DNA of 64,000 nt from contig JAVZCZ010000001.1 of NCBI GenBank assembly GCA_038874135.1, positions 672,001 through 736,000 of the forward strand. Direction: 5' to 3'. The translations under genes were made by a program, and so were the position numbers. The stretch's first letter is position 1. Each line of letters opens with the position of its first letter. Source of the stretch: Candidatus Woesearchaeota archaeon. GTDB lineage: Archaea > Nanobdellota > Nanobdellia > Woesearchaeales > 0-14-0-80-44-23. Positions 1 to 64,000 of this stretch are shown piece by piece. A model generated the notes under the pieces. That model worked only from the letters and a program-made list of their open reading frames with translations. It was not told the origin of the DNA and did not search any database.

Positions 1-3000
1 ATTGAATAGTCTATTTTGATTGTTTTGCTTTGGGTTGTTTCTGTGTTTCCGGCGTTGTCTGTGCTGTTGTATCTTATGTATGTTGTTCCCTGGGTGTTTA
101 TTTGTATTGGTGCGGTGTATGTTGTGGTTGGCGTGCAGGTGTTTGTTGTGTCTGTGCAGTATTGTGTGAGTGAGCATCCTGAGCCTGAGGCGTCGTTGCA
201 TGTTAGTGTTACGTTTACGTATGGGCTTTTTGTCCAGGTGTTGAAGGTGTAGCTTGCTCCGGTGCTGTTTACTGCTGTTGCCGTGGTTGTCGGCGGTGTT
301 GTGTCTATTTTGATTGTTTTGCTTTGGGTTGTTTCTGTGTTTCCGGCGTTGTCTGTGCTGTTGTATCTTATGTATGTTGTTCCCTGGGTGTTTATTTGTA
401 TTGGTGCGGTGTATGTTGTGGTTGGCGTGCAGGTGTTTGTTGTGTCTGTGCAGTATTGTGTCAACGCGCAGGTGCCCCCTCCGCTGTCTGTGCAGTTCAA
501 AGTAACATTTACATAAAGGCTTTTAGTCCAAGTATTGAAAGTATAAATTGTTGAAGAGTTAGTTATTGCAGTAGCATTAGTAAAGGGAGCATTTGCATCA
601 TAAGTAAATGTTGTGTTTATAACTGCTGAAGTTTTTATCTGTCCACAAGCGTCTGCAGAATTTTCTAATGCTCTAAGGTATATCGTGCAGGTGCCTGTAA
701 CTGTGCAGGCTGTAGATGCTACGAACTGGCAGCTGGCTTGGCTGCCGCTGCTTACTTGTGTTGAGTTGCACAGGGTCTGTGTGCATGCTGAGTCCTTACA
801 AACTTGAAGTTTCATTGCGTCAGCATTCGGGTCTGTAATTGTGGCTGTGGCGTTTACTATAGTGTTTGGTCCCGCGCAGCTGGGCGTTGCTGATGGACTT
901 GCAGGAGTGTTTGGTGGGGCGTTTGTTGAAGTGCTCGTCCACCCAGTGGCTGTACAGCTTACTCCAGTATAGCACGTCTGGCTTGTGGAATTGTAACAAA
1001 ATCCTGAGTTGCAGTTTCCTCCAGTGCATGTGCATAGTGTTGTATTTACTACTGTACTTGTGCTTCCACTTGCCCCTCCAGAGGTGCATGCTACATTATA
1101 ACAGCAGGTGTCTATGTTGCCTGAGTTGCAGGTACTGCTGTCTGCTCCCTTGCAGTAAGTGTTAGGGCTTGCGCACATGGTTGTGCTGCTTGGACATCCC
1201 GTTCCAGTGTAGTAGCAGGTTGTTAGAGTCCAGCACTTTCCACTTGGTCCTGTTCCCGCACAGGTGCTTACATATTCTATTGGGTATCTGCTAGTTGTAC
1301 TGCTGTATGCTGTTTCTACACTCTGATTGTTTCTAGCCTTTACCCTGTAGGTGTATTGTGAGAAGCAGTTTAGTCCAGAATCTATGTAACTCATCGCAGT
1401 TGTCCATCCAGAGTCTGTTGCTCCAGCATTGTATGATGTTTCGTTAGCATAGTATTGAGGGTTGTTATATGCACATACTGCTGTCCAGCTTACATTTAAA
1501 CTTGTTGTGCTTGTTGGAGTTACTGTCGGCGCACTGGGTCCATTTACGAGCGTGTATGTACAGCTTGTTGCTGAGGCTGTTCCAATATTATTTAAAGAAT
1601 CTCTCGTTTGGGCGGTGTAGCAGTATTGCGTGTTACAATTTAACCCAGTATCAGCCCATGTTGGGCTGGTCTGCCATCCGCTGCTAGCTGTTGTTGGACT
1701 TGTTCTATTTATTTGATAGTATACCGTAGCTGAGCATCCCGTATCTGTAGCTGTTGTGGCTGTTATGTTTATTTGTGAGCTTGAGATTGGTGTTGTGCTG
1801 CTTATTGTTGCCGGGTTCGGAGTAGGCGAGCTGACATCAATGCTCAACACAGAGCAAGAACTCCAACTTCCCCAATTATTGTAAACATCCTTCGCTTTGA
1901 CCCTCCACGAATATGTGCCTGTTGATAGAGCGCTGGGAGTCCAGCTATTTGAGGAAGGCGTTCCTGTTTGAAGAGCAGTTCCGCTGCAGTCAGAAGTTGA
2001 GTAAATCTCAACCTGATAGCCAGCAACAGAAGAACAGCCAACATCTGAAGGAGCACTCCAAGACAAAGTGGGAGTTGAAGAGCCATTACAATTACCAGAA
2101 CTTGGCAGCAAGCCCGTAGGAGCATTAGGACCTGCAAAGTCAATGTAATAAATGTTTGAACTCTTCAAAGATTCAGCATTGCTAACATTATCTATTGAAT
2201 AAGTGCATATCTTCTTAGCGCAGTAGCTACCAGGCGGGCACCCTACCAAAAATTGTGAAGAGTACAAACTCATCCCACTTATATCGCACGCTGTTCCAGA
2301 ATCAACAATCTTATACCAGGTTGAACTGCATCCAGAACCAGAACCGTCACTGCAAGAAAGTGTGACTGAAACGTTTGAATTGTTACAAGCTTGTCCATTA
2401 GGATTAATAGTTGTTGTTGGAGCCTGTGCATCAATATAAATTGTTGAACTCTTAGTAGTTTCAACATTAAAAGCATTATCAGTGCTGTTATACCTAACAT
2501 AACCCACGCACACACTTCCCGCAGCGCACTGGAATAAGATGGGAGTGCTAAGCGAAGATGGAGTGCAGGAGTTTGTCCAGTCACCACAAGCGTGAGTAGC
2601 CAAGCAGCCACTCAAAGCATCCGTACAGTTAAAACCATTCACACTAACATTCAAACTAGTCCAAGTGCCAATAATATAACTGCTTGAATCAGACTTAGTA
2701 ATATTAGAAATACTTGTTGTTGGAGCTGTTGTGTCACTTCCAACAATTAGTGTTCTCATCTCTGTTTGATTTACATTTCCAGCCAAATCTTGAGCATAAG
2801 CAATGTAGGTATATGTTCCCGTGGGGAGTAGTGTAAAGTTGTGATATAATCTATAAATCCCTGCATTGTAGGAAGTAGCTATCTCCTCAGCACTAAGCGC
2901 CCTATTGTAAATGCGGACTTCATCAATTGTGCCTTTTAAGTAATAAGTTGAATATTTACCAATAATTAAATTTAAATTGTTCACACCTATATTGCCAGTT

Positions 3001-5057
3001 GCTGATAAAGCTGATCCAGTAGGAGTGCCATCTAACCATAATCTAACTGCACTTCCATTATAAACCATCGCAACATGATGCCATGAATTGGGAGATACTG
3101 AACCACCGTCAGACACTTCTTTCCAACCACTTATATTAACTCCTCCTTTTAAGGTTCCACTGCTGGTGACATATAACCAATACACAGAATCTGCTGCTAA
3201 ATTTCCTTTTTCAATTATCATTTGTGTAGTTGTTGGAGTTGCTGCGAGGTTGATCCATGCTTCAAGAGTAATAGCATTTGTAATGTTTAAACTTTTATCA
3301 GTTGGGACGGTTATATAGTCATCTATCCCGTCAAATGTTAATGCGCTTCCGAATTTTCCGGCTGTCGTAATATTTGGGCAGCTAGTTCCAGAACATGTTG
3401 CATTGTTGCCGTAAATGCTCCAATCTTTAAAGAATGTGCTGTTTTCTTCACTCTCTTGATTGAATCTCCACCACCCAACCAGGCTGCTATTCCAATCAAT
3501 AAGTCCTGTTGTGTTGTAAGCGTCACTTATACTAACATTTACGAAACTCCAATTCTTGTATGTAAATGTTCCATTCGCATCAGTTTGTCCTTGAAATGAA
3601 ATAGCAGGTTTCACATTATCTATTGTAATAATTCTTGTTTCGCTTTGTCCTGCGTTTGCTACTGAGTCGTTTGCCCAGCCGTAATAGGAATAGGTTCCCT
3701 GTGTTAGGTTTGTTATGTTGTTGTAGAATCTCCATTCTGTTGAGCTGTATTTTGCAAATTCTGACTGGTAGTGCATTAGTATTTCTTGTGGAGATAGTGC
3801 TCGTTTGTAAATGCGGACTTCATCTATTGATCCATTAAAGAAGTAGGAGGAGTTCGTTAATGTTCCTATTTTTAGTGTGTCTGTTGTTGCGTAGGGTGTT
3901 GATGTTGCACTGGTGTAAGCTAGAAAACCACTTTTGTTTTGCCCATTTACATATAACTCAAGGTTGTCATTCCCTTTAATAATTCCTACAACGTGTACCC
4001 ACTGATTTTTTGGAAAGTCTGTAGTTCTGAATTCATCCCACCCAGCTCCATCTCCGTATGCAACGCTTAGCATCGCGCTATTGTTCATAATTCCTAAGAA
4101 ATAGTTTTTCTGAGCCCAAGTGCCAGGACCTTTTTGAACAAAAGCAGTGCCTCCACCTAGTTGAGTTGTATTTATGTACACCCAAGCTTCTATAGTGATT
4201 GGAAATGTAGTTATTTGAAGAGATGTGCTGTGAGGTATCATAACCCAGTCATCTACTCCGTCAAATGTAATTCCCTTTCCAAAACGTCCTGTAGTATATT
4301 GAGGGGGCCTATTTCCATCTGCATTACTAGTATTTGCATCATACATTGTTCCGTTGTTTCCATATTTTGATATGTCTACTGCTGTTGTGGCGCTGTCTCC
4401 TATTGCAGAATTGTTGTTGAAGTTTAATGCTAGTACTAGTGAATCGTCGTAGAAGGTGTAGTTTGTGCCGTTCCAGTTGAATTTGAAGGAGTCTAGTCCT
4501 GCTCCGCTTTCTACTATTGTTATATTTATTTGTGTGTAGTTATTGGGGGTGTATGTGTTGTTTGCTGGGGTTGGATAATAAAATGTTAATGTAGGAGCTG
4601 TTATGTCTCTGTATACGTAAAGTGTTGTTGTTCCTGTTGAGCCCCAGTAGGAGTAGCAGGTTATTGTGGCTGAGCTGCTGTAAGTGCTGCTCGTTGTCCA
4701 AGTGTAGGTCCAACTGTAGGGATAGCTTGTATCACTTCCTCCAGTGGATACTGTGCTTGGAAAACTCACACTTGATATGCCGTTAGGATCATTAGTGCTT
4801 GCAACCACATTTACTGTGAATGTTCCTCCTGCTATTGTGTTGTAATATTCGTATGGGGCTGAAGCATATTGGTATTGGGGGTTTGTTCCTTCGGTTATTG
4901 ATTGTATTGAACATGTTACTGTGTAAGCAAATGCTTTGAAGCCGTAGGCTTTTCCGTCTTCTTTAGGATTAACTCCGTATATTAGGAAGGTTATGGTGAG
5001 TATCAGCGCTATTATTTCCAGCGTTTTTCTCATTCCGGGTTGTATTCTCGTTTTCAT
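1..5057 (-). CDS. Giant secreted/surface protein (>1685 aa, 3' end outside window): N-terminal hydrophobic signal/anchor, two LamG (concanavalin-like) domains, FN3-like and Cys-rich Ig-like repeats
   Basis: Absent from the ORF track because no stop codon occurs in the window. ATG at 5057 overlaps the upstream TGA (ATGA). Hand translation gives MKTRIQPGMRKTLEIIALILTITFLIYG, LamG motifs (FDGVDDWV...ITIEAWV...FNGSIDEVRIYKRALS, with a second copy at ~2860-3500), YSWRVKAKD / YTYRVKARN FN3-type strands and YNSTDNAGNTE repeats. The same frame is still open at position 3. Confidence 0.9.
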   Translation of the reverse strand, partial: MKTRIQPGMRKTLEIIALILTITFLIYGVNPKEDGKAYGFKAFAYTVTCSIQSITEGTNPQYQYASAPYEYYNTIAGGTFTVNVVASTNDPNGISSVSFPSTVSTGGSDTSYPYSWTYTWTTSSTYSSSATITCYSYWGSTGTTTLYVYRDITAPTLTFYYPTPANNTYTPNNYTQINITIVESGAGLDSFKFNWNGTNYTFYDDSLVLALNFNNNSAIGDSATTAVDISKYGNNGTMYDANTSNADGNRPPQYTTGRFGKGITFDGVDDWVMIPHSTSLQITTFPITIEAWVYINTTQLGGGTAFVQKGPGTWAQKNYFLGIMNNSAMLSVAYGDGAGWDEFRTTDFPKNQWVHVVGIIKGNDNLELYVNGQNKSGFLAYTSATSTPYATTDTLKIGTLTNSSYFFNGSIDEVRIYKRALSPQEILMHYQSEFAKYSSTEWRFYNNITNLTQGTYSYYGWANDSVANAGQSETRIITIDNVKPAISFQGQTDANGTFTYKNWSFVNVSISDAYNTTGLIDWNSSLVGWWRFNQESEENSTFFKDWSIYGNNATCSGTSCPNITTAGKFGSALTFDGIDDYITVPTDKSLNITNAITLEAWINLAATPTTTQMIIEKGNLAADSVYWLYVTSSGTLKGGVNISGWKEVSDGGSVSPNSWHHVAMVYNGSAVRLWLDGTPTGSALSATGNIGVNNLNLIIGKYSTYYLKGTIDEVRIYNRALSAEEIATSYNAGIYRLYHNFTLLPTGTYTYIAYAQDLAGNVNQTEMRTLIVGSDTTAPTTSISNITKSDSSSYIIGTWTSLNVSVNGFNCTDALSGCLATHACGDWTNSCTPSSLSTPILFQCAAGSVCVGYVRYNSTDNAFNVETTKSSTIYIDAQAPTTTINPNGQACNNSNVSVTLSCSDGSGSGCSSTWYKIVDSGTACDISGMSLYSSQFLVGCPPGSYCAKKICTYSIDNVSNAESLKSSNIYYIDFAGPNAPTGLLPSSGNCNGSSTPTLSWSAPSDVGCSSVAGYQVEIYSTSDCSGTALQTGTPSSNSWTPSALSTGTYSWRVKAKDVYNNWGSWSSCSVLSIDVSSPTPNPATISSTTPISSSQINITATTATDTGCSATVYYQINRTSPTTASSGWQTSPTWADTGLNCNTQYCYTAQTRDSLNNIGTASATSCTYTLVNGPSAPTVTPTSTTSLNVSWTAVCAYNNPQYYANETSYNAGATDSGWTTAMSYIDSGLNCFSQYTYRVKARNNQSVETAYSSTTSRYPIEYVSTCAGTGPSGKCWTLTTCYYTGTGCPSSTTMCASPNTYCKGADSSTCNSGNIDTCCYNVACTSGGASGSTSTVVNTTLCTCTGGNCNSGFCYNSTSQTCYTGVSCTATGWTSTSTNAPPNTPASPSATPSCAGPNTIVNATATITDPNADAMKLQVCKDSACTQTLCNSTQVSSGSQASCQFVASTACTVTGTCTIYLRALENSADACGQIKTSAVINTTFTYDANAPFTNATAITNSSTIYTFNTWTKSLYVNVTLNCTDSGGGTCALTQYCTDTTNTCTPTTTYTAPIQINTQGTTYIRYNSTDNAGNTETTQSKTIKIDTTPPTTTATAVNSTGASYTFNTWTKSPYVNVTLTCNDASGSGCSLTQYCTDTTNTCTPTTTYTAPIQINTQGTTYIRYNSTDNAGNTETTQSKTIKIDYS
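9..461. repeat. Intragenic tandem domain repeat with a 294-bp period; 159 bp identical (9-167 = 303-461)
   Basis: Direct comparison of the two copies; encodes TQYCTDTTNTCTPTTTYTAPIQINTQGTTYIRYNSTDNAGNTETTQSKTIKID. Confidence 0.95.
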
Positions 5058-5548
5058 TCTTTCTCTTTTGCCTTATTATAGGCTGTCCAGACCGTTCTGT
5101 AGTTTCTTTTCAGGATTTTTGCAATTTGGCTGAGCCGCATATTTTTTTCATCCTTTAGGAACTTTACAGCAGATTCTAGTATTCCCATGTTTCTGTTTTC
5201 AAATGCTCTTAGGGGGATGAGTATTCCTGTTTTTTCTGCTGGTTTTTTTCTTTCAGTCTTTTTTATTGTAGTCCAGATTGTCTTGTAGCTTCTTCCAAGT
5301 TTTTTTGCTATCTCTTTTGTTGAGTAGCCCTTTGCTTTTAGTTCGGTGCATATTGCTCCCAATGGTGCTCTTTTCTGAAATATTCCTGCATCTATGAAGT
5401 TTCTGCCTTCTTCTGAAATTCTTAACAAATCCTCCTTCTGAATTCCATATCTCCTGCTCAGTTCTTCTATGCTAGTGCTGATTTTTTGCAGCATGTCTTC
5501 TTCCCTGCTCAATATCTTCTCCATCCACTCAGCATTTTCAAATTCCAT
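5054..5548 (-). CDS. Tandem helix-turn-helix (LuxR/sigma70-r4-like) DNA-binding protein, paralog of 8992-9579
   Basis: Two HTH repeats, GYSTKEIAKKLGRSYKTIWTT and MRLSQIAKILKRNYRTVWTAY, separated by an IPL...LESAVKFLK linker. Confidence 0.85.
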   Translation of the reverse strand: MEFENAEWMEKILSREEDMLQKISTSIEELSRRYGIQKEDLLRISEEGRNFIDAGIFQKRAPLGAICTELKAKGYSTKEIAKKLGRSYKTIWTTIKKTERKKPAEKTGILIPLRAFENRNMGILESAVKFLKDEKNMRLSQIAKILKRNYRTVWTAYNKAKEKE

Positions 5549-5550
5549 TT

Positions 5551-5610
5551 TTCCTATTTAATAAGTATTTTATTTATTAATTATTTAAATATTTTCCTAT
5601 TTAATAAGTA
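5551..5610 (-). promoter_or_regulatory. Two operator-like boxes (TTCCTA-TTTAA-TAAGTA at 5551-5567 and 5594-5610) flanking a TATA-like TATTTAAATA (5582-5591)
   Basis: 23-bp exact direct repeat (5549-5571 / 5592-5614) immediately upstream of the HTH start codon. Confidence 0.75.
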
Positions 5611-5615
5611 TTTTT

Positions 5616-8600
5616 TTATTTTTCATCAGGACTTACTGAGATAAGATAGTTCACCTCCTCTTGATTATAATCTGTAACTATGACGCCGTTCCAGTCTACC
5701 CTAAACTTTCTGCCGGTTTCATTATATGATTGTGAGTTCAGATATTCTTCTATTTTCCTTTTAATCGAGTCTTCTAGCATCTTGTGTAATTCTAAGGGGT
5801 CTAATGTTGCATTGAGATCACCACAAGGACCTCCAACGCACCTCACGCCTGCCTTGAATGTGAAGAACTTCTGATACGGCACTGTTGTGTTTCCATAAGG
5901 CTCGTATGGCCACACATAGTATGGTTCTAGGTGTCCGTATGCTGAGTTATTGAACATGAAGCTGTATATGTAGGTGCCTATATCTCCTAATGAGTTATTT
6001 GCGTATATTGTTATTGTATGAGTTTGTTGGTCTGTAAGGTTTGTTGTGTTTATGTAGTATGGAGCGTTTAGTGTGTTGTTTGTTCCTCCGTCTATGTTGT
6101 ACCATGAGGCGTTGGCTCCGCTTATTGTGAATTTGAGTAGGGTGCCTGTGTGTATTATTGAGTTGTTTACTGGGCTTTCCAGGGTTACTATTGGCAGTCC
6201 CGCCATGTTGTATGCATATGCTGTTTTGTTTCCAAACCTGAATTGCTGAGTGTGTTTTCCTCCTGTTAGCACATTTACTGTGTAATATGATGTTGTTGAG
6301 CAGTTGTAGTTTTCAACCATTATTGAGATGACTGGTATGCTCAACTCTGAATCCATTAAGGTAGTGTAATTTATGTAGCTCAGTTCTCCATCCGAAGTGC
6401 AGCCTAGTGTTGAATTTTCAATTTTGCCATCTGTGCATGAGGCATTGCTGATTACTATTATCCTGTTCTTGTTTATTATATTGTTTCCACATTTTAGCTC
6501 TATAAATCTAAGATCGTCTTCTGTTTCGTTGTTGTCATTTGGCTCTTCCCTGTAAGTTGTGCCGTTGTATGCTGTTATTATTAAGTTGGCAGTTCCTGTA
6601 GTGTTGAAGGCAGTTGTCCAGTTTCCTCCTATCATTGGGAAGCTCTGTACTGTTATTATTATTAGGTCTATCTGTAATTCAAATTCTTCTTCACTCAGCA
6701 GAGGGACTGTCCAGACTACCTTTTCAACCCTTCCGTTGCCGTTCAGGTCTATTAACTGGACGTTGAATCTTTCATCATTTGTTACATCTTGTTTTGTTCC
6801 ATTGACTATCCAGAAGAGCTTCACTTGCTCTGGCAGCGACTCCGGTATTGAGCTATAGGCAGTTGTATTCTCATAGTGTATGTAAGACTCTGATCTTATT
6901 GTTACTTTTTTCTTCCAAGTGTTCTGGTCTTTTGTTGGTTTTTCTTCAATCTTTTCAGGAGCTGGAGTTGTGAATCTTATAAGGTATTGTGTTTCTTCAT
7001 CTTTTTCTGGAATTATTAGTTTTATTGCTTCATCTATCTTTGCAGGTGGCGTTACCTCTTTTGCTACCTGTGGAATTTCAGTAAGTGTTTGTGCTGAAGT
7101 TCCATTCTCCTCCTCTTTTTCTTGTATCACAACATTTTCTGATGTCTCTGCAGTACCGTTTTCCGTTGTTATTTCTTGAGTAACAGTTTGGTTTTCTGTT
7201 GCTTGCAATACACTTCCTGTTGTTATATTCTCCTGACTTGCATTTTCTTCCAAGATTAGTGTTGTTGTATTTTCTTCACTGTACACTGCAAATCCTGTTA
7301 TCCTACTAAGCTCTGCAAAAATCTTATATACGAAGCTGACAACTCTTTCTGCAAAGTCGGTTATGCTCCTAGTGGTTTTAATTGCTGCTCCCGTTATTGT
7401 CTGGACTGAACTCTGAATTTGTGTTTCTCCCCTGTTGTAGTTTTCAATATTTTCAGTCTTGTTGTCCACGCTTACTAGGGCTTCTGTAACTTGTATGTTT
7501 AAGCTTCCGTATCTTTTATACACTGTTATGTTCTTGGCATCTTTTGGAAGCACTATATCTATGGTCTGAGTTTCATTGCTTACTTTTCTTAGCGAGATTT
7601 TATGCGTCCACTCAACCGGTTTTCCAATTTCCGCCTTTGACTGTACAAACTCCTGCGATATGATTATTACTCCTTTTTCAAACATCTCAATTATGATTGT
7701 AAACCTGCTCTTTATTTCTCCTGTTGAAGCTTCAAGTATTACATAACCGAGGCCTGTGCTTTGGTCTTCCTTCCAGATGTTCAGAATTTCTCCTTTTGTT
7801 TCTGCTCTAATATTTGCAGACTCTATTACTGAGTATGTTATGTTTTGGTCTTTTCCGCCCGTGCAGTATTCTCTGAGGTTTATGGTTGTGTAGTTTTCCG
7901 TGAGGATTATTGGATTGAAAATGCATTCTATTGCAGTTTTTTGCTGAGGTAGTACTTCCACTTCTACTTCGTTGCTATATGTTATTTCGTTGGTGTTTGA
8001 AGCTGCAAACTTTATGGTGTAGTATCCTGATTCTTCTGCTCTTATTTCTGCGATTTCTTTTTCAATTGTTATTGTAAGACCATCAGCCCCTATTGCGATA
8101 TAACTTAGTTCCCTTCCATTTTCTTCAGTGAAGTATTCTGATAGGTTTATTATTGCACTTTCGTTTATCTCTAGTGTTATTGTTGGAATTTCTTTTGTTA
8201 GCACAGGCGCTTTTTCTGTTATGTTCTGAGTTACTTCTTCGCTTATGTTTTGGGTTATGTTTTCTGTTATGTTTTGAGGTATGTTTTCAATAGTCTGTTC
8301 GCTTGTTTTGTTTTCTTGCGGAATTTCTTCGCTTATGTTTTGGGTTATGTTTTCTGTTATGTTGGTGCTTGTTTCTGTTATGCCAGTTTCATTGCTTTCT
8401 GATGTTATGTTTTCTGAAGTTTGGTTGGTTTCGTTTGTTTCAATTATGGTGATGTTTTCTTGTGTTGTAACTTCTGTAGCGTTTTGAGTGGTTATGTTTT
8501 CCCAGCTGCTGAGGTTTTGGGTAGTTTCTGGTATTGTTAGATTGCCAGTTCCGTTTTCCGTCTCATTGTAGGTTGCACTTTCGTTTTCTAATATTGCAAG

Positions 8601-8999
8601 TCCTGTTATCCTTGTTCTTAAGATTCCTGTTGCATACAGCAGTCCAGTTATTCCTACGGCTATTAATAACACTGCTATTATCGGTGCATAATTGCGCGTT
8701 TCTCTTTCCTCTTCAATTTTTCTTATTTTTTCTTCTAATTCACTGAGTTTCTGTTGCTGCTGAGTTATCTCTTGCAGTTTTTCGTCTTTCCAATTCTCAG
8801 GCGTTTTTCCTTCAAAGATTCTTGCTATTTCTCTGGTGTACTCTTCTAAGCTATACTCATCCTTCAGATAGGCGATGTAGAGCTGTTTTCTGGTCGCGTC
8901 TGTTATTTCTATCTTCTTCCTAAGCAGGTCTATGGTTGTGGCTGTCTTTTCTATTTCTGCCCTAATCTTCACTATCCTTTCACGCTTGGATTTATTCAT
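5616..8999 (-). CDS. Large single-pass membrane/surface glycoprotein (1127 aa): cytoplasmic coiled coil, TM helix, acidic N-x-T/S-rich stalk, Ig-like modules
   Basis: ORF track. TM helix YAPIIAVLLIAVGITGLLYATG, many N-x-S/T sequons, CVGGPCGDLNATLDP motif near the C-terminus. Start overlaps the stop of the upstream HTH gene. Confidence 0.85.
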   Translation of the reverse strand: MNKSKRERIVKIRAEIEKTATTIDLLRKKIEITDATRKQLYIAYLKDEYSLEEYTREIARIFEGKTPENWKDEKLQEITQQQQKLSELEEKIRKIEEERETRNYAPIIAVLLIAVGITGLLYATGILRTRITGLAILENESATYNETENGTGNLTIPETTQNLSSWENITTQNATEVTTQENITIIETNETNQTSENITSESNETGITETSTNITENITQNISEEIPQENKTSEQTIENIPQNITENITQNISEEVTQNITEKAPVLTKEIPTITLEINESAIINLSEYFTEENGRELSYIAIGADGLTITIEKEIAEIRAEESGYYTIKFAASNTNEITYSNEVEVEVLPQQKTAIECIFNPIILTENYTTINLREYCTGGKDQNITYSVIESANIRAETKGEILNIWKEDQSTGLGYVILEASTGEIKSRFTIIIEMFEKGVIIISQEFVQSKAEIGKPVEWTHKISLRKVSNETQTIDIVLPKDAKNITVYKRYGSLNIQVTEALVSVDNKTENIENYNRGETQIQSSVQTITGAAIKTTRSITDFAERVVSFVYKIFAELSRITGFAVYSEENTTTLILEENASQENITTGSVLQATENQTVTQEITTENGTAETSENVVIQEKEEENGTSAQTLTEIPQVAKEVTPPAKIDEAIKLIIPEKDEETQYLIRFTTPAPEKIEEKPTKDQNTWKKKVTIRSESYIHYENTTAYSSIPESLPEQVKLFWIVNGTKQDVTNDERFNVQLIDLNGNGRVEKVVWTVPLLSEEEFELQIDLIIITVQSFPMIGGNWTTAFNTTGTANLIITAYNGTTYREEPNDNNETEDDLRFIELKCGNNIINKNRIIVISNASCTDGKIENSTLGCTSDGELSYINYTTLMDSELSIPVISIMVENYNCSTTSYYTVNVLTGGKHTQQFRFGNKTAYAYNMAGLPIVTLESPVNNSIIHTGTLLKFTISGANASWYNIDGGTNNTLNAPYYINTTNLTDQQTHTITIYANNSLGDIGTYIYSFMFNNSAYGHLEPYYVWPYEPYGNTTVPYQKFFTFKAGVRCVGGPCGDLNATLDPLELHKMLEDSIKRKIEEYLNSQSYNETGRKFRVDWNGVIVTDYNQEEVNYLISVSPDEK
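8235..8363. repeat. 39-bp exact intragenic repeat (8235-8273 / 8325-8363) encoding NITENITQNISEE
   Basis: Direct sequence comparison. Confidence 0.9.
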
Positions 9000-9579
9000 T
9001 TGACAGTTTCTTTTCAGCTCTTTTGGCTATTGTCCAGATTGTGCGCGGATCCCTTTTGAGTGTGGATGCAATTTGGCTCAGTTTGAGCCCTTTTCCTCTG
9101 AGATGATGCACTATTGCCTCTAGGACGGAGAGCTGCCTTGAGGCGATGATTGAGATTGGAATCTTATTTTCAGAAGCGGCATCCAATTGTTCAGGCATTT
9201 TGGAGCTCGCATTTTTGTAGGTGCTCCAGATTGTCCTGGGGTTTCTGTTGAGAATTTTTGCAATTTTGCTGTAAGAGTACTTCTTGTTCTCTACTAGATA
9301 TTTTACTATACTTTCGAAAGGAGATATCTTTGTGTTAAAGATTGAATCTGGAAAATTTTCAGAGCTCTCTTCTGTTGGTTCTATGCTTTTTAGAAGTGTT
9401 AAAAGTATTTCGGAGGATAGCTCTTCTGTTTTCTTCTGTATTATTCTTGTTATGATTTCGTTAAGCGCGCTTTGAAGCTTCTTACTCTTTAGGCTTTCAT
9501 CTCCTTGCTTTTCTAAGAATTCCTTATTTCTCAAGTATTCTTCGCGCGCGATTTTAAACCACTCTACCAAAAGCCGCAA
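8992..9579 (-). CDS. Tandem HTH DNA-binding protein, paralog of 5054-5548
   Basis: YSYSKIAKILNRNPRTIWSTY and LKLSQIASTLKRDPRTIWT repeats. TTG start, exact start uncertain. Confidence 0.85.
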   Translation of the reverse strand: MRLLVEWFKIAREEYLRNKEFLEKQGDESLKSKKLQSALNEIITRIIQKKTEELSSEILLTLLKSIEPTEESSENFPDSIFNTKISPFESIVKYLVENKKYSYSKIAKILNRNPRTIWSTYKNASSKMPEQLDAASENKIPISIIASRQLSVLEAIVHHLRGKGLKLSQIASTLKRDPRTIWTIAKRAEKKLSNE

Positions 9580-9601
9580 AAGTGCTACTAATATATTGAT
9601 T

Positions 9602-9743
9602 TACTCATTATGTAAGATTATTTATATATAAATATTTTGAATTTTATTATTTTTTACTTATTTTGTAAGATTATTTATTACTTATTATGTAAGTATTATT
9701 ACTTATTATGTAAGTATTATTTTTTGTGCAAAGATTTATATAG
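9602..9743. promoter_or_regulatory. Divergent promoter with four TACTYA-N5-TAAGWW boxes (9602-9618, 9655-9671, 9679-9695, 9700-9716) and TATA boxes at ~9621-9634 (minus) and ~9735-9742 (plus, pheS)
   Basis: Boxes 3 and 4 are perfect TACTTA-TTATG-TAAGTA inverted repeats, 21 bp apart. Confidence 0.8.
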
Positions 9744-9765
9744 ATTTTTCTTTTCCAATTTTGAG

Positions 9766-11307
9766 ATGGCCTCTCAGAACCTGAACGAGATTATAGAAGG
9801 TCTTCACCCATATGAAAAAAAGGTGCTCTCAAATCTGCACGAGCCTACCACATTTGAGTCGCTGCTGGAAAGAACTGGCCTTAAAGATGTCCAGCTTATG
9901 AGGGCAATTCAGTGGCTTCAGAATAAGGGGCTTGTTTCTGTTAAGACCGAGCTTAAAGAGGTGGTCGTTCCCGATTCTAACGGGAAGATTTATCTTAAGC
10001 AGGGGATGCCTGAGCGCAGGTTTCTTGAAGCTATAAGTGCCGGGCCCTTGACTGTTTCAGAGCTGAAATCTAAAACGGGGCTTTCTGATCAGGAGGTTGA
10101 GGTTTGTATTGGCATCCTGAAGAAGAAGCTCGCAATAGAGATTCAGAAGACAAAGAAGGGACTGCAGTTCTCAATTACTGAAAATGGCAGAAACATACTC
10201 AGTCAGGGCTCTCTTGAGGAGAACTTCCTTAAGCGCCTTCCAATTGAGGTTTCCAGTATGGAGCGCGAGGACAGATTCTGCTATGAAGAGTTGAGAAGGA
10301 GAAATAGGATTGTTAAGAACGAGGTTATTAACAGCAGAGTAATCCTTCCAACCGAGCTTGGCTCCCAAATTTCTTCTTATGATTTAAGCCAGGATTTGAT
10401 AGAACAGCTCACTCCAGAGATAATCAAGAGTGGCGAGTGGAAGGTTAAGAAATTTCGCAGGTACGATGTCAAGGCTCCCGTTCCTCAAATATATTTTGGA
10501 AGGCGACACTTTGTAAATGAGACGATAAGGTATATAAAACGCATCTGGCTGGACCTTGGTTTCAGAGAGATGGAAGGCAACATTGTTCAATCCAGCTTCT
10601 GGAATTTTGACGCACTGTTCACCCCCCAAGATCATCCTGCTAGAGAGCTTCAGGACACATTTTTCCTAAAAAATCCGGCAAACAGCTCACTTCCAGACGC
10701 GTCTTTAGTCAAAAGGGTATCTCAAACCCATGAGAACGGCTGGAAAACAGGAAGCACTGGATGGCGCTACCGTTGGAGTTCTGAGGAGGCAAAGAAATTG
10801 GTTTTAAGGACACACACCACAGTGCTTTCAGCTAGGACAATTGCCTCCCTTAAAAAGGAGGAGCTTCCTGCAAAGTTCTTTGCAGTTGGCAGATGCTTTA
10901 GAAACGAAACTCAGGACTGGAGCCACCTCTTTGAGTTCTACCAGGTAGAAGGCATAGTTGTTGATCCAAACGCCAACTTCAAACACCTCATCGGCTATCT
11001 GAAACTCTTTTATAACAAGATGGGATATGATGAGGTGAAAATAAGACCGGGATACTTCCCATACACAGAAATGAGCGCAGAGATTGACGTTTACGACCGC
11101 GAGCATAAGAAATGGATAGAGCTCGGCGGGGCGGGAATATTCAGGCCAGAGGTGGTCAAGCCACTCTTAGGAGAGGACATTCCAGTTTTAGCATGGGGCT
11201 TAGGGCTTTCAAGGATAATATCACAATACTACAAGCTTGACGATTTGCGAAGACTGCACAGCAACAACCTTAAGGAGCTGAGAGAGGCAAGGGCCTGGCT
11301 CAGGTGA
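9766..11307 (+). CDS. pheS: Phenylalanine-tRNA ligase alpha subunit (archaeal type)
   Basis: WNFDALFTPQDHPARELQDTF, LRTHTT, FYQVEG, YFPYTEMS, ELGGAGIFRPEV. Start moved to MASQN at 9766, just after the TATA box. Confidence 0.97.
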   Translation: MASQNLNEIIEGLHPYEKKVLSNLHEPTTFESLLERTGLKDVQLMRAIQWLQNKGLVSVKTELKEVVVPDSNGKIYLKQGMPERRFLEAISAGPLTVSELKSKTGLSDQEVEVCIGILKKKLAIEIQKTKKGLQFSITENGRNILSQGSLEENFLKRLPIEVSSMEREDRFCYEELRRRNRIVKNEVINSRVILPTELGSQISSYDLSQDLIEQLTPEIIKSGEWKVKKFRRYDVKAPVPQIYFGRRHFVNETIRYIKRIWLDLGFREMEGNIVQSSFWNFDALFTPQDHPARELQDTFFLKNPANSSLPDASLVKRVSQTHENGWKTGSTGWRYRWSSEEAKKLVLRTHTTVLSARTIASLKKEELPAKFFAVGRCFRNETQDWSHLFEFYQVEGIVVDPNANFKHLIGYLKLFYNKMGYDEVKIRPGYFPYTEMSAEIDVYDREHKKWIELGGAGIFRPEVVKPLLGEDIPVLAWGLGLSRIISQYYKLDDLRRLHSNNLKELREARAWLR

Positions 11308-11316
11308 GGTTAGAAA

Positions 11317-12960
11317 ATGCCTACTATAAACATACGCAAGAACTATCTCAGAAAGCTTTTGAAGAGAAGGTATTCTGAAGAATTTATTCTGAATAGGATT
11401 TCAATGCTGGGCACTGCAATAGAAGGCGTCACTAGAGACGAGTTCATAATAGAAGTGTTTCCAAACAGGCCAGATATGCTCTCTGTAGAGGGCTTCGCTA
11501 GGGCACTCTCACTCTTCACAGGCGCTCGGAAGTCACTGCCGAAGTACTCTGTAGCTGAGAGCGGGCTCAAGGTTCTAGTTGATAAGAGCGTGTCTAATGT
11601 AAGGCCATTTATAAGGTGTGCCCTGGTGAAAAATGTAACCTTGAATGATGATTCTATTAGGAGCATAATGCAGGTTCAGGAGAAGCTGCACCAGACGCAC
11701 GGTAGGAAGCGCAGGAAGGTAGCAATTGGAATTCACGATTTCAGCAGGATGAAGTTCCCCTTAACCTATAAGGCTGTTGATCCCGATTCGGTATCCTTCA
11801 TTCCTTTGGGAGATAATAAAGAGATGAGCCTTTCTCAAATTCTTAAAAGGCATCCTAAGGGGCAGCAGTATTCCTTCACGCTTGAAGGCTTCTCAAAATA
11901 CCCACTGCTCGTGGATGCTAATGGGAATGTGATGAGTTTTCCCCCAATAATAAATGGGGAGCTCACTGCTGTAACTGAGAAGACGCGTGACATCTTCATA
12001 GATGTAACTGGCAGTGATGAAGCTGCTGTTGAGCAGGCGCTTGCAATAATGGTGACAACATTTGCGGATATGGGAGGCAAAATATACTCTGTAAAATGTG
12101 GGGTTAAAAATTCTCCAAACTTGAAATGGCGCAAGCTTCCTCTAAACCTTGCATATGTAAACAAGCTTTTAGGGCTTTCTCTTAAAAAGTCAGACTTGAA
12201 AAAACTACTTTTAAGAATGGGAATAGGCTTTGACGGAAGTAATGCTCTGATACCCCCATACAGGGTTGATATCCTACACCAGTTTGATTTAGTTGAGGAA
12301 GTAGCAATAGCTTACGGCTATGAAAACTTTGAAGCAGAAATTCCGAAAACAGCAACCATTGGAAGTGAGAGCAGCTCTGAAATCTTCTTTAACCACCTGA
12401 GCTCAATAATGGTTGGCTTCGGCTTTATTGAAACGAGCACTTATCACCTCTCAAATTACACAGACATAAAGATTAAGATGAACTATGCACTTCCCTATGT
12501 TGAGCTGGCAAACTCTGTATCTTCAGAATACAACCTGCTGAGACCCTGGCTTCTTCCGATGCTCATGAAGGTGCTCTCAGAGAATAAGACGCAGGCTTTT
12601 CCTCAAAAGCTGTTTGAGATAGGAACGATTTTCATTCCAGATTCAAAAGAGGAAGTGAAGGTGTCTGAAAGGAAGTCCTTTGCAGCTGTGATTTCTGAGA
12701 GGAGCGCTGATTTTACAAAGATAAGGCAAGTGTTAGATGCAATCATGCTTGCTCTTGGCTTACGCTTAGAACTGGAGCCCTGCGAGCACCCATCTTTTAT
12801 TTCGGGAAGGGCCGCTTCAATACTTGTTGAGGGCAAGAATGTGGGCATTATTGGAGAGATAAGCCCGGTAGTTCTTTCATCCTGGCAGGTTGAGACTCCT
12901 GTTGCGGCTTTTGAGATTGACGCTACTCTTCTCAAAACGCTAACTGAAAAGGTAAGATGA
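11317..12960 (+). CDS. pheT: Phenylalanine-tRNA ligase beta subunit
   Basis: PNRPDMLSVEGFAR, QEKLHQTHGRKRRKVAIGIHD, PPYRVDILHQFDLVEEVAIAYGY. Confidence 0.97.
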   Translation: MPTINIRKNYLRKLLKRRYSEEFILNRISMLGTAIEGVTRDEFIIEVFPNRPDMLSVEGFARALSLFTGARKSLPKYSVAESGLKVLVDKSVSNVRPFIRCALVKNVTLNDDSIRSIMQVQEKLHQTHGRKRRKVAIGIHDFSRMKFPLTYKAVDPDSVSFIPLGDNKEMSLSQILKRHPKGQQYSFTLEGFSKYPLLVDANGNVMSFPPIINGELTAVTEKTRDIFIDVTGSDEAAVEQALAIMVTTFADMGGKIYSVKCGVKNSPNLKWRKLPLNLAYVNKLLGLSLKKSDLKKLLLRMGIGFDGSNALIPPYRVDILHQFDLVEEVAIAYGYENFEAEIPKTATIGSESSSEIFFNHLSSIMVGFGFIETSTYHLSNYTDIKIKMNYALPYVELANSVSSEYNLLRPWLLPMLMKVLSENKTQAFPQKLFEIGTIFIPDSKEEVKVSERKSFAAVISERSADFTKIRQVLDAIMLALGLRLELEPCEHPSFISGRAASILVEGKNVGIIGEISPVVLSSWQVETPVAAFEIDATLLKTLTEKVR

Positions 12961-12963
12961 ACC

Positions 12964-13287
12964 TTAATTCTTTTTTTCACCAGTTTCAGTTTTATCTTTT
13001 GCTCTCTGCTTTGAAGGTTTTTCAGATTTTTCTTTCTGCTCCTTCTTCTTTTCCTTTTCTTTTAACTCATAGCCCGCGCTTCTTAATGCCTGAACAACCT
13101 CTTCATGAGAGGCATTCTTATTTATCTCAACCTTCCTTTCTGATGGTTCTAAATGCTTTATGTTACACTTTCGCCTTCTGCAAGCTCCGTCTACTATAAC
13201 ATAATTGCTGTTTATTACATCTATCACTACGCATATACTCCCTGCGTCCCTTCCAGCTATTTTAGTGCAAACTCTTCCTATCTCCAT
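12964..13287 (-). CDS. rpl14e: 50S ribosomal protein L14e
   Basis: MEIGRVCTKIAGRDAG...RRKCNIKHLEP; position at the end of the cluster. Confidence 0.93.
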   Translation of the reverse strand: MEIGRVCTKIAGRDAGSICVVIDVINSNYVIVDGACRRRKCNIKHLEPSERKVEINKNASHEEVVQALRSAGYELKEKEKKKEQKEKSEKPSKQRAKDKTETGEKKN

Positions 13288-13305
13288 TTTTTACACCTCG
13301 CCCAG

Positions 13306-14049
13306 TTAGTATACTTTCATCAGCTTTCTGAACAGGCTGTTAAATATCAGGGCAAATATAAAGTATGACCAGAACCACCCCATGCTGAATCCTCCCAACT
13401 TTATCACCTTTCTGGGAGCGTTTCCTATTTCTATTGAGGTGATGTTTCCGCTCAGTTTTGTTATTGGATTTTCATACTTTGTGCCACTAGTTATGATAAC
13501 CCTTTTTTCATAGCTCACGTTCCCAAATGTGAATGTTAAATTGTATACGCCTTCTTCTCCAGAGAGTAGCCATCTTGCTTTTCCGTTCTGAATTTCCCTT
13601 GTAATATTTCCGTCCAGCACCTGCAGCTGCGGCGTTGCATTTAAGCTAACTTCCCCGCTAACTCCCGACTTGAATGAAAGCGTTACATTAAATGGCTGTC
13701 CTGGAATTATTGGTTCGTATGCCAGGTTTGCAGACATCCAGGCGAATATCAGTATTATTGGTATCCAGCTTATAAGCATCGGCTTTAGAGAGTGGCGCAT
13801 GTACTCTCCGTTTATGCTCATCATTTCAGAATTTATCTTCATAAGCTTCTTAGTGTCAGAGCCGGCGTTTTTAGCTTCCTTCTGAAGTTGGGAGAGCCTC
13901 TCCTTGAGTTCCTTCATCCTCTTCTGGTCTGTAGCGTATTTGTATATCAATGTCATTATAAATGTTATTAATATTGAGAATAGTATGACTGTGATCAGCG
14001 GGCTGAATCTTATCATCTGAGATAGTCCATCATCCAAAAATGACAACAT
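13306..14049 (-). CDS. DUF106 / EMC3-TMCO1 (Oxa1 superfamily) membrane insertase
   Basis: TM, then coiled coil (TDQKRMKELKERL), KPMLISWIP and a C-terminal GWFWSYFIF...RKLM; conserved position after secY. Confidence 0.9.
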   Translation of the reverse strand: MLSFLDDGLSQMIRFSPLITVILFSILITFIMTLIYKYATDQKRMKELKERLSQLQKEAKNAGSDTKKLMKINSEMMSINGEYMRHSLKPMLISWIPIILIFAWMSANLAYEPIIPGQPFNVTLSFKSGVSGEVSLNATPQLQVLDGNITREIQNGKARWLLSGEEGVYNLTFTFGNVSYEKRVIITSGTKYENPITKLSGNITSIEIGNAPRKVIKLGGFSMGWFWSYFIFALIFNSLFRKLMKVY

Positions 14050-14069
14050 CTTTTTACCTCCACAAGGCT

Positions 14070-15458
14070 TTATCCTTTTATGAACTTCCTGACGGTAGGA
14101 TTCATATCAACTGCGTGCTCTCTTGCAATCCTCTCATAGAATTGGTATATTATCATAACAGCGAGCAGTATCCCAGTTCCTCTTGAAAGCGCGCCTGAAA
14201 TATCTGCAAATGCAGCTAGGAATCCAACTGCAATTGCACCCATAACAGTTAATGGGAATATGTATCTTTCCAGAATCCTTTCAAGTATCCTCTCATCCCT
14301 TCTGAATCCGGGAACTTGCAGTCCAGAAGCCAGAATCTGCTCTGCTTGGCTACGCGCATCCATTCCAGAAGTTTGGACCCAGAGGATTGAAAAGAGCACT
14401 GCACCGAGTATCATGAAAAGCATATAAACGAGGGCATGCGCAACATCCAGCCAAGTTAGCCCTCTAGTAACTATCCTGCTCATTATGTTAGGAGCGTTGA
14501 GCCAGGCAACAATTCCAGTAGTTGGAGTGTTCCCTGCAAAAGTTCCAAGTATTGGCCTTCCCATGTTTTGAAGGAGTCTTGCGATGAGCTGAATGTTAGC
14601 CATGAGTGCAGCCACTAATATCACGGGAATGTTGCTGGTGTAGATAAAGTTTAGAGGCCATCTTATGCCATACCCTCTGACTCTGCCAAAGGATAATGGA
14701 ATTTCAACCTTCATCGCCTGAAGGTATACTGCAATGGCGAAAACTGCGAAGGTGAAGAATATTGACATAAACATTAGAGAGGCTGTTTGGATGTCTCCAC
14801 CTGTAAGACTCTTTATGAACATCGGAATTGCTCCTATGTACGCTTCAGGATTTGCTGGGCTTTTAAGTGGTGAGAGCAGGGCTATGAATAGGCTTTTTGA
14901 AACGCCCGCAGCTATGAACAGTGATATTCCCGAGCCGAATCCCCACTTGTTGCTCACCTCATCCATAAATAGGATCAGCATTCCTCCTAGGAATAGCTGA
15001 AATATGAGCACTAATTTTATGAGCCCCTGGTTCGGAGCGTTTGGGTTGGGAGCGAGTCCTCCAGTGTAGACATACAAGGTAGCTTCAAGTATTATAAACG
15101 CTATGGATAGGAGTTTTTGGATGTTTTCAAAGTATGCTCTTCCTTCAGGCTCATTTATGTTTATTTTTAAAAGTCCAGCTCCTACTAGAAGTTGTAGAAC
15201 TATTGAAGCCGTCACGATTGGTCCTATTCCGAGGCTTAGTATGGAGCCGAATTCTGCACCGAGTATTATTGAAAGATATTCAAACTGCTGCAGCGCGTTA
15301 TTTCCCAAGCCGAATAGAGGAATCATCCCCAGCACGAAGAATGATATTAGAACTACCAGAGTCCATTTGAGTTTCTGTTCAAAGGGAACTACTTTTTGAG
15401 TTGGAGGCTGCACTTCTGGAAAGAAGGAAAATATTTTCGGAAGTTTTTGTTCAGACAT
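14070..15458 (-). CDS. secY: Preprotein translocase SecY (Sec61 alpha)
   Basis: LGIGPIVTASIVLQLL, KWGFGSGISLFIAAG, YTSNIPVIL, PGFRRD, GTGILLAV. Confidence 0.98.
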   Translation of the reverse strand: MSEQKLPKIFSFFPEVQPPTQKVVPFEQKLKWTLVVLISFFVLGMIPLFGLGNNALQQFEYLSIILGAEFGSILSLGIGPIVTASIVLQLLVGAGLLKININEPEGRAYFENIQKLLSIAFIILEATLYVYTGGLAPNPNAPNQGLIKLVLIFQLFLGGMLILFMDEVSNKWGFGSGISLFIAAGVSKSLFIALLSPLKSPANPEAYIGAIPMFIKSLTGGDIQTASLMFMSIFFTFAVFAIAVYLQAMKVEIPLSFGRVRGYGIRWPLNFIYTSNIPVILVAALMANIQLIARLLQNMGRPILGTFAGNTPTTGIVAWLNAPNIMSRIVTRGLTWLDVAHALVYMLFMILGAVLFSILWVQTSGMDARSQAEQILASGLQVPGFRRDERILERILERYIFPLTVMGAIAVGFLAAFADISGALSRGTGILLAVMIIYQFYERIAREHAVDMNPTVRKFIKG

Positions 15459-15484
15459 TTTCCCTCTGTGCTTTATTTTTCTTC

Positions 15485-15985
15485 CTAAATCTCTTTTGGC
15501 ATTTCGTTCTTAAGCTTTTTAGCCAGTGCTGCTCCAGAAACGAGAACCTCCCCACCTGCAGCGTTTATTTTTTCCTCAGCAGCTGAGCTTGCGCTCTCAC
15601 AGGTTATTACGAACTTGTGTTTTGGAGTTCCTTCCGAGAGGAGCTTTCCAAAACCGAGGTTTTTGAGATTTATTATATACTTGTCCCCTACTTTTTCTAC
15701 CAGCTTCTGTTCTATAAGCTTCTCTAGATTTTCTTCTAAGTAGGATATGTTCACTGCAGGCTTTTTCTTTGGCGATCCATGAGGATAGAAGCCGTGCTTT
15801 CCGAAGAATTCTCTGTTCTTCCAAATCAATGGCTTCATCTGGTCTGCGCGCTTTCCGGTTCCAGAAAAGCCAGCTCCTCCCTTTCTTCCAGTTCCCCTGT
15901 GGCTCTTTTTTGAGCCCCAGCCGTGGGATCCGGAGCCGCGCATCCTTGAACTCTTCTTTCTCTTATTTGTTGGCATTTTTAACAC
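15485..15985 (-). CDS. rpl15: 50S ribosomal protein uL15
   Basis: RMRGSGSHGWG...GKHGF, EKINAAGGEV. Confidence 0.95.
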   Translation of the reverse strand: MLKMPTNKRKKSSRMRGSGSHGWGSKKSHRGTGRKGGAGFSGTGKRADQMKPLIWKNREFFGKHGFYPHGSPKKKPAVNISYLEENLEKLIEQKLVEKVGDKYIINLKNLGFGKLLSEGTPKHKFVITCESASSAAEEKINAAGGEVLVSGAALAKKLKNEMPKEI

Positions 15986-16349
15986 TCTGCTTCATCATTT
16001 TTTTAATTAGCGCTATTATTTCTTTTCCCCTGTAGCCCAGGGCTCCCTTATTCGTGTACGCTCTCTTTATGCCTCCCCTTTCAAAGCCACCTATTGGGGG
16101 GTGCAGCCTGAAGAATCCCTTTTCATACTCCTTAGGCATCTTTTCTTTTAGCATATTTTCAAAAGATTCATCAATTTCTCCATATGTGACGTAGTCCTTG
16201 ACCTTGTAAATCATTCCAAGGTTTGCAGGATTCTTTTCTAAGAGCACCATTGCGTGCTTTCTCCTAAGCCTCAACATGTTTAAGGTGTCTATTATCTCCT
16301 TCTTCGCAGTTGAGGTTCCCCTTATTAGGATAACTGCTATTTTTTCCAT
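15963..16349 (-). CDS. rpl30: 50S ribosomal protein uL30 (archaeal type)
   Basis: IAVILIRG, DTLNMLRL, KVKDYVTYGE, FRLHPPIGGF, GALGYRG. Confidence 0.95.
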   Translation of the reverse strand: MEKIAVILIRGTSTAKKEIIDTLNMLRLRRKHAMVLLEKNPANLGMIYKVKDYVTYGEIDESFENMLKEKMPKEYEKGFFRLHPPIGGFERGGIKRAYTNKGALGYRGKEIIALIKKMMKQSVKNANK

Positions 16350-16361
16350 TTTTTTGCACCA

Positions 16362-17192
16362 TCACACATTTGAATAGTTCTTCTTATTTCCTTCTATGAA
16401 TTTTGCTTTTGAGCTGAGCCCTTCTGTTTTCATCTCGTTAAGCTTTTGAAGAGCGTCCATTATCGCCTTAACCAGGTTGACTGTGCTTCTGGTTTGTCCA
16501 AGTGCCTTAGACCAAACATCTGTTATGCCTGCAAGCTTTAATATCTTCTGGCCCTCTTCTGTTATGCAGAGGCCTTTTCCCTTCGGAGCGGGTATGAGCT
16601 TTATTCTTACCGAGCCGCACCTTCCTTCAACAGCATAAGGGATGCTGTGGTAACCGCCGCATCCGCACTCCCAGGAGCCGCATCCCCTTCTTATCTTTAT
16701 AAGGTTTAGCTTAGCATTTCTTAGTGCCTTCTCCCTTGCAGGAACTGTTTCCTTTGCTTTGCCGTAGCCAACTCCAACATAGCCGTCTGAGTTTCCTACT
16801 ACTGCAAAGGTTGCGAAGTGAGGCTTGTTTCCTTCCGGAGTTTTCTTTTGAGTCTGCTTGAAGACTCTCCTTTGTCCTCCTCCGAATTTTCCTTTTGCTT
16901 GTCCTATCATTAACAGTTCTGATTTCAGGTTGGGAACTAATGCGTCTACTATCTCTGGCTCAAGGATTTTAAGTCCGTTGTCTAGTATCTGGTCAATGTC
17001 TGTTATCTCTCCACTCTTTACTTTCTTACCCAGTGTGGTTTTGGGATTCCAAGCTTCCTTATTGAATTCGCTTTTTATTTCAACAGTTTCCTCTTCTTCT
17101 ATGGGAACTATTACCTCTTCCTCTGCAGGCGGAGCTTTTGGAATCTCCACTTCTTCCTTTCTCTTTCTGGGTTTTCTTTTTTCCTCAGCCAT
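16362..17192 (-). CDS. rps5: 30S ribosomal protein uS5
   Basis: WNPKTTLGKKV, RRGCGSWECGC, LIPAPKGKGL. Confidence 0.97.
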   Translation of the reverse strand: MAEEKRKPRKRKEEVEIPKAPPAEEEVIVPIEEEETVEIKSEFNKEAWNPKTTLGKKVKSGEITDIDQILDNGLKILEPEIVDALVPNLKSELLMIGQAKGKFGGGQRRVFKQTQKKTPEGNKPHFATFAVVGNSDGYVGVGYGKAKETVPAREKALRNAKLNLIKIRRGCGSWECGCGGYHSIPYAVEGRCGSVRIKLIPAPKGKGLCITEEGQKILKLAGITDVWSKALGQTRSTVNLVKAIMDALQKLNEMKTEGLSSKAKFIEGNKKNYSNV

Positions 17193-17212
17193 TTTTTCTC
17201 ACTGATTCCTTT

Positions 17213-17800
17213 TCACTTTTTTCCAGCGGAAGATAGTATCTTCTGCTTTGTTGCTTCAAATGCTTTTTCAGGTGTCACACCTGATTTTTCGTATTCTGAG
17301 AAGAACCTTTTGAACTTATCCGGTTCTTCATTCTTAAGCTTGAGCATGTAATCGCTGATGTGCTTTCCGGATATTCTGCTTTCTTCTGGCAGTATCTCTT
17401 CAGAGTGTGGAATGTTTAGTCCAGCATCCAGAGCTCCTTTAAGTGCAGCGTATAATCTTGAGCCCTTTACAGATTCCTGAAGCCCTAAGTCAAGAATTGC
17501 TTCGGGATTTTTCATTACCTTTCGCGCCTTAATTCCTAAAAGTAATCCTGTCAGGTATGCTGCGGGAATGTTTCCCCTGTTTAGCTTCCAGCCGTATTTT
17601 ATGAGTTCTCTGGAGTGCGCGCTAGCAACTACGATATCTCCTTTCGGATTATATTCTACAAGCTGAACTATGATGTTTTTAAGCGCCTTTCTAACAACGA
17701 GCCTGGGCTTTTGTGATGAGAGCAGCTTTATTCTCTTATAATAGTTCGTTTTTCCTTCCCTTTTCCTTCTGAATTCCACTGTGAATATTTTTTTTGCCAT
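17213..17800 (-). CDS. rpl18: 50S ribosomal protein uL18
   Basis: [36 protein letters not shown]; start taken at MAKK. Confidence 0.95.
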
Positions 17801-17810
17801 CTTAACCATC

Positions 17811-18266
17811 CTACTGCTTCTTGGTTGCAAGGTTTTGTTCCATTATGTAGAGCTTAAGGTGCGCCTTGCTTCTAAACATTCCGCCCTTGACTTTTAGGTA
17901 TAGCATTCTGAAAGTTTTTCTATCAATTATCCCTTTTTCTTTTAGTTCTGAGAGGAACCTTCTCTGAAGCCTAACCCTGTTCATCCAGCTCTCTTTTTTA
18001 GGAAGGCGCGCTCCATGGCTTCCTTTCAACGAGCCGTCACTTCTCCTTCTTCCCTTCCTCTTTTGTATTAGTATCTTTCTTGCTCTTCCACGCGAAACTC
18101 CCTTCTCCTGTTTTTTGTATATCGCTCCAGAAGATATTAATCTTCCTATGTCCTGCTTGGTTATTGCCTCTTTTATCTCATCCAAGCGCTCTGTGTCAAA
18201 GCGCACCCTCTTCTGGGAGCATTTCATTATTTCAGCAGCAATCCTCTTTTGAACTTTCAGGTTCAT
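17811..18266 (-). CDS. rpl19e: 50S ribosomal protein L19e
   Basis: [32 protein letters not shown]. Confidence 0.96.
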
Positions 18267-18276
18267 TTTTAATCAC

Positions 18277-18879
18277 TCACTCTTTTGAGGTAAGCACCTT
18301 TTCCATCTCTTTTATTTCTTCTTCCTTCTTCTCCTCAGCAGATACCTCTTTGTTTTCATTTTGAGATTCCTTTTCTTTCTTAGAAGCAGCCTCTTCTCTT
18401 TCTCTAATCTTTTTCTCCTTGGTCTGGCTTGCCTCTTTCTTCTTCTCAATTCTCTTCTTGAATTCCTCTTCTGCTTTTGTTAAATATTTTTCAGCATCAA
18501 GGTTAAGTACTTCTATGCCCTGCTGTTGCGCTTTTCTGATTATTTCCATTCTCTTCTTCATTCCAACTTTTGAGCTTATTATGACGCCTTGGGATTCCTT
18601 TTTTATCTTTTCAAGCTCTTTTATATTTGAAACAATCACCATTTCAAGTCCGGAATTGTGAAGCCCTCTAATGTCAGCAGGACTCCTCCAGCCAGTGCTC
18701 ACTACAGGAATGTGCCCGGCCTTTCTATGTCTCAACTTTGAATGTATTCCTGTTGGGTATCTCCATCTAGCTTTTACCCTTTTTCTCCTGCCGTAGCACT
18801 GCATTACAAACTTGGGCCTCTTTTTTGCTATCTCAGCCCTCTTTTTCAGGTGTTCCTTTTTCTTATTTTCTGATGCCAT
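18277..18879 (-). CDS. rpl32e: 50S ribosomal protein L32e with a charged C-terminal extension
   Basis: WRYPTGIHSKLR, GWRSPADIRGLHNSG. Confidence 0.93.
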   Translation of the reverse strand: MASENKKKEHLKKRAEIAKKRPKFVMQCYGRRKRVKARWRYPTGIHSKLRHRKAGHIPVVSTGWRSPADIRGLHNSGLEMVIVSNIKELEKIKKESQGVIISSKVGMKKRMEIIRKAQQQGIEVLNLDAEKYLTKAEEEFKKRIEKKKEASQTKEKKIREREEAASKKEKESQNENKEVSAEEKKEEEIKEMEKVLTSKE

Positions 18880-18899
18880 TTTGCTTCACAGCTTAATCA

Positions 18900-19469
18900 T
18901 TATTCAAGCAGGTTTTTGCCAGCTTTTTCATATATGAATATCCCATCTTGGAATATGCGCCTATCCCTGTTTTTTATCGTGCATAACTGTTCTATTGAAG
19001 CAGCTGTCTGCCCAGTTTTTTCCTTGTCTGTACCTTCCACTCTTACAATGTTTCCGTCTACAGTAACCTTTACTCCTGAAGGAATTTTCATTGTTCTAGG
19101 CTTTCTCTCTCCTAAAAAGTTTTTTACTGAAAATTCATCTCCACTCACTGTGGCTTTTATTGGGAAGTGGCTATAGCATATCTTAAGCAGGTAAACATAT
19201 CCTTCTTGAACTCCCCTTATCATGTTTTTTATGTGAGCAACTACAGAGTAGAGCTGTGTCTTCGCTCTCTTTTTTGGCTTTGCTGCACTAACAACTATTT
19301 TTCCTTCTGAAATCTCTAATGTTATGTTTGGAAACTTGAACTCTCTTACTACTTCTCCTTTGGGCCCCTGTACTGATAAGAGGGATCCGTCCAGCCTTGC
19401 ACTTACGCCTGCGGGAATTTCTATTTCTTCAAAGATTCCCTTTTCACCATTCGCATTTTCTTTCGCCAT
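18900..19469 (-). CDS. rpl6: 50S ribosomal protein uL6
   Basis: YSHFPI, NFLGERKPR, RDRRIFQDGIFI. Confidence 0.97.
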   Translation of the reverse strand: MAKENANGEKGIFEEIEIPAGVSARLDGSLLSVQGPKGEVVREFKFPNITLEISEGKIVVSAAKPKKRAKTQLYSVVAHIKNMIRGVQEGYVYLLKICYSHFPIKATVSGDEFSVKNFLGERKPRTMKIPSGVKVTVDGNIVRVEGTDKEKTGQTAASIEQLCTIKNRDRRIFQDGIFIYEKAGKNLLE

Positions 19470-19481
19470 TTTAGACCCTTT

Positions 19482-19871
19482 TTAGTAACAGTATGCTATC
19501 AGTCTTCCGCCCAGGTTCTGTTTCTTGGCTTCTTTATGAGTCTTTAACCCTCTGTTTGTGGATATTATGAGTATTCCGAAGTCCTGAGCGGGCAGGAACC
19601 TCTTCTCATACTTTTCATAATCTTCAATCTTGACTGAAAACCTTGGCTTTATTGCTCTGCACTCGTTTATGTTGCCAAGCAGGTTTATTTCTACAGATTT
19701 ACCTCTCTTGTTTTCTATTTCTGTAAAATCACCTATGTATTTGTTTTCTTTAAGTATCTTCAAAACTTCCTTTCCAAGTCTTGAAAAGGGCCTCACAGTA
19801 CACTTCTTCTTTCCAGCTTTTTCGTAACTGTTAATCTTGTCCAACATTACCGCGACAGTGTCATTCAGCAT
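19482..19871 (-). CDS. rps8: 30S ribosomal protein uS8
   Basis: INECRAIKPRF, EKRFLPAQDFGILIIST, GGRLIAYCY. Confidence 0.97.
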   Translation of the reverse strand: MLNDTVAVMLDKINSYEKAGKKKCTVRPFSRLGKEVLKILKENKYIGDFTEIENKRGKSVEINLLGNINECRAIKPRFSVKIEDYEKYEKRFLPAQDFGILIISTNRGLKTHKEAKKQNLGGRLIAYCY

Positions 19872-19880
19872 TTTTTCACC

Positions 19881-20111
19881 TTAATTGTATTTTTTGAATC
19901 CTATCTTAGTGCTTATCTCTCTGAAGCAGTGCCTGCACAGGTTCAGCCCATACTTGCTGATGTGACCTCCTGCTCTGCCACACCTTTCGCACTTATGCGT
20001 TGCTAGCCCGTGCTTTCTCTTTTTTGGGGCACTGAACTTCAGGAACCTCTCCTTCTTTACCGGCTTGTCCTTTATTTGTTTCAATATCTTTTTGTAGTAT
20101 GATACTGTCAT
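19881..20111 (-). CDS. rps14: 30S ribosomal protein uS14 (Zn type) with N-terminal extension
   Basis: CERCG...[13 protein letters not shown]...GFKKY. Confidence 0.94.
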
Positions 20112-20121
20112 TTTTCTCTCC

Positions 20122-20646
20122 TCATTCAACAGTTGCCCCGTATTTTTCTTTCATAAATGCTATTGCTTCCTCCTTAGTTATCTTATGATGTTTTGAGATT
20201 TTCTTTTGCTTAATCTTTCTCCTCTTTATTCTGAAACCCCTTCGTTCAAGTGTAATGCACGCCTGAAGCCCCATCAACCCTATTTCCGGGTCATACTTAG
20301 TTCCCGGAATGCTTATGTATTCGTGAATTCCGAATGAGATGTTTCCTTCATTATCAAACTGACTGCTCTTCAATTTTCCATCCACCGCGTCCAGCAGCCT
20401 TTTAAGTATTGATTCAGCATCCTCCTTCCTCAGGGTTACCTTGCAGCCTATCGGAAGCCCAGGCCTGAGCCCCCAAGCAGGTAGCCTCTTATTAGTTACT
20501 GTTTTTATAGGAGTTTTTCCTGTTATCACGGATAGCAGTTTAACTGCCTTGTCCATCTTTTCAGGATTTTTTCCAACTCCAATGTTAAGAGTAACCTTTT
20601 CAATTATTATTTCCCGCATAGCGTTTTCCTGTTTCATTTCTTCCAC
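20122..20646 (-). CDS. rpl5: 50S ribosomal protein uL5
   Basis: [37 protein letters not shown]. Confidence 0.97.
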
Positions 20647-20656
20647 TTTTGCTCTT

Positions 20657-21364
20657 TTATTGTGTTATTGTGATGAGCGGTTTTTCCTCGCCTATTACGA
20701 ATGCATACTCTGTTAGAGTTTCAAACTTTTGTCCATTGCTTTCTACGAGTATTCTGGTCTTCTGAATTGATTTCTCTCCAATTATCTCAACTATTCTTCC
20801 AAATTCTCCAGCGTGCTTTCCGTCTGTTATGAACACGAAAGAGCCCTTCTTAAGCGTTAGATGCTGCAATGGCTTTCCAGATGGGAGCTCAATCATTAGA
20901 CTGTCTCCAACATTGTATTCCTTATTCTCTGTTAAGAGATTTCTGCCGTCGTGAAGTGTAATCTGAATTTTTCCTCCCTTCACCATCTGTTTCCTTATTA
21001 TTTTGCAAGGTTTGATGTTCTCTTCAGATTTTGGAATCTTGATAAGCTCAAGTTTCCCTTTTGAGTTAAGCATCATCCTGAATGCCTCTCCGCTCTTCAG
21101 ATTTTTAAGCACATCCATCAAGCCTACAGGGAACTTAAGGTCTTTTCTCACCTTTCCATCAATTGTAATCCAACCATTTCCAAGTATTGATTTTACCTCT
21201 TTGGAAGTGTGCGCATAATTTAGCATCTCCTTCAATACTGAGTTCAACGCGATTCCATATTCCAATGAGTGAGGGCCCGGATTCGGCTTTGTTACAAACT
21301 TGGAGCCCTTTCTTTCCAGCGGCCATGTGCTGGGCATTGCCATTCTTTTGAGGTGTTTGCTCAT
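20657..21364 (-). CDS. rps4e: 30S ribosomal protein S4e
   Basis: KHLKRMAMPSTW, PGPH, FPVGLMDV, HDGRN. Confidence 0.97.
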   Translation of the reverse strand: MSKHLKRMAMPSTWPLERKGSKFVTKPNPGPHSLEYGIALNSVLKEMLNYAHTSKEVKSILGNGWITIDGKVRKDLKFPVGLMDVLKNLKSGEAFRMMLNSKGKLELIKIPKSEENIKPCKIIRKQMVKGGKIQITLHDGRNLLTENKEYNVGDSLMIELPSGKPLQHLTLKKGSFVFITDGKHAGEFGRIVEIIGEKSIQKTRILVESNGQKFETLTEYAFVIGEEKPLITITQ

Positions 21365-21738
21365 TTTTTCATTGCCTCTGCTCTTTTCTTGTCATTTAGG
21401 TTTAGTTCAATTATCATAAGGTTGGATGGGTGTATTGCAATTTTCACCTTTGTTCCATCTTTCCTTATCATCTCCACTCCGCTTATTCTGACTTTTCCAG
21501 ATTTAAGCTCAATTGACTCTACTGTTCCAGTTCTTCCCCTCATGCTCCCTCTCAGCACCTTTACCCTGTCGCCCTTTCTCAGCTGAACATTTCTCCTTCC
21601 ATATTTTTCCCTCAGCTCTTTTGAAAGGTGAGCAGAGATCATTCTGCGCTTTATGTGAAGTGGAGCATTCTTAACATATTTTCTCTGCTTTCTCGGCTGA
21701 ACGCTTGCCTTCCAGCTCGGTGAAAATTTGCTTCTCAT
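21361..21738 (-). CDS. rpl24: 50S ribosomal protein uL24
   Basis: QPRKQRKY...APLH, LSKELREKYG, KGDRVKVLRG. Confidence 0.97.
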   Translation of the reverse strand: MRSKFSPSWKASVQPRKQRKYVKNAPLHIKRRMISAHLSKELREKYGRRNVQLRKGDRVKVLRGSMRGRTGTVESIELKSGKVRISGVEMIRKDGTKVKIAIHPSNLMIIELNLNDKKRAEAMKK

Positions 21739-21748
21739 TTTTCTCTCC

Positions 21749-22150
21749 TTAAACTATTATGTTTGCGATTTTGGCTATTGCAGGCCATCTCTCGCACACT
21801 TCTTTGGCAATTGCACCCTTAAATATGGTTCCCTTAGGATTTCCTTTGTCATCTTTAAGCACTACTGCAGCGTTGTCTTCAAATTGTATTCTTTCCCCAT
21901 TAGCCCGTCTGAAAGGCTTCTTCTGCCTAACAATTACTGCGTAGACAACCTGCTTTCTCATTTCAGGCTTTCCCTTTTTTATTGAAGCTAATACCAAGTC
22001 GCCTATGGCGGCTTCTGATTTTCTGCCAAGCACAGTTTTGGAGCCTATCACGCTGATTATGTGTATGAGCTTGGCTCCGGAATTGTCGCACACTGGCACG
22101 TGCGACATCACATTCAGGGATCTTGTTAGGCGAGCTTTAACTGCTTTCAT
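21749..22150 (-). CDS. rpl14: 50S ribosomal protein uL14
   Basis: DNSGAK, FEDNAAV, PKGTIFKGAIAKEV. Confidence 0.97.
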   Translation of the reverse strand: MKAVKARLTRSLNVMSHVPVCDNSGAKLIHIISVIGSKTVLGRKSEAAIGDLVLASIKKGKPEMRKQVVYAVIVRQKKPFRRANGERIQFEDNAAVVLKDDKGNPKGTIFKGAIAKEVCERWPAIAKIANIIV

Positions 22151-22565
22151 TTTCCTCTACCTTCTTTTCAGATTCCTTCTTCTTTTCAATTGAAGCGTAA
22201 TCCCTTTCCTGGATGTCTTCCTTATGGCCAACCTTCTCAATTACTACAAAGTTTTTTATCTTGCTTATAGGTCTTGTTTCAATTATCTTTACAATGTCCC
22301 CCTTAGCAGCATCTATGCATTCGGGGTTGTGAGCATGAATCACAGTTCTATCCTTCCCGTATCTTTCATACTTTTTGAAGTAAACTTGCCTCTGCATTTC
22401 AACGGTCACTGTTTTCTGGGCTTTATCACTTATTACTACTCCAGTGAATATTCTGCCGTGTGTCTTTATGCTTCCGTGGAATGGACAATTCTTATCGTGG
22501 CACACCTTTGTGGGTGCCTTTACATCCAATCCTATATTTCTTGCTTTGCTTTTCATGACAATCAC
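22137..22565 (-). CDS. rps17: 30S ribosomal protein uS17
   Basis: CHDKNCPFHG, KYERY, ETRPISKIK. Confidence 0.96.
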   Translation of the reverse strand: MIVMKSKARNIGLDVKAPTKVCHDKNCPFHGSIKTHGRIFTGVVISDKAQKTVTVEMQRQVYFKKYERYGKDRTVIHAHNPECIDAAKGDIVKIIETRPISKIKNFVVIEKVGHKEDIQERDYASIEKKKESEKKVEENESS

Positions 22566-22822
22566 TCTGTCTTCATTCCAACCCTGTCTTCAGGTCTTTT
22601 GTTTATCTCTTCACCTTTGACTTGAATTTTTTTTCCTTCAATTTCAAATTCAAACACGCATTGTTTTTTGATTACTTTCTTATTGCCCTTCTCAGTGAGT
22701 ATCGTGAATGTGTTTTTTGTTTCATCCTTAACGATTCCGCACATTCCTTTAACGGATTTGTTTTTTGAAGCTGTTATCGTGACGCGCTTTCCTATCAGTA
22801 GGGCGCGTCTTGCTTCCATCAC
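22562..22822 (-). CDS. rnp1: Ribonuclease P protein subunit Rpp29 (Pop4)
   Basis: LIGKRVTI, GIVKDETKNT, RPEDR; conserved position before uS17. Confidence 0.9.
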   Translation of the reverse strand: MMEARRALLIGKRVTITASKNKSVKGMCGIVKDETKNTFTILTEKGNKKVIKKQCVFEFEIEGKKIQVKGEEINKRPEDRVGMKTE

Positions 22823-23124
22823 TTCACCTCTATTTGGCTTTCTGCAAATCCGAACTTCACAAGCACTTCTTTGACTTTGTGCCTGTGATCGCCTTGAAGC
22901 TCAATCCTTCCCTCCTTATCTGTGCCCCCGCAGGCGAGTTCTGACTTGAGGGTTTTCATGAGCTTCTTTATGTCAATCTCTTTCTGGTCTATGCCTGTTA
23001 TTACAGTGTAGTTTTTGCCAAATTTTTTGTTTTCAAGGTAAACCTTGATTCTCTGCGTCTCCTTCGCTATTGTTTCACAGACGCAGAGCTCCTTTGGCAA
23101 ACCGCACTTTGGGCAAATGTTCAT
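22819..23124 (-). CDS. Translation initiation factor aIF1 (SUI1/YciH)
   Basis: CPKCGLPKELCVCE, LACGGT, IELQGDH. Confidence 0.95.
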   Translation of the reverse strand: MNICPKCGLPKELCVCETIAKETQRIKVYLENKKFGKNYTVITGIDQKEIDIKKLMKTLKSELACGGTDKEGRIELQGDHRHKVKEVLVKFGFAESQIEVK

Positions 23125-23348
23125 TCTTTTTTGTTTTCCTCCTTCCTTTCTTTTTCTTTGAGGATTGTGAGTATTTTCGCTATTGTTTTTCTTATGACTC
23201 TTATCTGTGAAGAGTTCTTCGGGGCGCTGCCTGTTTTTGCCTGGGCATTTAGTTTCATAAGCTCTTTTCTCAATTCTAATAATTTTGAGTTTAGCTCTTT
23301 TTCACTCATCTCTCTAAGCTGCTTTGTTTTTACAGCCATGTTGCTCAC
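23121..23348 (-). CDS. rpl29: 50S ribosomal protein uL29
   Basis: LREMSEKEL...IRKTIAKILTIL. Confidence 0.92.
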   Translation of the reverse strand: MSNMAVKTKQLREMSEKELNSKLLELRKELMKLNAQAKTGSAPKNSSQIRVIRKTIAKILTILKEKERKEENKKE

Positions 23349-24097
23349 TCTTCAGCACCTTTTTTGTTGCCCTTTTTCTCTGATTTCCTCTGCCTTTTGG
23401 GCTTTTCAGCTGGTTTTTCTTCCTGCTTTTTTGAGGATTCTTCACTTGATTTGGATTCTTGCTGTTTGATTTCGCTTGTTGTATCTTGGGCACTTTCACC
23501 TTCTTCTTTAACTTTCATATTGTCGGGCAATACAACGCCAGGAGGCATTATGCTGACCTTTATGCCTACTGTTCCCGTCTTAAGCTCAGCTCTGTTTACT
23601 GCTCTCCTGACATTTTCTATGCTTATGTTTCCGCACTTTTTTAAATATCCACTATAAACTCTCCAGCTCTTTGCTCTACTGCTGGGAATCTTGCCTGAAA
23701 CTACGATCTCAACACCCATTGCCCCAGCATTCATTACGTCCTCCATTGACTTGTGCATTATGCCCTTAAACCTGTTTATGCCGTATCTCTCCAGCGAAGT
23801 TGCTATCTTCTCGGCAACTATCTTTGGATCGAGATTAACATTTTCAACTTCGCTTATTTCAATCTGTGGATTTTCCAATCCAAACCTCTTTTTTAAACTC
23901 TTGGTGAGTTTTCTTATGCTTTCTCCACTTCTTCCAACCACAAGTCCGGGCCTGGAAGTGTATATGATTATCTTTTCTCCAAGAGGAGTTCTCTGGACCC
24001 TGACCTGGCTGATTCCAGCCCTATTCAAGTTTTTCTCTACAAATTCTTCTATTTCAAATTCCTTAACATGCTGTGCCACGAAGTTTCTCTCAATCAT
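23345..24097 (-). CDS. rps3: 30S ribosomal protein uS3
   Basis: RTPLGEKIIIYTSRPGLVVGR, GAMGVEIVVSGK. Confidence 0.97.
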   Translation of the reverse strand: MIERNFVAQHVKEFEIEEFVEKNLNRAGISQVRVQRTPLGEKIIIYTSRPGLVVGRSGESIRKLTKSLKKRFGLENPQIEISEVENVNLDPKIVAEKIATSLERYGINRFKGIMHKSMEDVMNAGAMGVEIVVSGKIPSSRAKSWRVYSGYLKKCGNISIENVRRAVNRAELKTGTVGIKVSIMPPGVVLPDNMKVKEEGESAQDTTSEIKQQESKSSEESSKKQEEKPAEKPKRQRKSEKKGNKKGAEE

Positions 24098-24555
24098 TTA
24101 CTTCCCTCTTTGGATTTTTTCTCTCTCTTTGTTTCTTCCAGCGTGATTTCAACATGAGTGTTCTTTCCAGTTCTTCCCCTCTTACGGCCGTATTTGTGTA
24201 TTATCGCGGCCTTTTTTGCAATGATGCTTCTTACCTTCAAGGAGGCGGTGTCTAGTCCTGCAAACTGTGCATTCTTCTCTGCGCTCTCCAGCAGCTTCAG
24301 TATTTCTGAAGCGGCTTTTACAGGATATCTTCCTGAGCTCATTCCAGTCTTGTGAGCTATGTCTCTCTTTCTCTTCTTGAAAGGAACTGCTTGCCTCTTT
24401 TCAATAACTGCGAGGAGTATTGATTTTGCCCTCTGAAGGCTCTTGCCTCTTATCATTGAAGCTATCTCTACAGCGTGTTTAGTGGATATTCTAAGTGAGG
24501 TTCCGTACGCTCTAGCCATGTGTTCCTTGTTATAATCTTTAAAAGCGTATTCCAT
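24094..24555 (-). CDS. rpl22: 50S ribosomal protein uL22
   Basis: ISTKHAVEI, GRYPVKAA, THVEI. Confidence 0.96.
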   Translation of the reverse strand: MEYAFKDYNKEHMARAYGTSLRISTKHAVEIASMIRGKSLQRAKSILLAVIEKRQAVPFKKRKRDIAHKTGMSSGRYPVKAASEILKLLESAEKNAQFAGLDTASLKVRSIIAKKAAIIHKYGRKRGRTGKNTHVEITLEETKREKKSKEGSK

Positions 24556-24561
24556 TTTAGT

Positions 24562-24945
24562 TTACCTCACTGAGAGGGCGGCACTTGACTTTGTTGCCCC
24601 AATTCCCGGAGCGTGGTGCGTGACCTTCTTTCTCGTCATTGCAAACTCTCCTAAGCGGTGACCTATCATCTCAGGCACGATTTGGGTCTCCACAAATTCT
24701 TTACCATTATGTATCAATATTGTTCTTCCAACCATTGATGGAAGCACTATCATATCCCTACAGTGCGTTCTTATCCGCTGTTTTCCCTTAGCTATCTTTT
24801 CTAATAGCTTCTTTTCAGCATCAGTAAATCCTCTTTTGATTTTTCTCCTCTCTCTAGCAGGGACTAGCGTCATGAACTCTTCCAAGCTCATCCTGTTGAG
24901 CTCATCCAATGTTCTTCCCCTGTAAGTGAACTCCTTCTTAACCAT
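24562..24945 (-). CDS. rps19: 30S ribosomal protein uS19
   Basis: [22 protein letters not shown]. Confidence 0.97.
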
Positions 24946-24947
24946 TT

Positions 24948-25652
24948 TTACTTCCTCTTTCCAGTTCTAGCAGGCCTTATCTTTCCAACCTTTCTTCCCG
25001 GAGGCGCATTCTTGGGTGCTATTGTAGGTCTTCCTTTATGGTGAGAGCTTGATCCTCCGAATGGATGTTGTACAGCGTTCATTGATACTCCGTGTATTCT
25101 TGGATATCTCTTGTTTCTAGCGTGCATCTTATGATATCTCTTTCCGGCTTTTAGGAATGGCTTGGCATTTTTTCCAGAGCCAGCTGCCGTGCCTATTGTT
25201 GCCAGGCAGTTTCCATTCAGGACTTTCTCTTTTTTTGAAGGAAGCTGAACTGCAATCCCGCCTTCAACCTTGCCCAGCACTCTGGCAACTGCGCCTGCGC
25301 CCCTTACGAGTTTTCCGCCGTCTCCGGGAACTAGTTCTATGTTAAAAACTTCAGTTCCTGGAGGAATGTCTTGTAGTAGCATTACATTTCCTGTTTTTAC
25401 TTCAGTGCTCATCATTTCAAAAGTGTCGCCCTTTTTTATCCCGTTCGCAGCCGGTATCAGCGCCCTTTTTCCATCATTGTACTCAATTACAGCCAGAGGA
25501 GCGTCGTGCCCAGTGCTGTGTATTATCTCTTTTATTGTGAATGTTGCCGGTGAATGTCTCTCATATGAGCATCTTCCAGCATACCTAAAACTTGGAGCTA
25601 AGTATCTTGAAGTTCCCTTTCCTCTCTTTTGTGAAATAAGGTTTTTTCCCAT
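24948..25652 (-). CDS. rpl2: 50S ribosomal protein uL2
   Basis: [32 protein letters not shown]. Confidence 0.97.
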
Positions 25653-25913
25653 TTACATCAGTCCCAGTTGAGTTGCTATGTCAATCGCCGGATTCTCTTT
25701 GCTCAGCTTGACATATGCCTTTTTAGCGCCTTTCATATCATTCACTATTCTTACTTCTTCCACCTTTACATTAAACATTTGTTCAACTGCCTTTTTTACA
25801 TCAGCCTTTCTAGCAGCTTTATCAACTATGAAAGTAAGCTTGTTTTCTGACTCTATCATTCTTATTGTTTTTTCATTTGAAACTGGATATTTTAGGATTT
25901 TTGAAGCGTCCAT
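25653..25913 (-). CDS. rpl23: 50S ribosomal protein uL23
   Basis: ENKLTFIVD, KKAYVKL. Confidence 0.96.
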   Translation of the reverse strand: MDASKILKYPVSNEKTIRMIESENKLTFIVDKAARKADVKKAVEQMFNVKVEEVRIVNDMKGAKKAYVKLSKENPAIDIATQLGLM

Positions 25914-25919
25914 TTTTCT

Positions 25920-26723
25920 TCACTCAAAAAGATTTTTCTTTTCAATCGTTTCAACTGCTCTCCTGCTAAATATGGTGAGCCTTCCAGGAACTCCTCCGGG
26001 AGCCAAATCCTCTGCATTTATCTCATCTACTCTCTTTACATCTAGAGGAAGATTTTCAGCAGCTTTGATTAGAGGGCACTCCTTTGATACTACTATGAGT
26101 ATTCCCCTATTTCTTACAAATCGCCTTCCCCTGCTCTTTCCCCTTCCAGCTCTTATTCTGACTTTTGAATTTCTCTTCATCTCCTCTTCCAGCCCTAATG
26201 ACTTCAACACTTTTAGTACTTCTCTTGTCTTGTTTAAATCTTCAATTTCATCAGATACTATAAAGGGGTAGTTTTCCGGTGCGATGTGACCTCTTTCTAT
26301 TACCAGCTCTTTCTTCATTGTGGCTGAGAGAGCACTCCTTATCGCCTTCTTTCTCTCTTTCTTATTTATCTTCTGCTCCCACACTTTGGAGCTCTTTGGA
26401 GGATGAGCCCTTCTTCCTCCGACTGTGCCGGGAGCAACTGCTGCTACCCAGTAGAAGCTAGAACCGCTGTGGCTCAGCGTCTTTCTCGGAACTCTGGATA
26501 TTCCCTTTCCGTAGCTGCCCTTATAGTTTCTTCTCCTTCTTGACAGTTTGGCAGAAGGTCTCATTCCAGAGTCCTCTTCCGCTCCATACGCCTGTCTTCT
26601 TATGCTCTCTATTGCGAGAACTGCCCTTTGTATTAGGTCCTTTCTCACTTCTTCTTCAAACTGGCTGGGCAGCTTTTCCTTTCCAACGCTCTTCCCGTGA
26701 ATGTCTAATATGTTAACCTGCAT
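25920..26723 (-). CDS. rpl4: 50S ribosomal protein uL4
   Basis: GRRAHPPK, INKKER, LAPGGVPGRLT. Confidence 0.97.
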   Translation of the reverse strand: MQVNILDIHGKSVGKEKLPSQFEEEVRKDLIQRAVLAIESIRRQAYGAEEDSGMRPSAKLSRRRRNYKGSYGKGISRVPRKTLSHSGSSFYWVAAVAPGTVGGRRAHPPKSSKVWEQKINKKERKKAIRSALSATMKKELVIERGHIAPENYPFIVSDEIEDLNKTREVLKVLKSLGLEEEMKRNSKVRIRAGRGKSRGRRFVRNRGILIVVSKECPLIKAAENLPLDVKRVDEINAEDLAPGGVPGRLTIFSRRAVETIEKKNLFE

Positions 26724-26727
26724 GTTC

Positions 26728-27705
26728 TCACTTCTGGATTATGCCTCTAAACTCATATGCGCCTTCGGGCATTTTCTTGTTCTCTCTCACTGGCAAATTA
26801 AATCTTATAAGCCTCTTAGGGCTTCCAGCTACAGAGCCTTTAATTATTACATAGCTGTTCTTTACAATCCCGTAGTGCGGGAATCCTGATTTTAGGTTTA
26901 TGTTATCATTTCCAATCTTGAGTAACAGCTTGTTGTATTCCGTTCTGAGCTGATAGCCCATCTGTCCAGCATGGGCAACCCTGTACATTATGTGAGCCTG
27001 AGAGCACCAGTCGGCAAGGCTTCCAGGACCCCTCTTAGTTTTTTCTGACTTGTGCGACCTTATTGCAACTCCAAATCTGCGCACGGGTCCCTGAATCCCT
27101 TTGCCTTTTGTGACTGCGTGAACGTCCAAGTTTTGTCCATCTGAGAATACCTCATTTACTAATATGTCTTTTCCAATCTTTGATTTTAAGTATGAGAGCT
27201 TTTCAGCAAGACTTCCGCCAAGTGCGACTTCGAACACTTCAGGCTTTTTCTTTCCAATTCCAGTGAGGGACGGCTTGGTATAAACTACTGCTCTTATATC
27301 AGTGAATTCATCCAACTTTGATTCAAGCTGAGCGAGCTTCTTTTCGTATGACTCTTTCGGAATCGTCAAGCGCCTTGCCAAGTCTTTATCATTTGCAACC
27401 AGCACTTCTTCAGCCACAGAGAGCTTTCCATTCTTATTCCTGTAAAATCTTATTGCGGCAAGCCGTAAGGGTGGGCATTCTATTATTGTGGCAGGCACCA
27501 CTATTTCCTCTCCCTTTGTCATGGAAGTTGGATAATTATCCAGGAGAACTACTTGGACCATTCCCACCTTGTACCCTGCAAATCCCAAGAGCTTTGCCTC
27601 TTTAACATTGGCAGGGTATCTTCTAACTCGCGCGTAGGGCTTGCTCGCCCTCTTCCTAGGCCAAAACTGCATTGAACCCTTATGTGGGCTTCTCTTTGTA
27701 GGCAT
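26728..27705 (-). CDS. rpl3: 50S ribosomal protein uL3
   Basis: GSMQFWPRKRA, GFAGYKVGM, TKGKGIQGPVRRFG, AGQMGYQLRTEYNK. Confidence 0.98.
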   Translation of the reverse strand: MPTKRSPHKGSMQFWPRKRASKPYARVRRYPANVKEAKLLGFAGYKVGMVQVVLLDNYPTSMTKGEEIVVPATIIECPPLRLAAIRFYRNKNGKLSVAEEVLVANDKDLARRLTIPKESYEKKLAQLESKLDEFTDIRAVVYTKPSLTGIGKKKPEVFEVALGGSLAEKLSYLKSKIGKDILVNEVFSDGQNLDVHAVTKGKGIQGPVRRFGVAIRSHKSEKTKRGPGSLADWCSQAHIMYRVAHAGQMGYQLRTEYNKLLLKIGNDNINLKSGFPHYGIVKNSYVIIKGSVAGSPKRLIRFNLPVRENKKMPEGAYEFRGIIQK

Positions 27706-27725
27706 TTTTCTTAACCTTTTTGTAT

Positions 27726-27833
27726 CAACGCCTTCAGAAAGAACACTCTTTAGATCTGCTTAAAATTCTGTACTGAAAGAGTTCCTCTTTCAGGCGTCGT
27801 GAATGAAGATGGGAAAAAGGGGGTATTTATAAA
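27726..27833 (-). promoter_or_regulatory. Promoter (TTTATAAATA, 27824-27833) and structured 5' leader of the uL3 operon
   Basis: Perfect 9-bp hairpin CTGAAAGAG-GAA-CTCTTTCAG (27773-27793) and an outer stem, CGACGCCT (27792-27799) pairing with AGGCGTTG (27726-27733). Confidence 0.6.
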
Positions 27834-27911
27834 GCTTTCTGTATTTTAGGGCAAATTAAATAAAGTTCATATGCAACTATAAAATCTCCATAGCCAAAAA
27901 GTGATGTTCAA

Positions 27912-29099
27912 ATGGATAATAAAGAAATCTCGCCAGAAGTTATTCTGAATTTCTTCTCTGTTTCAGACGATGGGCTTGCAAGGATTTCTGCCAGTGAGAT
28001 ATTTGAAAATACGGGAGCAGAAGCATCTGTTGAAGGCTGCATCTCATTTTTTAAAACCAACTACGGCTCAGCACTTAAATTCTGCTACTCGGCTCAATCA
28101 ATTAGGAGATGCTGCATCTTGCTCAGTAGGTTTGAAGTTTCAGAAAGGCTGGAAGAGGCATCTCGTCAGATAGAACAGGCGCTTAGAAGTGTGGATTTCA
28201 GCTTTCTAGCAAACAAGAGCTTCATGGTGGAATGTGAAAGGATTGGCGCTCAGGAGTATCACAGCGTGGACATAGCTAAAGAGATTGCACATTCAATTCA
28301 GCTTTTAACGCATTGCAGGATTGATTTCAGGAATCCAGAGTACAGGCTTTATGCTATAGTGCAGAGAGACCTCTGCGTTCTCGGAATTGATTTAGGAGGA
28401 ATTGATCTGAGTAGGCGTGACTACAGAATCTTTAATCATCCGGGCTCTTTAAAGGGAACTATCGCTTACGCGATGTTCAGAAGCGGCTTAGAAGCATGTG
28501 CCAATACTGAGAAGCTAAGCGTAGCAAACATTTTTTGTAAGTCTGGAGAACTGGCGATAGAAACCGCACTTTTCCTGTCCAGAACCTCGCCAAATTTTTT
28601 CCGTAAGGACTCCCTCGCTTTTTGGCAATATTTTGGACTGGATAGGAAACAAGTTCAGAAGATAATTGAAGATGCGGATTCTAAAATAGGGAATTCTGCC
28701 GATTTTGAGATTTTCGCTTCAGATTCTGAGATGAGACACATATCTATGGCTAGAAAGAATGCGAGAATTGCGGGTGTTGAAAGGTTCATCTCTTTCAGCC
28801 GAAACGATTTAGAATGGCTATTCTTGAAGTTTGGGAGAAGCTCTCTTGACCTCATCATCTCAGACCTCGGTGCGGGTAAGCATTCCGACTTTCAGGCAAT
28901 CCTTAATGCCTTTTTTAAGCAGGCAAACATAATCTTAGAACCTGAAGGTGCGCTTTGCATCTCACTCAGAGATTTTGAAGCATTAGAAAATACTGCTCCA
29001 AAATTTGGTTTTAATATTGTTCAGCACCTAACCTGCTTTCAGGGTCAGCAGAGAATTGATTTTTATATCTTGAAGAGGGCCAGCACTACATTATCCTGA
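27912..29099 (+). CDS. THUMP-domain RNA methyltransferase-like protein (Trm14/RlmL family) with degenerate motifs
   Basis: THUMP (SFMVECERIG...IDFRNPE), GIDLGGIDLSRRDYRIFNHPGSLKGTIA, ARKNARIAGV. Confidence 0.8.
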   Translation: MDNKEISPEVILNFFSVSDDGLARISASEIFENTGAEASVEGCISFFKTNYGSALKFCYSAQSIRRCCILLSRFEVSERLEEASRQIEQALRSVDFSFLANKSFMVECERIGAQEYHSVDIAKEIAHSIQLLTHCRIDFRNPEYRLYAIVQRDLCVLGIDLGGIDLSRRDYRIFNHPGSLKGTIAYAMFRSGLEACANTEKLSVANIFCKSGELAIETALFLSRTSPNFFRKDSLAFWQYFGLDRKQVQKIIEDADSKIGNSADFEIFASDSEMRHISMARKNARIAGVERFISFSRNDLEWLFLKFGRSSLDLIISDLGAGKHSDFQAILNAFFKQANIILEPEGALCISLRDFEALENTAPKFGFNIVQHLTCFQGQQRIDFYILKRASTTLS

Positions 29100-29107
29100 A
29101 ATATTTC

Positions 29108-29755
29108 TTAAGAGTTTAATTCTAGAAGTTGAATTAGCTTGTTCTTCGGCTGGAAGCCGTAATGTACCTCTTCATTAATTACCAGAGTTGGAAGGCGGTT
29201 CTGGCTTATATTATATTTGTTTTTTAAATAGTTAAGTGCAGAATTGTTCAGAGCATATTCAAAAGAGTACACTTGTAAGTTGCCATATTCCTGATGAATA
29301 TTTGTAAGAACCAAGCCCTGGTCTTCGCAGTCAGCGCATCCGAAGTTTGAGTAAAAATATAAGACAATCGGAGTTTTGTAGCCGCACTTAGCACCAATCT
29401 CCTTCATTAGCATCCAATGGCGAATTTCCAGCAAGCTGTAATAATTTTTCAGCTTAACAACTTCCTGATTTTCAAAGCCGTAAAGCGACTCCATATATGT
29501 TAGCCTTTTTCCTATTGTGTAAAGCTCCAGATTATATTCGCTCATATTAAGGTCCTTGCAAGAGCTTGACTGCACTAACTGGTAGAGCAGCTCATTACTA
29601 AGCGCATCAGCTCTGATGTCCTGAGCCATGTCGCTGAGCTGTTTGAACTTCTGAGAATTTATAAGAGCACTCGCCATAAAACCAAATAGGAAGATGATGA
29701 TAGCAGCCGCTATTCCAATAATATACCTGGCAGTTTTTATTCTCCTTTTTGGCAC
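29108..29755 (-). CDS. Membrane-anchored thioredoxin-fold protein (CADC)
   Basis: N-terminal TM, LYFYSNFGCADCEDQGLVL, LPTLVIN. Start probably MVPK (approximate). Confidence 0.75.
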   Translation of the reverse strand: MPKRRIKTARYIIGIAAAIIIFLFGFMASALINSQKFKQLSDMAQDIRADALSNELLYQLVQSSSCKDLNMSEYNLELYTIGKRLTYMESLYGFENQEVVKLKNYYSLLEIRHWMLMKEIGAKCGYKTPIVLYFYSNFGCADCEDQGLVLTNIHQEYGNLQVYSFEYALNNSALNYLKNKYNISQNRLPTLVINEEVHYGFQPKNKLIQLLELNS

Positions 29756-29763
29756 CATAATTA

Positions 29764-31026
29764 TCAACTCGCAAAATAGTTGGGACCCCATTTAACCTTT
29801 TTACCACTTATATAATAATATATCGCTAGAACCCAGCAGATAGGTCCTAAAATCCAGTATGTCAGCGTAAAAGCTATGAAGGGCAGGAATATTTCCTGCT
29901 TCTCTTCAGATATGATTTTTATATAATACATGAAGGCGCCTAATACGAGCAGCAGCACTACTGGCAGAACTGTAGTGTTTTTTATTGTTATTAGAAAGGG
30001 GTCAAATGAAAATTCAAACAGGTGTTTAAATGAAATTCCCACAAGACTAACCTCCCTAACCCATTTGATAAGGTTGCGCACAATTCTAAACAGAGTGTAT
30101 GAGAATACAAAGGTGTTAAGGAAGATGTAAAATACCGAGAGTGGCAGGATGAAGAAGCCCAAATCACCATACTTGCTACTAAACATGTGTTTGTATTTTT
30201 TCATCTGAACAATAAAACCATAGAACCATCTTAACCTCTGATTTATAAATGCTTTTAAGCTGTTAACTCCGCTAGTGTACACATTTGCTGAAACAACATG
30301 TTCAATCCTGTAATGGTGGCTCTGTATCCTTAAAGCCATCTCCAAATCCTCTACCATTGTGTCCTTGCTGTATGCTCCATGCTTGTCTATGAAAGATTTT
30401 CTGATTACAGTGCAGGCTCCCGAAACTAGAGGCACTCCCCCTAGACTTGATTGTATGTGCAATACAAATACAGAACTTAAGAATTCTTGAAACTGGATTT
30501 TTTGAAGAAGTGACTTGGGCTGCCAAATCTTAACTGAGGGCATTGCCGCCATAACTCTCTTATCCTTAAAAACTGGAACTATCTTTTCAAAGACATCTGG
30601 CATAATAAAAGAATCCGCATCCAACCCCATTATCAACTCGCCAGTAGCGTGGCTTATTCCCAGATTTACCGCCTGCGTCTTCCCCTTGGACTTCTTATGA
30701 GAAAAAATCTTTACCCCAAACTTCTTATATTCTCTAATTATTTCAAGCGAGTTATCTGTTGAGCCGTCATTTACTACAATTATCTCCAGCTTATCTTTAG
30801 GATATCTAGCGTTAAGCACAGAGTCCAATGTCTTTCTTATTCTTTCCCCATTATTCGAGCCCTCATTCCACACTGGAATTATGACGCTTATCTTTGGCCT
30901 AAATTTTGAATCATAAGAATGTCTCTTCTTCTTTTGCGAAAGTATTGTGACTATGTAAACTGTAGATGTAAAAATTCCTATAAAGCATAGAACTCCTATA
31001 ACTACATCCTGAAATGTTATCAGCAT
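29764..31026 (-). CDS. Processive GT2 glycan synthase (cellulose synthase/PgaC/HAS-like)
   Basis: VNDGSTD, LDADS, VEDL and QRLRW (D,D,D,QxxRW) motifs, with flanking TM helices. Confidence 0.9.
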   Translation of the reverse strand: MLITFQDVVIGVLCFIGIFTSTVYIVTILSQKKKRHSYDSKFRPKISVIIPVWNEGSNNGERIRKTLDSVLNARYPKDKLEIIVVNDGSTDNSLEIIREYKKFGVKIFSHKKSKGKTQAVNLGISHATGELIMGLDADSFIMPDVFEKIVPVFKDKRVMAAMPSVKIWQPKSLLQKIQFQEFLSSVFVLHIQSSLGGVPLVSGACTVIRKSFIDKHGAYSKDTMVEDLEMALRIQSHHYRIEHVVSANVYTSGVNSLKAFINQRLRWFYGFIVQMKKYKHMFSSKYGDLGFFILPLSVFYIFLNTFVFSYTLFRIVRNLIKWVREVSLVGISFKHLFEFSFDPFLITIKNTTVLPVVLLLVLGAFMYYIKIISEEKQEIFLPFIAFTLTYWILGPICWVLAIYYYISGKKVKWGPNYFAS

Positions 31027-31077
31027 GTGAGAAGGGATCCATTTTTTATTTAAAAATGTTCTCTAAAAACTCTTGCC

Positions 31078-32574
31078 TCATGACAGGTTACTGCTGTTTA
31101 ACAGGTATTCCCAAACCTCTATCCCTTCACTTTGGTTTAGCTCAACTCTTCTGAATGTTTCTTTATTTCTTAGAATGAAGAGCAGCCCCTGATCTTCTCT
31201 GCTCCAAACGCTTCCATTTTTCATATCAGGAGTTATAAGGATGTAGGCTATGCTGTTATTTTGCAACAATTCTCTTGAGTATTTTAGGCTTCTTGAATAG
31301 AATATCTCATTAGCCAGGTTAACTTTGTTTTTAGAAGAATAGGTTTCGTCCACAAATGTTTTAATATTAACATACTCCAAGTAGAACCCATTTTCAGGGC
31401 TAGAGAGCACAATTCCGCCGTTATAACTGGACTTGGCAAATTCTCTAAGCGAACTTATCAAAAGGGGAGAAGGGCCCATCTTTATTATGATGTTTGTAAA
31501 TGTTAAAGTTGCAAAAACTAAGCCGCACATTATCAGAAGCAATGAAGCCCCTTTTAGCATCGGAAGAGTCCACTCCCTCTCTTTAAGCTTCTGAATCGCA
31601 TATGCTGCTAGTATTGCAGCTGTAACTGCAGCGTATGCAACGATGTCAAAACCCAAAGTCAGCAGAACAATTAAGAAGAGCACTCCATAAACTACATTTC
31701 TATTCTCACCTTTTGAGGATACCGAGTAGATTATGCCTATGAATGCAACAACAGCTTCAATGATTCCTATTCCAGATATTCCTCCAAGTTCAAGCACAAT
31801 CTGTGAGAGGCTTAGTTTTTGCTTGAAGATAAACAGAATGTTCCAGCCAAACTTAAATGCCGGAAGGATGTATACTAGTGAAGCGAGGGCAATCAAGCCC
31901 AAAAATGCGTTTTTAATTTTTTCTTCATTTCCTAATGCAATAACTAATACAGCACTTATTATTAATCCCTCTTTTGTCATGAGGGCAGCTGCTAGAAAAG
32001 ATATGGCGCTTACAACTTTTGCCGGAGCACTTTTTTTTCGGTAAAAATAAGCGCCCCACAAGGTTAGACATAGAGAAGCGAGATTGGCACTCAAACTCAT
32101 AGCCTGATACAGAAAGGCAGGACTGCTTGCAAGTATTAGAAGTGCAATTCCTATTGTTTCTGACCTTGCTCCAAACTCTTTCATAAGGAAAAATATTGCT
32201 ATGAGGGATAGGACAGAAAGTAATGCTGGAAGCCAAAACACTGCCCTATCTGATTCAGATTTTGCTAGTGCCAGTAGGTAGTAATAACCGCTAAATTGTT
32301 TTTCAGAGCTGCTTAAGAGCCAGCGATTTTTTATTATGTCCTCTGCACTTTTTAGGTAGTAATAGGGCGTGCTTCCAGGCAGGAGTCCTTCAAAGTAGAT
32401 GGTTCTGTAAGCGTAAAATATTACAAATATGGTTGTAAATAATATAATTGAATAGATTAGGGGAGCAAAATCTTTTAGAGTCTGTTTTGTTCTATCAAAC
32501 TGCAGCCTGACAATCTCTTTCTTTTCCTTCTCATCTTTATTGCTGTCTTTTTTTCCGTGTTTCATGTTTTTCAA
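31078..32574 (-). CDS. Polytopic GT-C/STT3(AglB)-like membrane protein
   Basis: Many TM helices, STPYYYLK in the first loop, and a soluble C-terminal domain VLSSPENGFYLEY...TFVD...IAYILI. Confidence 0.65.
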   Translation of the reverse strand: MKNMKHGKKDSNKDEKEKKEIVRLQFDRTKQTLKDFAPLIYSIILFTTIFVIFYAYRTIYFEGLLPGSTPYYYLKSAEDIIKNRWLLSSSEKQFSGYYYLLALAKSESDRAVFWLPALLSVLSLIAIFFLMKEFGARSETIGIALLILASSPAFLYQAMSLSANLASLCLTLWGAYFYRKKSAPAKVVSAISFLAAALMTKEGLIISAVLVIALGNEEKIKNAFLGLIALASLVYILPAFKFGWNILFIFKQKLSLSQIVLELGGISGIGIIEAVVAFIGIIYSVSSKGENRNVVYGVLFLIVLLTLGFDIVAYAAVTAAILAAYAIQKLKEREWTLPMLKGASLLLIMCGLVFATLTFTNIIIKMGPSPLLISSLREFAKSSYNGGIVLSSPENGFYLEYVNIKTFVDETYSSKNKVNLANEIFYSRSLKYSRELLQNNSIAYILITPDMKNGSVWSREDQGLLFILRNKETFRRVELNQSEGIEVWEYLLNSSNLS

Positions 32575-32577
32575 CCA

Positions 32578-34128
32578 TCAAGCTGAGATTGGAATAGCGC
32601 TACACTTTCTAAGGTAGATTTGTACTTCTCCATTATCAAATATCTTTGAGAAGCAGTTGTCCTTCTCATATGGAAGTTCTGAGATGGAGTATTCTTCTCT
32701 CTCCACTTTTGAAAGATATATTAAAACGGCATCATACTTTTCCATGAGCTCTATAGCTTCTATGCTGTAAGGTGTCGTATATATTCTTGCTAAGTCTTGA
32801 TACCTTTGATTAACATCTTTGATGGTTAGAAAATCTGAGTCCATTATAGTTTTTTTCCCTGCAAAGTATTCTATGTAAAAGCCGTTTTCAGGAGCAGCTG
32901 CAACTGCTTTTGAAGTGTTATATGAATTTAGAAATTGTAAAGCTTCAAAGGTCCCACTTTCAATGGAACTCTTAAGATTGCCGAGAGCAGAAGAGTATGA
33001 CGCGCTAATTGTTGTAAAAATCAATATTGCTAGTATGGAATTCATTATTAAGTTTCGCATCTTTGCAATTTTTGTCTTTCCAACATATTCATCTAACTCT
33101 TTGAAGAAATAAGCGAACAGCAGAGCAAACATGAGCCCGAGCATCATTAGGCCTATGCTGAATTCAATGAGTCTTAGCCAAAGCATTCCCAGCGCAGTAA
33201 ATATTATTCCTCCGAAAAGGTAGGTTTCTTCTCTTTTTTCTCTTATTAAATTTTTATACAATATATATGCTCCTCCTAGGAATGCCAACGCATTTATTCT
33301 ATAGATTATGGTTAGCATTCTTACATTGTAAAAATATCTTGAAGAGATTTGTGATGGAACATTTCTCCAAATTATGCTTATTCCATGGGTTAGTAAGGCA
33401 TTCTTGAAAATAACGAATTCCAACCAGAGAAGAAACACAACTGAGAATATGAGAATCTCTTTCTTGCCCATCCCTTCTTTTAGGTTATCTGATTCTGCAA
33501 GCACCATGTACATAAGTAGTCCAACCAATGTTACAAAAACTAGCCCGTCTATCAAGGCGGCACCCACGAGTGCGGCAATGAATCCTATGGCTGCTCCTTT
33601 TGATTTTTCGCTGTTAAGAAATAAATATATCATCAGAAGGTTTATAGGCACGCTTATTGAGTAGGTGCTTAGTTTGTTGAATGTGTTTTCAATAAGTATT
33701 GGGGAAAAAGCAGTTGCGAATGCTGCTATTAACCCCGCTTTTTTGCTTTTGCACACCTCAACAATTATCAGGTATGCTACCAGTGCAGAAAGTGATTCAA
33801 TTGCAGCTAGCAGAATCTTAAAAAAGAGCACTTCTTTTATGAATCTTCCGAAGATTAGGAACAATCCAGCGAGTAGATAGTGCATTCCAGGAACAAAAGA
33901 GAATGTCCTTCCCGAATAGCTCAGCTCATCCCTTATTATAGGGCGCCCACTTTTTTCAATGTTCTCAATCTGTCTAAGGTTAAAGTATGCATCAGAGGAA
34001 CTAAACTGCCCGCTCTTAAGACTTAGCACTGCCCTGAAAGCGAATGCAGAAATTATTATTAAAGCAAGGAACACTTCTTCAAATTTAATCTTGCTTTTAT
34101 TCTCAGATTTGTTCATAAGGAATCTCAC
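32578..34128 (-). CDS. Polytopic GT-C/STT3(AglB)-like membrane protein, paralog of 31078-32574
   Basis: SSDAYFNLRQIE (AglB DxYxxxR-like) and AAAPENGFYIEYFAGKKTIMD. Confidence 0.7.
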   Translation of the reverse strand: MRFLMNKSENKSKIKFEEVFLALIIISAFAFRAVLSLKSGQFSSSDAYFNLRQIENIEKSGRPIIRDELSYSGRTFSFVPGMHYLLAGLFLIFGRFIKEVLFFKILLAAIESLSALVAYLIIVEVCKSKKAGLIAAFATAFSPILIENTFNKLSTYSISVPINLLMIYLFLNSEKSKGAAIGFIAALVGAALIDGLVFVTLVGLLMYMVLAESDNLKEGMGKKEILIFSVVFLLWLEFVIFKNALLTHGISIIWRNVPSQISSRYFYNVRMLTIIYRINALAFLGGAYILYKNLIREKREETYLFGGIIFTALGMLWLRLIEFSIGLMMLGLMFALLFAYFFKELDEYVGKTKIAKMRNLIMNSILAILIFTTISASYSSALGNLKSSIESGTFEALQFLNSYNTSKAVAAAPENGFYIEYFAGKKTIMDSDFLTIKDVNQRYQDLARIYTTPYSIEAIELMEKYDAVLIYLSKVEREEYSISELPYEKDNCFSKIFDNGEVQIYLRKCSAIPISA

Positions 34129-34607
34129 TTCTTTTTGCTCATGTTTAGGATATCGCCAATAGTAAGTTCAGAACCAGTTTTTGTTGTTCCTGTGACATGT
34201 TCAGCCCTCTCTTCACGCTGTTCTACTATGCGTATGTGTAGTATGCGTTCAATCTTTTTGGCAAGCTCAACCGGCGGGACAAACTCTCCTGTTTCTATCT
34301 TATGAAGCATAGACTCTTTTATAGATAGTGTTTTTGCAAACTCTTCCTGCTTTAATCCCATTTTCTCTCTTTTTTCTCTTATAATCCTTCCAGCTCCCGG
34401 GCTTACTACTTCTATAATTTCTACCTTATTCTGGCTAGTGGGCTGCTCAACCTTTTTTATAATGTTCTTCTTTTCAGGCACCCTCTTTGATATGACTTTG
34501 CCAAACTTAGAACACTCAGCACAAACATTCATCTCAGTCCCTTCAATGATTGCCCTGAAGACTGATTCAGTTTCCTTTCCACAGAGTTCGCACATCATGG
34601 GTACCAC
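34125..34607 (-). CDS. Archaeal multiprotein bridging factor aMBF1 (Zn ribbon + Cro/C1 HTH)
   Basis: CELCG...IEGTEMNVCAECSKFG, REKMGLKQEEFA, LTIGDIL. Confidence 0.93.
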   Translation of the reverse strand: MVPMMCELCGKETESVFRAIIEGTEMNVCAECSKFGKVISKRVPEKKNIIKKVEQPTSQNKVEIIEVVSPGAGRIIREKREKMGLKQEEFAKTLSIKESMLHKIETGEFVPPVELAKKIERILHIRIVEQREERAEHVTGTTKTGSELTIGDILNMSKKK

Positions 34608-34658
34608 CCTCTATGGTTGTTTTTTCTAATCAAATATTTAATACTTATGGAGAAAAAG

Positions 34659-35270
34659 TTAATTCTTTTTCCTGCTTCGTATATAGAATGTGGCGAGCAT
34701 CACTACAACAGCAACAAGCCCCCCTAACAAGAACCACTGCCACACATTTTGCTGTGGAGCAAATTGCAATTGCTGTGAAGAACTGAGCGAGGTTTGTGGC
34801 TGAACAACCATGCATTTCGGCATACTTTTCTCTTTCCAAAAATGCATTCCAAGCCAGCTGCTTCTTTCCAAGATTGGAAGAGTCCATATTGTAATTGTGC
34901 CTATTACAACTGCTAGTGCTGCAATCAGAATGCTTCTTATGTCTGGAGACACTTTTTCTTCCTTTTTAGGGGTTATTATTATGTATTTGTTAGCTAAGGA
35001 GTAGTGATTTACCTCTTTGCCCTTTGAGCTGTAGTGGAATTCATTAGAAACCACAAGCCCACTTTCAATCAGCTTCTTGAGGTTATAGTGAACTGTAGAT
35101 ATTGGGACATTTAGCGCTTCCGATATTTCAGTTTCAGTAGCAGACTGCCTTTCCGAAAGCAGGCTCATTATTGCTTTGGCAGTCTCACTGGATAAAGCAT
35201 CTGCGATCTGCTTAAGCTTTTTCTCTTCAAGAGATACCAGCACAAAGGGCTCTCCCTTTTTCTCGCTCAT
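34659..35270 (-). CDS. Membrane-tethered ArsR-family wHTH regulator
   Basis: IADALSSETAKAIM, SATETEISEALNVPISTVHYNLKKL, YSSKGKEV, followed by two TM segments. Confidence 0.85.
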   Translation of the reverse strand: MSEKKGEPFVLVSLEEKKLKQIADALSSETAKAIMSLLSERQSATETEISEALNVPISTVHYNLKKLIESGLVVSNEFHYSSKGKEVNHYSLANKYIIITPKKEEKVSPDIRSILIAALAVVIGTITIWTLPILERSSWLGMHFWKEKSMPKCMVVQPQTSLSSSQQLQFAPQQNVWQWFLLGGLVAVVVMLATFYIRSRKKN

Positions 35271-35303
35271 GCGCTTTTAGAATTTTTTTTTTGACTATTT
35301 AAA

Positions 35304-35325
35304 ATGTTTGAAAGTTTCCAAACAT
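35304..35325. promoter_or_regulatory. Inverted repeat ATGTTTG-N8-CAAACAT in the divergent ArsR/ABC promoter
   Basis: Perfect 7-bp arms between two TTTAAA TATA-like boxes. Confidence 0.6.
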
Positions 35326-35397
35326 GTTGAAGTTAAAATAATCATTTAAAAGTAGTTGCATAACCTTTTATTTTTGTCAGATTTTTAAGAAGGTAGG

Positions 35398-36390
35398 ATG
35401 GATAAGCACGGCGAACGCCAAGAAGCAGAGCCAGTTTTAAAAGTTCAAGACATCTGCGTCCGCTTTGGCCAGAAGGAGATTCTTAAAAAAATAAGGTTGG
35501 ACATTCTTGAGGGAGAAGTTTTTGGGATAATCGGTATGAGTGGCTCTGGAAAGACTACGCTGCTCTCAACAATTATAGGTGCAATACAGCCAAACTCTGG
35601 AGATGTGCTCTTCCGTTCTAACAGGGTGCTTCAGGGTTTAAAATATCAGAGCGTCTTTCAAAACCAGTTTGCAGTGCGAAACCTTATGGGCTTCTCAACT
35701 CAGAGGCCATCCTTTTATCCCGAGCTGACTGTGCAGCAAAACATGGACTACTTCGCAGCATTATACGACCTCCCGCCCGACCTGGCTGAGGAAAACATAA
35801 AACGGGCTCTCAAGCTTGTAGGCCTTCACGGATTTGAGAATCTAGAGGCAAGATTCCTGTCTGGCGGAATGCAGAAAAAGCTGGATATAGCCTGCGCCAT
35901 AATTCACAACCCTTCAATCCTGATACTTGACGAACCAACTGCTGATTTAGACCCTGTTACGAGAGCTGAGCTTCTCCGGCTGTTCAAGAGGATAAACTCT
36001 GAAGGAAAGACCATAATTATTGCTTCCCATTTTCTTTCAGAACTGGAATACTTCTGCAACAGGATTGCCATACTTAATAATGGGGTAATAGCAGACATTG
36101 GAAGTGTTGAACAGCTTTCTAAGCGCATCTCCGCCAACAAGGAGATACACCTGCAAACTGCAAAGGGAAACTATTCTATAATAATTGAAAAGCTGAAGAA
36201 GGTAAGAGTTGTTGAGATAAGTCAGATAGTTGATAAGGGGCACAAGCTTATAATCTATACACCCTCTGCAGAGCATCTCTTACAACACATACTCCAAGCA
36301 GTCAGAGAATCTGAGGACAGCATACTAAACATAAATGTAACAAGGCCTTCCTTGAATGATGTTTTTAAACAAGTGGTAAAGAAGAGGTAG
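35398..36390 (+). CDS. ABC-2 type exporter ATP-binding protein
   Basis: GMSGSGKTT, LSGGMQ, LILDEPT, ASH. Confidence 0.95.
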   Translation: MDKHGERQEAEPVLKVQDICVRFGQKEILKKIRLDILEGEVFGIIGMSGSGKTTLLSTIIGAIQPNSGDVLFRSNRVLQGLKYQSVFQNQFAVRNLMGFSTQRPSFYPELTVQQNMDYFAALYDLPPDLAEENIKRALKLVGLHGFENLEARFLSGGMQKKLDIACAIIHNPSILILDEPTADLDPVTRAELLRLFKRINSEGKTIIIASHFLSELEYFCNRIAILNNGVIADIGSVEQLSKRISANKEIHLQTAKGNYSIIIEKLKKVRVVEISQIVDKGHKLIIYTPSAEHLLQHILQAVRESEDSILNINVTRPSLNDVFKQVVKKR

Positions 36391-36398
36391 TGTGAAGT

Positions 36399-38420
36399 AT
36401 GAGAAAGCTTTTTAAGATAATCCAGAAGAATATTAGGCTCCTTCTGAAGTCAAAAAGCTCTGCCATGATAGTAGTGCTCGGTCCTCTTCTGATAATATTC
36501 CTTGCAGGAATAGCTTTTAACAACTCAAACACTTATAGAATAAATGTTGGAATGTACTCTTCCAACTATACCTCTGATGTTATATCTTTCACTTCAGCAC
36601 TTTCAGACGCTCAATTCAGAACTTTAAAGTTTGAATCGGAACAGAAATGCATAGATGCCATAAGGCAGGGCATAATTCACACCTGCATAGTATTCCCGCA
36701 GGATTTTAAGATAAGCAGCAATGCCAGCACCGAACTCATATTCTATGTGGATTATTCTAAGGTGAATCTGGTTTGGATGGTTAGGGACACCCTGCTTTCT
36801 AAGATTTCAGAGCAGTCCACAGAGCTTAGTCAGTCCATGGTTTCTTCCATGCTCGGACGTGTCCAAACAGCGCTGAATGAGTTAAACAGCAGAAAGACAA
36901 TCCTTACAGACCTCTCTACTAAGACGGGGCAGACTCAGCAGCAGCTCATTGCAGTCAACGCCAGCTTAAACAAGCTGGACCTAAGCCTTGACACTAAGAG
37001 CTTCAACCTTGCATATGTTAGGGCTAGAATGGAAGAGCTCAACTCTCAGGGGCTTTCAGCAATAAGCACTGCTCTAGATGCGCTTTCTAAGATAAACTCA
37101 TCAACAGATAATGAAACCATAAAAGACATAGCCAGCTCAGCTTATTCTTCAATTTATTCAATGAAGAACTCGTTTGCAGAATCTAATAGTACTGAGATAT
37201 CTACGCTTATGGCATCTGTAGAGGCGAAGCTGAATGAAACCAAACAGAAGCTAGATGCTGCACTTGCCACTAGACAAAATGTTTCAAAACAGCTTACCTT
37301 ATCAAAAGAGCTGCTGGAGTCAAGCCTTAAGCAAGTAGCACTACTGCAGAGCTCCTTTAACTCAATTTCAGACAACCTACGATATGTACTAGGGCAGAAT
37401 CCTGAAGCAGTTTCAAGCCCGATAATCACTACCGTAAAGCCAGTTACAATTAAATCTTATCTCGGCTATATGTTTCCAATACTCTTAGCAATGCTTACTA
37501 TGTTTATAAGCATAATATTTGCTACAACTATAGTCATAACTGATAAGCGCTCCAATGCCGACTTCAGAAACAGGATAAGTCCAACAAGTGAGGAGCTGTT
37601 TACAACTTCTGCATACCTTACCACAATATTTCTTACAACAATCCAGCTCGCAATCGTGCTTATAATCTCGCTTATATTCTTCAAGGCGCAGATTCTCAGA
37701 ATGCTGCCCTCTCTTTTTATCCTTTTCCTTGAAATAGCTTCAATGTTTATTCTAATGGGAATCCTAATAGGAATGCTATTCAATTCAGAGGAAACAGCCA
37801 CGCTAGGAGCAATCTCGGTTGCAAGCATATTCCTGCTGCTTTCCAGCGTAGTTTTGCCTCTTGAGAGCATGCCTTCATATGTTATGAGAATAGCATCTTA
37901 CAATCCTTTCATACTCTCAGAAACCCTGCTGAGGCGTCTGATAATATTTGAAACCCCAATTAGTACCATAGGCGGGGAAGCGCTGATAATCCTAGCTTAT
38001 ATAGCCTTCTTAGTACTAATTATAGAACTTGTAACAATTCTTAGAAGGAGGAGGGTCCTAAAAGAGCCTCAAAAGCCGCATAATCTGAAAATAGAGCCAA
38101 ACGCCAGTGAAGATGATTCTGCAAGTTCTAACCCAGAGCTAAACAGCTCTGTGCTCAGCGCAACAACCCTCTCAGACATGATACGCCTCTTAGAAAGAAT
38201 GGACTCAGCAGAATTTGCCAGGCATAACAGCAAGGAGTTTGCAGACTGGGCCCGCTTGAATCTTCATGACGAGGAGCTTGCAAATAGGCTGAGCGGGCTT
38301 AGGACTAAGCAAGAGCTTCTTTCTGAGTTCAGAGCCGCATATGAACGCCATATTCAAAGGATAAGGGAGCTTAAAAGCAGGATAGAGGAGAAGAGAAAGC
38401 TTATGGGAAGCAGGCGCTGA
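36399..38420 (+). CDS. ABC-2 type permease with a large extracellular coiled-coil loop and a C-terminal DUF5752-like domain
   Basis: N-terminal TM, long helical loop, five C-terminal TMs with LPLESMP...YNPF, then TLSDMIRLLERMD...EFADWARLNLHDEELANRL. Confidence 0.85.
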   Translation: MRKLFKIIQKNIRLLLKSKSSAMIVVLGPLLIIFLAGIAFNNSNTYRINVGMYSSNYTSDVISFTSALSDAQFRTLKFESEQKCIDAIRQGIIHTCIVFPQDFKISSNASTELIFYVDYSKVNLVWMVRDTLLSKISEQSTELSQSMVSSMLGRVQTALNELNSRKTILTDLSTKTGQTQQQLIAVNASLNKLDLSLDTKSFNLAYVRARMEELNSQGLSAISTALDALSKINSSTDNETIKDIASSAYSSIYSMKNSFAESNSTEISTLMASVEAKLNETKQKLDAALATRQNVSKQLTLSKELLESSLKQVALLQSSFNSISDNLRYVLGQNPEAVSSPIITTVKPVTIKSYLGYMFPILLAMLTMFISIIFATTIVITDKRSNADFRNRISPTSEELFTTSAYLTTIFLTTIQLAIVLIISLIFFKAQILRMLPSLFILFLEIASMFILMGILIGMLFNSEETATLGAISVASIFLLLSSVVLPLESMPSYVMRIASYNPFILSETLLRRLIIFETPISTIGGEALIILAYIAFLVLIIELVTILRRRRVLKEPQKPHNLKIEPNASEDDSASSNPELNSSVLSATTLSDMIRLLERMDSAEFARHNSKEFADWARLNLHDEELANRLSGLRTKQELLSEFRAAYERHIQRIRELKSRIEEKRKLMGSRR

Positions 38421-38620
38421 AACTTTATATAGTTTCTTTCTTATATTGTTGTCCTATTTCCTATATCATATATAATTTCTCCATTTTCCTTATATAATCT
38501 GATCAATTGCAATAAAAACCGCTTAATCTCACTTTTTACACACACAAACAGCATAGTGCCCAAAAACAACATTTTTTTAACTCTTATATTTAAATACTTC
38601 TTCTTTTTACTCTGGCTTTT

Positions 38621-39202
38621 ATGAAAGAAAATATGCACCTGCCCATTATCCTTATTTCAGGCACGCCCGGAACAGGAAAAAGCACTCTTGCAAAATACCT
38701 ATCTGAAAAACTCACTTTTTACTCTATAAACTGCACACAGCTGGTAAAAGAAAAGAGGATTGCAAGCTATTTTGATAAAAGGCGAGAATGCTATGTCGTA
38801 GATGTCAAAAAACTAAATTCCACTCTAAAAAGTGAGATTTTGCGGCTTAAAAAGCTCACTAGCTCAAAAAAACTTAATCTAAAAGGCATAATCATAGATT
38901 CACATCTCTCCCACTTCTTCCCCGAAAAGGAAACAAGCTTGTGCATTATTTGTAAGTGTCCCCTCCCAATCTTAAGAAAGAGGCTTGAATCTAGAGGCTA
39001 CTCAAAAGATAAGGTCAGAGAAAATCTTGACGCAGAAATATTTGAGGTGTGTTTGCAGGAAGCAATAGAAAATGGCCACACCATAATTGAAGTGGATACT
39101 TCTAAGCCAGATTGCCTCGTTTCAACTCTTAAAAAGGTAAAAACTCTTCTGAACACACCCGATGACTTGTCCCGGACATGTCCCGAAATGTCCCAAAATT
39201 AG
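38621..39202 (+). CDS. Atypical adenylate kinase AK6/Fap7 family
   Basis: ISGTPGTGKST, IIDSHLSH, RLESRGYSKDKVRENLDAEI. Confidence 0.92.
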   Translation: MKENMHLPIILISGTPGTGKSTLAKYLSEKLTFYSINCTQLVKEKRIASYFDKRRECYVVDVKKLNSTLKSEILRLKKLTSSKKLNLKGIIIDSHLSHFFPEKETSLCIICKCPLPILRKRLESRGYSKDKVRENLDAEIFEVCLQEAIENGHTIIEVDTSKPDCLVSTLKKVKTLLNTPDDLSRTCPEMSQN

Positions 39203-39217
39203 GACATGTCCCGGACA
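39168..39217. repeat. Iteron-like array 1: TGTCCC at 39168, 39179, 39189 and 39207; full TGTCCCGGACA at 39168-39178 and 39207-39217
   Basis: Read directly; spans the AK6 stop codon and the convergent intergenic gap. Confidence 0.9.
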
Positions 39218-39265
39218 AATTAGGGATATCTACCTTAACTATCTTTGATAAAGATTTTTTAACTA

Positions 39266-40000
39266 TCACCTTCCGGAGATCAGTAGTTTGGTCTTTGCCG
39301 CAAGATAAAATCCTTTTTCCCTATTGCCTATTTGTCGGTCTAATATTTCAATTCCTTTTTTTCTGAGCTCACAGATGATGTTTCGAATGCTTTTTTCACT
39401 TCTTCCGACGAGTTTTGCTATTTCAGAATAGCTTATTGGTTTTTCAGTATAATGTAAAACTTTCAAAACTTCTAATTCGCCTGCTGTGAACCTGAATGTT
39501 TTTAAAGAATCTTCTGAGGCTAAAGGCATTTCAACACTTCTTTCTTTTAATTCCTTCCTAACTTTTTCTATTTTTTGAAAATTTTTTTCATTCTGTAAAG
39601 TGTCCCGGACATGTCCCGGACATGTCCCATTATCTGTCCCTGATTTTTCTGCCTCCTCGCGAACTTCTTTTAACTCTCTTTCTAATTCCTGAACCTTCCT
39701 TGAGAGTTCTGTTAGAATCTCGGCATTTTTTTCTAAGGTGCTAATCAGTTTTTCCTGCTCATTTTTTAATTCACTAATTTCTAGGCTTCTGGAATTGAGC
39801 TCTCTCCTGAAAAGTGAATGTTCTTCTTTGTTATTCAGGTGTTCCTGTGCAAAATACCTTATCCAAAGCCCAACCTTTTCTATATCCCCCCTAAGCCTTG
39901 AAAAGGAGAGCGAAATGCTTGATTCTATTGATTCTAAACTTCTACTCTTTTTCTCAGAATCCTCACTTTTTCCAATAAAAAACCTGGAAAGCCACCCCAT
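39266..40000 (-). CDS. Coiled-coil protein with C-terminal winged HTH (244 aa) carrying an intragenic repeat array
   Basis: Start MGWLSRFF at 40000, with a TATA ~25 nt upstream. Heptad region EISELKNEQEKL...LERELKEVRE, then FTAGELEVLKVL...ISYSEIAKLVGRSEKSIRNIICELRKKG...KGFYL. Confidence 0.85.
   Translation of the reverse strand: MGWLSRFFIGKSEDSEKKSRSLESIESSISLSFSRLRGDIEKVGLWIRYFAQEHLNNKEEHSLFRRELNSRSLEISELKNEQEKLISTLEKNAEILTELSRKVQELERELKEVREEAEKSGTDNGTCPGHVRDTLQNEKNFQKIEKVRKELKERSVEMPLASEDSLKTFRFTAGELEVLKVLHYTEKPISYSEIAKLVGRSEKSIRNIICELRKKGIEILDRQIGNREKGFYLAAKTKLLISGR
39601..39640. repeat. Iteron-like array 2: TGTCCCGGACA x2 + TGTCCC + ATTATC + TGTCCC, inside the wHTH gene linker
   Basis: Units at 39601-39611, 39612-39622, 39623-39628 and 39635-39640; encodes GTDNGTCPGHVRDT. 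Confidence 0.92.
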
Positions 40001-40123
40001 CTTGAAACTTTTAGTGCACTGGTTATATAAAAAGTTTGTTCTTGAAAAGTGAGTTTTAAGTTTATTAAGCAAGGCTTTACTGCTCAGAAAACCTTTTTAT
40101 ATTGCACCTACTTCAGATTAAAC

Positions 40124-41254
40124 ATGAATTTTCAGGCTATTCCAGAGTTGAAAGAGAAGAAGCTGGTCTCTTTTGAGATCTACTTCCTTTTAAAAGAACT
40201 CAAACTTTTAGAAGGTGCGCGGCTTCAACGCGTATACCAACCTTCTGAGAAGGACTTCCTGCTTGATTTTCATATTCCCTCTACAGGCAGGCGCTATCTC
40301 AGGATAATCCTGCCTAATTTGGCATTTCTAAGCCAAAATAAGCCGCAAATGCCCGCTAACATTATGCGGATGTGCGCCCTTCTGAGAAAACACTTAGAAG
40401 GGGCATTTCTCACAAAAATAGCGCAGGTTGGCATGGAAAGAATAGTCCAACTGGATTTCAGAGTGAAAAGTGAGTCTTATTCTCTATTCTTAGAACTTTT
40501 CAGCAGGGGAAATCTCATACTTTGCGATTCCAAGCTTAACATCTTAGGAGTTGTAGAAGAGCAGGAGTGGAGCTCAAGGAGAATTGCTCCAGGCCTAAAA
40601 TATGAGCTTCCACCCAAGAGTATAAACCCGCTTGAATTGTCAACAGAATCATTTAAGAGCCTTGCCTCATCTTTAGACAAGAGCGTAGTGCAGTTTATAG
40701 CCACGCAGCTTTCTATGGGAGGAGTATACGCTGAAGAAATCTGTCTGAGAAGCGGGATAGACAAAAATTTCAAAGCAGCAGCTCTCTCTGAAGATGAAAT
40801 TGAGAATATTTTGACCGCAATAAAAAACTTATTCGCAGAAAAACCAAGCCCAAGCATAATTTTTTATTCTGAAAAAATAGTGGATGTAACTCCCATACAG
40901 CTTAGACGCTACTCAGAACTTAGAACTCAAACTTTTGAGACATTCAGTTCTGCCATAGAAAACGCAGTGTCTGCTCTCTCAAATGCAGAAAGTCCAAAAA
41001 TTCAACATCTAAATAGAATAGTTGAAGAGCAGCAGAAGGCATTTGCTGATTTAACTAAAAAGGCTGAGCTGGCTGAAAAGAAGGCAGCAGCAATCTACTC
41101 CCATTATAATGAGATACAGAAAGTTCTAAACTTCCTTAGGGAAGAGCTGCATAGGAGCTCAATCTCAGAAGCGTTTGATAAATTGCAAAGTTTTAAAAAT
41201 ATAAAATCAGTAAACAAGAAGGAACGTAAGATCACATTTGAGTTTGAAGAATAG
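40124..41254 (+). CDS. NFACT/RqcH (NEMF-like) ribosome quality-control protein, short form
   Basis: GARLQRVYQ, LRKHLEGAFL...QVGMERIV, ELFSRGNLILCD, GGVYAEEICLRSG. Start taken at MNFQ. Confidence 0.88.
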   Translation: MNFQAIPELKEKKLVSFEIYFLLKELKLLEGARLQRVYQPSEKDFLLDFHIPSTGRRYLRIILPNLAFLSQNKPQMPANIMRMCALLRKHLEGAFLTKIAQVGMERIVQLDFRVKSESYSLFLELFSRGNLILCDSKLNILGVVEEQEWSSRRIAPGLKYELPPKSINPLELSTESFKSLASSLDKSVVQFIATQLSMGGVYAEEICLRSGIDKNFKAAALSEDEIENILTAIKNLFAEKPSPSIIFYSEKIVDVTPIQLRRYSELRTQTFETFSSAIENAVSALSNAESPKIQHLNRIVEEQQKAFADLTKKAELAEKKAAAIYSHYNEIQKVLNFLREELHRSSISEAFDKLQSFKNIKSVNKKERKITFEFEE

Positions 41255-42082
41255 ATGAAGTACAAAATGGAAGCAGAACCTAAGAACTTTTCAGTGAAGC
41301 CCAGCCCCTTTCTTTCACTGGCGTCAGCAATTTCAAAACTTGTCCTATTTTCAGCTATATGCTGGTTCTTTCTCATGATATTCAAATATTCTGCGGGTGA
41401 GGATACAATCTCAATGCTGCTTGAAACTTTCTCTCTTGATTTGAACCTCATCCGCACAACCGTTCTTCAACTATTTGTAGTCGCCTCTGTAATTTACATA
41501 GTCTATTCTGTGCTATCTGTGAATCAGATAAGTCTAGAAATAGGACGGGGCGTTCTGATCTATAAGCGAGGAATTCTTTTGGTGAAAAAGGATGTTGTTA
41601 GCAGCGATAATGTCGTGAGAATATACTCAGATAGCTCAAAGTTTTCAAGCATGGGAAAGCTCATACTGGAACTATCCGGACAGCTTCCCTTTATAGAGAT
41701 CCCATTTGTGCCCATGGTGAATAAGAAAGTGGAGCTCATTAAGCAGAAGATTTCAGAAGCGCAGGCAGAAGAGCTTGCTCGCAGGATATATGACATAGGG
41801 CGCGGCCAGATCGGCATTGAAATCGCACAGAAGATAAGCCGACTGATTTCTGTTCAGCAGGCATCTAAAGAAAGCATAGTTTCAGAGATAAAAAACATTT
41901 CAAGTCAGCAGAAGCTCGACAAAGACGTTTTTGAAGTTATCTTCTCTTATATGTTGAAGACTCACAGGATAACTAAGGACGAAGTGAAGGAGATTCTGTC
42001 AGAACTTATGAGGAGCGGCGTAATCTCACAGCAGGACGCCTCCGTGGTGCTTTTCAAGATCAATAATCTTCTAACCCCCTGA
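41255..42082 (+). CDS. Two-TM membrane protein with a bacterial-PH-like domain and a helical C-terminus
   Basis: Two TM helices, then LIYKRGILL...MGKLILE (bPH-like pattern). Confidence 0.55.
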   Translation: MKYKMEAEPKNFSVKPSPFLSLASAISKLVLFSAICWFFLMIFKYSAGEDTISMLLETFSLDLNLIRTTVLQLFVVASVIYIVYSVLSVNQISLEIGRGVLIYKRGILLVKKDVVSSDNVVRIYSDSSKFSSMGKLILELSGQLPFIEIPFVPMVNKKVELIKQKISEAQAEELARRIYDIGRGQIGIEIAQKISRLISVQQASKESIVSEIKNISSQQKLDKDVFEVIFSYMLKTHRITKDEVKEILSELMRSGVISQQDASVVLFKINNLLTP

Positions 42083-42640
42083 GCTTTTTTCTTTTTCCAG
42101 CTTCTCGTATAACATCACAAAGGTATCTGGCGAAACTTTAAGTCCAGCATTTATTATCAATCTAGCCAGAATTCTTCCGAGTTCCGGCTCGGATGTAAAC
42201 TCATTTCCCTCCTGAGATTCCTGTTTAAATCTTAATGCAGTTAGTAATTCCGTAATGGTCTGCTTGCAGATAAATCCCTCATTCGCCTTGAGAACGCATT
42301 CAGCCTCTCTCTTAGAACCCTTTCTTACAGTAAATCTCACTTTTTCTTCTGACAATTCTGCTTGAAGTGTTGTTTTTTTATCAACATCTTTTATGAAAAA
42401 CCCTTCTCTCTCCTCTGAAAAACCGCAGGCGAGAAGCTCCTCTGCAGTTATTTTAAGAATTGCCTTCTTAAAAGTTGTTTCATCACTAATTGTAAGGCTA
42501 GGCTCATAGTTTCTTTGAACATCAAACACCTTCCCGAGGTATTCTGAAACAGATTGTCTTGGACCATCTTTTGTCCATTTCTCACTTACCAAATAGGCAT
42601 ACCTATGCCTTCCATGCCCTTTAACCCTTATAAACGCCAT
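42071..42640 (-). CDS. Hypothetical protein; N-terminus resembles the beta-sheet DNA-binding start of IS1634/IS4-type transposases
   Basis: MAFIRVKGHGRHRYAYLVSEKWTKDGPRQSVSEYLGKV; no DDE domain. Confidence 0.6.
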   Translation of the reverse strand: MAFIRVKGHGRHRYAYLVSEKWTKDGPRQSVSEYLGKVFDVQRNYEPSLTISDETTFKKAILKITAEELLACGFSEEREGFFIKDVDKKTTLQAELSEEKVRFTVRKGSKREAECVLKANEGFICKQTITELLTALRFKQESQEGNEFTSEPELGRILARLIINAGLKVSPDTFVMLYEKLEKEKSSGG

Positions 42641-42730
42641 CCCAAAAAGTTATTTTTGGGCACTATGTTATAAATCTTTTGAAAAAGTGAGAGTTAAACT
42701 CATTTTAAAAATCCAACTCGAATAAATAAG

Positions 42731-42745
42731 CGAAAGATTTAAATA
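42731..42745 (+). promoter_or_regulatory. BRE/TATA promoter of the 5S rRNA gene
   Basis: CGAAAGATTTAAATA ~25 nt upstream of the 5S helix I. Confidence 0.7.
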
Positions 42746-42767
42746 GTGGAACTCTGCTGCTCCATCT

Positions 42768-42882
42768 CAGACGGCCAGAGTGGCCTGGTCCTACCCGATC
42801 CCATTCCGAACTCGGAAGTCAAGCAGGCCTACGTTCTGCGCGGTACTGCTCTCCAGAGCGGGAAATGCAGAAAGCCGTCGCC
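42768..42882 (+). rRNA. rrf: 5S rRNA (stand-alone)
   Basis: Conserved CCCGATCCCATTCCGAACTCGGAAGTCAAG core, GTACTG...GGGAAA, terminal helix GACGGC/GCCGTC and a downstream T-tract. Ends are approximate. Confidence 0.93.
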
Positions 42883-42945
42883 CCTTTTTAATTCCGCTTT
42901 CATTAATTCCTAAATTCCCATTCTGAGAACTCTAAAATTCAAACC

Positions 42946-43848
42946 CTAAAGCTGGAGCTCCTTTAAGAACTGTTTAAGCTGAGGGCCAACATCTTCTCTT
43001 TCTAAAGCATATTTTATGACTGCTTTCAGATATGAAATTTTGTCTCCGACTGTGAGCCACTCCCCATCTATCTTATAGGCGTAGGCGCCTCTCTTTTTTG
43101 CAATAAAGCTGAGCGCATCAGTCAGGTTTATCTCCATATTAACTCCGGGCTTGGTTTTCTCCAGAACTTCAAATATGTCAGGCGTAAGTATGTATCTTCC
43201 AAGTATTGCCAGGTTGGAAGGAGCTTCTTCCCTCTTCGGCTTTTCAACCATCTCCTCAATTCTGAGAAGGCCGCCTTCCTTTTTTACCTTTACAACTCCG
43301 TATTTTGAAACCTCACTCATCTCTACAGGGGAAACAGCCACTACAGGGGCTTTTACCCTTGCGAATATTTGTATCATCTTCTTCATACACGGCTCCCTGC
43401 TTCTTACAAGGTCATCGCCTAAGAATACTGCAAAGGGCTCATCTCCTATGTGCTCCCTGGCTTTAAGCACTGCATGCCCAAGCCCAAGGGGGCTGCCCTG
43501 TCTTATGTAGTGAATGTTTGCCATACTGCTTATCTTTTCCATCTCTCTTATAAGCTCAGAGTTTCCCTTCTTACTCAGCTCTGCTTCCAGCTCGTAGCTC
43601 CTGTCAAAATGGTCTTCAATCGCCCTCTTGCCCCTCCCAGTGATTATGATTATATCCCTTATTCCAGAGGCGACCGCCTCCTCTATTATGTACTGTATTG
43701 CCGGCTTGTCAACTACTGGCATCATCTCCTTCGGCATGGCCTTTGTTGCAGGCAGGAATCTTGTGCCAAGCCCAGCTGCAGGTATGACGGCTTTTTTTAT
43801 CTTTAACTCACCACTTCTTTGCAGCTTTCCCATTAGTAAGTTCAGCAT
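42946..43848 (-). CDS. galU: UTP-glucose-1-phosphate uridylyltransferase
   Basis: KAVIPAAGLGTRFLPATKAMPKEM, PLGLGHAV, MVEKP. Confidence 0.96.
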   Translation of the reverse strand: MLNLLMGKLQRSGELKIKKAVIPAAGLGTRFLPATKAMPKEMMPVVDKPAIQYIIEEAVASGIRDIIIITGRGKRAIEDHFDRSYELEAELSKKGNSELIREMEKISSMANIHYIRQGSPLGLGHAVLKAREHIGDEPFAVFLGDDLVRSREPCMKKMIQIFARVKAPVVAVSPVEMSEVSKYGVVKVKKEGGLLRIEEMVEKPKREEAPSNLAILGRYILTPDIFEVLEKTKPGVNMEINLTDALSFIAKKRGAYAYKIDGEWLTVGDKISYLKAVIKYALEREDVGPQLKQFLKELQL

Positions 43849-43896
43849 TTTACAAGCCTACTGTAATGCTTTAAATTGGCTATTTAAATCTTCTCC

Positions 43897-45180
43897 CTAC
43901 CAACTCAGCCCAATGTAGTGTTTAGGCCTGTTTGAGCTGGCTCCGAAAAGGTTTTTGCAGTCAATTACCCGCTTTGTTCCAAAATTAAGCTTTCTGAATT
44001 CTTCCCACTCTGTAAGTATTAGAATCGCATCTGAATTTTTGATAACCTCCTCAGAATTTCTTGCAAAAGTGACACTTTTACTCTTTAAGAGCCTTCTCGC
44101 ATTTTCAATTCCTAAGGGGTCGTAGGCTTTTACAATTATGCCTTTTTTCAGCAGGGCATTTATAACTCTTAATGCAGGGCTCTCTCTTATATCGTCAGTT
44201 CCAGCCTTAAAAGTCAGTCCTAGCACGCCGAGCTTGACACCCCCTTTCAGCAGCCTTTCTCCTTTTAATATTTTTAAAAGCATTTTAATCTGAGTGTTAT
44301 TAACTTCTAAAACTGAGCTCAGCAGCTTTGGACTGACACCATTTTTCTCAGCATGCTTTATTATTGTTTTCAAGTCCTTTGGAAGGCAGCTTCCTCCAAA
44401 CCCTATGCCCGGGCTTAAAAAGCTGGGGCCTATTCTCGGGTCAAGCCCCATGATTCTTGCCACAGTGTTAGTGTCAGCGCCACTCTTCTTGCATATGTTT
44501 CCAATCTCATTTATGAAAGAGATCTTAGCTGCAAGGAAAGCGTTTGAAGCATACTTTCCCATCTCAGCATCTCTGAAGCTGCACTCTATTACTGGGCACT
44601 CCGTCCAGGAGTAGAGCTTCCTAGCCGCCCTTCTTGAATTCAGGTCAGAACTTCCTATAACTATTCTAGAAGGCTTGAAGAAGTCCAGCATGGCCCTTCC
44701 TTCTCTTAAAAATTCAGGATTCATTACAACTCCGAAGTCCTTCCCAAAACTCTTTTTAGACTCCTTTTCTAAAGTCTTAACTATCATCTCGCTAGTTCCC
44801 GGAGGTACAGTGCTCTTTATTATTATGAGATGCTTTCCCTTCTTCTCTGCAAGAGCCCTCCCAATCTGCGAGGCGCTTTCAAAAATATTTTTAAGAGAGA
44901 TTGTTCCATTCTTCCTTATTGGCGTGTTTACGCATATGAATGTAACTGAAGAAGAGAGTACTGCCTCTTTTACATCTGAGGTCGCTCTTAGCCTCTCTGG
45001 CACTAACTTTTTGAGAATTTCATCCAGGTGTTCTTCCCTTATCGGAGCTATTCCATTATTTATCATGGCAACTTTTTCTCTGTCTATGTCAGCGCAAACA
45101 ACCTCATGCCCTAATGCTGAGAATGCTGCAGCGGTTACAAGCCCTACATAGCCACTTCCAACTACTGAGATTTTCGCCAC
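43897..45180 (-). CDS. ugd: UDP-glucose 6-dehydrogenase
   Basis: GSGYVG, MNPEFLREG, GFGGSCLPKD, FKAGTDDIRESP. Confidence 0.95.
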   Translation of the reverse strand: MAKISVVGSGYVGLVTAAAFSALGHEVVCADIDREKVAMINNGIAPIREEHLDEILKKLVPERLRATSDVKEAVLSSSVTFICVNTPIRKNGTISLKNIFESASQIGRALAEKKGKHLIIIKSTVPPGTSEMIVKTLEKESKKSFGKDFGVVMNPEFLREGRAMLDFFKPSRIVIGSSDLNSRRAARKLYSWTECPVIECSFRDAEMGKYASNAFLAAKISFINEIGNICKKSGADTNTVARIMGLDPRIGPSFLSPGIGFGGSCLPKDLKTIIKHAEKNGVSPKLLSSVLEVNNTQIKMLLKILKGERLLKGGVKLGVLGLTFKAGTDDIRESPALRVINALLKKGIIVKAYDPLGIENARRLLKSKSVTFARNSEEVIKNSDAILILTEWEEFRKLNFGTKRVIDCKNLFGASSNRPKHYIGLSW

Positions 45181-45274
45181 AGAAGCACTATTCTATCAAT
45201 CCATTTTTAAATCTTCTTTTTTTACTTTCTAATTTTTAGTTAGTTTTTTATAATTCTTCTATTTCAATTTCATT

Positions 45275-46357
45275 ATGCGTGGTAAGATCAAATACTCTTT
45301 TGTACTTCCCTGCCGAAATGAAGAGCTCTCAGTAGCAGAATGCATAAGAAAAATTAAGAAAACAGCGCAGGGCTTACCTTACGAGATAATAGTTGTAGAT
45401 AATGCTTCTACAGATGATTCAGCCAGAATTGCCAAAAAGGAAGGTGCTAGAGTAATTAAAGAGCCAAGGATAGGCTACGGATCTGCTGTTCTGAAAGGGA
45501 TAAATGTTGCTCGCGGAGAAATAATAATAATGGGAGATTCTGACGGCACCTACGACTTTTCAGAGTTCAAAAGGCTTGTAGAAAAGCTTTCAGATTCCGA
45601 CATAGTGCTCGGCTCAAGAATGCGAGGCTCAATAAAAGAAGGTGCAATGCCCTTCATAAACAGGTACATAGGAAACCCGATGCTTAGAGGCACACTCAAC
45701 CTCTTCTTCAGAGCACACATCTCAGACCCACAGACCGGCTTTAGGGCTTTCAGAAAATCAACAATAAAAAAATTGGACCTCAAAACAACAGGGATGGAGT
45801 TCGCATCTGAAATGCTAATAAACGCGCTTACAAGGGGGCTCAAGATCTCAGAAGTTCCAATAACATACTATCCTAGAAGATCATCCTCAAAACTAAGACC
45901 ACTCTCAGATGGGTGGCGCCATTTAAGATTCCTTCTAATGTATAGTCCAACATACCTCTTCATAATCCCGGGAGCAATAATAATGCTTATAGGAATATCA
46001 TTATTAATTTTATACTTACTTTTCAACTCGCCAATATCTACAGGAATCTTGGGCTCAATGCTTGCAATACTCGGATATCAGATAATTGGCACAGGATTAT
46101 ACGCTAGAACTTATTCAATTGTTAACGGCTTCACACCACACGACCCAATCATAGACACTTTAGCCCGACATTTTCCTCTAGAGCGTACCCTTCTTATAGG
46201 GTTTTTAACCTTCATTGTTTCAGTATTTGGAGGGCTAATAACTGCTAAGCAAAATGTTAAGAGCATACCCCTAATAGCATTAACATTCCTCATAATCGGG
46301 CTTCAAACAATATTCTCAGGATTCTTCCTAAGCATAATGCTGGTGGAGAAGAGGTAA
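45275..46357 (+). CDS. GT2 polyprenol-phosphate glycosyltransferase with C-terminal TM helices
   Basis: VVDNASTD, GDSDGTYD, GMEFASEM, SKLRPLSDGWRHLRF. Confidence 0.9.
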   Translation: MRGKIKYSFVLPCRNEELSVAECIRKIKKTAQGLPYEIIVVDNASTDDSARIAKKEGARVIKEPRIGYGSAVLKGINVARGEIIIMGDSDGTYDFSEFKRLVEKLSDSDIVLGSRMRGSIKEGAMPFINRYIGNPMLRGTLNLFFRAHISDPQTGFRAFRKSTIKKLDLKTTGMEFASEMLINALTRGLKISEVPITYYPRRSSSKLRPLSDGWRHLRFLLMYSPTYLFIIPGAIIMLIGISLLILYLLFNSPISTGILGSMLAILGYQIIGTGLYARTYSIVNGFTPHDPIIDTLARHFPLERTLLIGFLTFIVSVFGGLITAKQNVKSIPLIALTFLIIGLQTIFSGFFLSIMLVEKR

Positions 46358-46358
46358 A

Positions 46359-47366
46359 ATGAAACGCAGCATACTCGTAACAGGAGGCGCCGGCTTCATG
46401 GGCTCCCACTTAGTTGACGAGCTCATAAGCAAGGGACACTATGTAAGAGTAGTAGACAACCTCTCAGGGGGCTATCTCTCAAATGTTAATCCCAAGGCAG
46501 AATTCATAAAGGGAGACCTTCAGAATCCAAAAGTTTGCAGGAATGCAGTTGAAGGAGTAGAAATAATCTATCACCTGGCAGCACACGCTGCAGAAGGACA
46601 GAGCATATTCTGCCCAGTCTACAACGCAAAATCAAACTACATAGGCTTCTTACAACTTTTACAAGCAGCAATAAACTCAGATGTAAAAACCTTCATACAC
46701 ACTAGCTCAATGAGCGTATATGGCAAACAGGAAAAGATGCCCATGACTGAAGAACAGCCGCACAACCCTCAAGATCCATACGCTGTTGGGAAGGCAGCAA
46801 TGGAACAACTTCTAAAGATTTATGGAGAAATCTTCGGCTTCAACTACTCAATATTAATACCTCATAATGTTTATGGAGAGCGTCAAAACCTGCAAGACCC
46901 TTACAGAAATGTGATAGCAATATTTATGAACAGGGTAATGCACGGAAAGCCCCCAATAATCTTTGGGGATGGAAACCAGACCAGGGCATTCACATATGTA
47001 AAGGACTGCACACCCTACATTGCAAAAGCAGCGTTCACCCGGGCAGCCTTTAGCCAGCGCATAAACATAGGCTCAGAAGAAGCAGTTACAATAAATGAGG
47101 TTGCAAAGATGGTTCTAGAAGAGATGGGCCGCACAGACCTAAAGCCGATACACATGCCCCCCCGCCCGATGGAAGTAAGGCACGCATACTGCTCATCGCA
47201 AAAGGCTAAAAAAATACTAAACTACAAAACAACTACGCCGCTACGCGTTGGAATAAGCAGAATGGCAAACTGGGTAAAAAAACAGGGCCCAAAGAAGTTC
47301 AAATACTGGAAGCAGCTGGAAATAACAAAAAAAGCACCAGAGGTCTGGCTGAAGAGGATGCATTAA
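46359..47366 (+). CDS. NAD-dependent epimerase/dehydratase
   Basis: VTGGAGFMGSH, YAVGK, HNVYGERQ. Confidence 0.92.
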   Translation: MKRSILVTGGAGFMGSHLVDELISKGHYVRVVDNLSGGYLSNVNPKAEFIKGDLQNPKVCRNAVEGVEIIYHLAAHAAEGQSIFCPVYNAKSNYIGFLQLLQAAINSDVKTFIHTSSMSVYGKQEKMPMTEEQPHNPQDPYAVGKAAMEQLLKIYGEIFGFNYSILIPHNVYGERQNLQDPYRNVIAIFMNRVMHGKPPIIFGDGNQTRAFTYVKDCTPYIAKAAFTRAAFSQRINIGSEEAVTINEVAKMVLEEMGRTDLKPIHMPPRPMEVRHAYCSSQKAKKILNYKTTTPLRVGISRMANWVKKQGPKKFKYWKQLEITKKAPEVWLKRMH

Positions 47367-47614
47367 CCCTGCTTCTTTTCCATTATACGAGTATCCCTTC
47401 TTACTTCCACAATGTTAAAGAACTTGATATAGGTCACAATAGGGAGCAGTAGCAGCAGAACCAATAATGAGATTAAAAAGAAAGAAAACTTGTCCGAATT
47501 CAAACGCATAATGCCAAAGACGTGCACAACTGCAAGCGAGAACACAGTAACCACTGCGAGAATATAGGTTACAAGGCCAAGAGTTTTAAGCCTTCTGCCT
47601 GCCTCAGCATCCAT
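47363..47614 (-). CDS. Small two-TM membrane protein
   Basis: Two hydrophobic segments; directly follows the upstream epimerase with a GGAGGT RBS. Confidence 0.6.
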   Translation of the reverse strand: MDAEAGRRLKTLGLVTYILAVVTVFSLAVVHVFGIMRLNSDKFSFFLISLLVLLLLLPIVTYIKFFNIVEVRRDTRIMEKKQG

Positions 47615-47618
47615 AAAA

Positions 47619-48545
47619 CTACACCTCCTTTCTAAAAAAACTTACAGTCAGCCCTATCCCGTCCTTCAGATTAACCCTGGGAGTCCAGCCCAACAGCTTC
47701 TTAGCCAGGGAATAGTCAAGCGCAATCCTCCTGACCTCGCCCTTGATGGCGGGAGCATGCACAGGCCTAACTCCTGAGCGTATGAAGCTCTCCAGAATTT
47801 CAAAAATCTCATTAACAGAAGTTTCAATGCCGCTCCCAATGTTAATTGAAACCCCGTGAATATCCCTCTCCGCAGCCAGCAGGTTTGCTAATGCAACATC
47901 CCCTACATAAACAAAATCTCTCGTCTGAGCTCCATCCCCATTAATAGTTGGAACCTCCCCGCTCAGCATCTTCTTAGCAAATATTGCAATAACACCAGCT
48001 TCGCCAAAAGGATTCTGCCTGGGCCCATAAACATTAGAATACCTTAAAGCCACATACTTCAAGCCGTGCACCCTCGCATAATATGACAAATACTGCTCTA
48101 CACAATACTTAGCAACACCGTAAGGACACAATGGCTTCACTTCAGTATTCTCATCGCAGGGAATCCTTGACGGATTTCCATAAAGAGCCCCGCCGGTACT
48201 AGAAAATATAAGCTTCTTAACCCCGTGCCTAATACAGTTCTCAATAATGTTAATTGAGCCTAAAATGTTAACATTGGCATCATAAACAGGTTCCCTTAAC
48301 GACTTTGAAACGCTAATCTGAGCTGCTAAGTGAAAAACATAATCGGGCTTCTCAGCAGAAAAAATCGTATCAATAGCATCACTCAGGATGTCAGCCCTAT
48401 AAAATTTTGCCCTGTTATCCACATTCTTCAAACTTCCCGAATCAAGATTGTCCACAACCACAACATCATAGCCGTTTTCAAGAAGAACATCCACCACGTG
48501 GCTTCCTATAAAGCCAGCGCCACCACTCACCAAAGCTTTAGGCAT
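47619..48545 (-). CDS. galE: UDP-glucose 4-epimerase-like SDR
   Basis: Start MPKALVSGGAGFIGSH; SSTGGALYG, YGVAK, NVYGPRQ. Confidence 0.88.
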   Translation of the reverse strand: MPKALVSGGAGFIGSHVVDVLLENGYDVVVVDNLDSGSLKNVDNRAKFYRADILSDAIDTIFSAEKPDYVFHLAAQISVSKSLREPVYDANVNILGSINIIENCIRHGVKKLIFSSTGGALYGNPSRIPCDENTEVKPLCPYGVAKYCVEQYLSYYARVHGLKYVALRYSNVYGPRQNPFGEAGVIAIFAKKMLSGEVPTINGDGAQTRDFVYVGDVALANLLAAERDIHGVSINIGSGIETSVNEIFEILESFIRSGVRPVHAPAIKGEVRRIALDYSLAKKLLGWTPRVNLKDGIGLTVSFFRKEV

Positions 48546-48637
48546 AACCAATAATGATTTAAAAGCGTATATAAAGCTTTCCCAAATATGACCAATAAAG
48601 AGACAAATATTTAAACAAGGGCAAACCACAACTAAGC

Positions 48638-49630
48638 ATGCCAAAAGTGAGTGTAGGAATAATTGTAAAGAATGAATCGCGCTCAATAAAAAAGCTTATA
48701 GAATCACTTCTTAAACAAGACTTCAAAGATTATGAGATAGTAATTGTAGATGGAAACTCAACTGACGGGACTCAGCAAATAATTCAAGACTACAAAAAAA
48801 GGTTCCCTAAAAAAATTAAACTAATAATATCCGATTCGGGAAAGCGTGGCTTGGACAGAAACATAATGTTATCAAAATGCAAAGGAAAATATATTTGTGT
48901 AATAGATGCCGGCGTAACTCCCACAAAAAGCTGGATCTCAGAATTAGTATACCATTTTGAGAAGAACAGGAAGAGACTTCCAAAACTAGCAGGTATGGGA
49001 GGAAAAACAAAATTAATCAGAGACACTTGGCAGAAGAAAACAATTTACGCATTCTTGGAAACACCCATAGGCTCTGGAGGAAGTAAGCAGTTAAATGAAA
49101 ACATAAAAAAATTTACACTTGTAGATTCATTTCCCAACTGCAACGGCATATACCTCTCATCAATAATAAAAAGAACAGGTTACCCTCCTAGACATGGGGC
49201 TGAGGACTTCGGACTGAATAGGCAGCTCATCAAAGAAGGATACCTGCTCGGCATAAATCCCAAGCCAGTAGTAAAACACAACTACATAGAATCCTTTTCA
49301 GACTTCTTAAAAAAAATGATGGATTACGGCGACATGCAAGCCAGAGCATTTCTGCAGAGCAGAACATTTAGATGGTATGTTCCCATAGTTTTCCTATATG
49401 GAATATATCACCTAGTAGCTTTAATACTTCTATTTTTCAAGATGCGTTTGCCAATCCTGCTTTCAATCTATTCACAGCTCCTTTTCTTCCTGTTCTTTGG
49501 AATAATCTATTCAGCAAAAAAGAAAAATTTAATTTACATGTTTTCCTTCATTTTTTATCCATTGCAATACTTCGCATATTTCGTTGGACTTTTACGGGGA
49601 TTATATAAGAGGTATGGTGAAATTAGATGA
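48638..49630 (+). CDS. GT2 glycosyltransferase with C-terminal TM helices
   Basis: VDGNSTDGT, VIDAG, AEDF. Confidence 0.88.
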   Translation: MPKVSVGIIVKNESRSIKKLIESLLKQDFKDYEIVIVDGNSTDGTQQIIQDYKKRFPKKIKLIISDSGKRGLDRNIMLSKCKGKYICVIDAGVTPTKSWISELVYHFEKNRKRLPKLAGMGGKTKLIRDTWQKKTIYAFLETPIGSGGSKQLNENIKKFTLVDSFPNCNGIYLSSIIKRTGYPPRHGAEDFGLNRQLIKEGYLLGINPKPVVKHNYIESFSDFLKKMMDYGDMQARAFLQSRTFRWYVPIVFLYGIYHLVALILLFFKMRLPILLSIYSQLLFFLFFGIIYSAKKKNLIYMFSFIFYPLQYFAYFVGLLRGLYKRYGEIR

Positions 49631-50703
49631 GAATAGCTTATATTGCTCACCCTCTGGCATTTCAGCTTTATGGAGGATCTGAACTGCAATTTGAAAGGTA
49701 CTACCAACTTCTCAAAAAGCATTTTAAAATAAAAATTTTTAACCCGACAAGAGATGATTTATCAACTTTTCAAGTTCTTCATAATTTTACTCTAAACCCA
49801 GATATGTTGCCTGTTTTGGAATATGCTAAAAAATTAGGAATAAAAATTGTAACAAATTCAAACTACTGGAACTTAGAAAAAATTGTTTTGAACAATCCGG
49901 AATTTTCTATTTTTAAAAGAATTGGATATGTACTCTCATCTAAGCTTACTATCTCTGGGAGATTCAATTGGCTGCTAAAATTTTTTAATCCAAAACTTGT
50001 ATATATATATGGACAAAAATTAGTCTTAGATTTGAGTGATACAATAATAGTGAACTCTCAAGCTGAAAAATACCTTTTAGTAAAAGATTTTAAAATTTGT
50101 AAGTCTAAAATATTTGTAATTCCAAACGGAGTAGACCAAAAATTCAGATACGGCAGCGCATCTGCATTTATCAAAAAGTATCGTATTAAAGATTTCGTTT
50201 TATATGTGGGCAGGATAGAGCCAAAAAAGAATGTTCTTTCACTCATTAGAGCTACAAGAAATATAAACACTCCTTTAGTGATTGTGGGGGACTACAACCC
50301 CAACTACCCTAAGTATTGTGCTGCTGTCAAAAAAGAGGCTGAAGCTTCAAATACGGTTATAATACCACGGCTACCGCACGATTCTGAAATGCTTAGAAGT
50401 GCATATAAAGCCTGTAAAGTATTTGCATTAGTTAGCTTCGGAGAAACTCCAGGCCTGAGCGCTTTGGAAGCAGGACTGGCTGGTGCAAATGTTGTAATAA
50501 CTGAAATAGGCTCCACTAGAGAATATTTTTCTGATTTTGCCTATTATGTAAACCCGGAATCTCAAATTGACATTGAGAACAAAATAAAAAAAGCTTATGA
50601 AACTCAGAAAAATAGAGCACTAAGCAAACACATCTACAAAAATTATTTATGGAAAAAAATTTTAACCAAGACTAAATTTGAGGAGGTATACTGTAATGAC
50701 TAA
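49627..50703 (+). CDS. GT4 glycosyltransferase
   Basis: VIPNGVD, VGRIEPKKN, ETPGLSALEA. Confidence 0.92.
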   Translation: MRIAYIAHPLAFQLYGGSELQFERYYQLLKKHFKIKIFNPTRDDLSTFQVLHNFTLNPDMLPVLEYAKKLGIKIVTNSNYWNLEKIVLNNPEFSIFKRIGYVLSSKLTISGRFNWLLKFFNPKLVYIYGQKLVLDLSDTIIVNSQAEKYLLVKDFKICKSKIFVIPNGVDQKFRYGSASAFIKKYRIKDFVLYVGRIEPKKNVLSLIRATRNINTPLVIVGDYNPNYPKYCAAVKKEAEASNTVIIPRLPHDSEMLRSAYKACKVFALVSFGETPGLSALEAGLAGANVVITEIGSTREYFSDFAYYVNPESQIDIENKIKKAYETQKNRALSKHIYKNYLWKKILTKTKFEEVYCND

Positions 50704-51457
50704 GCTTTCTGTCTTTATCATCGCAAAGAATGAGGAAGAAAAAATTGAAAATGCTTTGAAAAGCATTAAAAAAATTGCAGATGAAATAATTTTAATTGAT
50801 GATTTTAGTACTGACAAAACAACTTCTATTGCGAAAAGATATGGAGCAAAAATTTTCAGAAAAAAATTGAAAAGCTTTGCCACTCAAAAAAATTTAGCGA
50901 TAAGCAAGTGCAAAAATGAATGGGTCTTAGAATTGGACTCTGACGAAGTGTTGCCCGAAAAGACAGCTACTGAAATTATTCAAGTATTAAAAAATCCAAA
51001 ATTTGACGGATATTACCTGTATAGAGATGAATTTTTTTTGGGGAAAAAGATTTTTAGTGTTAAAAAACTGAGGCTCTACAAAAAAAGTTTTGCAAAATAT
51101 TTCGGGATAGTGCATGAAGAATTAGAATTTAAAGGAACTGTTGGAATGCTTTCCAATCATTTTATTCATGAACAGTATAAATACGAATCGGTTTCATACT
51201 TTATTCAGAAAAAGATCAATTATTATAGTGATCTTGAAATAAAAAAAATTGAACAAAATAACTTAAAATTAAGCAGAGCTAAAACAATCTGGTTGATGTT
51301 TTATGAGCCAATAAAGTATTTCTTTGGGCTACTCTTTTATAAAGGTGCAGTTCGTGCAGGATTTGTTGGGATTATGTACGCTTATCTTTTCGCTTTTTAT
51401 AGATTTCTGATATACCTGAAATATTACGAGAAATTTTATGTCAACCCAAATCCTTAA
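50696..51457 (+). CDS. GT2 glycosyltransferase (beta-1,4-glucosyltransferase-like)
   Basis: MTKLSVFIIAKNEE, IDDFSTD, LDSDE, VHE. Confidence 0.9.
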   Translation: MTKLSVFIIAKNEEEKIENALKSIKKIADEIILIDDFSTDKTTSIAKRYGAKIFRKKLKSFATQKNLAISKCKNEWVLELDSDEVLPEKTATEIIQVLKNPKFDGYYLYRDEFFLGKKIFSVKKLRLYKKSFAKYFGIVHEELEFKGTVGMLSNHFIHEQYKYESVSYFIQKKINYYSDLEIKKIEQNNLKLSRAKTIWLMFYEPIKYFFGLLFYKGAVRAGFVGIMYAYLFAFYRFLIYLKYYEKFYVNPNP

Positions 51458-52383
51458 TAAAAAATGTAATCTGGTTCGTCTCTTTTTTCTAACACATACT
51501 TGTAGTCTTCTCTGATTTTTAATATTTGTTTAGGAATTAGTCTAACATGATCTTTTTGATGATATGCCGATACGGATATGACTGGTTTAAATTTTCTAAT
51601 TGTTTGCTTTGCACCATCTATTACTTTCAATTCATAACCTTCCACATCAATTTTTATGAAATTTACTTTATGTATTTTTTCATCTTTAACGAATTTATCT
51701 AATGGAATAATCTCTATATTTGCAAAACCCGCTACGCTGCCTACACTCATATCTGAATCTTCTACCGCACTGATTGCATAGTTAAGTATTGCTCTGTTAA
51801 TTTTTTTATTCTTTATTTGTTCTCCAAGACCTTTATTTATGCAAATTACATTCCTTATACCTAATGCACTGATGTTATGTTCTAGACACTTAAAGATTTT
51901 TGGATCTGGTTCAAAGGCATAAATCTTATTTCTCGTCAAAAGTGAGGCCAATATGGAGAAGATTCCAACATTCGCTCCAGCATCAATTACTACATCTTTG
52001 CTCCGTATAAATTCTTTTGCATTATACTGGTCTGAAACCAGAATCTGTTCAGTTAAGGAAAGAGTAGTTAATATATCTGCAGGAGAATATGAAGGAAGTT
52101 TAAATTTATACTCCTTCAATATATTTTTTATGTTCTCAAGCTCCTCTATTGAGATAATCTTCTCAAAATAAGAAGAATATGCCTTTTTCAGGCGTCTCAC
52201 TTTAGCATTTCTTTTCTTTTCATTTAAAAATTTATTAGTTATTCTTGATGGCAGAACAGTTAAAATTTTATCTATCGCACTAACACTGGGCAGGTTTAAT
52301 ATTTCCTTAATCACTTTAAACCTGTATTCTAACATAGTATGTTTTCTGTGTTTATTTCTATACTCACAACTTACATCAGCCAT
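51454..52383 (-). CDS. FkbM-family methyltransferase
   Basis: IDAGANVG, AFEP, KIDVEGYE, SAYH. Start uncertain (52383 or 52443). Confidence 0.88.
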   Translation of the reverse strand: MADVSCEYRNKHRKHTMLEYRFKVIKEILNLPSVSAIDKILTVLPSRITNKFLNEKKRNAKVRRLKKAYSSYFEKIISIEELENIKNILKEYKFKLPSYSPADILTTLSLTEQILVSDQYNAKEFIRSKDVVIDAGANVGIFSILASLLTRNKIYAFEPDPKIFKCLEHNISALGIRNVICINKGLGEQIKNKKINRAILNYAISAVEDSDMSVGSVAGFANIEIIPLDKFVKDEKIHKVNFIKIDVEGYELKVIDGAKQTIRKFKPVISVSAYHQKDHVRLIPKQILKIREDYKYVLEKRDEPDYIFY

Positions 52384-52405
52384 CTCTTCAATAAATTTTT
52401 TTACT

Positions 52406-53590
52406 CTACTTTCTTCCAAATTCTTCACCAAACATTCTTTCATACCTCTTTGCAATTGCATCCCAAGAAAATCTTTTCGCAGCTTGCCTGGGTTTATACT
52501 CTTTCTTGTGCAAATAGACATAATTAATATCTTTTGCAAGTTCTTCTTCATCTCTCATTTTTGAGTAAAACCCTCCATTTTTTATCATCCAACGCCTATC
52601 CTCTTCATCCCTGGAAATTACAGGTATGCCACAAGCCATTGCTTCTATAAAAACATTTCCAAATGGTTCATTCTTGCTGCATAGTACAAATAAATCCCCA
52701 CTTCTATAAACTCTTGGGAGTAAATTAAAATTAACAACTCCTAAATAGACAAACCTTTTTCCAAGAAGTTTTTTACCCAGCCGGATTATTGCATTTTTCT
52801 GTGAGCCATTCCCTGTTACTATCATACTTCCACTCCTTAGCTTAGCAACTGCCTTTATAAGAAAATCTACCTCTTTATTTGGTTCAATTGCAGCGGTTGA
52901 TATGATAACAGGATGTTCCAATTCAACTTTTTTCATTTTTGATATTTTCTTAATATCTCTTACATCTAATTTTGAAGCTCTTGGATTGAAAAGCTCTAAA
53001 TCAGCACCATTTGGGATAAGCACAGAATTAGTGCGAGGTGCATATCGCATGATAAAATTTAGTTGGGAAGGTGTTTGACAAACATAAATGTCAGGCCGTT
53101 TTAGAGCAACTTGTAATTCCTGCCAACAAATTCCTGATGCATTGACCGCAACACTCTTAAAATTCAATTTTTCCTTCTTTTTTATATTGTTTAAAAGCTC
53201 CTGAATACCAGGACCAGCCTGATGCACAATTATATCAGGAATGAACTTTTTTATTTCAGCTTCAACCTTTCTTTCAAATTTATAATCCATGTTTGTATAA
53301 ACCAATTTTCTCATGAAAGGAATCAATTTAAAGATGAAATAAAGCTTGTGATTTTTAAGCCAGGAACTAAATGTTTTGAGGTAAGAATGTCTTTCAACAG
53401 TTGCCGAATTTCTTAGATTTTTATCTAGGATTACCTCATTTTTAGATAGAGAAACTATTCTACAAAAATGTTTTTTAGACCATCTTTTTGTCATCTCCTG
53501 TATGAATATCTCCGCACCTCTAAATACAACTCCATAATACTTTCCCAATACTAGAATTTTTAGATTCTTTTTTAGTCCCATTATAAACAC
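52406..53590 (-). CDS. GT4 glycosyltransferase
   Basis: GAEIF, IPNGAD, EPFGNVFIEAMACG, FSWD. Confidence 0.92.
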   Translation of the reverse strand: MFIMGLKKNLKILVLGKYYGVVFRGAEIFIQEMTKRWSKKHFCRIVSLSKNEVILDKNLRNSATVERHSYLKTFSSWLKNHKLYFIFKLIPFMRKLVYTNMDYKFERKVEAEIKKFIPDIIVHQAGPGIQELLNNIKKKEKLNFKSVAVNASGICWQELQVALKRPDIYVCQTPSQLNFIMRYAPRTNSVLIPNGADLELFNPRASKLDVRDIKKISKMKKVELEHPVIISTAAIEPNKEVDFLIKAVAKLRSGSMIVTGNGSQKNAIIRLGKKLLGKRFVYLGVVNFNLLPRVYRSGDLFVLCSKNEPFGNVFIEAMACGIPVISRDEEDRRWMIKNGGFYSKMRDEEELAKDINYVYLHKKEYKPRQAAKRFSWDAIAKRYERMFGEEFGRK

Positions 53591-53665
53591 TCTAAATTTA
53601 CTTCTCTTGATATTCTATAAACAATTTTATTAATAAAATTTATTCTGGCATTTATGACGAATTTT

Positions 53666-54622
53666 CTATTTGTACACCTTAATTAAATCTTGATGTTCAG
53701 TCAGATACCTTACAGTTCTTCTTATTCCCTCTTCTATTGAAACTTCAGGTTTCCATCCAGCCTTTCTAAGTTTTGAGATGTCTAAGTGCACGAAAGGGCT
53801 GTCTCCGGGCCATCCACGCTTTCCTCCAGTGTATCTTCTCTTGACCTTCTTTAGTCCCATTTCTGATATTACAATGTCAGCTACCTTATTCACTGTTAGG
53901 TATTCTTCATGGCCAACATTTAATATGTTCACTTTTTCTTTGAAACTCTCTATGCCTTTGAATATGCCTTCCACTCCGTCCTTTATATATAAGAAGGATT
54001 TTTTCTGGCTTCCGTCTCCGAGTATTTGCAGCTCTTTCTGATTTTTTTTCAGTTTCTTTACAAAGTCAAAGATTACGCCGTGCGTGTATCGCTCTCCAAT
54101 CCACGAAGTAAACCTGAAAATCCAGGCTTGCATGTTGTAATAATTGCAATACGCTTCAATCATTGCTTCCCCTGCAAGTTTTGAGGCGCCGTATAGGGAT
54201 GTTTGTATTAATTCTGCATTTTCAGGTGTTGGAAACACTTTAGGCTCTCCATATACGGCAGCAGAGCTTGAAAATGCTATTTTCTTTATCCCATTTATCC
54301 GCATTGCTTCCAGAACATTCCAGGTGCCTATCGTGTTAATGTCTAAGTCCACTTTTGTGTTGTTTATTCCCCCCTTTACATCAGCATTTGCAGCCAGGTG
54401 AAAAATAAAGTCTGAACCTTTCATTGCTTTTGTAAGCGTATTAAGGTTTAGAATATCCCCCCTGATCAGTTTAAAATTTGGATTTTTTATATTCTCCTTT
54501 ATAAACTCAATATTTCCAGTCCTGAAATTGTCATAAACTACAACTTGTGCTCTCTTGCTGAGAAGTTTATCAACTATGTGACTGCCTATAAATCCGGCGC
54601 CTCCTGTTACAAAATATTTCAT
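53666..54622 (-). CDS. NAD-dependent epimerase/dehydratase
   Basis: MKYFVTGGAGFIGSH, YGASK, HGVIFDF, GWPGD. Confidence 0.92.
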   Translation of the reverse strand: MKYFVTGGAGFIGSHIVDKLLSKRAQVVVYDNFRTGNIEFIKENIKNPNFKLIRGDILNLNTLTKAMKGSDFIFHLAANADVKGGINNTKVDLDINTIGTWNVLEAMRINGIKKIAFSSSAAVYGEPKVFPTPENAELIQTSLYGASKLAGEAMIEAYCNYYNMQAWIFRFTSWIGERYTHGVIFDFVKKLKKNQKELQILGDGSQKKSFLYIKDGVEGIFKGIESFKEKVNILNVGHEEYLTVNKVADIVISEMGLKKVKRRYTGGKRGWPGDSPFVHLDISKLRKAGWKPEVSIEEGIRRTVRYLTEHQDLIKVYK

Positions 54623-54623
54623 C

Positions 54624-57140
54624 TTAAGCTTCCTCATCCTTTTTATAAGTGCTTAGCATTATAAACATTCCAATTAGTGAAACCAGCGAGGTAGCATAGA
54701 CTATTTTCTCCCATAGTGGGAAATAATATTCCAGCTTTATAAGGCTTGTCTTGTTTTCTACTTTTACTATCATGGTTGCCAGATTGGATTTTAAAATTTT
54801 AAGTTCTTTTCCAGATTCATCAAAGGCGTGCCATCTTGGAAAGTATGATTCAGCAACATAGACCCACTCATTGGTTATATTCCCGTATATGGTTATGCTG
54901 GTGTCTGAATTCCGGATATATTTTAGCGAGGTGTTGTTTTTTATAAAAAACAAATCATAATTTGTTCCATTCGTATACGCCCACACATACCTGTTCCCAT
55001 CCGCTTTATTATAAACCTCTTTTTCTAATTTTGAGATTGGAATGCATCCATTATTGGAGCCTCTGAGGCATTCTTTTTCAGAATTGTCAATAAAAGAGCC
55101 TTCAAAGTTTAATTCATAAGCAGGCTGGACCCCGTTTAATTGAAGTATTAAAAAACAATTATTGTTACTAACATAAATCTGGCTGTAGCTTTCATCAGTT
55201 CTGTTTGCGAGGTAGGTGTTTTCAAAAAGGTTGTAGATTATCTGCCTTACTGCCGGATTGCAGAGATTCATAAGTACATATTTTACATTGCTTAGCATAA
55301 ACAGATTAGTGATATAATTCCTAGAATTTGGCAGGATTGTATATCCGTCATCATAGCGGAGTCTATACTGCAGATAAGCTTCCTGCGCTCCTGAAAAGCC
55401 AATTCCTATTGCGGGATGATTTGTGGCGTCATAAAAAATCCCATCTACGCTGAGCCCGAAAATTCCAAATGTGAAAAAATTGCCGGCGGGAAGCATCTTA
55501 ATATATCTGAAGGTGTCATTAAAAATGCTTTCAGAATGAATCGTCTCAGTAACAGTATTGGCAAATCTTTTATGCAGTCTGTAAGCGAATATGGAACTAA
55601 AAATCAAGATTAAAATTAAACACACTGCATAAGCCACTCTGTAAGATTTTTTATCATAAAACACGCTTTCAATTGCTAAAAAGAGCAAGAATGAGAAGGC
55701 AAAAGAGAGCACAATCTCTGCTTTATGGAACTCAATGTACTTTAAATTGTTCAATATGGGAAACTTGGTTGAATCTAAAGAGTAGACCACAAGCAACAAA
55801 AATGGGACAAGCCATACTAAATTATAATGAAGCTTTCCCTTTTTGGTTATAAGGAAATATAACAGAATAAGCATTAATAAAATTGACAAGCCCATAAATG
55901 CAAGGTTCTCCCTGACATACTCCGGAAAATTGATACTCATACTTGCGCCCAAGTTTTGAGTAACCCTATAAGAATAATGAAAGAACGGAACTATCCAAAA
56001 CATAAAAACCATTGAGATTAGGCACAACACACTCCAAAATTTCCAGCTGACAAAATGCTTCTTTTCTAATGAAAGAAGAGCAGAGATCATAACACCCATA
56101 ATGATATACAAAGCCACAGGGTGGAATAGAACAGCAATCCCTCCTAAGAGAAACAGCATAAAAAAGTATAGAACATTCTTCTTATTAACTAACATCACGA
56201 GAAAATATAAAGATAAGCTTCCAATACACAAGGCAGCAAACCCCTTCATGTTACCTGATGCCCCAACAGCAGCGCCGATTGTTGGAAAGCTGAAAAAAAG
56301 AAAAGTAATCATAAGTGATAACAGATTATTTGAGCTGATTCGCTTAAACGTCAAAAATAAGAAAACTGCCGAGACTATTATTAAGAAAATAAAAGCCTGA
56401 TTATAAATGAACAAAGCATTTCTGCCGAGAATAAATGCGGAAATGCCCGAAAACCAGAAGTAAGCAGGCGCATCAAGCGTATATCTCGCCTGGCCTAAAG
56501 TATTCTTTACTTCCCAAATGGGAAAATTTTTCTGTTCAGAGAGCACCCTCTCAACATACCTTGCCGCAGAGTAATATTCCACTGCAGTAGTCTGCGGAAG
56601 GGCTTTTTCATTAAAGAAGGGCGAATAAACTAATAGAATAAATGTGATTACAACAATTATTAAAGATAGTTTTTTATAATCAGGTTGGGAGTTAAATAGT
56701 TCTTCAAAATCATCTCTTACTTTCTTATTTAATAGTGCCATAAGTGGTGAAGAGAAAATGAGGATCATCAACATTCTGCTGATATGAATACCAAGATAGG
56801 ATAATAAAACTGAGAACAAGATTAGAGATAGAGAGAGTACTAATCCAATAGCAATTCTTGTTTCAGTATCAATTTTTTTTAGGAATAAAAAACTAATTAA
56901 GAATCCTGGAAGAATCCAGACAACTGACAATAAGAACATTTTCGGCAGGACCAAATAGGAATTGACAAGCAGAAGCATAAAAACAATACGCTTACGATTC
57001 GTAAGAGCAAAACCGGCTGTGATTAGCATAACGGCTGTAAAAATAAGATATGTCAAAATTTTAGCACCTGATACTTTGAGAGCAATAAAACTAAATAAGC
57101 TGAATATTAAATAAAAAATAAATGCATAAGATATCTTCAT
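54624..57140 (-). CDS. Large polytopic GT-C/YfhO-like membrane protein
   Basis: Many TM helices and a C-terminal AESYFPRWHA motif; start MKISY overlaps the upstream stop. Confidence 0.7.
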   Translation of the reverse strand: MKISYAFIFYLIFSLFSFIALKVSGAKILTYLIFTAVMLITAGFALTNRKRIVFMLLLVNSYLVLPKMFLLSVVWILPGFLISFLFLKKIDTETRIAIGLVLSLSLILFSVLLSYLGIHISRMLMILIFSSPLMALLNKKVRDDFEELFNSQPDYKKLSLIIVVITFILLVYSPFFNEKALPQTTAVEYYSAARYVERVLSEQKNFPIWEVKNTLGQARYTLDAPAYFWFSGISAFILGRNALFIYNQAFIFLIIVSAVFLFLTFKRISSNNLLSLMITFLFFSFPTIGAAVGASGNMKGFAALCIGSLSLYFLVMLVNKKNVLYFFMLFLLGGIAVLFHPVALYIIMGVMISALLSLEKKHFVSWKFWSVLCLISMVFMFWIVPFFHYSYRVTQNLGASMSINFPEYVRENLAFMGLSILLMLILLYFLITKKGKLHYNLVWLVPFLLLVVYSLDSTKFPILNNLKYIEFHKAEIVLSFAFSFLLFLAIESVFYDKKSYRVAYAVCLILILIFSSIFAYRLHKRFANTVTETIHSESIFNDTFRYIKMLPAGNFFTFGIFGLSVDGIFYDATNHPAIGIGFSGAQEAYLQYRLRYDDGYTILPNSRNYITNLFMLSNVKYVLMNLCNPAVRQIIYNLFENTYLANRTDESYSQIYVSNNNCFLILQLNGVQPAYELNFEGSFIDNSEKECLRGSNNGCIPISKLEKEVYNKADGNRYVWAYTNGTNYDLFFIKNNTSLKYIRNSDTSITIYGNITNEWVYVAESYFPRWHAFDESGKELKILKSNLATMIVKVENKTSLIKLEYYFPLWEKIVYATSLVSLIGMFIMLSTYKKDEEA

Positions 57141-57970
57141 GTTGAAGCCCTCTTTTTCTTTGCAATTACCATGTAGGATATGCAGCGCCCGTCCCATGCA
57201 AACAGGGTTTCATCAATAAAGATGATTAAATTATAGATTGCCTTCAAAAAATTCGGAAAATTATAATCAGTATAATCTCTTATTTCAACTACACTTTCCC
57301 TATTGTTGCCTTTGTTTTTATAATTCATTTTGATGAATCTAGCAAAAATTGAAGGCACATAATTCTCAATAAGCCCAATTAGACTATGTGACAAATATTT
57401 TTCTTCTATTATGTCAAAATGTTTAGTTATTAAAGCTCTTATTTTTTTGATTGAATATAGCTTTTTATGTCCAAACCCGTATGCGCCAATAGGTATTGTT
57501 TTCTTTCTAAGCATTTGAAGAACTGCATTTATTGGGTCATATGTGAATGGAAACTCTTTCACCGGCAAAGTTATTATTACTTGACCATTCTCTGCTAGCA
57601 CTCTGGCTAATTCGCTTAGGGCTTTTTGAGTTTCTCTGACATGTTCTAATGTTTCAATACAAATTACAGTATCAAAAAAATTTTTTTTAAAAGGAATTTT
57701 TCTAATGTCACCCTTAAGGAAATGTATGTTTGTGTTTTTTTGATTAAGTCTTGAAGCCAAGCTTATTTCCGATATGCTTATGTCAACTCCGTACGATTCT
57801 TCAAAAAAATCTCTCAGATAATAGTTATAATCTCCAAAACCGCAAGCTATGTTCAAGAGCCTTTTACCTTTTTTGATATGCTTATGCACATTCTTTAATC
57901 TATTAAAATAAGTTAAAGTCATTCGCGTATTCATCCAATACCTCCTATAACAGCTAGGACATTTTTTCAA
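57137..57970 (-). CDS. Class I SAM-dependent methyltransferase
   Basis: LNIACGFG, GVDIS, FDTVICIETLEHV. Confidence 0.9.
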   Translation of the reverse strand: MKKCPSCYRRYWMNTRMTLTYFNRLKNVHKHIKKGKRLLNIACGFGDYNYYLRDFFEESYGVDISISEISLASRLNQKNTNIHFLKGDIRKIPFKKNFFDTVICIETLEHVRETQKALSELARVLAENGQVIITLPVKEFPFTYDPINAVLQMLRKKTIPIGAYGFGHKKLYSIKKIRALITKHFDIIEEKYLSHSLIGLIENYVPSIFARFIKMNYKNKGNNRESVVEIRDYTDYNFPNFLKAIYNLIIFIDETLFAWDGRCISYMVIAKKKRAST

Positions 57971-58797
57971 ACTATCCTTTTTGCAATTACTAAAATATTA
58001 ATTTTTAAATGGCTTAATAAAAAATTTGTTGCCGATTCTAATTTTAAAAAACAAATCAGTTTTAATAATTTTTTAATTTGCTTCTTTTTGGAAGTTGTGC
58101 TGTATAGTAACGCGCGCACCGACCTTTTTCTGCTAATATTTTTCATGTAAAGAACTTGAAATCCGTTCTTTTCTAGAATCTTCTTTAAAACTTCTTTTTT
58201 AAAGTAGTATAGATGTTCGTCTGGTTTGATCTGAGTTGCTCTCACAATTGATTTGTCAAAGTCCGGAGTTGAAATTATTGGTAAACCGTTCTTCTTTAGA
58301 AGATTTTTTACTTCATTGATAAATTTGATGGGATCGCTAAGGTGCTCAATCAATTCATGTGCTGTGACGATGTCAAAGTTTTTATGGTTAGAATTAACGA
58401 TAAATCCTTTATGCCTACTTGTTTTTATTGAATTTTTATTTATTTCCCTTCCCTCTACTTCAAAGCCGTGTTCCCTCGCTACTTCCATAAAAGTTCCATT
58501 GCTGCACCCGTAATCTAGAATCTTAATCTTCCCATTCTTCTTCGGTATATGCTTAGTTATGATTTTTAGTTCTGAATCAAAGCTGATTTTATCTAAAGGC
58601 TCACTTAGTTTGTAGTATTCAAAATTTTTTGTTTTATCTATTGAGTACATTCTTCTTAGTTTAAAATGGTTTGGAAATGGATCTAGGAATATAATCCCGC
58701 AGTCATTGCATTTCATTAGTCTAAATTCTCTTTCTTTTTTTATTATCTTAAGATTTTCTGATTTGCACAATCTACATTTATTGTTTGTCTTTTTCAT
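57967..58797 (-). CDS. Zn-ribbon + class I SAM-dependent methyltransferase
   Basis: CRLC...CNDC, LDYGCSNG, ELIEHL, EHLYYF. Confidence 0.88.
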   Translation of the reverse strand: MKKTNNKCRLCKSENLKIIKKEREFRLMKCNDCGIIFLDPFPNHFKLRRMYSIDKTKNFEYYKLSEPLDKISFDSELKIITKHIPKKNGKIKILDYGCSNGTFMEVAREHGFEVEGREINKNSIKTSRHKGFIVNSNHKNFDIVTAHELIEHLSDPIKFINEVKNLLKKNGLPIISTPDFDKSIVRATQIKPDEHLYYFKKEVLKKILEKNGFQVLYMKNISRKRSVRALLYSTTSKKKQIKKLLKLICFLKLESATNFLLSHLKINILVIAKRIV

Positions 58798-59509
58798 AAA
58801 CTCCCTTTGCATCATTAATTTTTATTTTGATCAGGTCTCTTTTAAATCTTAGAATCACTTCAAATGTTCTGAAATTGCTCATGTCTGAATCAATCCAGGT
58901 TACGGGAACCTCTTTTATCCTGAAACCCATCTTTTGAGCAAGGTATAGTATCTCAACGTCAAAGGCGTCTGATTTGATCCTTTGCTTTTCAAATAGAACT
59001 CTGCACTTTCTCTTAAACATCTTGAATCCGCATTGAGTATCTTTAAACTTAATTCCTAGCAGAATCCTTTTCAAAATTGAGAATATCCTGCTTAAAAGTA
59101 TCTTAAACGGCTTTTTTTGAACTTTTGAATCTTTGAGGCCTCTTGAAGCAATTAGTATGTCATACTTCGGGATTAATTCTAAAAATTTATTTATTTCGTA
59201 TAGGGGCGTGCTTAGATCCGCGTCGTAAAACATCATTAACTCGTATTTTGCTCTGAGCATACCAATCTTTACAGAGCCACCCTTCTCTTCTCTCTTTTTA
59301 TTTACAATTAACTTTATTCTCTTTTCTCTTGCTGCATGTTTCCTAATAATATCTATAGTTTTATCTCCTGACTTGTCTGCTACAAATATTATTTCAAATT
59401 TGTTAATCTTTTTACAGTTATTCAAGAAAAAGAGCGACTCTTTAATGCACCTTTCAATCCTGTTTTCTTCGCGAAATACTGGAATTATTATTGAGAGGTT
59501 CCATTTCAT
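58778..59509 (-). CDS. Dolichyl-phosphate glycosyltransferase (ALG5/DPM-like GT2)
   Basis: DADLSTP, DTQCGFKMF, FDVEIL, EVPVTW. Confidence 0.9.
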   Translation of the reverse strand: MKWNLSIIIPVFREENRIERCIKESLFFLNNCKKINKFEIIFVADKSGDKTIDIIRKHAAREKRIKLIVNKKREEKGGSVKIGMLRAKYELMMFYDADLSTPLYEINKFLELIPKYDILIASRGLKDSKVQKKPFKILLSRIFSILKRILLGIKFKDTQCGFKMFKRKCRVLFEKQRIKSDAFDVEILYLAQKMGFRIKEVPVTWIDSDMSNFRTFEVILRFKRDLIKIKINDAKGVYEKDKQ

Positions 59510-59519
59510 CTTTTTTTAG

Positions 59520-61151
59520 CTAAAACCTGTTATCTCTGTTTTTTCTTTTTTTGTTTTTATTTCCTTCAACCCTGTTTATAAATGCTTCAACTAAGTGGTG
59601 TATTATTTCATGAATGTCCTCAACTATCTCATACTCCCCATGCTCAGTAGGTATCCATAAGGTTATGTCTGATATCTCTTTAAGTTTTCCCCCGTCAAAG
59701 CCGACAAAGCTTATTGTCTTTGCACCCACCTTTTTAGCATATTCTACGGCGTTTATTATGTTTGGAGAGTTTCCTGAAGAGGATATGCTTACCAGTATGT
59801 CATCCTTATTTAAAACATTTTCAAGCTGTTTTGAGAATACATGTTCGTATCCCAAGTCATTGGCGTATGCTGTGAATGTTGAAAGATTGTCTGCCAAGGA
59901 TATCGCTTTGAACATCTTGTTGGCTTTTTTTGTTCCCTTTCCAATGTCGCAGGCGAAGTGCGTGGCTATTGCAGCGCTTCCCCCGTTTCCTATGAAATAG
60001 ATTGTTTTTCCCATTCTTTCAGCATTTAGAAATTCTTTGATTACCTGCTCTACTACTTCGTGGTTTATTTTTGAGAATGTTTCAGCAAGGTATCCGGAGT
60101 ACTTCTGAGAGAACTCGTGAATGCTTTCTGAAGTTTCATATATCTGGTCTAAAGTGTCCATCTCATGCGTTCTCAGATGTACAATTCTTGAACCGAAGTG
60201 TTCAAAACGAAAATGCATTCTTTCCAAGCCTAACTTCTTTACTAACAATTCCTGCTTCTCTTTGGGACAATAGAAGAGTAGGAAGCCTCCACCGCCAGCA
60301 CCCAGAATCTTTCCACCAGTTGCTCCAGCTTCTAATGCCTTCTCATAGTATGCATCTATTTTCTTATTTGATATTCCTTCTGATAGGCTCTTTTTTAGCA
60401 GCCAGTTCTTGTGAAGTATCTCTCCCATACTGTTGATGTTCCCGGATTTTAGTTCGTCCCTGAGCGTGAAGGCGAGGTCGCGCATCTTAAGCATTGTCTC
60501 TATCTTTTCCTTCTTCTTCATTTCCTTCTTCTGTTTTGATAGGACTGTTCTCGCCTTTCTGGTAATTCCAGTGAATAGCAGCACTAGGTTTTCTTGCAAC
60601 TCGTGAAGAGTTTGCTTAGGTAGATATATTGGTTCTACGCCTACGCTGCCGTCCTTATTGAATGTGAGTAGATTAAGCCCACCTATTGCACACGCGTACT
60701 GGTCCTGCTTGCCTATTGGCTCTTTAAGGCGTTTTATCTCTACATCGCACGCTTCTTCTGCAAGTTCAAGATTAGTCTTTGGGGTGCTTTGATGCATGTA
60801 TAATGCTTTTAGCAGCCCTACTGTGAAGGCAGAGGATGAGCCGAGCCCTGTGCCCGATGAGGGAATGTCTGCAAAGCTTGCGAGTTCAACTCCCGATTTT
60901 ACACCCGCTTTGAGAAAGCATTCCCTAATTATCGGATGTTTTATCCTTTCAGGAGTACTCACGAGTTCAGTTTTAGAGTATTTTAAGAATATCTTGTTAT
61001 AAAAATAGTTGTGAAGTACTATGTACACATATTTATTTATTGATGTTGAGACAACTGCTCCTTGGTGCTTTCTGTAAAAGTCCGCAATATCTGTTCCGCC
61101 ACCAGCAAAGCTTATTCTCAAAGGCGTCTTGGTTATTATCAAAACTTCCAC
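59520..61151 (-). CDS. Fusion of D-glycero-D-manno-heptose 7-phosphate kinase (HddA, GHMP family) and sedoheptulose 7-phosphate isomerase (GmhA, SIS)
   Basis: TPLRISFAGGGTD, GTGLGSSSA, GKQDQY, GAGGGGF; then GNGGSAA, ANDLGYEHVF, SSSGNSPN, VEDIH. Confidence 0.92.
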   Translation of the reverse strand: MEVLIITKTPLRISFAGGGTDIADFYRKHQGAVVSTSINKYVYIVLHNYFYNKIFLKYSKTELVSTPERIKHPIIRECFLKAGVKSGVELASFADIPSSGTGLGSSSAFTVGLLKALYMHQSTPKTNLELAEEACDVEIKRLKEPIGKQDQYACAIGGLNLLTFNKDGSVGVEPIYLPKQTLHELQENLVLLFTGITRKARTVLSKQKKEMKKKEKIETMLKMRDLAFTLRDELKSGNINSMGEILHKNWLLKKSLSEGISNKKIDAYYEKALEAGATGGKILGAGGGGFLLFYCPKEKQELLVKKLGLERMHFRFEHFGSRIVHLRTHEMDTLDQIYETSESIHEFSQKYSGYLAETFSKINHEVVEQVIKEFLNAERMGKTIYFIGNGGSAAIATHFACDIGKGTKKANKMFKAISLADNLSTFTAYANDLGYEHVFSKQLENVLNKDDILVSISSSGNSPNIINAVEYAKKVGAKTISFVGFDGGKLKEISDITLWIPTEHGEYEIVEDIHEIIHHLVEAFINRVEGNKNKKRKNRDNRF

Positions 61152-61159
61152 CCCCCAAC

Positions 61160-63028
61160 TTACCTTTCTACCACTAAATCTGCGAATACTTCCTCATTTT
61201 CAATGTAAGGATACTCATCTTTAAACCTCTGATCCAAAATCCTTTGAATCTCACCCTCACTAAGCCCCTTCCAGCGATAGAAATTGCATACTCTTTTAAT
61301 AAATTTACCCTTCTCTTCCTTACAGAACACCCTTAAATCATATTTGCTTCTTAAAAATTCTGAAGAGAGCGCAACCACCCCTTCAATTATAATCACATCT
61401 TCTCCGGAGAGGAAGTATTCTTTTTCACCTTCTGATTTTTCTCTGCTGAGTGCGTTGTAAGGCCTTATCCTTATACTATCACCAGCCAGGACTTTCTGTA
61501 TCTCTTCTTCAATCCTTTTTAATTGAAACCTTTCGTAAACATTCTGATCTGCACTTCTTTCAGAAGCTGGAATTAGCCAGTCGTCCAGTTCTATTATTTT
61601 AACCTTTCTTCCTTCTATTTCCAATAGTTTTTTAAGGTATTTTGAGAAGGTGCTCTTCCCACTTCTGCTCTTTCCCCCGACACCTATTATGAATGGTTTC
61701 TTATCAATTTTTTTAATTATTTCTTCTGCGAACTTTCTGTAAGGCTCATTAATTATGAAATCTATCGCTTCATTCAGATCTTCAAACATGTAGTCCGGCT
61801 TAACCTCTGAGTCTCGGCATCCCCTGCCTGTCATTAGACCTATTGTTGTTATTCCAGCGTTTATGCCTGTGAGAATATCTGTTTTTGAATCGCCTATTAT
61901 AAAAGAGTTTTTTAGGTCAATGTTGAAGTCTTCTACTGCCTTTTTTATCATTCCTATTTTTGGTTTTCGGCATTCACATTCAATCTTGAATTCAGGAACC
62001 TCTTCAGGGTATCCCCTGTCCGGATGGTGAGGGCAGAAGTATATTGCGTCCAGGTATGCGCCCTCCTTTCCGAGCAGAGTTTCTAATTTTTTGTGTATCT
62101 CGTATAATTCTTTTAGGGTGCAGAGCCCCCTTGCTATGACTGACTGATTAGTTACAACTATTGCTAGGTATTCTGATCTGTTTATCTGAGCTATTGCTTT
62201 AGCAGCTTCAGGTATTAGTTTTAAGTCTTCAATCTTGTGTAGCAGGTTTACTTCCTCATTTATTACCCCATCCCTGTCCAGGAATATTGCCTTTCTCTGC
62301 TTTTCAATGTTTAAGCGTTCAATTCTGCCCGAAGAGTAATCTCGTCTTACCTGTTCCAGCCTTTCAGGAGTTCCCATATCTTTCAGATATTCAGCAGTTC
62401 TATAAGCATATATAGGCTCCCTGTCAATTATCTTTGGGAATATGTCCTTTCCGAAATCTGCTTTAACTCCTTTTTCAATATAATCTAGGATTTTTGGCGA
62501 TAAGACATAAAGGGCTGCACTTACAAGATTATGATACCACTTTTCAGGATCGTGAGGCTTAGGATGTATTGCAATGATTCTTCCGTTCTCGTCAGTTTCC
62601 AACAGGTCGCTGTCGTGTGGATGATCGTTTGGATGTACCACAAGAGTTGCTATCCCATTTTTAGTAAAGTGGTATTCTATTAGGCGCTTAAGATTCATGT
62701 TTACCATCACGTCGCCGTAAAGTAATAGAAAATCGGAGTTCAGTTTTTTTTCAATCTCTTTCAGCCCACCTGTTGTGCCGAGTGGCACTTGTTCTCTGTA
62801 ATATTCAATGTTTACCCCGAATCGCTTACCATCTTTAAAGTACGATTCTATCTGCTCAGCAAGGTGCCCTGTAAGCATTATGATGTCCCTTATTCCGTAC
62901 CTTTTTAGAAGTTCAATTTGATGTTCCAGCACAGGCTTGTCCCCTATTCTTATCATTGGCTTTGGAATCTCAGCTGAGATGCTTCCAAGACGAGTCCCCT
63001 TGCCTCCACACAGTATTACCGCTTTCAT
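61160..63028 (-). CDS. Triple fusion of NDP-sugar pyrophosphorylase (HddC-like), heptose-1,7-bisphosphate phosphatase (GmhB, HAD) and a P-loop kinase (uridine kinase-like)
   Basis: ILCGGKGTRL; FLDRDGVIN, CPHHP...CECRKP; GGKSRSGKST. Confidence 0.9.
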   Translation of the reverse strand: MKAVILCGGKGTRLGSISAEIPKPMIRIGDKPVLEHQIELLKRYGIRDIIMLTGHLAEQIESYFKDGKRFGVNIEYYREQVPLGTTGGLKEIEKKLNSDFLLLYGDVMVNMNLKRLIEYHFTKNGIATLVVHPNDHPHDSDLLETDENGRIIAIHPKPHDPEKWYHNLVSAALYVLSPKILDYIEKGVKADFGKDIFPKIIDREPIYAYRTAEYLKDMGTPERLEQVRRDYSSGRIERLNIEKQRKAIFLDRDGVINEEVNLLHKIEDLKLIPEAAKAIAQINRSEYLAIVVTNQSVIARGLCTLKELYEIHKKLETLLGKEGAYLDAIYFCPHHPDRGYPEEVPEFKIECECRKPKIGMIKKAVEDFNIDLKNSFIIGDSKTDILTGINAGITTIGLMTGRGCRDSEVKPDYMFEDLNEAIDFIINEPYRKFAEEIIKKIDKKPFIIGVGGKSRSGKSTFSKYLKKLLEIEGRKVKIIELDDWLIPASERSADQNVYERFQLKRIEEEIQKVLAGDSIRIRPYNALSREKSEGEKEYFLSGEDVIIIEGVVALSSEFLRSKYDLRVFCKEEKGKFIKRVCNFYRWKGLSEGEIQRILDQRFKDEYPYIENEEVFADLVVER

Positions 63029-64000
63029 GCCCTATTACCTGTTACTAATTTTTTAAATTCTTTCAACTCTTTAATGTTTAATATTCCTAATAGAGTTATT
63101 AGGATGAGATAGCTGCCAAAATATGTAAGAGCAGATATAGCCAATTTTAGTATTGTGTTTTCAAACAGATTTTTAAGCAGGAATATTCCAAATACGCTTA
63201 TCAATGCTGCCAGAGTATTGAGAAAAATATTTTTCCATTCCAGGCTTATTTGCAACCTTTTTGAGGCAATACTTCCAGCAATTATAGCTTGGATGATAAA
63301 AGCAAGCGTAGTCGTTATTGCCGCTCCGCTCATTCCTAGACGGGGTATAAGAATAATGTCGCCTACCAGGTTTAGAAGTGCGCTTACATAAATTATTTTC
63401 ATAGGCGTTACTGAATCCCCAGACGCTCTTATAAAGCTTGAGAATATTACGAAAATAGTGTAGAAGATTATACCAAATGATAGAATCCTCAGCGCATTCG
63501 CTCCTATTATGTTCTTAGATGTCCAAAGAAGATTTAAGATTACAGTTGGGAATATGGATATAAACACTGCCAGGGGAAGTATTATTAATAAAGAATATTT
63601 AACCACCTTCAATATCCCTTCACCAATAACTCTCTTCTTTCTTTTTTCCCAGAGTTCGGAAAACATGGGAAATAGCACAGCAGTTATTGCAGCAGGCAGA
63701 TACATTATGAGATTTACAGTCGGAACTACTGCATTCTTGTAAATTCCAACCTGTTCTAATCCTACGAAGTAGGTTAGGCATATTCCATCCACACTTATAA
63801 GAATTATGATACCTATTGAGCTCGCAGCTAAGGGTAGTGCATATCTAAATATACTTAAAAAAAGTTTTCTGGAAAACTGAGCCTTCACTCTAAAAAATTC
63901 TGGAAATATTTTTTTAAAAAGAAAATAAGAATATATCAAGAATATTATAAGCGGCGTTACCAGATAAGCTATTGCGGGGACTAGAGCATTTTTAATTCCG
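63025..64000 (-). CDS. Polysaccharide flippase (Wzx/MOP family), 5' part outside window
   Basis: Polytopic; FRYALP, VLFPMFSE, LLNLVGDIILIPRLGMSGAAITT. The frame stays open to the window edge. Confidence 0.9.
   Translation of the reverse strand, partial: GIKNALVPAIAYLVTPLIIFLIYSYFLFKKIFPEFFRVKAQFSRKLFLSIFRYALPLAASSIGIIILISVDGICLTYFVGLEQVGIYKNAVVPTVNLIMYLPAAITAVLFPMFSELWEKRKKRVIGEGILKVVKYSLLIILPLAVFISIFPTVILNLLWTSKNIIGANALRILSFGIIFYTIFVIFSSFIRASGDSVTPMKIIYVSALLNLVGDIILIPRLGMSGAAITTTLAFIIQAIIAGSIASKRLQISLEWKNIFLNTLAALISVFGIFLLKNLFENTILKLAISALTYFGSYLILITLLGILNIKELKEFKKLVTGNRA

Follow-up and report, generated by a model that had tools for sequence, protein, structure and literature searches.

A coiled-coil/winged-helix gene and two phased GGACA arrays as a putative cognate protein/DNA-site module on Woesearchaeales-type DPANN chromosomes

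The window analyzed here is a whole stretch of 64,000 nucleotides (positions 672,001 to 736,000 of contig JAVZCZ010000001.1) from a tiny symbiotic DPANN archaeon of the Woesearchaeota type, whose genome of 909,956 bp is 99.4% complete. Within the window, a gene for a 244-aa protein and a kinase gene converge, and two short arrays of GGACA/TGTCC half-sites lie with them, one inside the first gene and one between the two 3' ends. In window coordinates, the features are as follows.

38621..39202, plus strand: Fap7/AK6-like P-loop kinase (AAA_18), convergent (Pfam AAA_18, 1.4e-26); the tail of the ORF enters the downstream array
39168..39217, no strand assigned: downstream array of seven GGACA/TGTCC half-sites, beginning 49 bp beyond the stop, between the convergent 3' ends
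39269..40000, minus strand: coding sequence of the coiled-coil/winged-helix protein, 244 aa, with its stop at 39266-39268 (ORF list)
39275..39484, minus strand: predicted C-terminal winged helix-turn-helix (wHTH), residues 173-242 (AF2 model; alignment of orthologs)
39601..39641, no strand assigned: intragenic array of six GGACA/TGTCC half-sites, coding for disordered linker residues 121-134
39644..39994, minus strand: long helix, residues 3-119, predicted to form a parallel, in-register homodimeric coiled coil
39965..40000, minus strand: N-terminal motif MGWLSRFFIGKS, in which basic residues come after an aromatic/hydrophobic cluster; it is conserved superfamily-wide
40023..40053, minus strand: probable promoter with a TATA-like TTTTTATATA box and, upstream of it, a CTCACTTTT box (read from sequence)

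The two repeat clusters, first pointed out in an earlier note on this DNA, are real and confined to this locus. Exact copies of TGTCCCGGACA occur at 39168, 39207, 39601, and 39612, and these four are the only ones in the 909,956-bp genome; with one mismatch allowed, there are eight matches against 0.25 expected, a number reached by 0 of 100 shuffles. The palindrome GGACATGTCC occurs six times genome-wide, with four copies at the locus, one in a tRNA gene, and one within a 424-aa ORF. Relative to a genome mean of 0.13 per 100 bp, the two arrays are the two densest GGACA/TGTCC clusters of the genome. A periodic repeat is indeed present, but the unit is not the 11-bp near-palindrome originally described; it is the 5-bp half-site GGACA (consensus (A/G)GGACA(A/T)GTC), spaced at 10-12 bp. 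Elsewhere in the genome, the regulon search recovered no other half-site clusters, and paired half-sites occurred at the rate of scrambled controls. A regulon was rejected on this absence of further clusters and on the location of the two extra palindromes in the tRNA gene and the ORF. There is a single array locus per genome, and dispersed sites across the chromosome were not seen.

The surroundings of the arrays were also characterized. The tract beside the internal array (39541-39600) is AT-rich in this genome, with 20% GC versus 37% for the gene, as the earlier note had observed, but it is not conserved, since the corresponding tracts of orthologs average 36% GC versus 38% for the gene. 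The downstream array of the host genome is predicted to fold into a long hairpin (z = -5.3/-4.9), and folding of the linker array is weak (z about -2). Rfam returned a single sub-threshold CRISPR-DR match, outside the arrays. An RNA element was rejected because Rfam gave only this sub-threshold match and the downstream hairpin is not conserved. The TTTTTATATA/CTCACTTTT boxes probably constitute the promoter, judging from their sequence and from the recurrence of the promoter box 5' of orthologs and of the neighboring kinase. No GGACA site is present in the promoter region of the host genome or its family; in the orthologs L037, L038, and L010/L045-47, a GGACA palindrome or half-site abuts the TATA box.

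The encoded protein belongs to no family at its curated cut-off in Pfam or NCBIfam. The top Pfam match is HTH_11 (21 bits versus a cut-off of 25), and every HTH match, in NCBIfam likewise, is below cut-off. The ESM Atlas contains solely hypothetical or HTH_11 Nanobdellota clusters for it, and a full-text literature search found nothing on this coiled-coil/wHTH family. In the AF2 model, pLDDT exceeds 90 across residues 30-110 of the long helix, and residues 121-134 are disordered between the helix (residues 3-119) and the C-terminal part. The intragenic array encodes precisely these residues and so lies in the linker between coiled coil and wHTH, where the earlier note had placed it. The C-terminal domain is modeled as a MarR/ArsR-like winged helix; Foldseek matched the protein, over this domain only, to MepR, SlyA, SmtB, and NolR (E 3e-5 to 1e-3), and the ortholog alignment features a recognition helix KSIRNIICELRKKG and a conserved C-terminal SGR. 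Neither the Pfam profiles nor the AF2 model reveal an ATPase or helicase-loading domain.

Structure prediction supports a parallel dimer of the coiled coil. The homodimer scored 0.51, compared to 0.00 for the best of three controls; among proteins of solved structure, this mark is attained by 20 of 30 determined as pairs and 1 of 23 determined as single chains. Contacts are in register and agree by at least 80% between runs, with a partner pLDDT of at least 78. The association once proposed for the coiled coil is thus upheld as dimerization, at the level of a model. At the N-terminus, residue composition by position in 147 homologs follows G-[FW]-[FL]-[FL], with K/R at residues 6-10. We presume a resemblance of this motif to the N-termini of MinE and Noc, of which MinE residues 12-28 alone were confirmed. 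Its helical hydrophobic moment is unexceptional (0.40 versus 0.34 for internal windows; 0.16-0.26 in the 244-aa protein), and a membrane or anchor role for the motif is weakly indicated. The archaeal Dip divisome-positioning preprint (10.64898/2026.05.19.726155) deals with proteins unrelated to the coiled-coil/wHTH family.

Both protein and arrays are retained well beyond this genome. Homologs form 766 representative clusters at E<=1e-3, orthologs share 25-60% identity, and the combination of protein and arrays is kept in the host and at least 25 related genomes. GGACA-type loci span 11 GTDB families, and two further metagenomic contigs carry them likewise. Of the 28 ortholog loci scanned, most have (A/G)GGACA as their commonest 6-mer, in 9-21 copies where shuffles reach at most 6-9, and these copies form two clusters, one in the linker and one downstream. 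An equivalent of the linker array is present in all 19 GGACA-type ortholog loci analyzed. The downstream equivalent begins 3-80 bp beyond the stop in every array-bearing ortholog and is the most conserved element, being kept in L055, L067, L039, and L068 without linker or promoter sites. The linker and downstream arrays are separated by ~340-510 bp, and some relatives feature a long AT-rich spacer after the downstream array. In five relatives, 9-mer clusters are confined to the ortholog locus.

Within the linkers, same-strand spacing is 10-12 bp for 90 of 99 intervals (mode 11), and 116 of 129 sites lie on the coding strand. The half-sites fall equally in the three codon phases (39:42:35), so selection acts on the DNA and not on the peptide, as first suspected from the host array; the GGACA motif is also present in non-coding DNA. 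Arrays were looked for and not found in the distant homologs L048 and L014, or at a paralog in the same genome, located at 186 kb close to a Xer recombinase. A match at E<=1e-10 occurs in just 92 of 401 genomes sampled within the order (61 of the 281 high-quality ones), which indicates that the module is not universally required, with the caveat of assembly breaks at arrays. Such breaks are frequent.

Subfamilies that differ in their recognition helix carry different arrays. The helix K[ST][IV]RN pairs with GGACA arrays, NT[VA]KN with CGTCTAGACG or TAGTCGACTA (two families), GTVKN with ATGACA/ATTACAC (three lineages), and GTIKNRLN with GTAACATGTTAC (one family). This covariation, drawn from related lineages that are not independent of one another, argues from sequence that the winged helix recognizes the locus that encodes it and that protein and array are a putative cognate pair. 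The repeats of homologs and the covariation together support the suggestion of a single-protein cis/trans module. Homologs do possess a linker and a downstream repeat that covary with the helix, but the repeat is not specific to each lineage as the earlier note had anticipated, GGACA being common to 11 families.

The module is chromosomal and not mobile. It keeps its synteny with NFACT, the Fap7-like kinase, and an ABC-2 permease, and lies between NFACT and the kinase. The kinase, for which NCBIfam offers a sub-cut-off match to PRK03839 ('putative kinase'), is the convergent neighbor in nearly all ortholog loci; its alignment stops at residues 161-164, and in the host the downstream array overlaps the final codons of its ORF. 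Searches with tblastn recovered no homologs in plasmid or phage collections, and none were confirmed in IMG/VR; derivation from a mobile element was rejected on these grounds. A lone orc1/cdc6 gene (Cdc6_C match) lies at 588.6-588.9 kb, 122 kb from the module, and the corresponding distance in five other genomes is 33-208 kb. Across these six genomes, the module is oriented head-on to the nearest cdc6 in four and co-directionally in two. In all six it is origin-proximal, which may reflect no more than inherited synteny. Cumulative GC skew has its extremes at ~602 kb, 13 kb from cdc6 and ~110 kb from the module, and at ~93 kb, with no inflection at the module (711 kb). A scan for exact 11-mer repeats around cdc6 revealed no clear ORB cluster. 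ParA/MinD profiles (CbiA, AAA_31) gave no match above cut-off anywhere in the 99.4%-complete genome, and a ParA, ParM, or TubZ partner was likewise not recovered; the neighbors of the locus are the kinase, NFACT, and the ABC-2 permease. A classical partition machine is therefore absent, since no ParA/MinD-type partner reaches cut-off.

The anatomy of the locus, its uniqueness, its conservation, selection on its DNA, and helix/array covariation are shown by these analyses, and they are best explained if gene and arrays form one cognate protein/DNA-site module on Woesearchaeales-type DPANN chromosomes. From here we infer binding, bridging, feedback, and a landmark role. We give an even chance to the reading that the gene and its two arrays constitute a nucleoprotein landmark that is self-contained, regulates itself, and resembles a centromere or anchor but operates without ParA. 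The protein would be a parallel coiled-coil dimer with two winged-helix domains hung on flexible linkers of ~50 residues, and these domains would bind GGACA half-sites. Because the half-sites repeat every 10-12 bp, they would lie on one face of the DNA helix, and many dimers could therefore load cooperatively onto both arrays. As the arrays are ~340-510 bp apart and bracket the wHTH-coding segment, bridging could join them in one large complex, presumably the sole such site on the chromosome. Its direct effect would be feedback on the gene's own transcription, exerted by looping or as a roadblock; in certain lineages, the site at the TATA box would contribute as well. In the host, feedback would act at least 360 bp inside the gene because a promoter-proximal site is absent in its family. 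As no second clustered target exists for the protein, we take the complex itself to be the probable functional product, and the aromatic-basic tips of the coiled coil at the N-terminus may contact the membrane or another partner.

The main rival is a pure autogenous regulator, or homeostat, in which the arrays are auxiliary operators, comparable to lac O2 or gal OI, through which the protein represses only its own gene by looping or roadblock. Here, the main job of the protein would be a different one, such as that of a structural or membrane-associated coiled coil, and the protein's free pool would be sensed via the wHTH. The sites abutting TATA in several orthologs, the position of the intragenic array (which fits a roadblock), a wHTH of MarR/ArsR repressor type, and a patchy distribution consistent with a non-essential function all speak for it. 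However, operators seldom need 10-25 half-sites, the most conserved element is the downstream array, which is outside the transcription unit, and the promoter site is absent in the host's family; we therefore regard pure autoregulation as possible but on the unlikely side. It is also possible, from sequence, that the protein is an ordinary regulator with weak single-site targets. A polar barrier, either to replication forks in the manner of RTP/Tus or to read-through from either of the two convergent genes into the other, would account for the strong orientation bias of half-sites and for an array that nearly all orthologs place precisely where the wHTH and kinase 3' ends converge, and RTP of Bacillus subtilis is likewise a dimeric winged-helix protein. 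Yet the inconstant orientation to cdc6 and the distance from the skew extreme opposite the origin render it improbable, and a dedicated protein that merely terminates its own gene is hard to rationalize.

Phased, iteron-like arrays within interdomain linker codons recall a non-Orc1/Cdc6 origin with its own initiator, similar to lambda O/ori-lambda or plasmid Rep/iterons, or an additional origin acquired from a mobile element, as with Sulfolobus oriC3/WhiP. The 60-bp AT-rich tract of the host and the AT-rich spacer of some relatives also speak for it. Nevertheless, skew extremes occur only at the two distant positions, the tract is unconserved, homologs are absent from the plasmid, phage, and viral collections searched, and the protein lacks an ATPase or helicase-loading domain. 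An origin is very improbable, and the origin/terminus role once proposed for this locus was rejected on GC skew, the position of cdc6, and an AT tract that orthologs do not conserve. Finally, the repeats could involve no protein binding at all, as a low-complexity peptide, an RNA hairpin or terminator, or scars left by recombination of a mobile cassette that had introduced the wHTH. The predicted hairpin and the direct repeats that flank the wHTH-coding segment are in keeping with this, but uniform codon phase and a motif that extends into non-coding DNA are not; nor are L037 and L038, whose purely direct AAGGACA repeats are incapable of forming the downstream-type hairpin. Weak folding of the linker array, the absence of an Rfam match, and a layout that, unlike scars, is stable over 11 families at 25-30% protein identity point the same way. 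Codon phase and the hairpin-incapable orthologs largely refute this explanation, leaving it a very slim probability.

Returning to the nucleoprotein landmark, its most far-reaching form is an archaeal centromere or anchor independent of ParA, in which 10-25 coiled-coil dimers assembled on the two arrays would use their clustered N-terminal aromatic-basic tips to tie this locus, within the third of the chromosome nearest the origin, to the membrane or division apparatus. We consider this form doubtful. If true, it would be a minimal one-gene chromosome-positioning device for ultra-small DPANN cells, with the site locked to the gene through being encoded in the gene's codons. Chromosome organization and segregation are largely unknown in DPANN, and in most archaea, and this host has no ParA/MinD-type ATPase above cut-offs. 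An unannotated family of 766 clusters with a predicted cognate motif and four natural helix/motif classes renders function directly testable. The locus is also a clean case of a DNA signal laid over coding sequence in three frames, in proteins that have diverged to 25-30% identity, and array-induced breaks in short-read assemblies bear on the quality of metagenome-assembled genomes. Even as an autoregulator alone, the module would have an operator geometry unusual for archaea.

Among known systems, bacteriophage lambda O/ori-lambda likewise carries the encoded protein's binding repeats within the codons of its own interdomain linker. Lambda, however, has an origin with an adjacent AT-rich unwinding element, whereas the AT tract here is unconserved and lacks a skew signal; the module also features a second array beyond the stop, a C-terminal DNA-binding domain, and an archaeal chromosomal location. 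It differs from archaeal Orc1/Cdc6-ORB origins in having no orc1/cdc6 beside its repeat cluster. The plasmid systems ParR/parC (R1) and StbA/stbS (R388) similarly place two short-repeat clusters with ~11-bp phasing beside a gene, and parC and stbS, bound cooperatively by the product of the adjacent gene, serve as both segregation site and autoregulatory operator. ParR is a ribbon-helix-helix protein with repeats that flank the promoter and a parM motor gene in the operon, whereas the module has a wHTH, arrays that are intragenic and 3', and no ParA, ParM, or TubZ found. TubR/tubC of Bacillus pBtoxis-type plasmids is alike in that a winged-helix centromere-binding protein coats arrays of ~12-bp iterons, but TubR is small, lacks a coiled coil, and is encoded alongside the TubZ GTPase, with tubC upstream of the operon.

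On bacterial chromosomes, the parS site in spo0J/parB of Bacillus subtilis is a landmark located within the very gene that encodes its binding protein, RacA combines an HTH with a coiled coil and anchors origin-proximal ram sites, and Noc, which recognizes NBS, binds the membrane by an N-terminal peptide; the module's protein has a conserved aromatic-plus-basic N-terminus whose hydrophobic moment is unexceptional. ParB, RacA, and Noc differ in their 10-70 dispersed sites and ParB/MerR-type folds, the module occupying one locus. With MarR/ArsR factors the protein shares the wHTH fold, but it falls below the curated family cut-offs; the palindromic promoter operator of such factors has a possible counterpart in the TATA-abutting sites of L037, L038, and L010/L045-47, but not in the host's family. 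The auxiliary looping operators lac O2 in lacZ and gal OI in galE lie within coding sequence, as one of the arrays described here does, and cooperate with other sites over a few hundred bp via an oligomeric repressor; each is one site in a structural gene farther downstream, whereas the module presents phased, multi-copy arrays in the codons of the regulator itself.

The coiled-coil/wHTH gene belongs to a Woesearchaeota-type (DPANN) genome assembled as one contig (909,956 bp, GC 40.8%, completeness 99.4%). Together with two arrays of GGACA/TGTCC half-sites, one in its linker codons and one past its stop, it forms the module considered here.

38621-39202, plus strand: Fap7/AK6-like P-loop kinase gene, convergent with the wHTH gene
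39168-39217: downstream array, 7 half-sites
39269-40000, minus strand: coiled-coil/wHTH gene, 244 aa
39601-39639: intragenic array, 6 half-sites
40124-41254, plus strand: NFACT_N gene, divergent from the wHTH gene

The earlier note had seen two clusters of TGTCCCGGACA at this gene, and both were confirmed. The four exact copies in the genome, at 39168, 39207, 39601 and 39612, all lie at the module; with one mismatch allowed there are 8 matches versus 0.25 expected. The genome mean is 0.13 half-sites per 100 bp, and the two arrays outrank every other cluster in density across 910 kb, the runner-up having 4 sites. Outside the module, GGACATGTCC palindromes are limited to one in a tRNA gene and one within a 424-aa ORF, and half-site pairs are as frequent as scrambled control words.

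The surrounding genes have features of their own. The kinase ORF carries ~29 extra codons (39114-39202) beyond residues 161-164, where every ortholog's alignment stops; this tail (…DDLSRTCPEMSQN) crosses half of the downstream array and is probably an accidental extension. The NFACT homolog (40124-42082 region) has 376 aa and only the NFACT_N region, and a 275-aa ORF that contains hydrophobic segments and matches no family follows it with zero gap; the two may represent a split or remodelled RqcH/NFACT. In some lineages, the gene immediately upstream of the module, oriented like it, encodes ~300 aa and has HTH_5/HTH_20 and S_layer_C matches (L037, 871-1776; L041, 1465-2406). A CTCACTTTT box stands ~50-95 bp upstream of three start codons, with ATAGTGCCCAAAAA after the TATA box in two of the three:

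38528 (genome 710528, plus strand): Fap7-like kinase
40053 (genome 712053, minus strand): wHTH gene
42691 (genome 714691, minus strand): 189-aa gene

This 9-mer occurs 36 times genome-wide (~10 estimated by chance), and in other genomes it is again seen upstream of the orthologs. It may serve as a promoter element specific to the lineage, or as an operator for a small regulon with the convergent gene pair among its members.

The layout recurs among orthologs, as the earlier note's proposal of linker and downstream repeats anticipated. A six-frame search of 60 relatives yielded orthologs, and in each of the closest ones (53-28% identity) GGGACA(A/T)GTC arrays occupy the linker codons and recur just past the stop. 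(A/G)GGACA is the commonest 6-mer within -900 to +350 of the stop in most of 28 ortholog loci, where its 9-21 copies (local-shuffle maximum 6-9) always fall in two clusters. Arrays are also present in four divergent metagenomic representatives, GGACA-type genomes span 11 GTDB families, and in five relatives clusters of the array 9-mer were found at the ortholog locus alone. A profile search matched 92 of 401 genomes of the order at E<=1e-10, a patchy distribution that argues against an indispensable role. In one relative the gene breaks precisely at the linker array, its two parts lying on separate contig ends, and other relatives' contigs end at an array (L008 and L030 of G003, L012 of G056, L006 of G001). 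The repeats therefore break short-read assemblies, and the module is probably under-detected and mis-annotated in MAGs. In one relative, a (GA)n microsatellite lies just past the downstream array (L010, ~2285-2305).

Across 19 GGACA-type loci, linker arrays contain 5-11 half-sites; the coding strand carries 116 of the 129 linker sites, and same-strand spacings are 10-12 bp in 90 of 99 cases (mode 11). Downstream arrays have 5-14 half-sites and begin 3-80 bp past the stop, as a rule with inverted sites or palindromes that give way to a direct run; the starts of the two arrays are 336-508 bp apart, with the wHTH-coding segment between them. Linker sites occupy the three codon phases almost evenly (39:42:35), and the peptide 'GTS.GQVRDKS' is the motif translated successively in all three frames. 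This even phase, and the same motif in non-coding downstream copies, show that selection acts on the DNA rather than the peptide, as first suggested.

Where the recognition helix differs between subfamilies, so do the arrays, which keep their positions:

Helix K[ST][IV]RN.I[YC]: GGACA array
Helix NT[VA]KN[QH]: CGTCTAGACG, TAGTCGACTA or GTCTAAACG array, two families
Helix GTVKN[IA]I: ATGACA plus ATTACAC array, three lineages
Helix GTIKNRLN: GTAACATGTTAC array, one family, downstream array only

Such covariation had been named beforehand as support for a cognate cis/trans module; the repeat differs between subfamilies as envisaged, but it is common to the members of each rather than species-specific. 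Covariation and conservation make it very probable that the arrays are bound by the winged helix. Because a predicted motif comes with each subfamily, the module is directly testable.

An AlphaFold2 model built on 14 homologs predicts one long helix (residues 3-119, pLDDT >90 over most), a disordered segment that is exactly the one encoded by the intragenic array (121-134), a short helix (134-155), a second disordered stretch and a winged helix-turn-helix (173-242). Foldseek matches are restricted to this C-terminal domain and comprise MarR/ArsR/SmtB-type regulators; no Pfam or NCBIfam model matches the protein at curated cut-off. A two-copy prediction for residues 1-125 scored 0.51, compared with 0.00 for the highest-scoring of three controls. 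Among proteins solved as pairs, 20 of 30 reach 0.51, and among those solved as single chains, 1 of 23 does. Prediction runs share at least 80% of contacts, and partner pLDDT is at least 78. The modeling supports dimerization through the coiled coil, predicted to be parallel because contacts are in register (78-78, 103-103). The N-terminal dozen residues hold a superfamily-conserved motif, M-G-[FW]-[FL]-[FL] then Lys/Arg, which we take to be reminiscent of the MinE and Noc N-termini; since its helical hydrophobic moment is ordinary, the membrane-targeting role suggested by this resemblance is a lead only.

Several readings were rejected. The earlier note had raised an origin or terminus, but cumulative GC skew, whose extremes fall at ~602 kb and ~93 kb, declines smoothly through the module at 711 kb, the single orc1/cdc6 gene lies at 588.6-588.9 kb, the AT-rich tract adjoining the internal array is confined to this genome among the orthologs compared, and no ATPase was found in the wHTH protein. 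A mobile element is countered by the lack of homologs in plasmid, phage and IMG/VR collections and by a gene neighborhood (kinase, ABC-2 permease, NFACT) kept across the order. For an RNA element, Rfam gave no match to the arrays, and the strong hairpin predicted for this genome's downstream array is impossible in orthologs with purely direct-repeat arrays. A classical partition locus was dismissed because no ParA/MinD-type gene (CbiA, AAA_31) exceeds Pfam cut-offs anywhere in the genome. Module and cdc6 share a contig, 33-208 kb apart, in all six genomes where both can be placed (G166, G279, G010, G171, G295 and the genome under study); their relative orientation varies, contrary to a polar fork barrier. 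At this distance the module falls within the third of a replichore nearest the origin, which is suggestive, but the six lineages are related and have gene order in common.

We favor a unique, self-regulating nucleoprotein landmark, centromere- or anchor-like and ParA-independent. Array phasing puts half-sites on one helix face, which would favor cooperative loading of many dimers, and flexible linkers with the coiled coil would allow bridging of the two arrays; feedback on the gene's own transcription would be the minimal consequence. The main rival is a pure homeostat, in which the protein regulates its own gene and no more. Sites abutting the TATA box are absent from this genome's family and number one or two in several other lineages. 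Against the homeostat and for the landmark, a regulator whose clustered sites lie solely in and behind its own gene has no further target, and the most conserved element of the module, the downstream array, is outside the transcription unit.

The sole paralog in the genome, a 187-aa coiled-coil/wHTH protein (G000:C1:185929-186492; L035, 1468-2031), is encoded ~3 kb away from the gene for a Xer-type recombinase (at 182.5 kb), and its surroundings showed no repeat arrays. Another integrase-family gene, at 217.3 kb, has an internal stop. Full-text literature searches returned no publications on the family, and ESM Atlas neighbors of the protein are all unannotated Nanobdellota clusters. We thus rate the family as undescribed and the principle of its module as one with known precedents, namely lambda O/ori, parS in spo0J, ParR/parC, TubR/tubC and lac O2.
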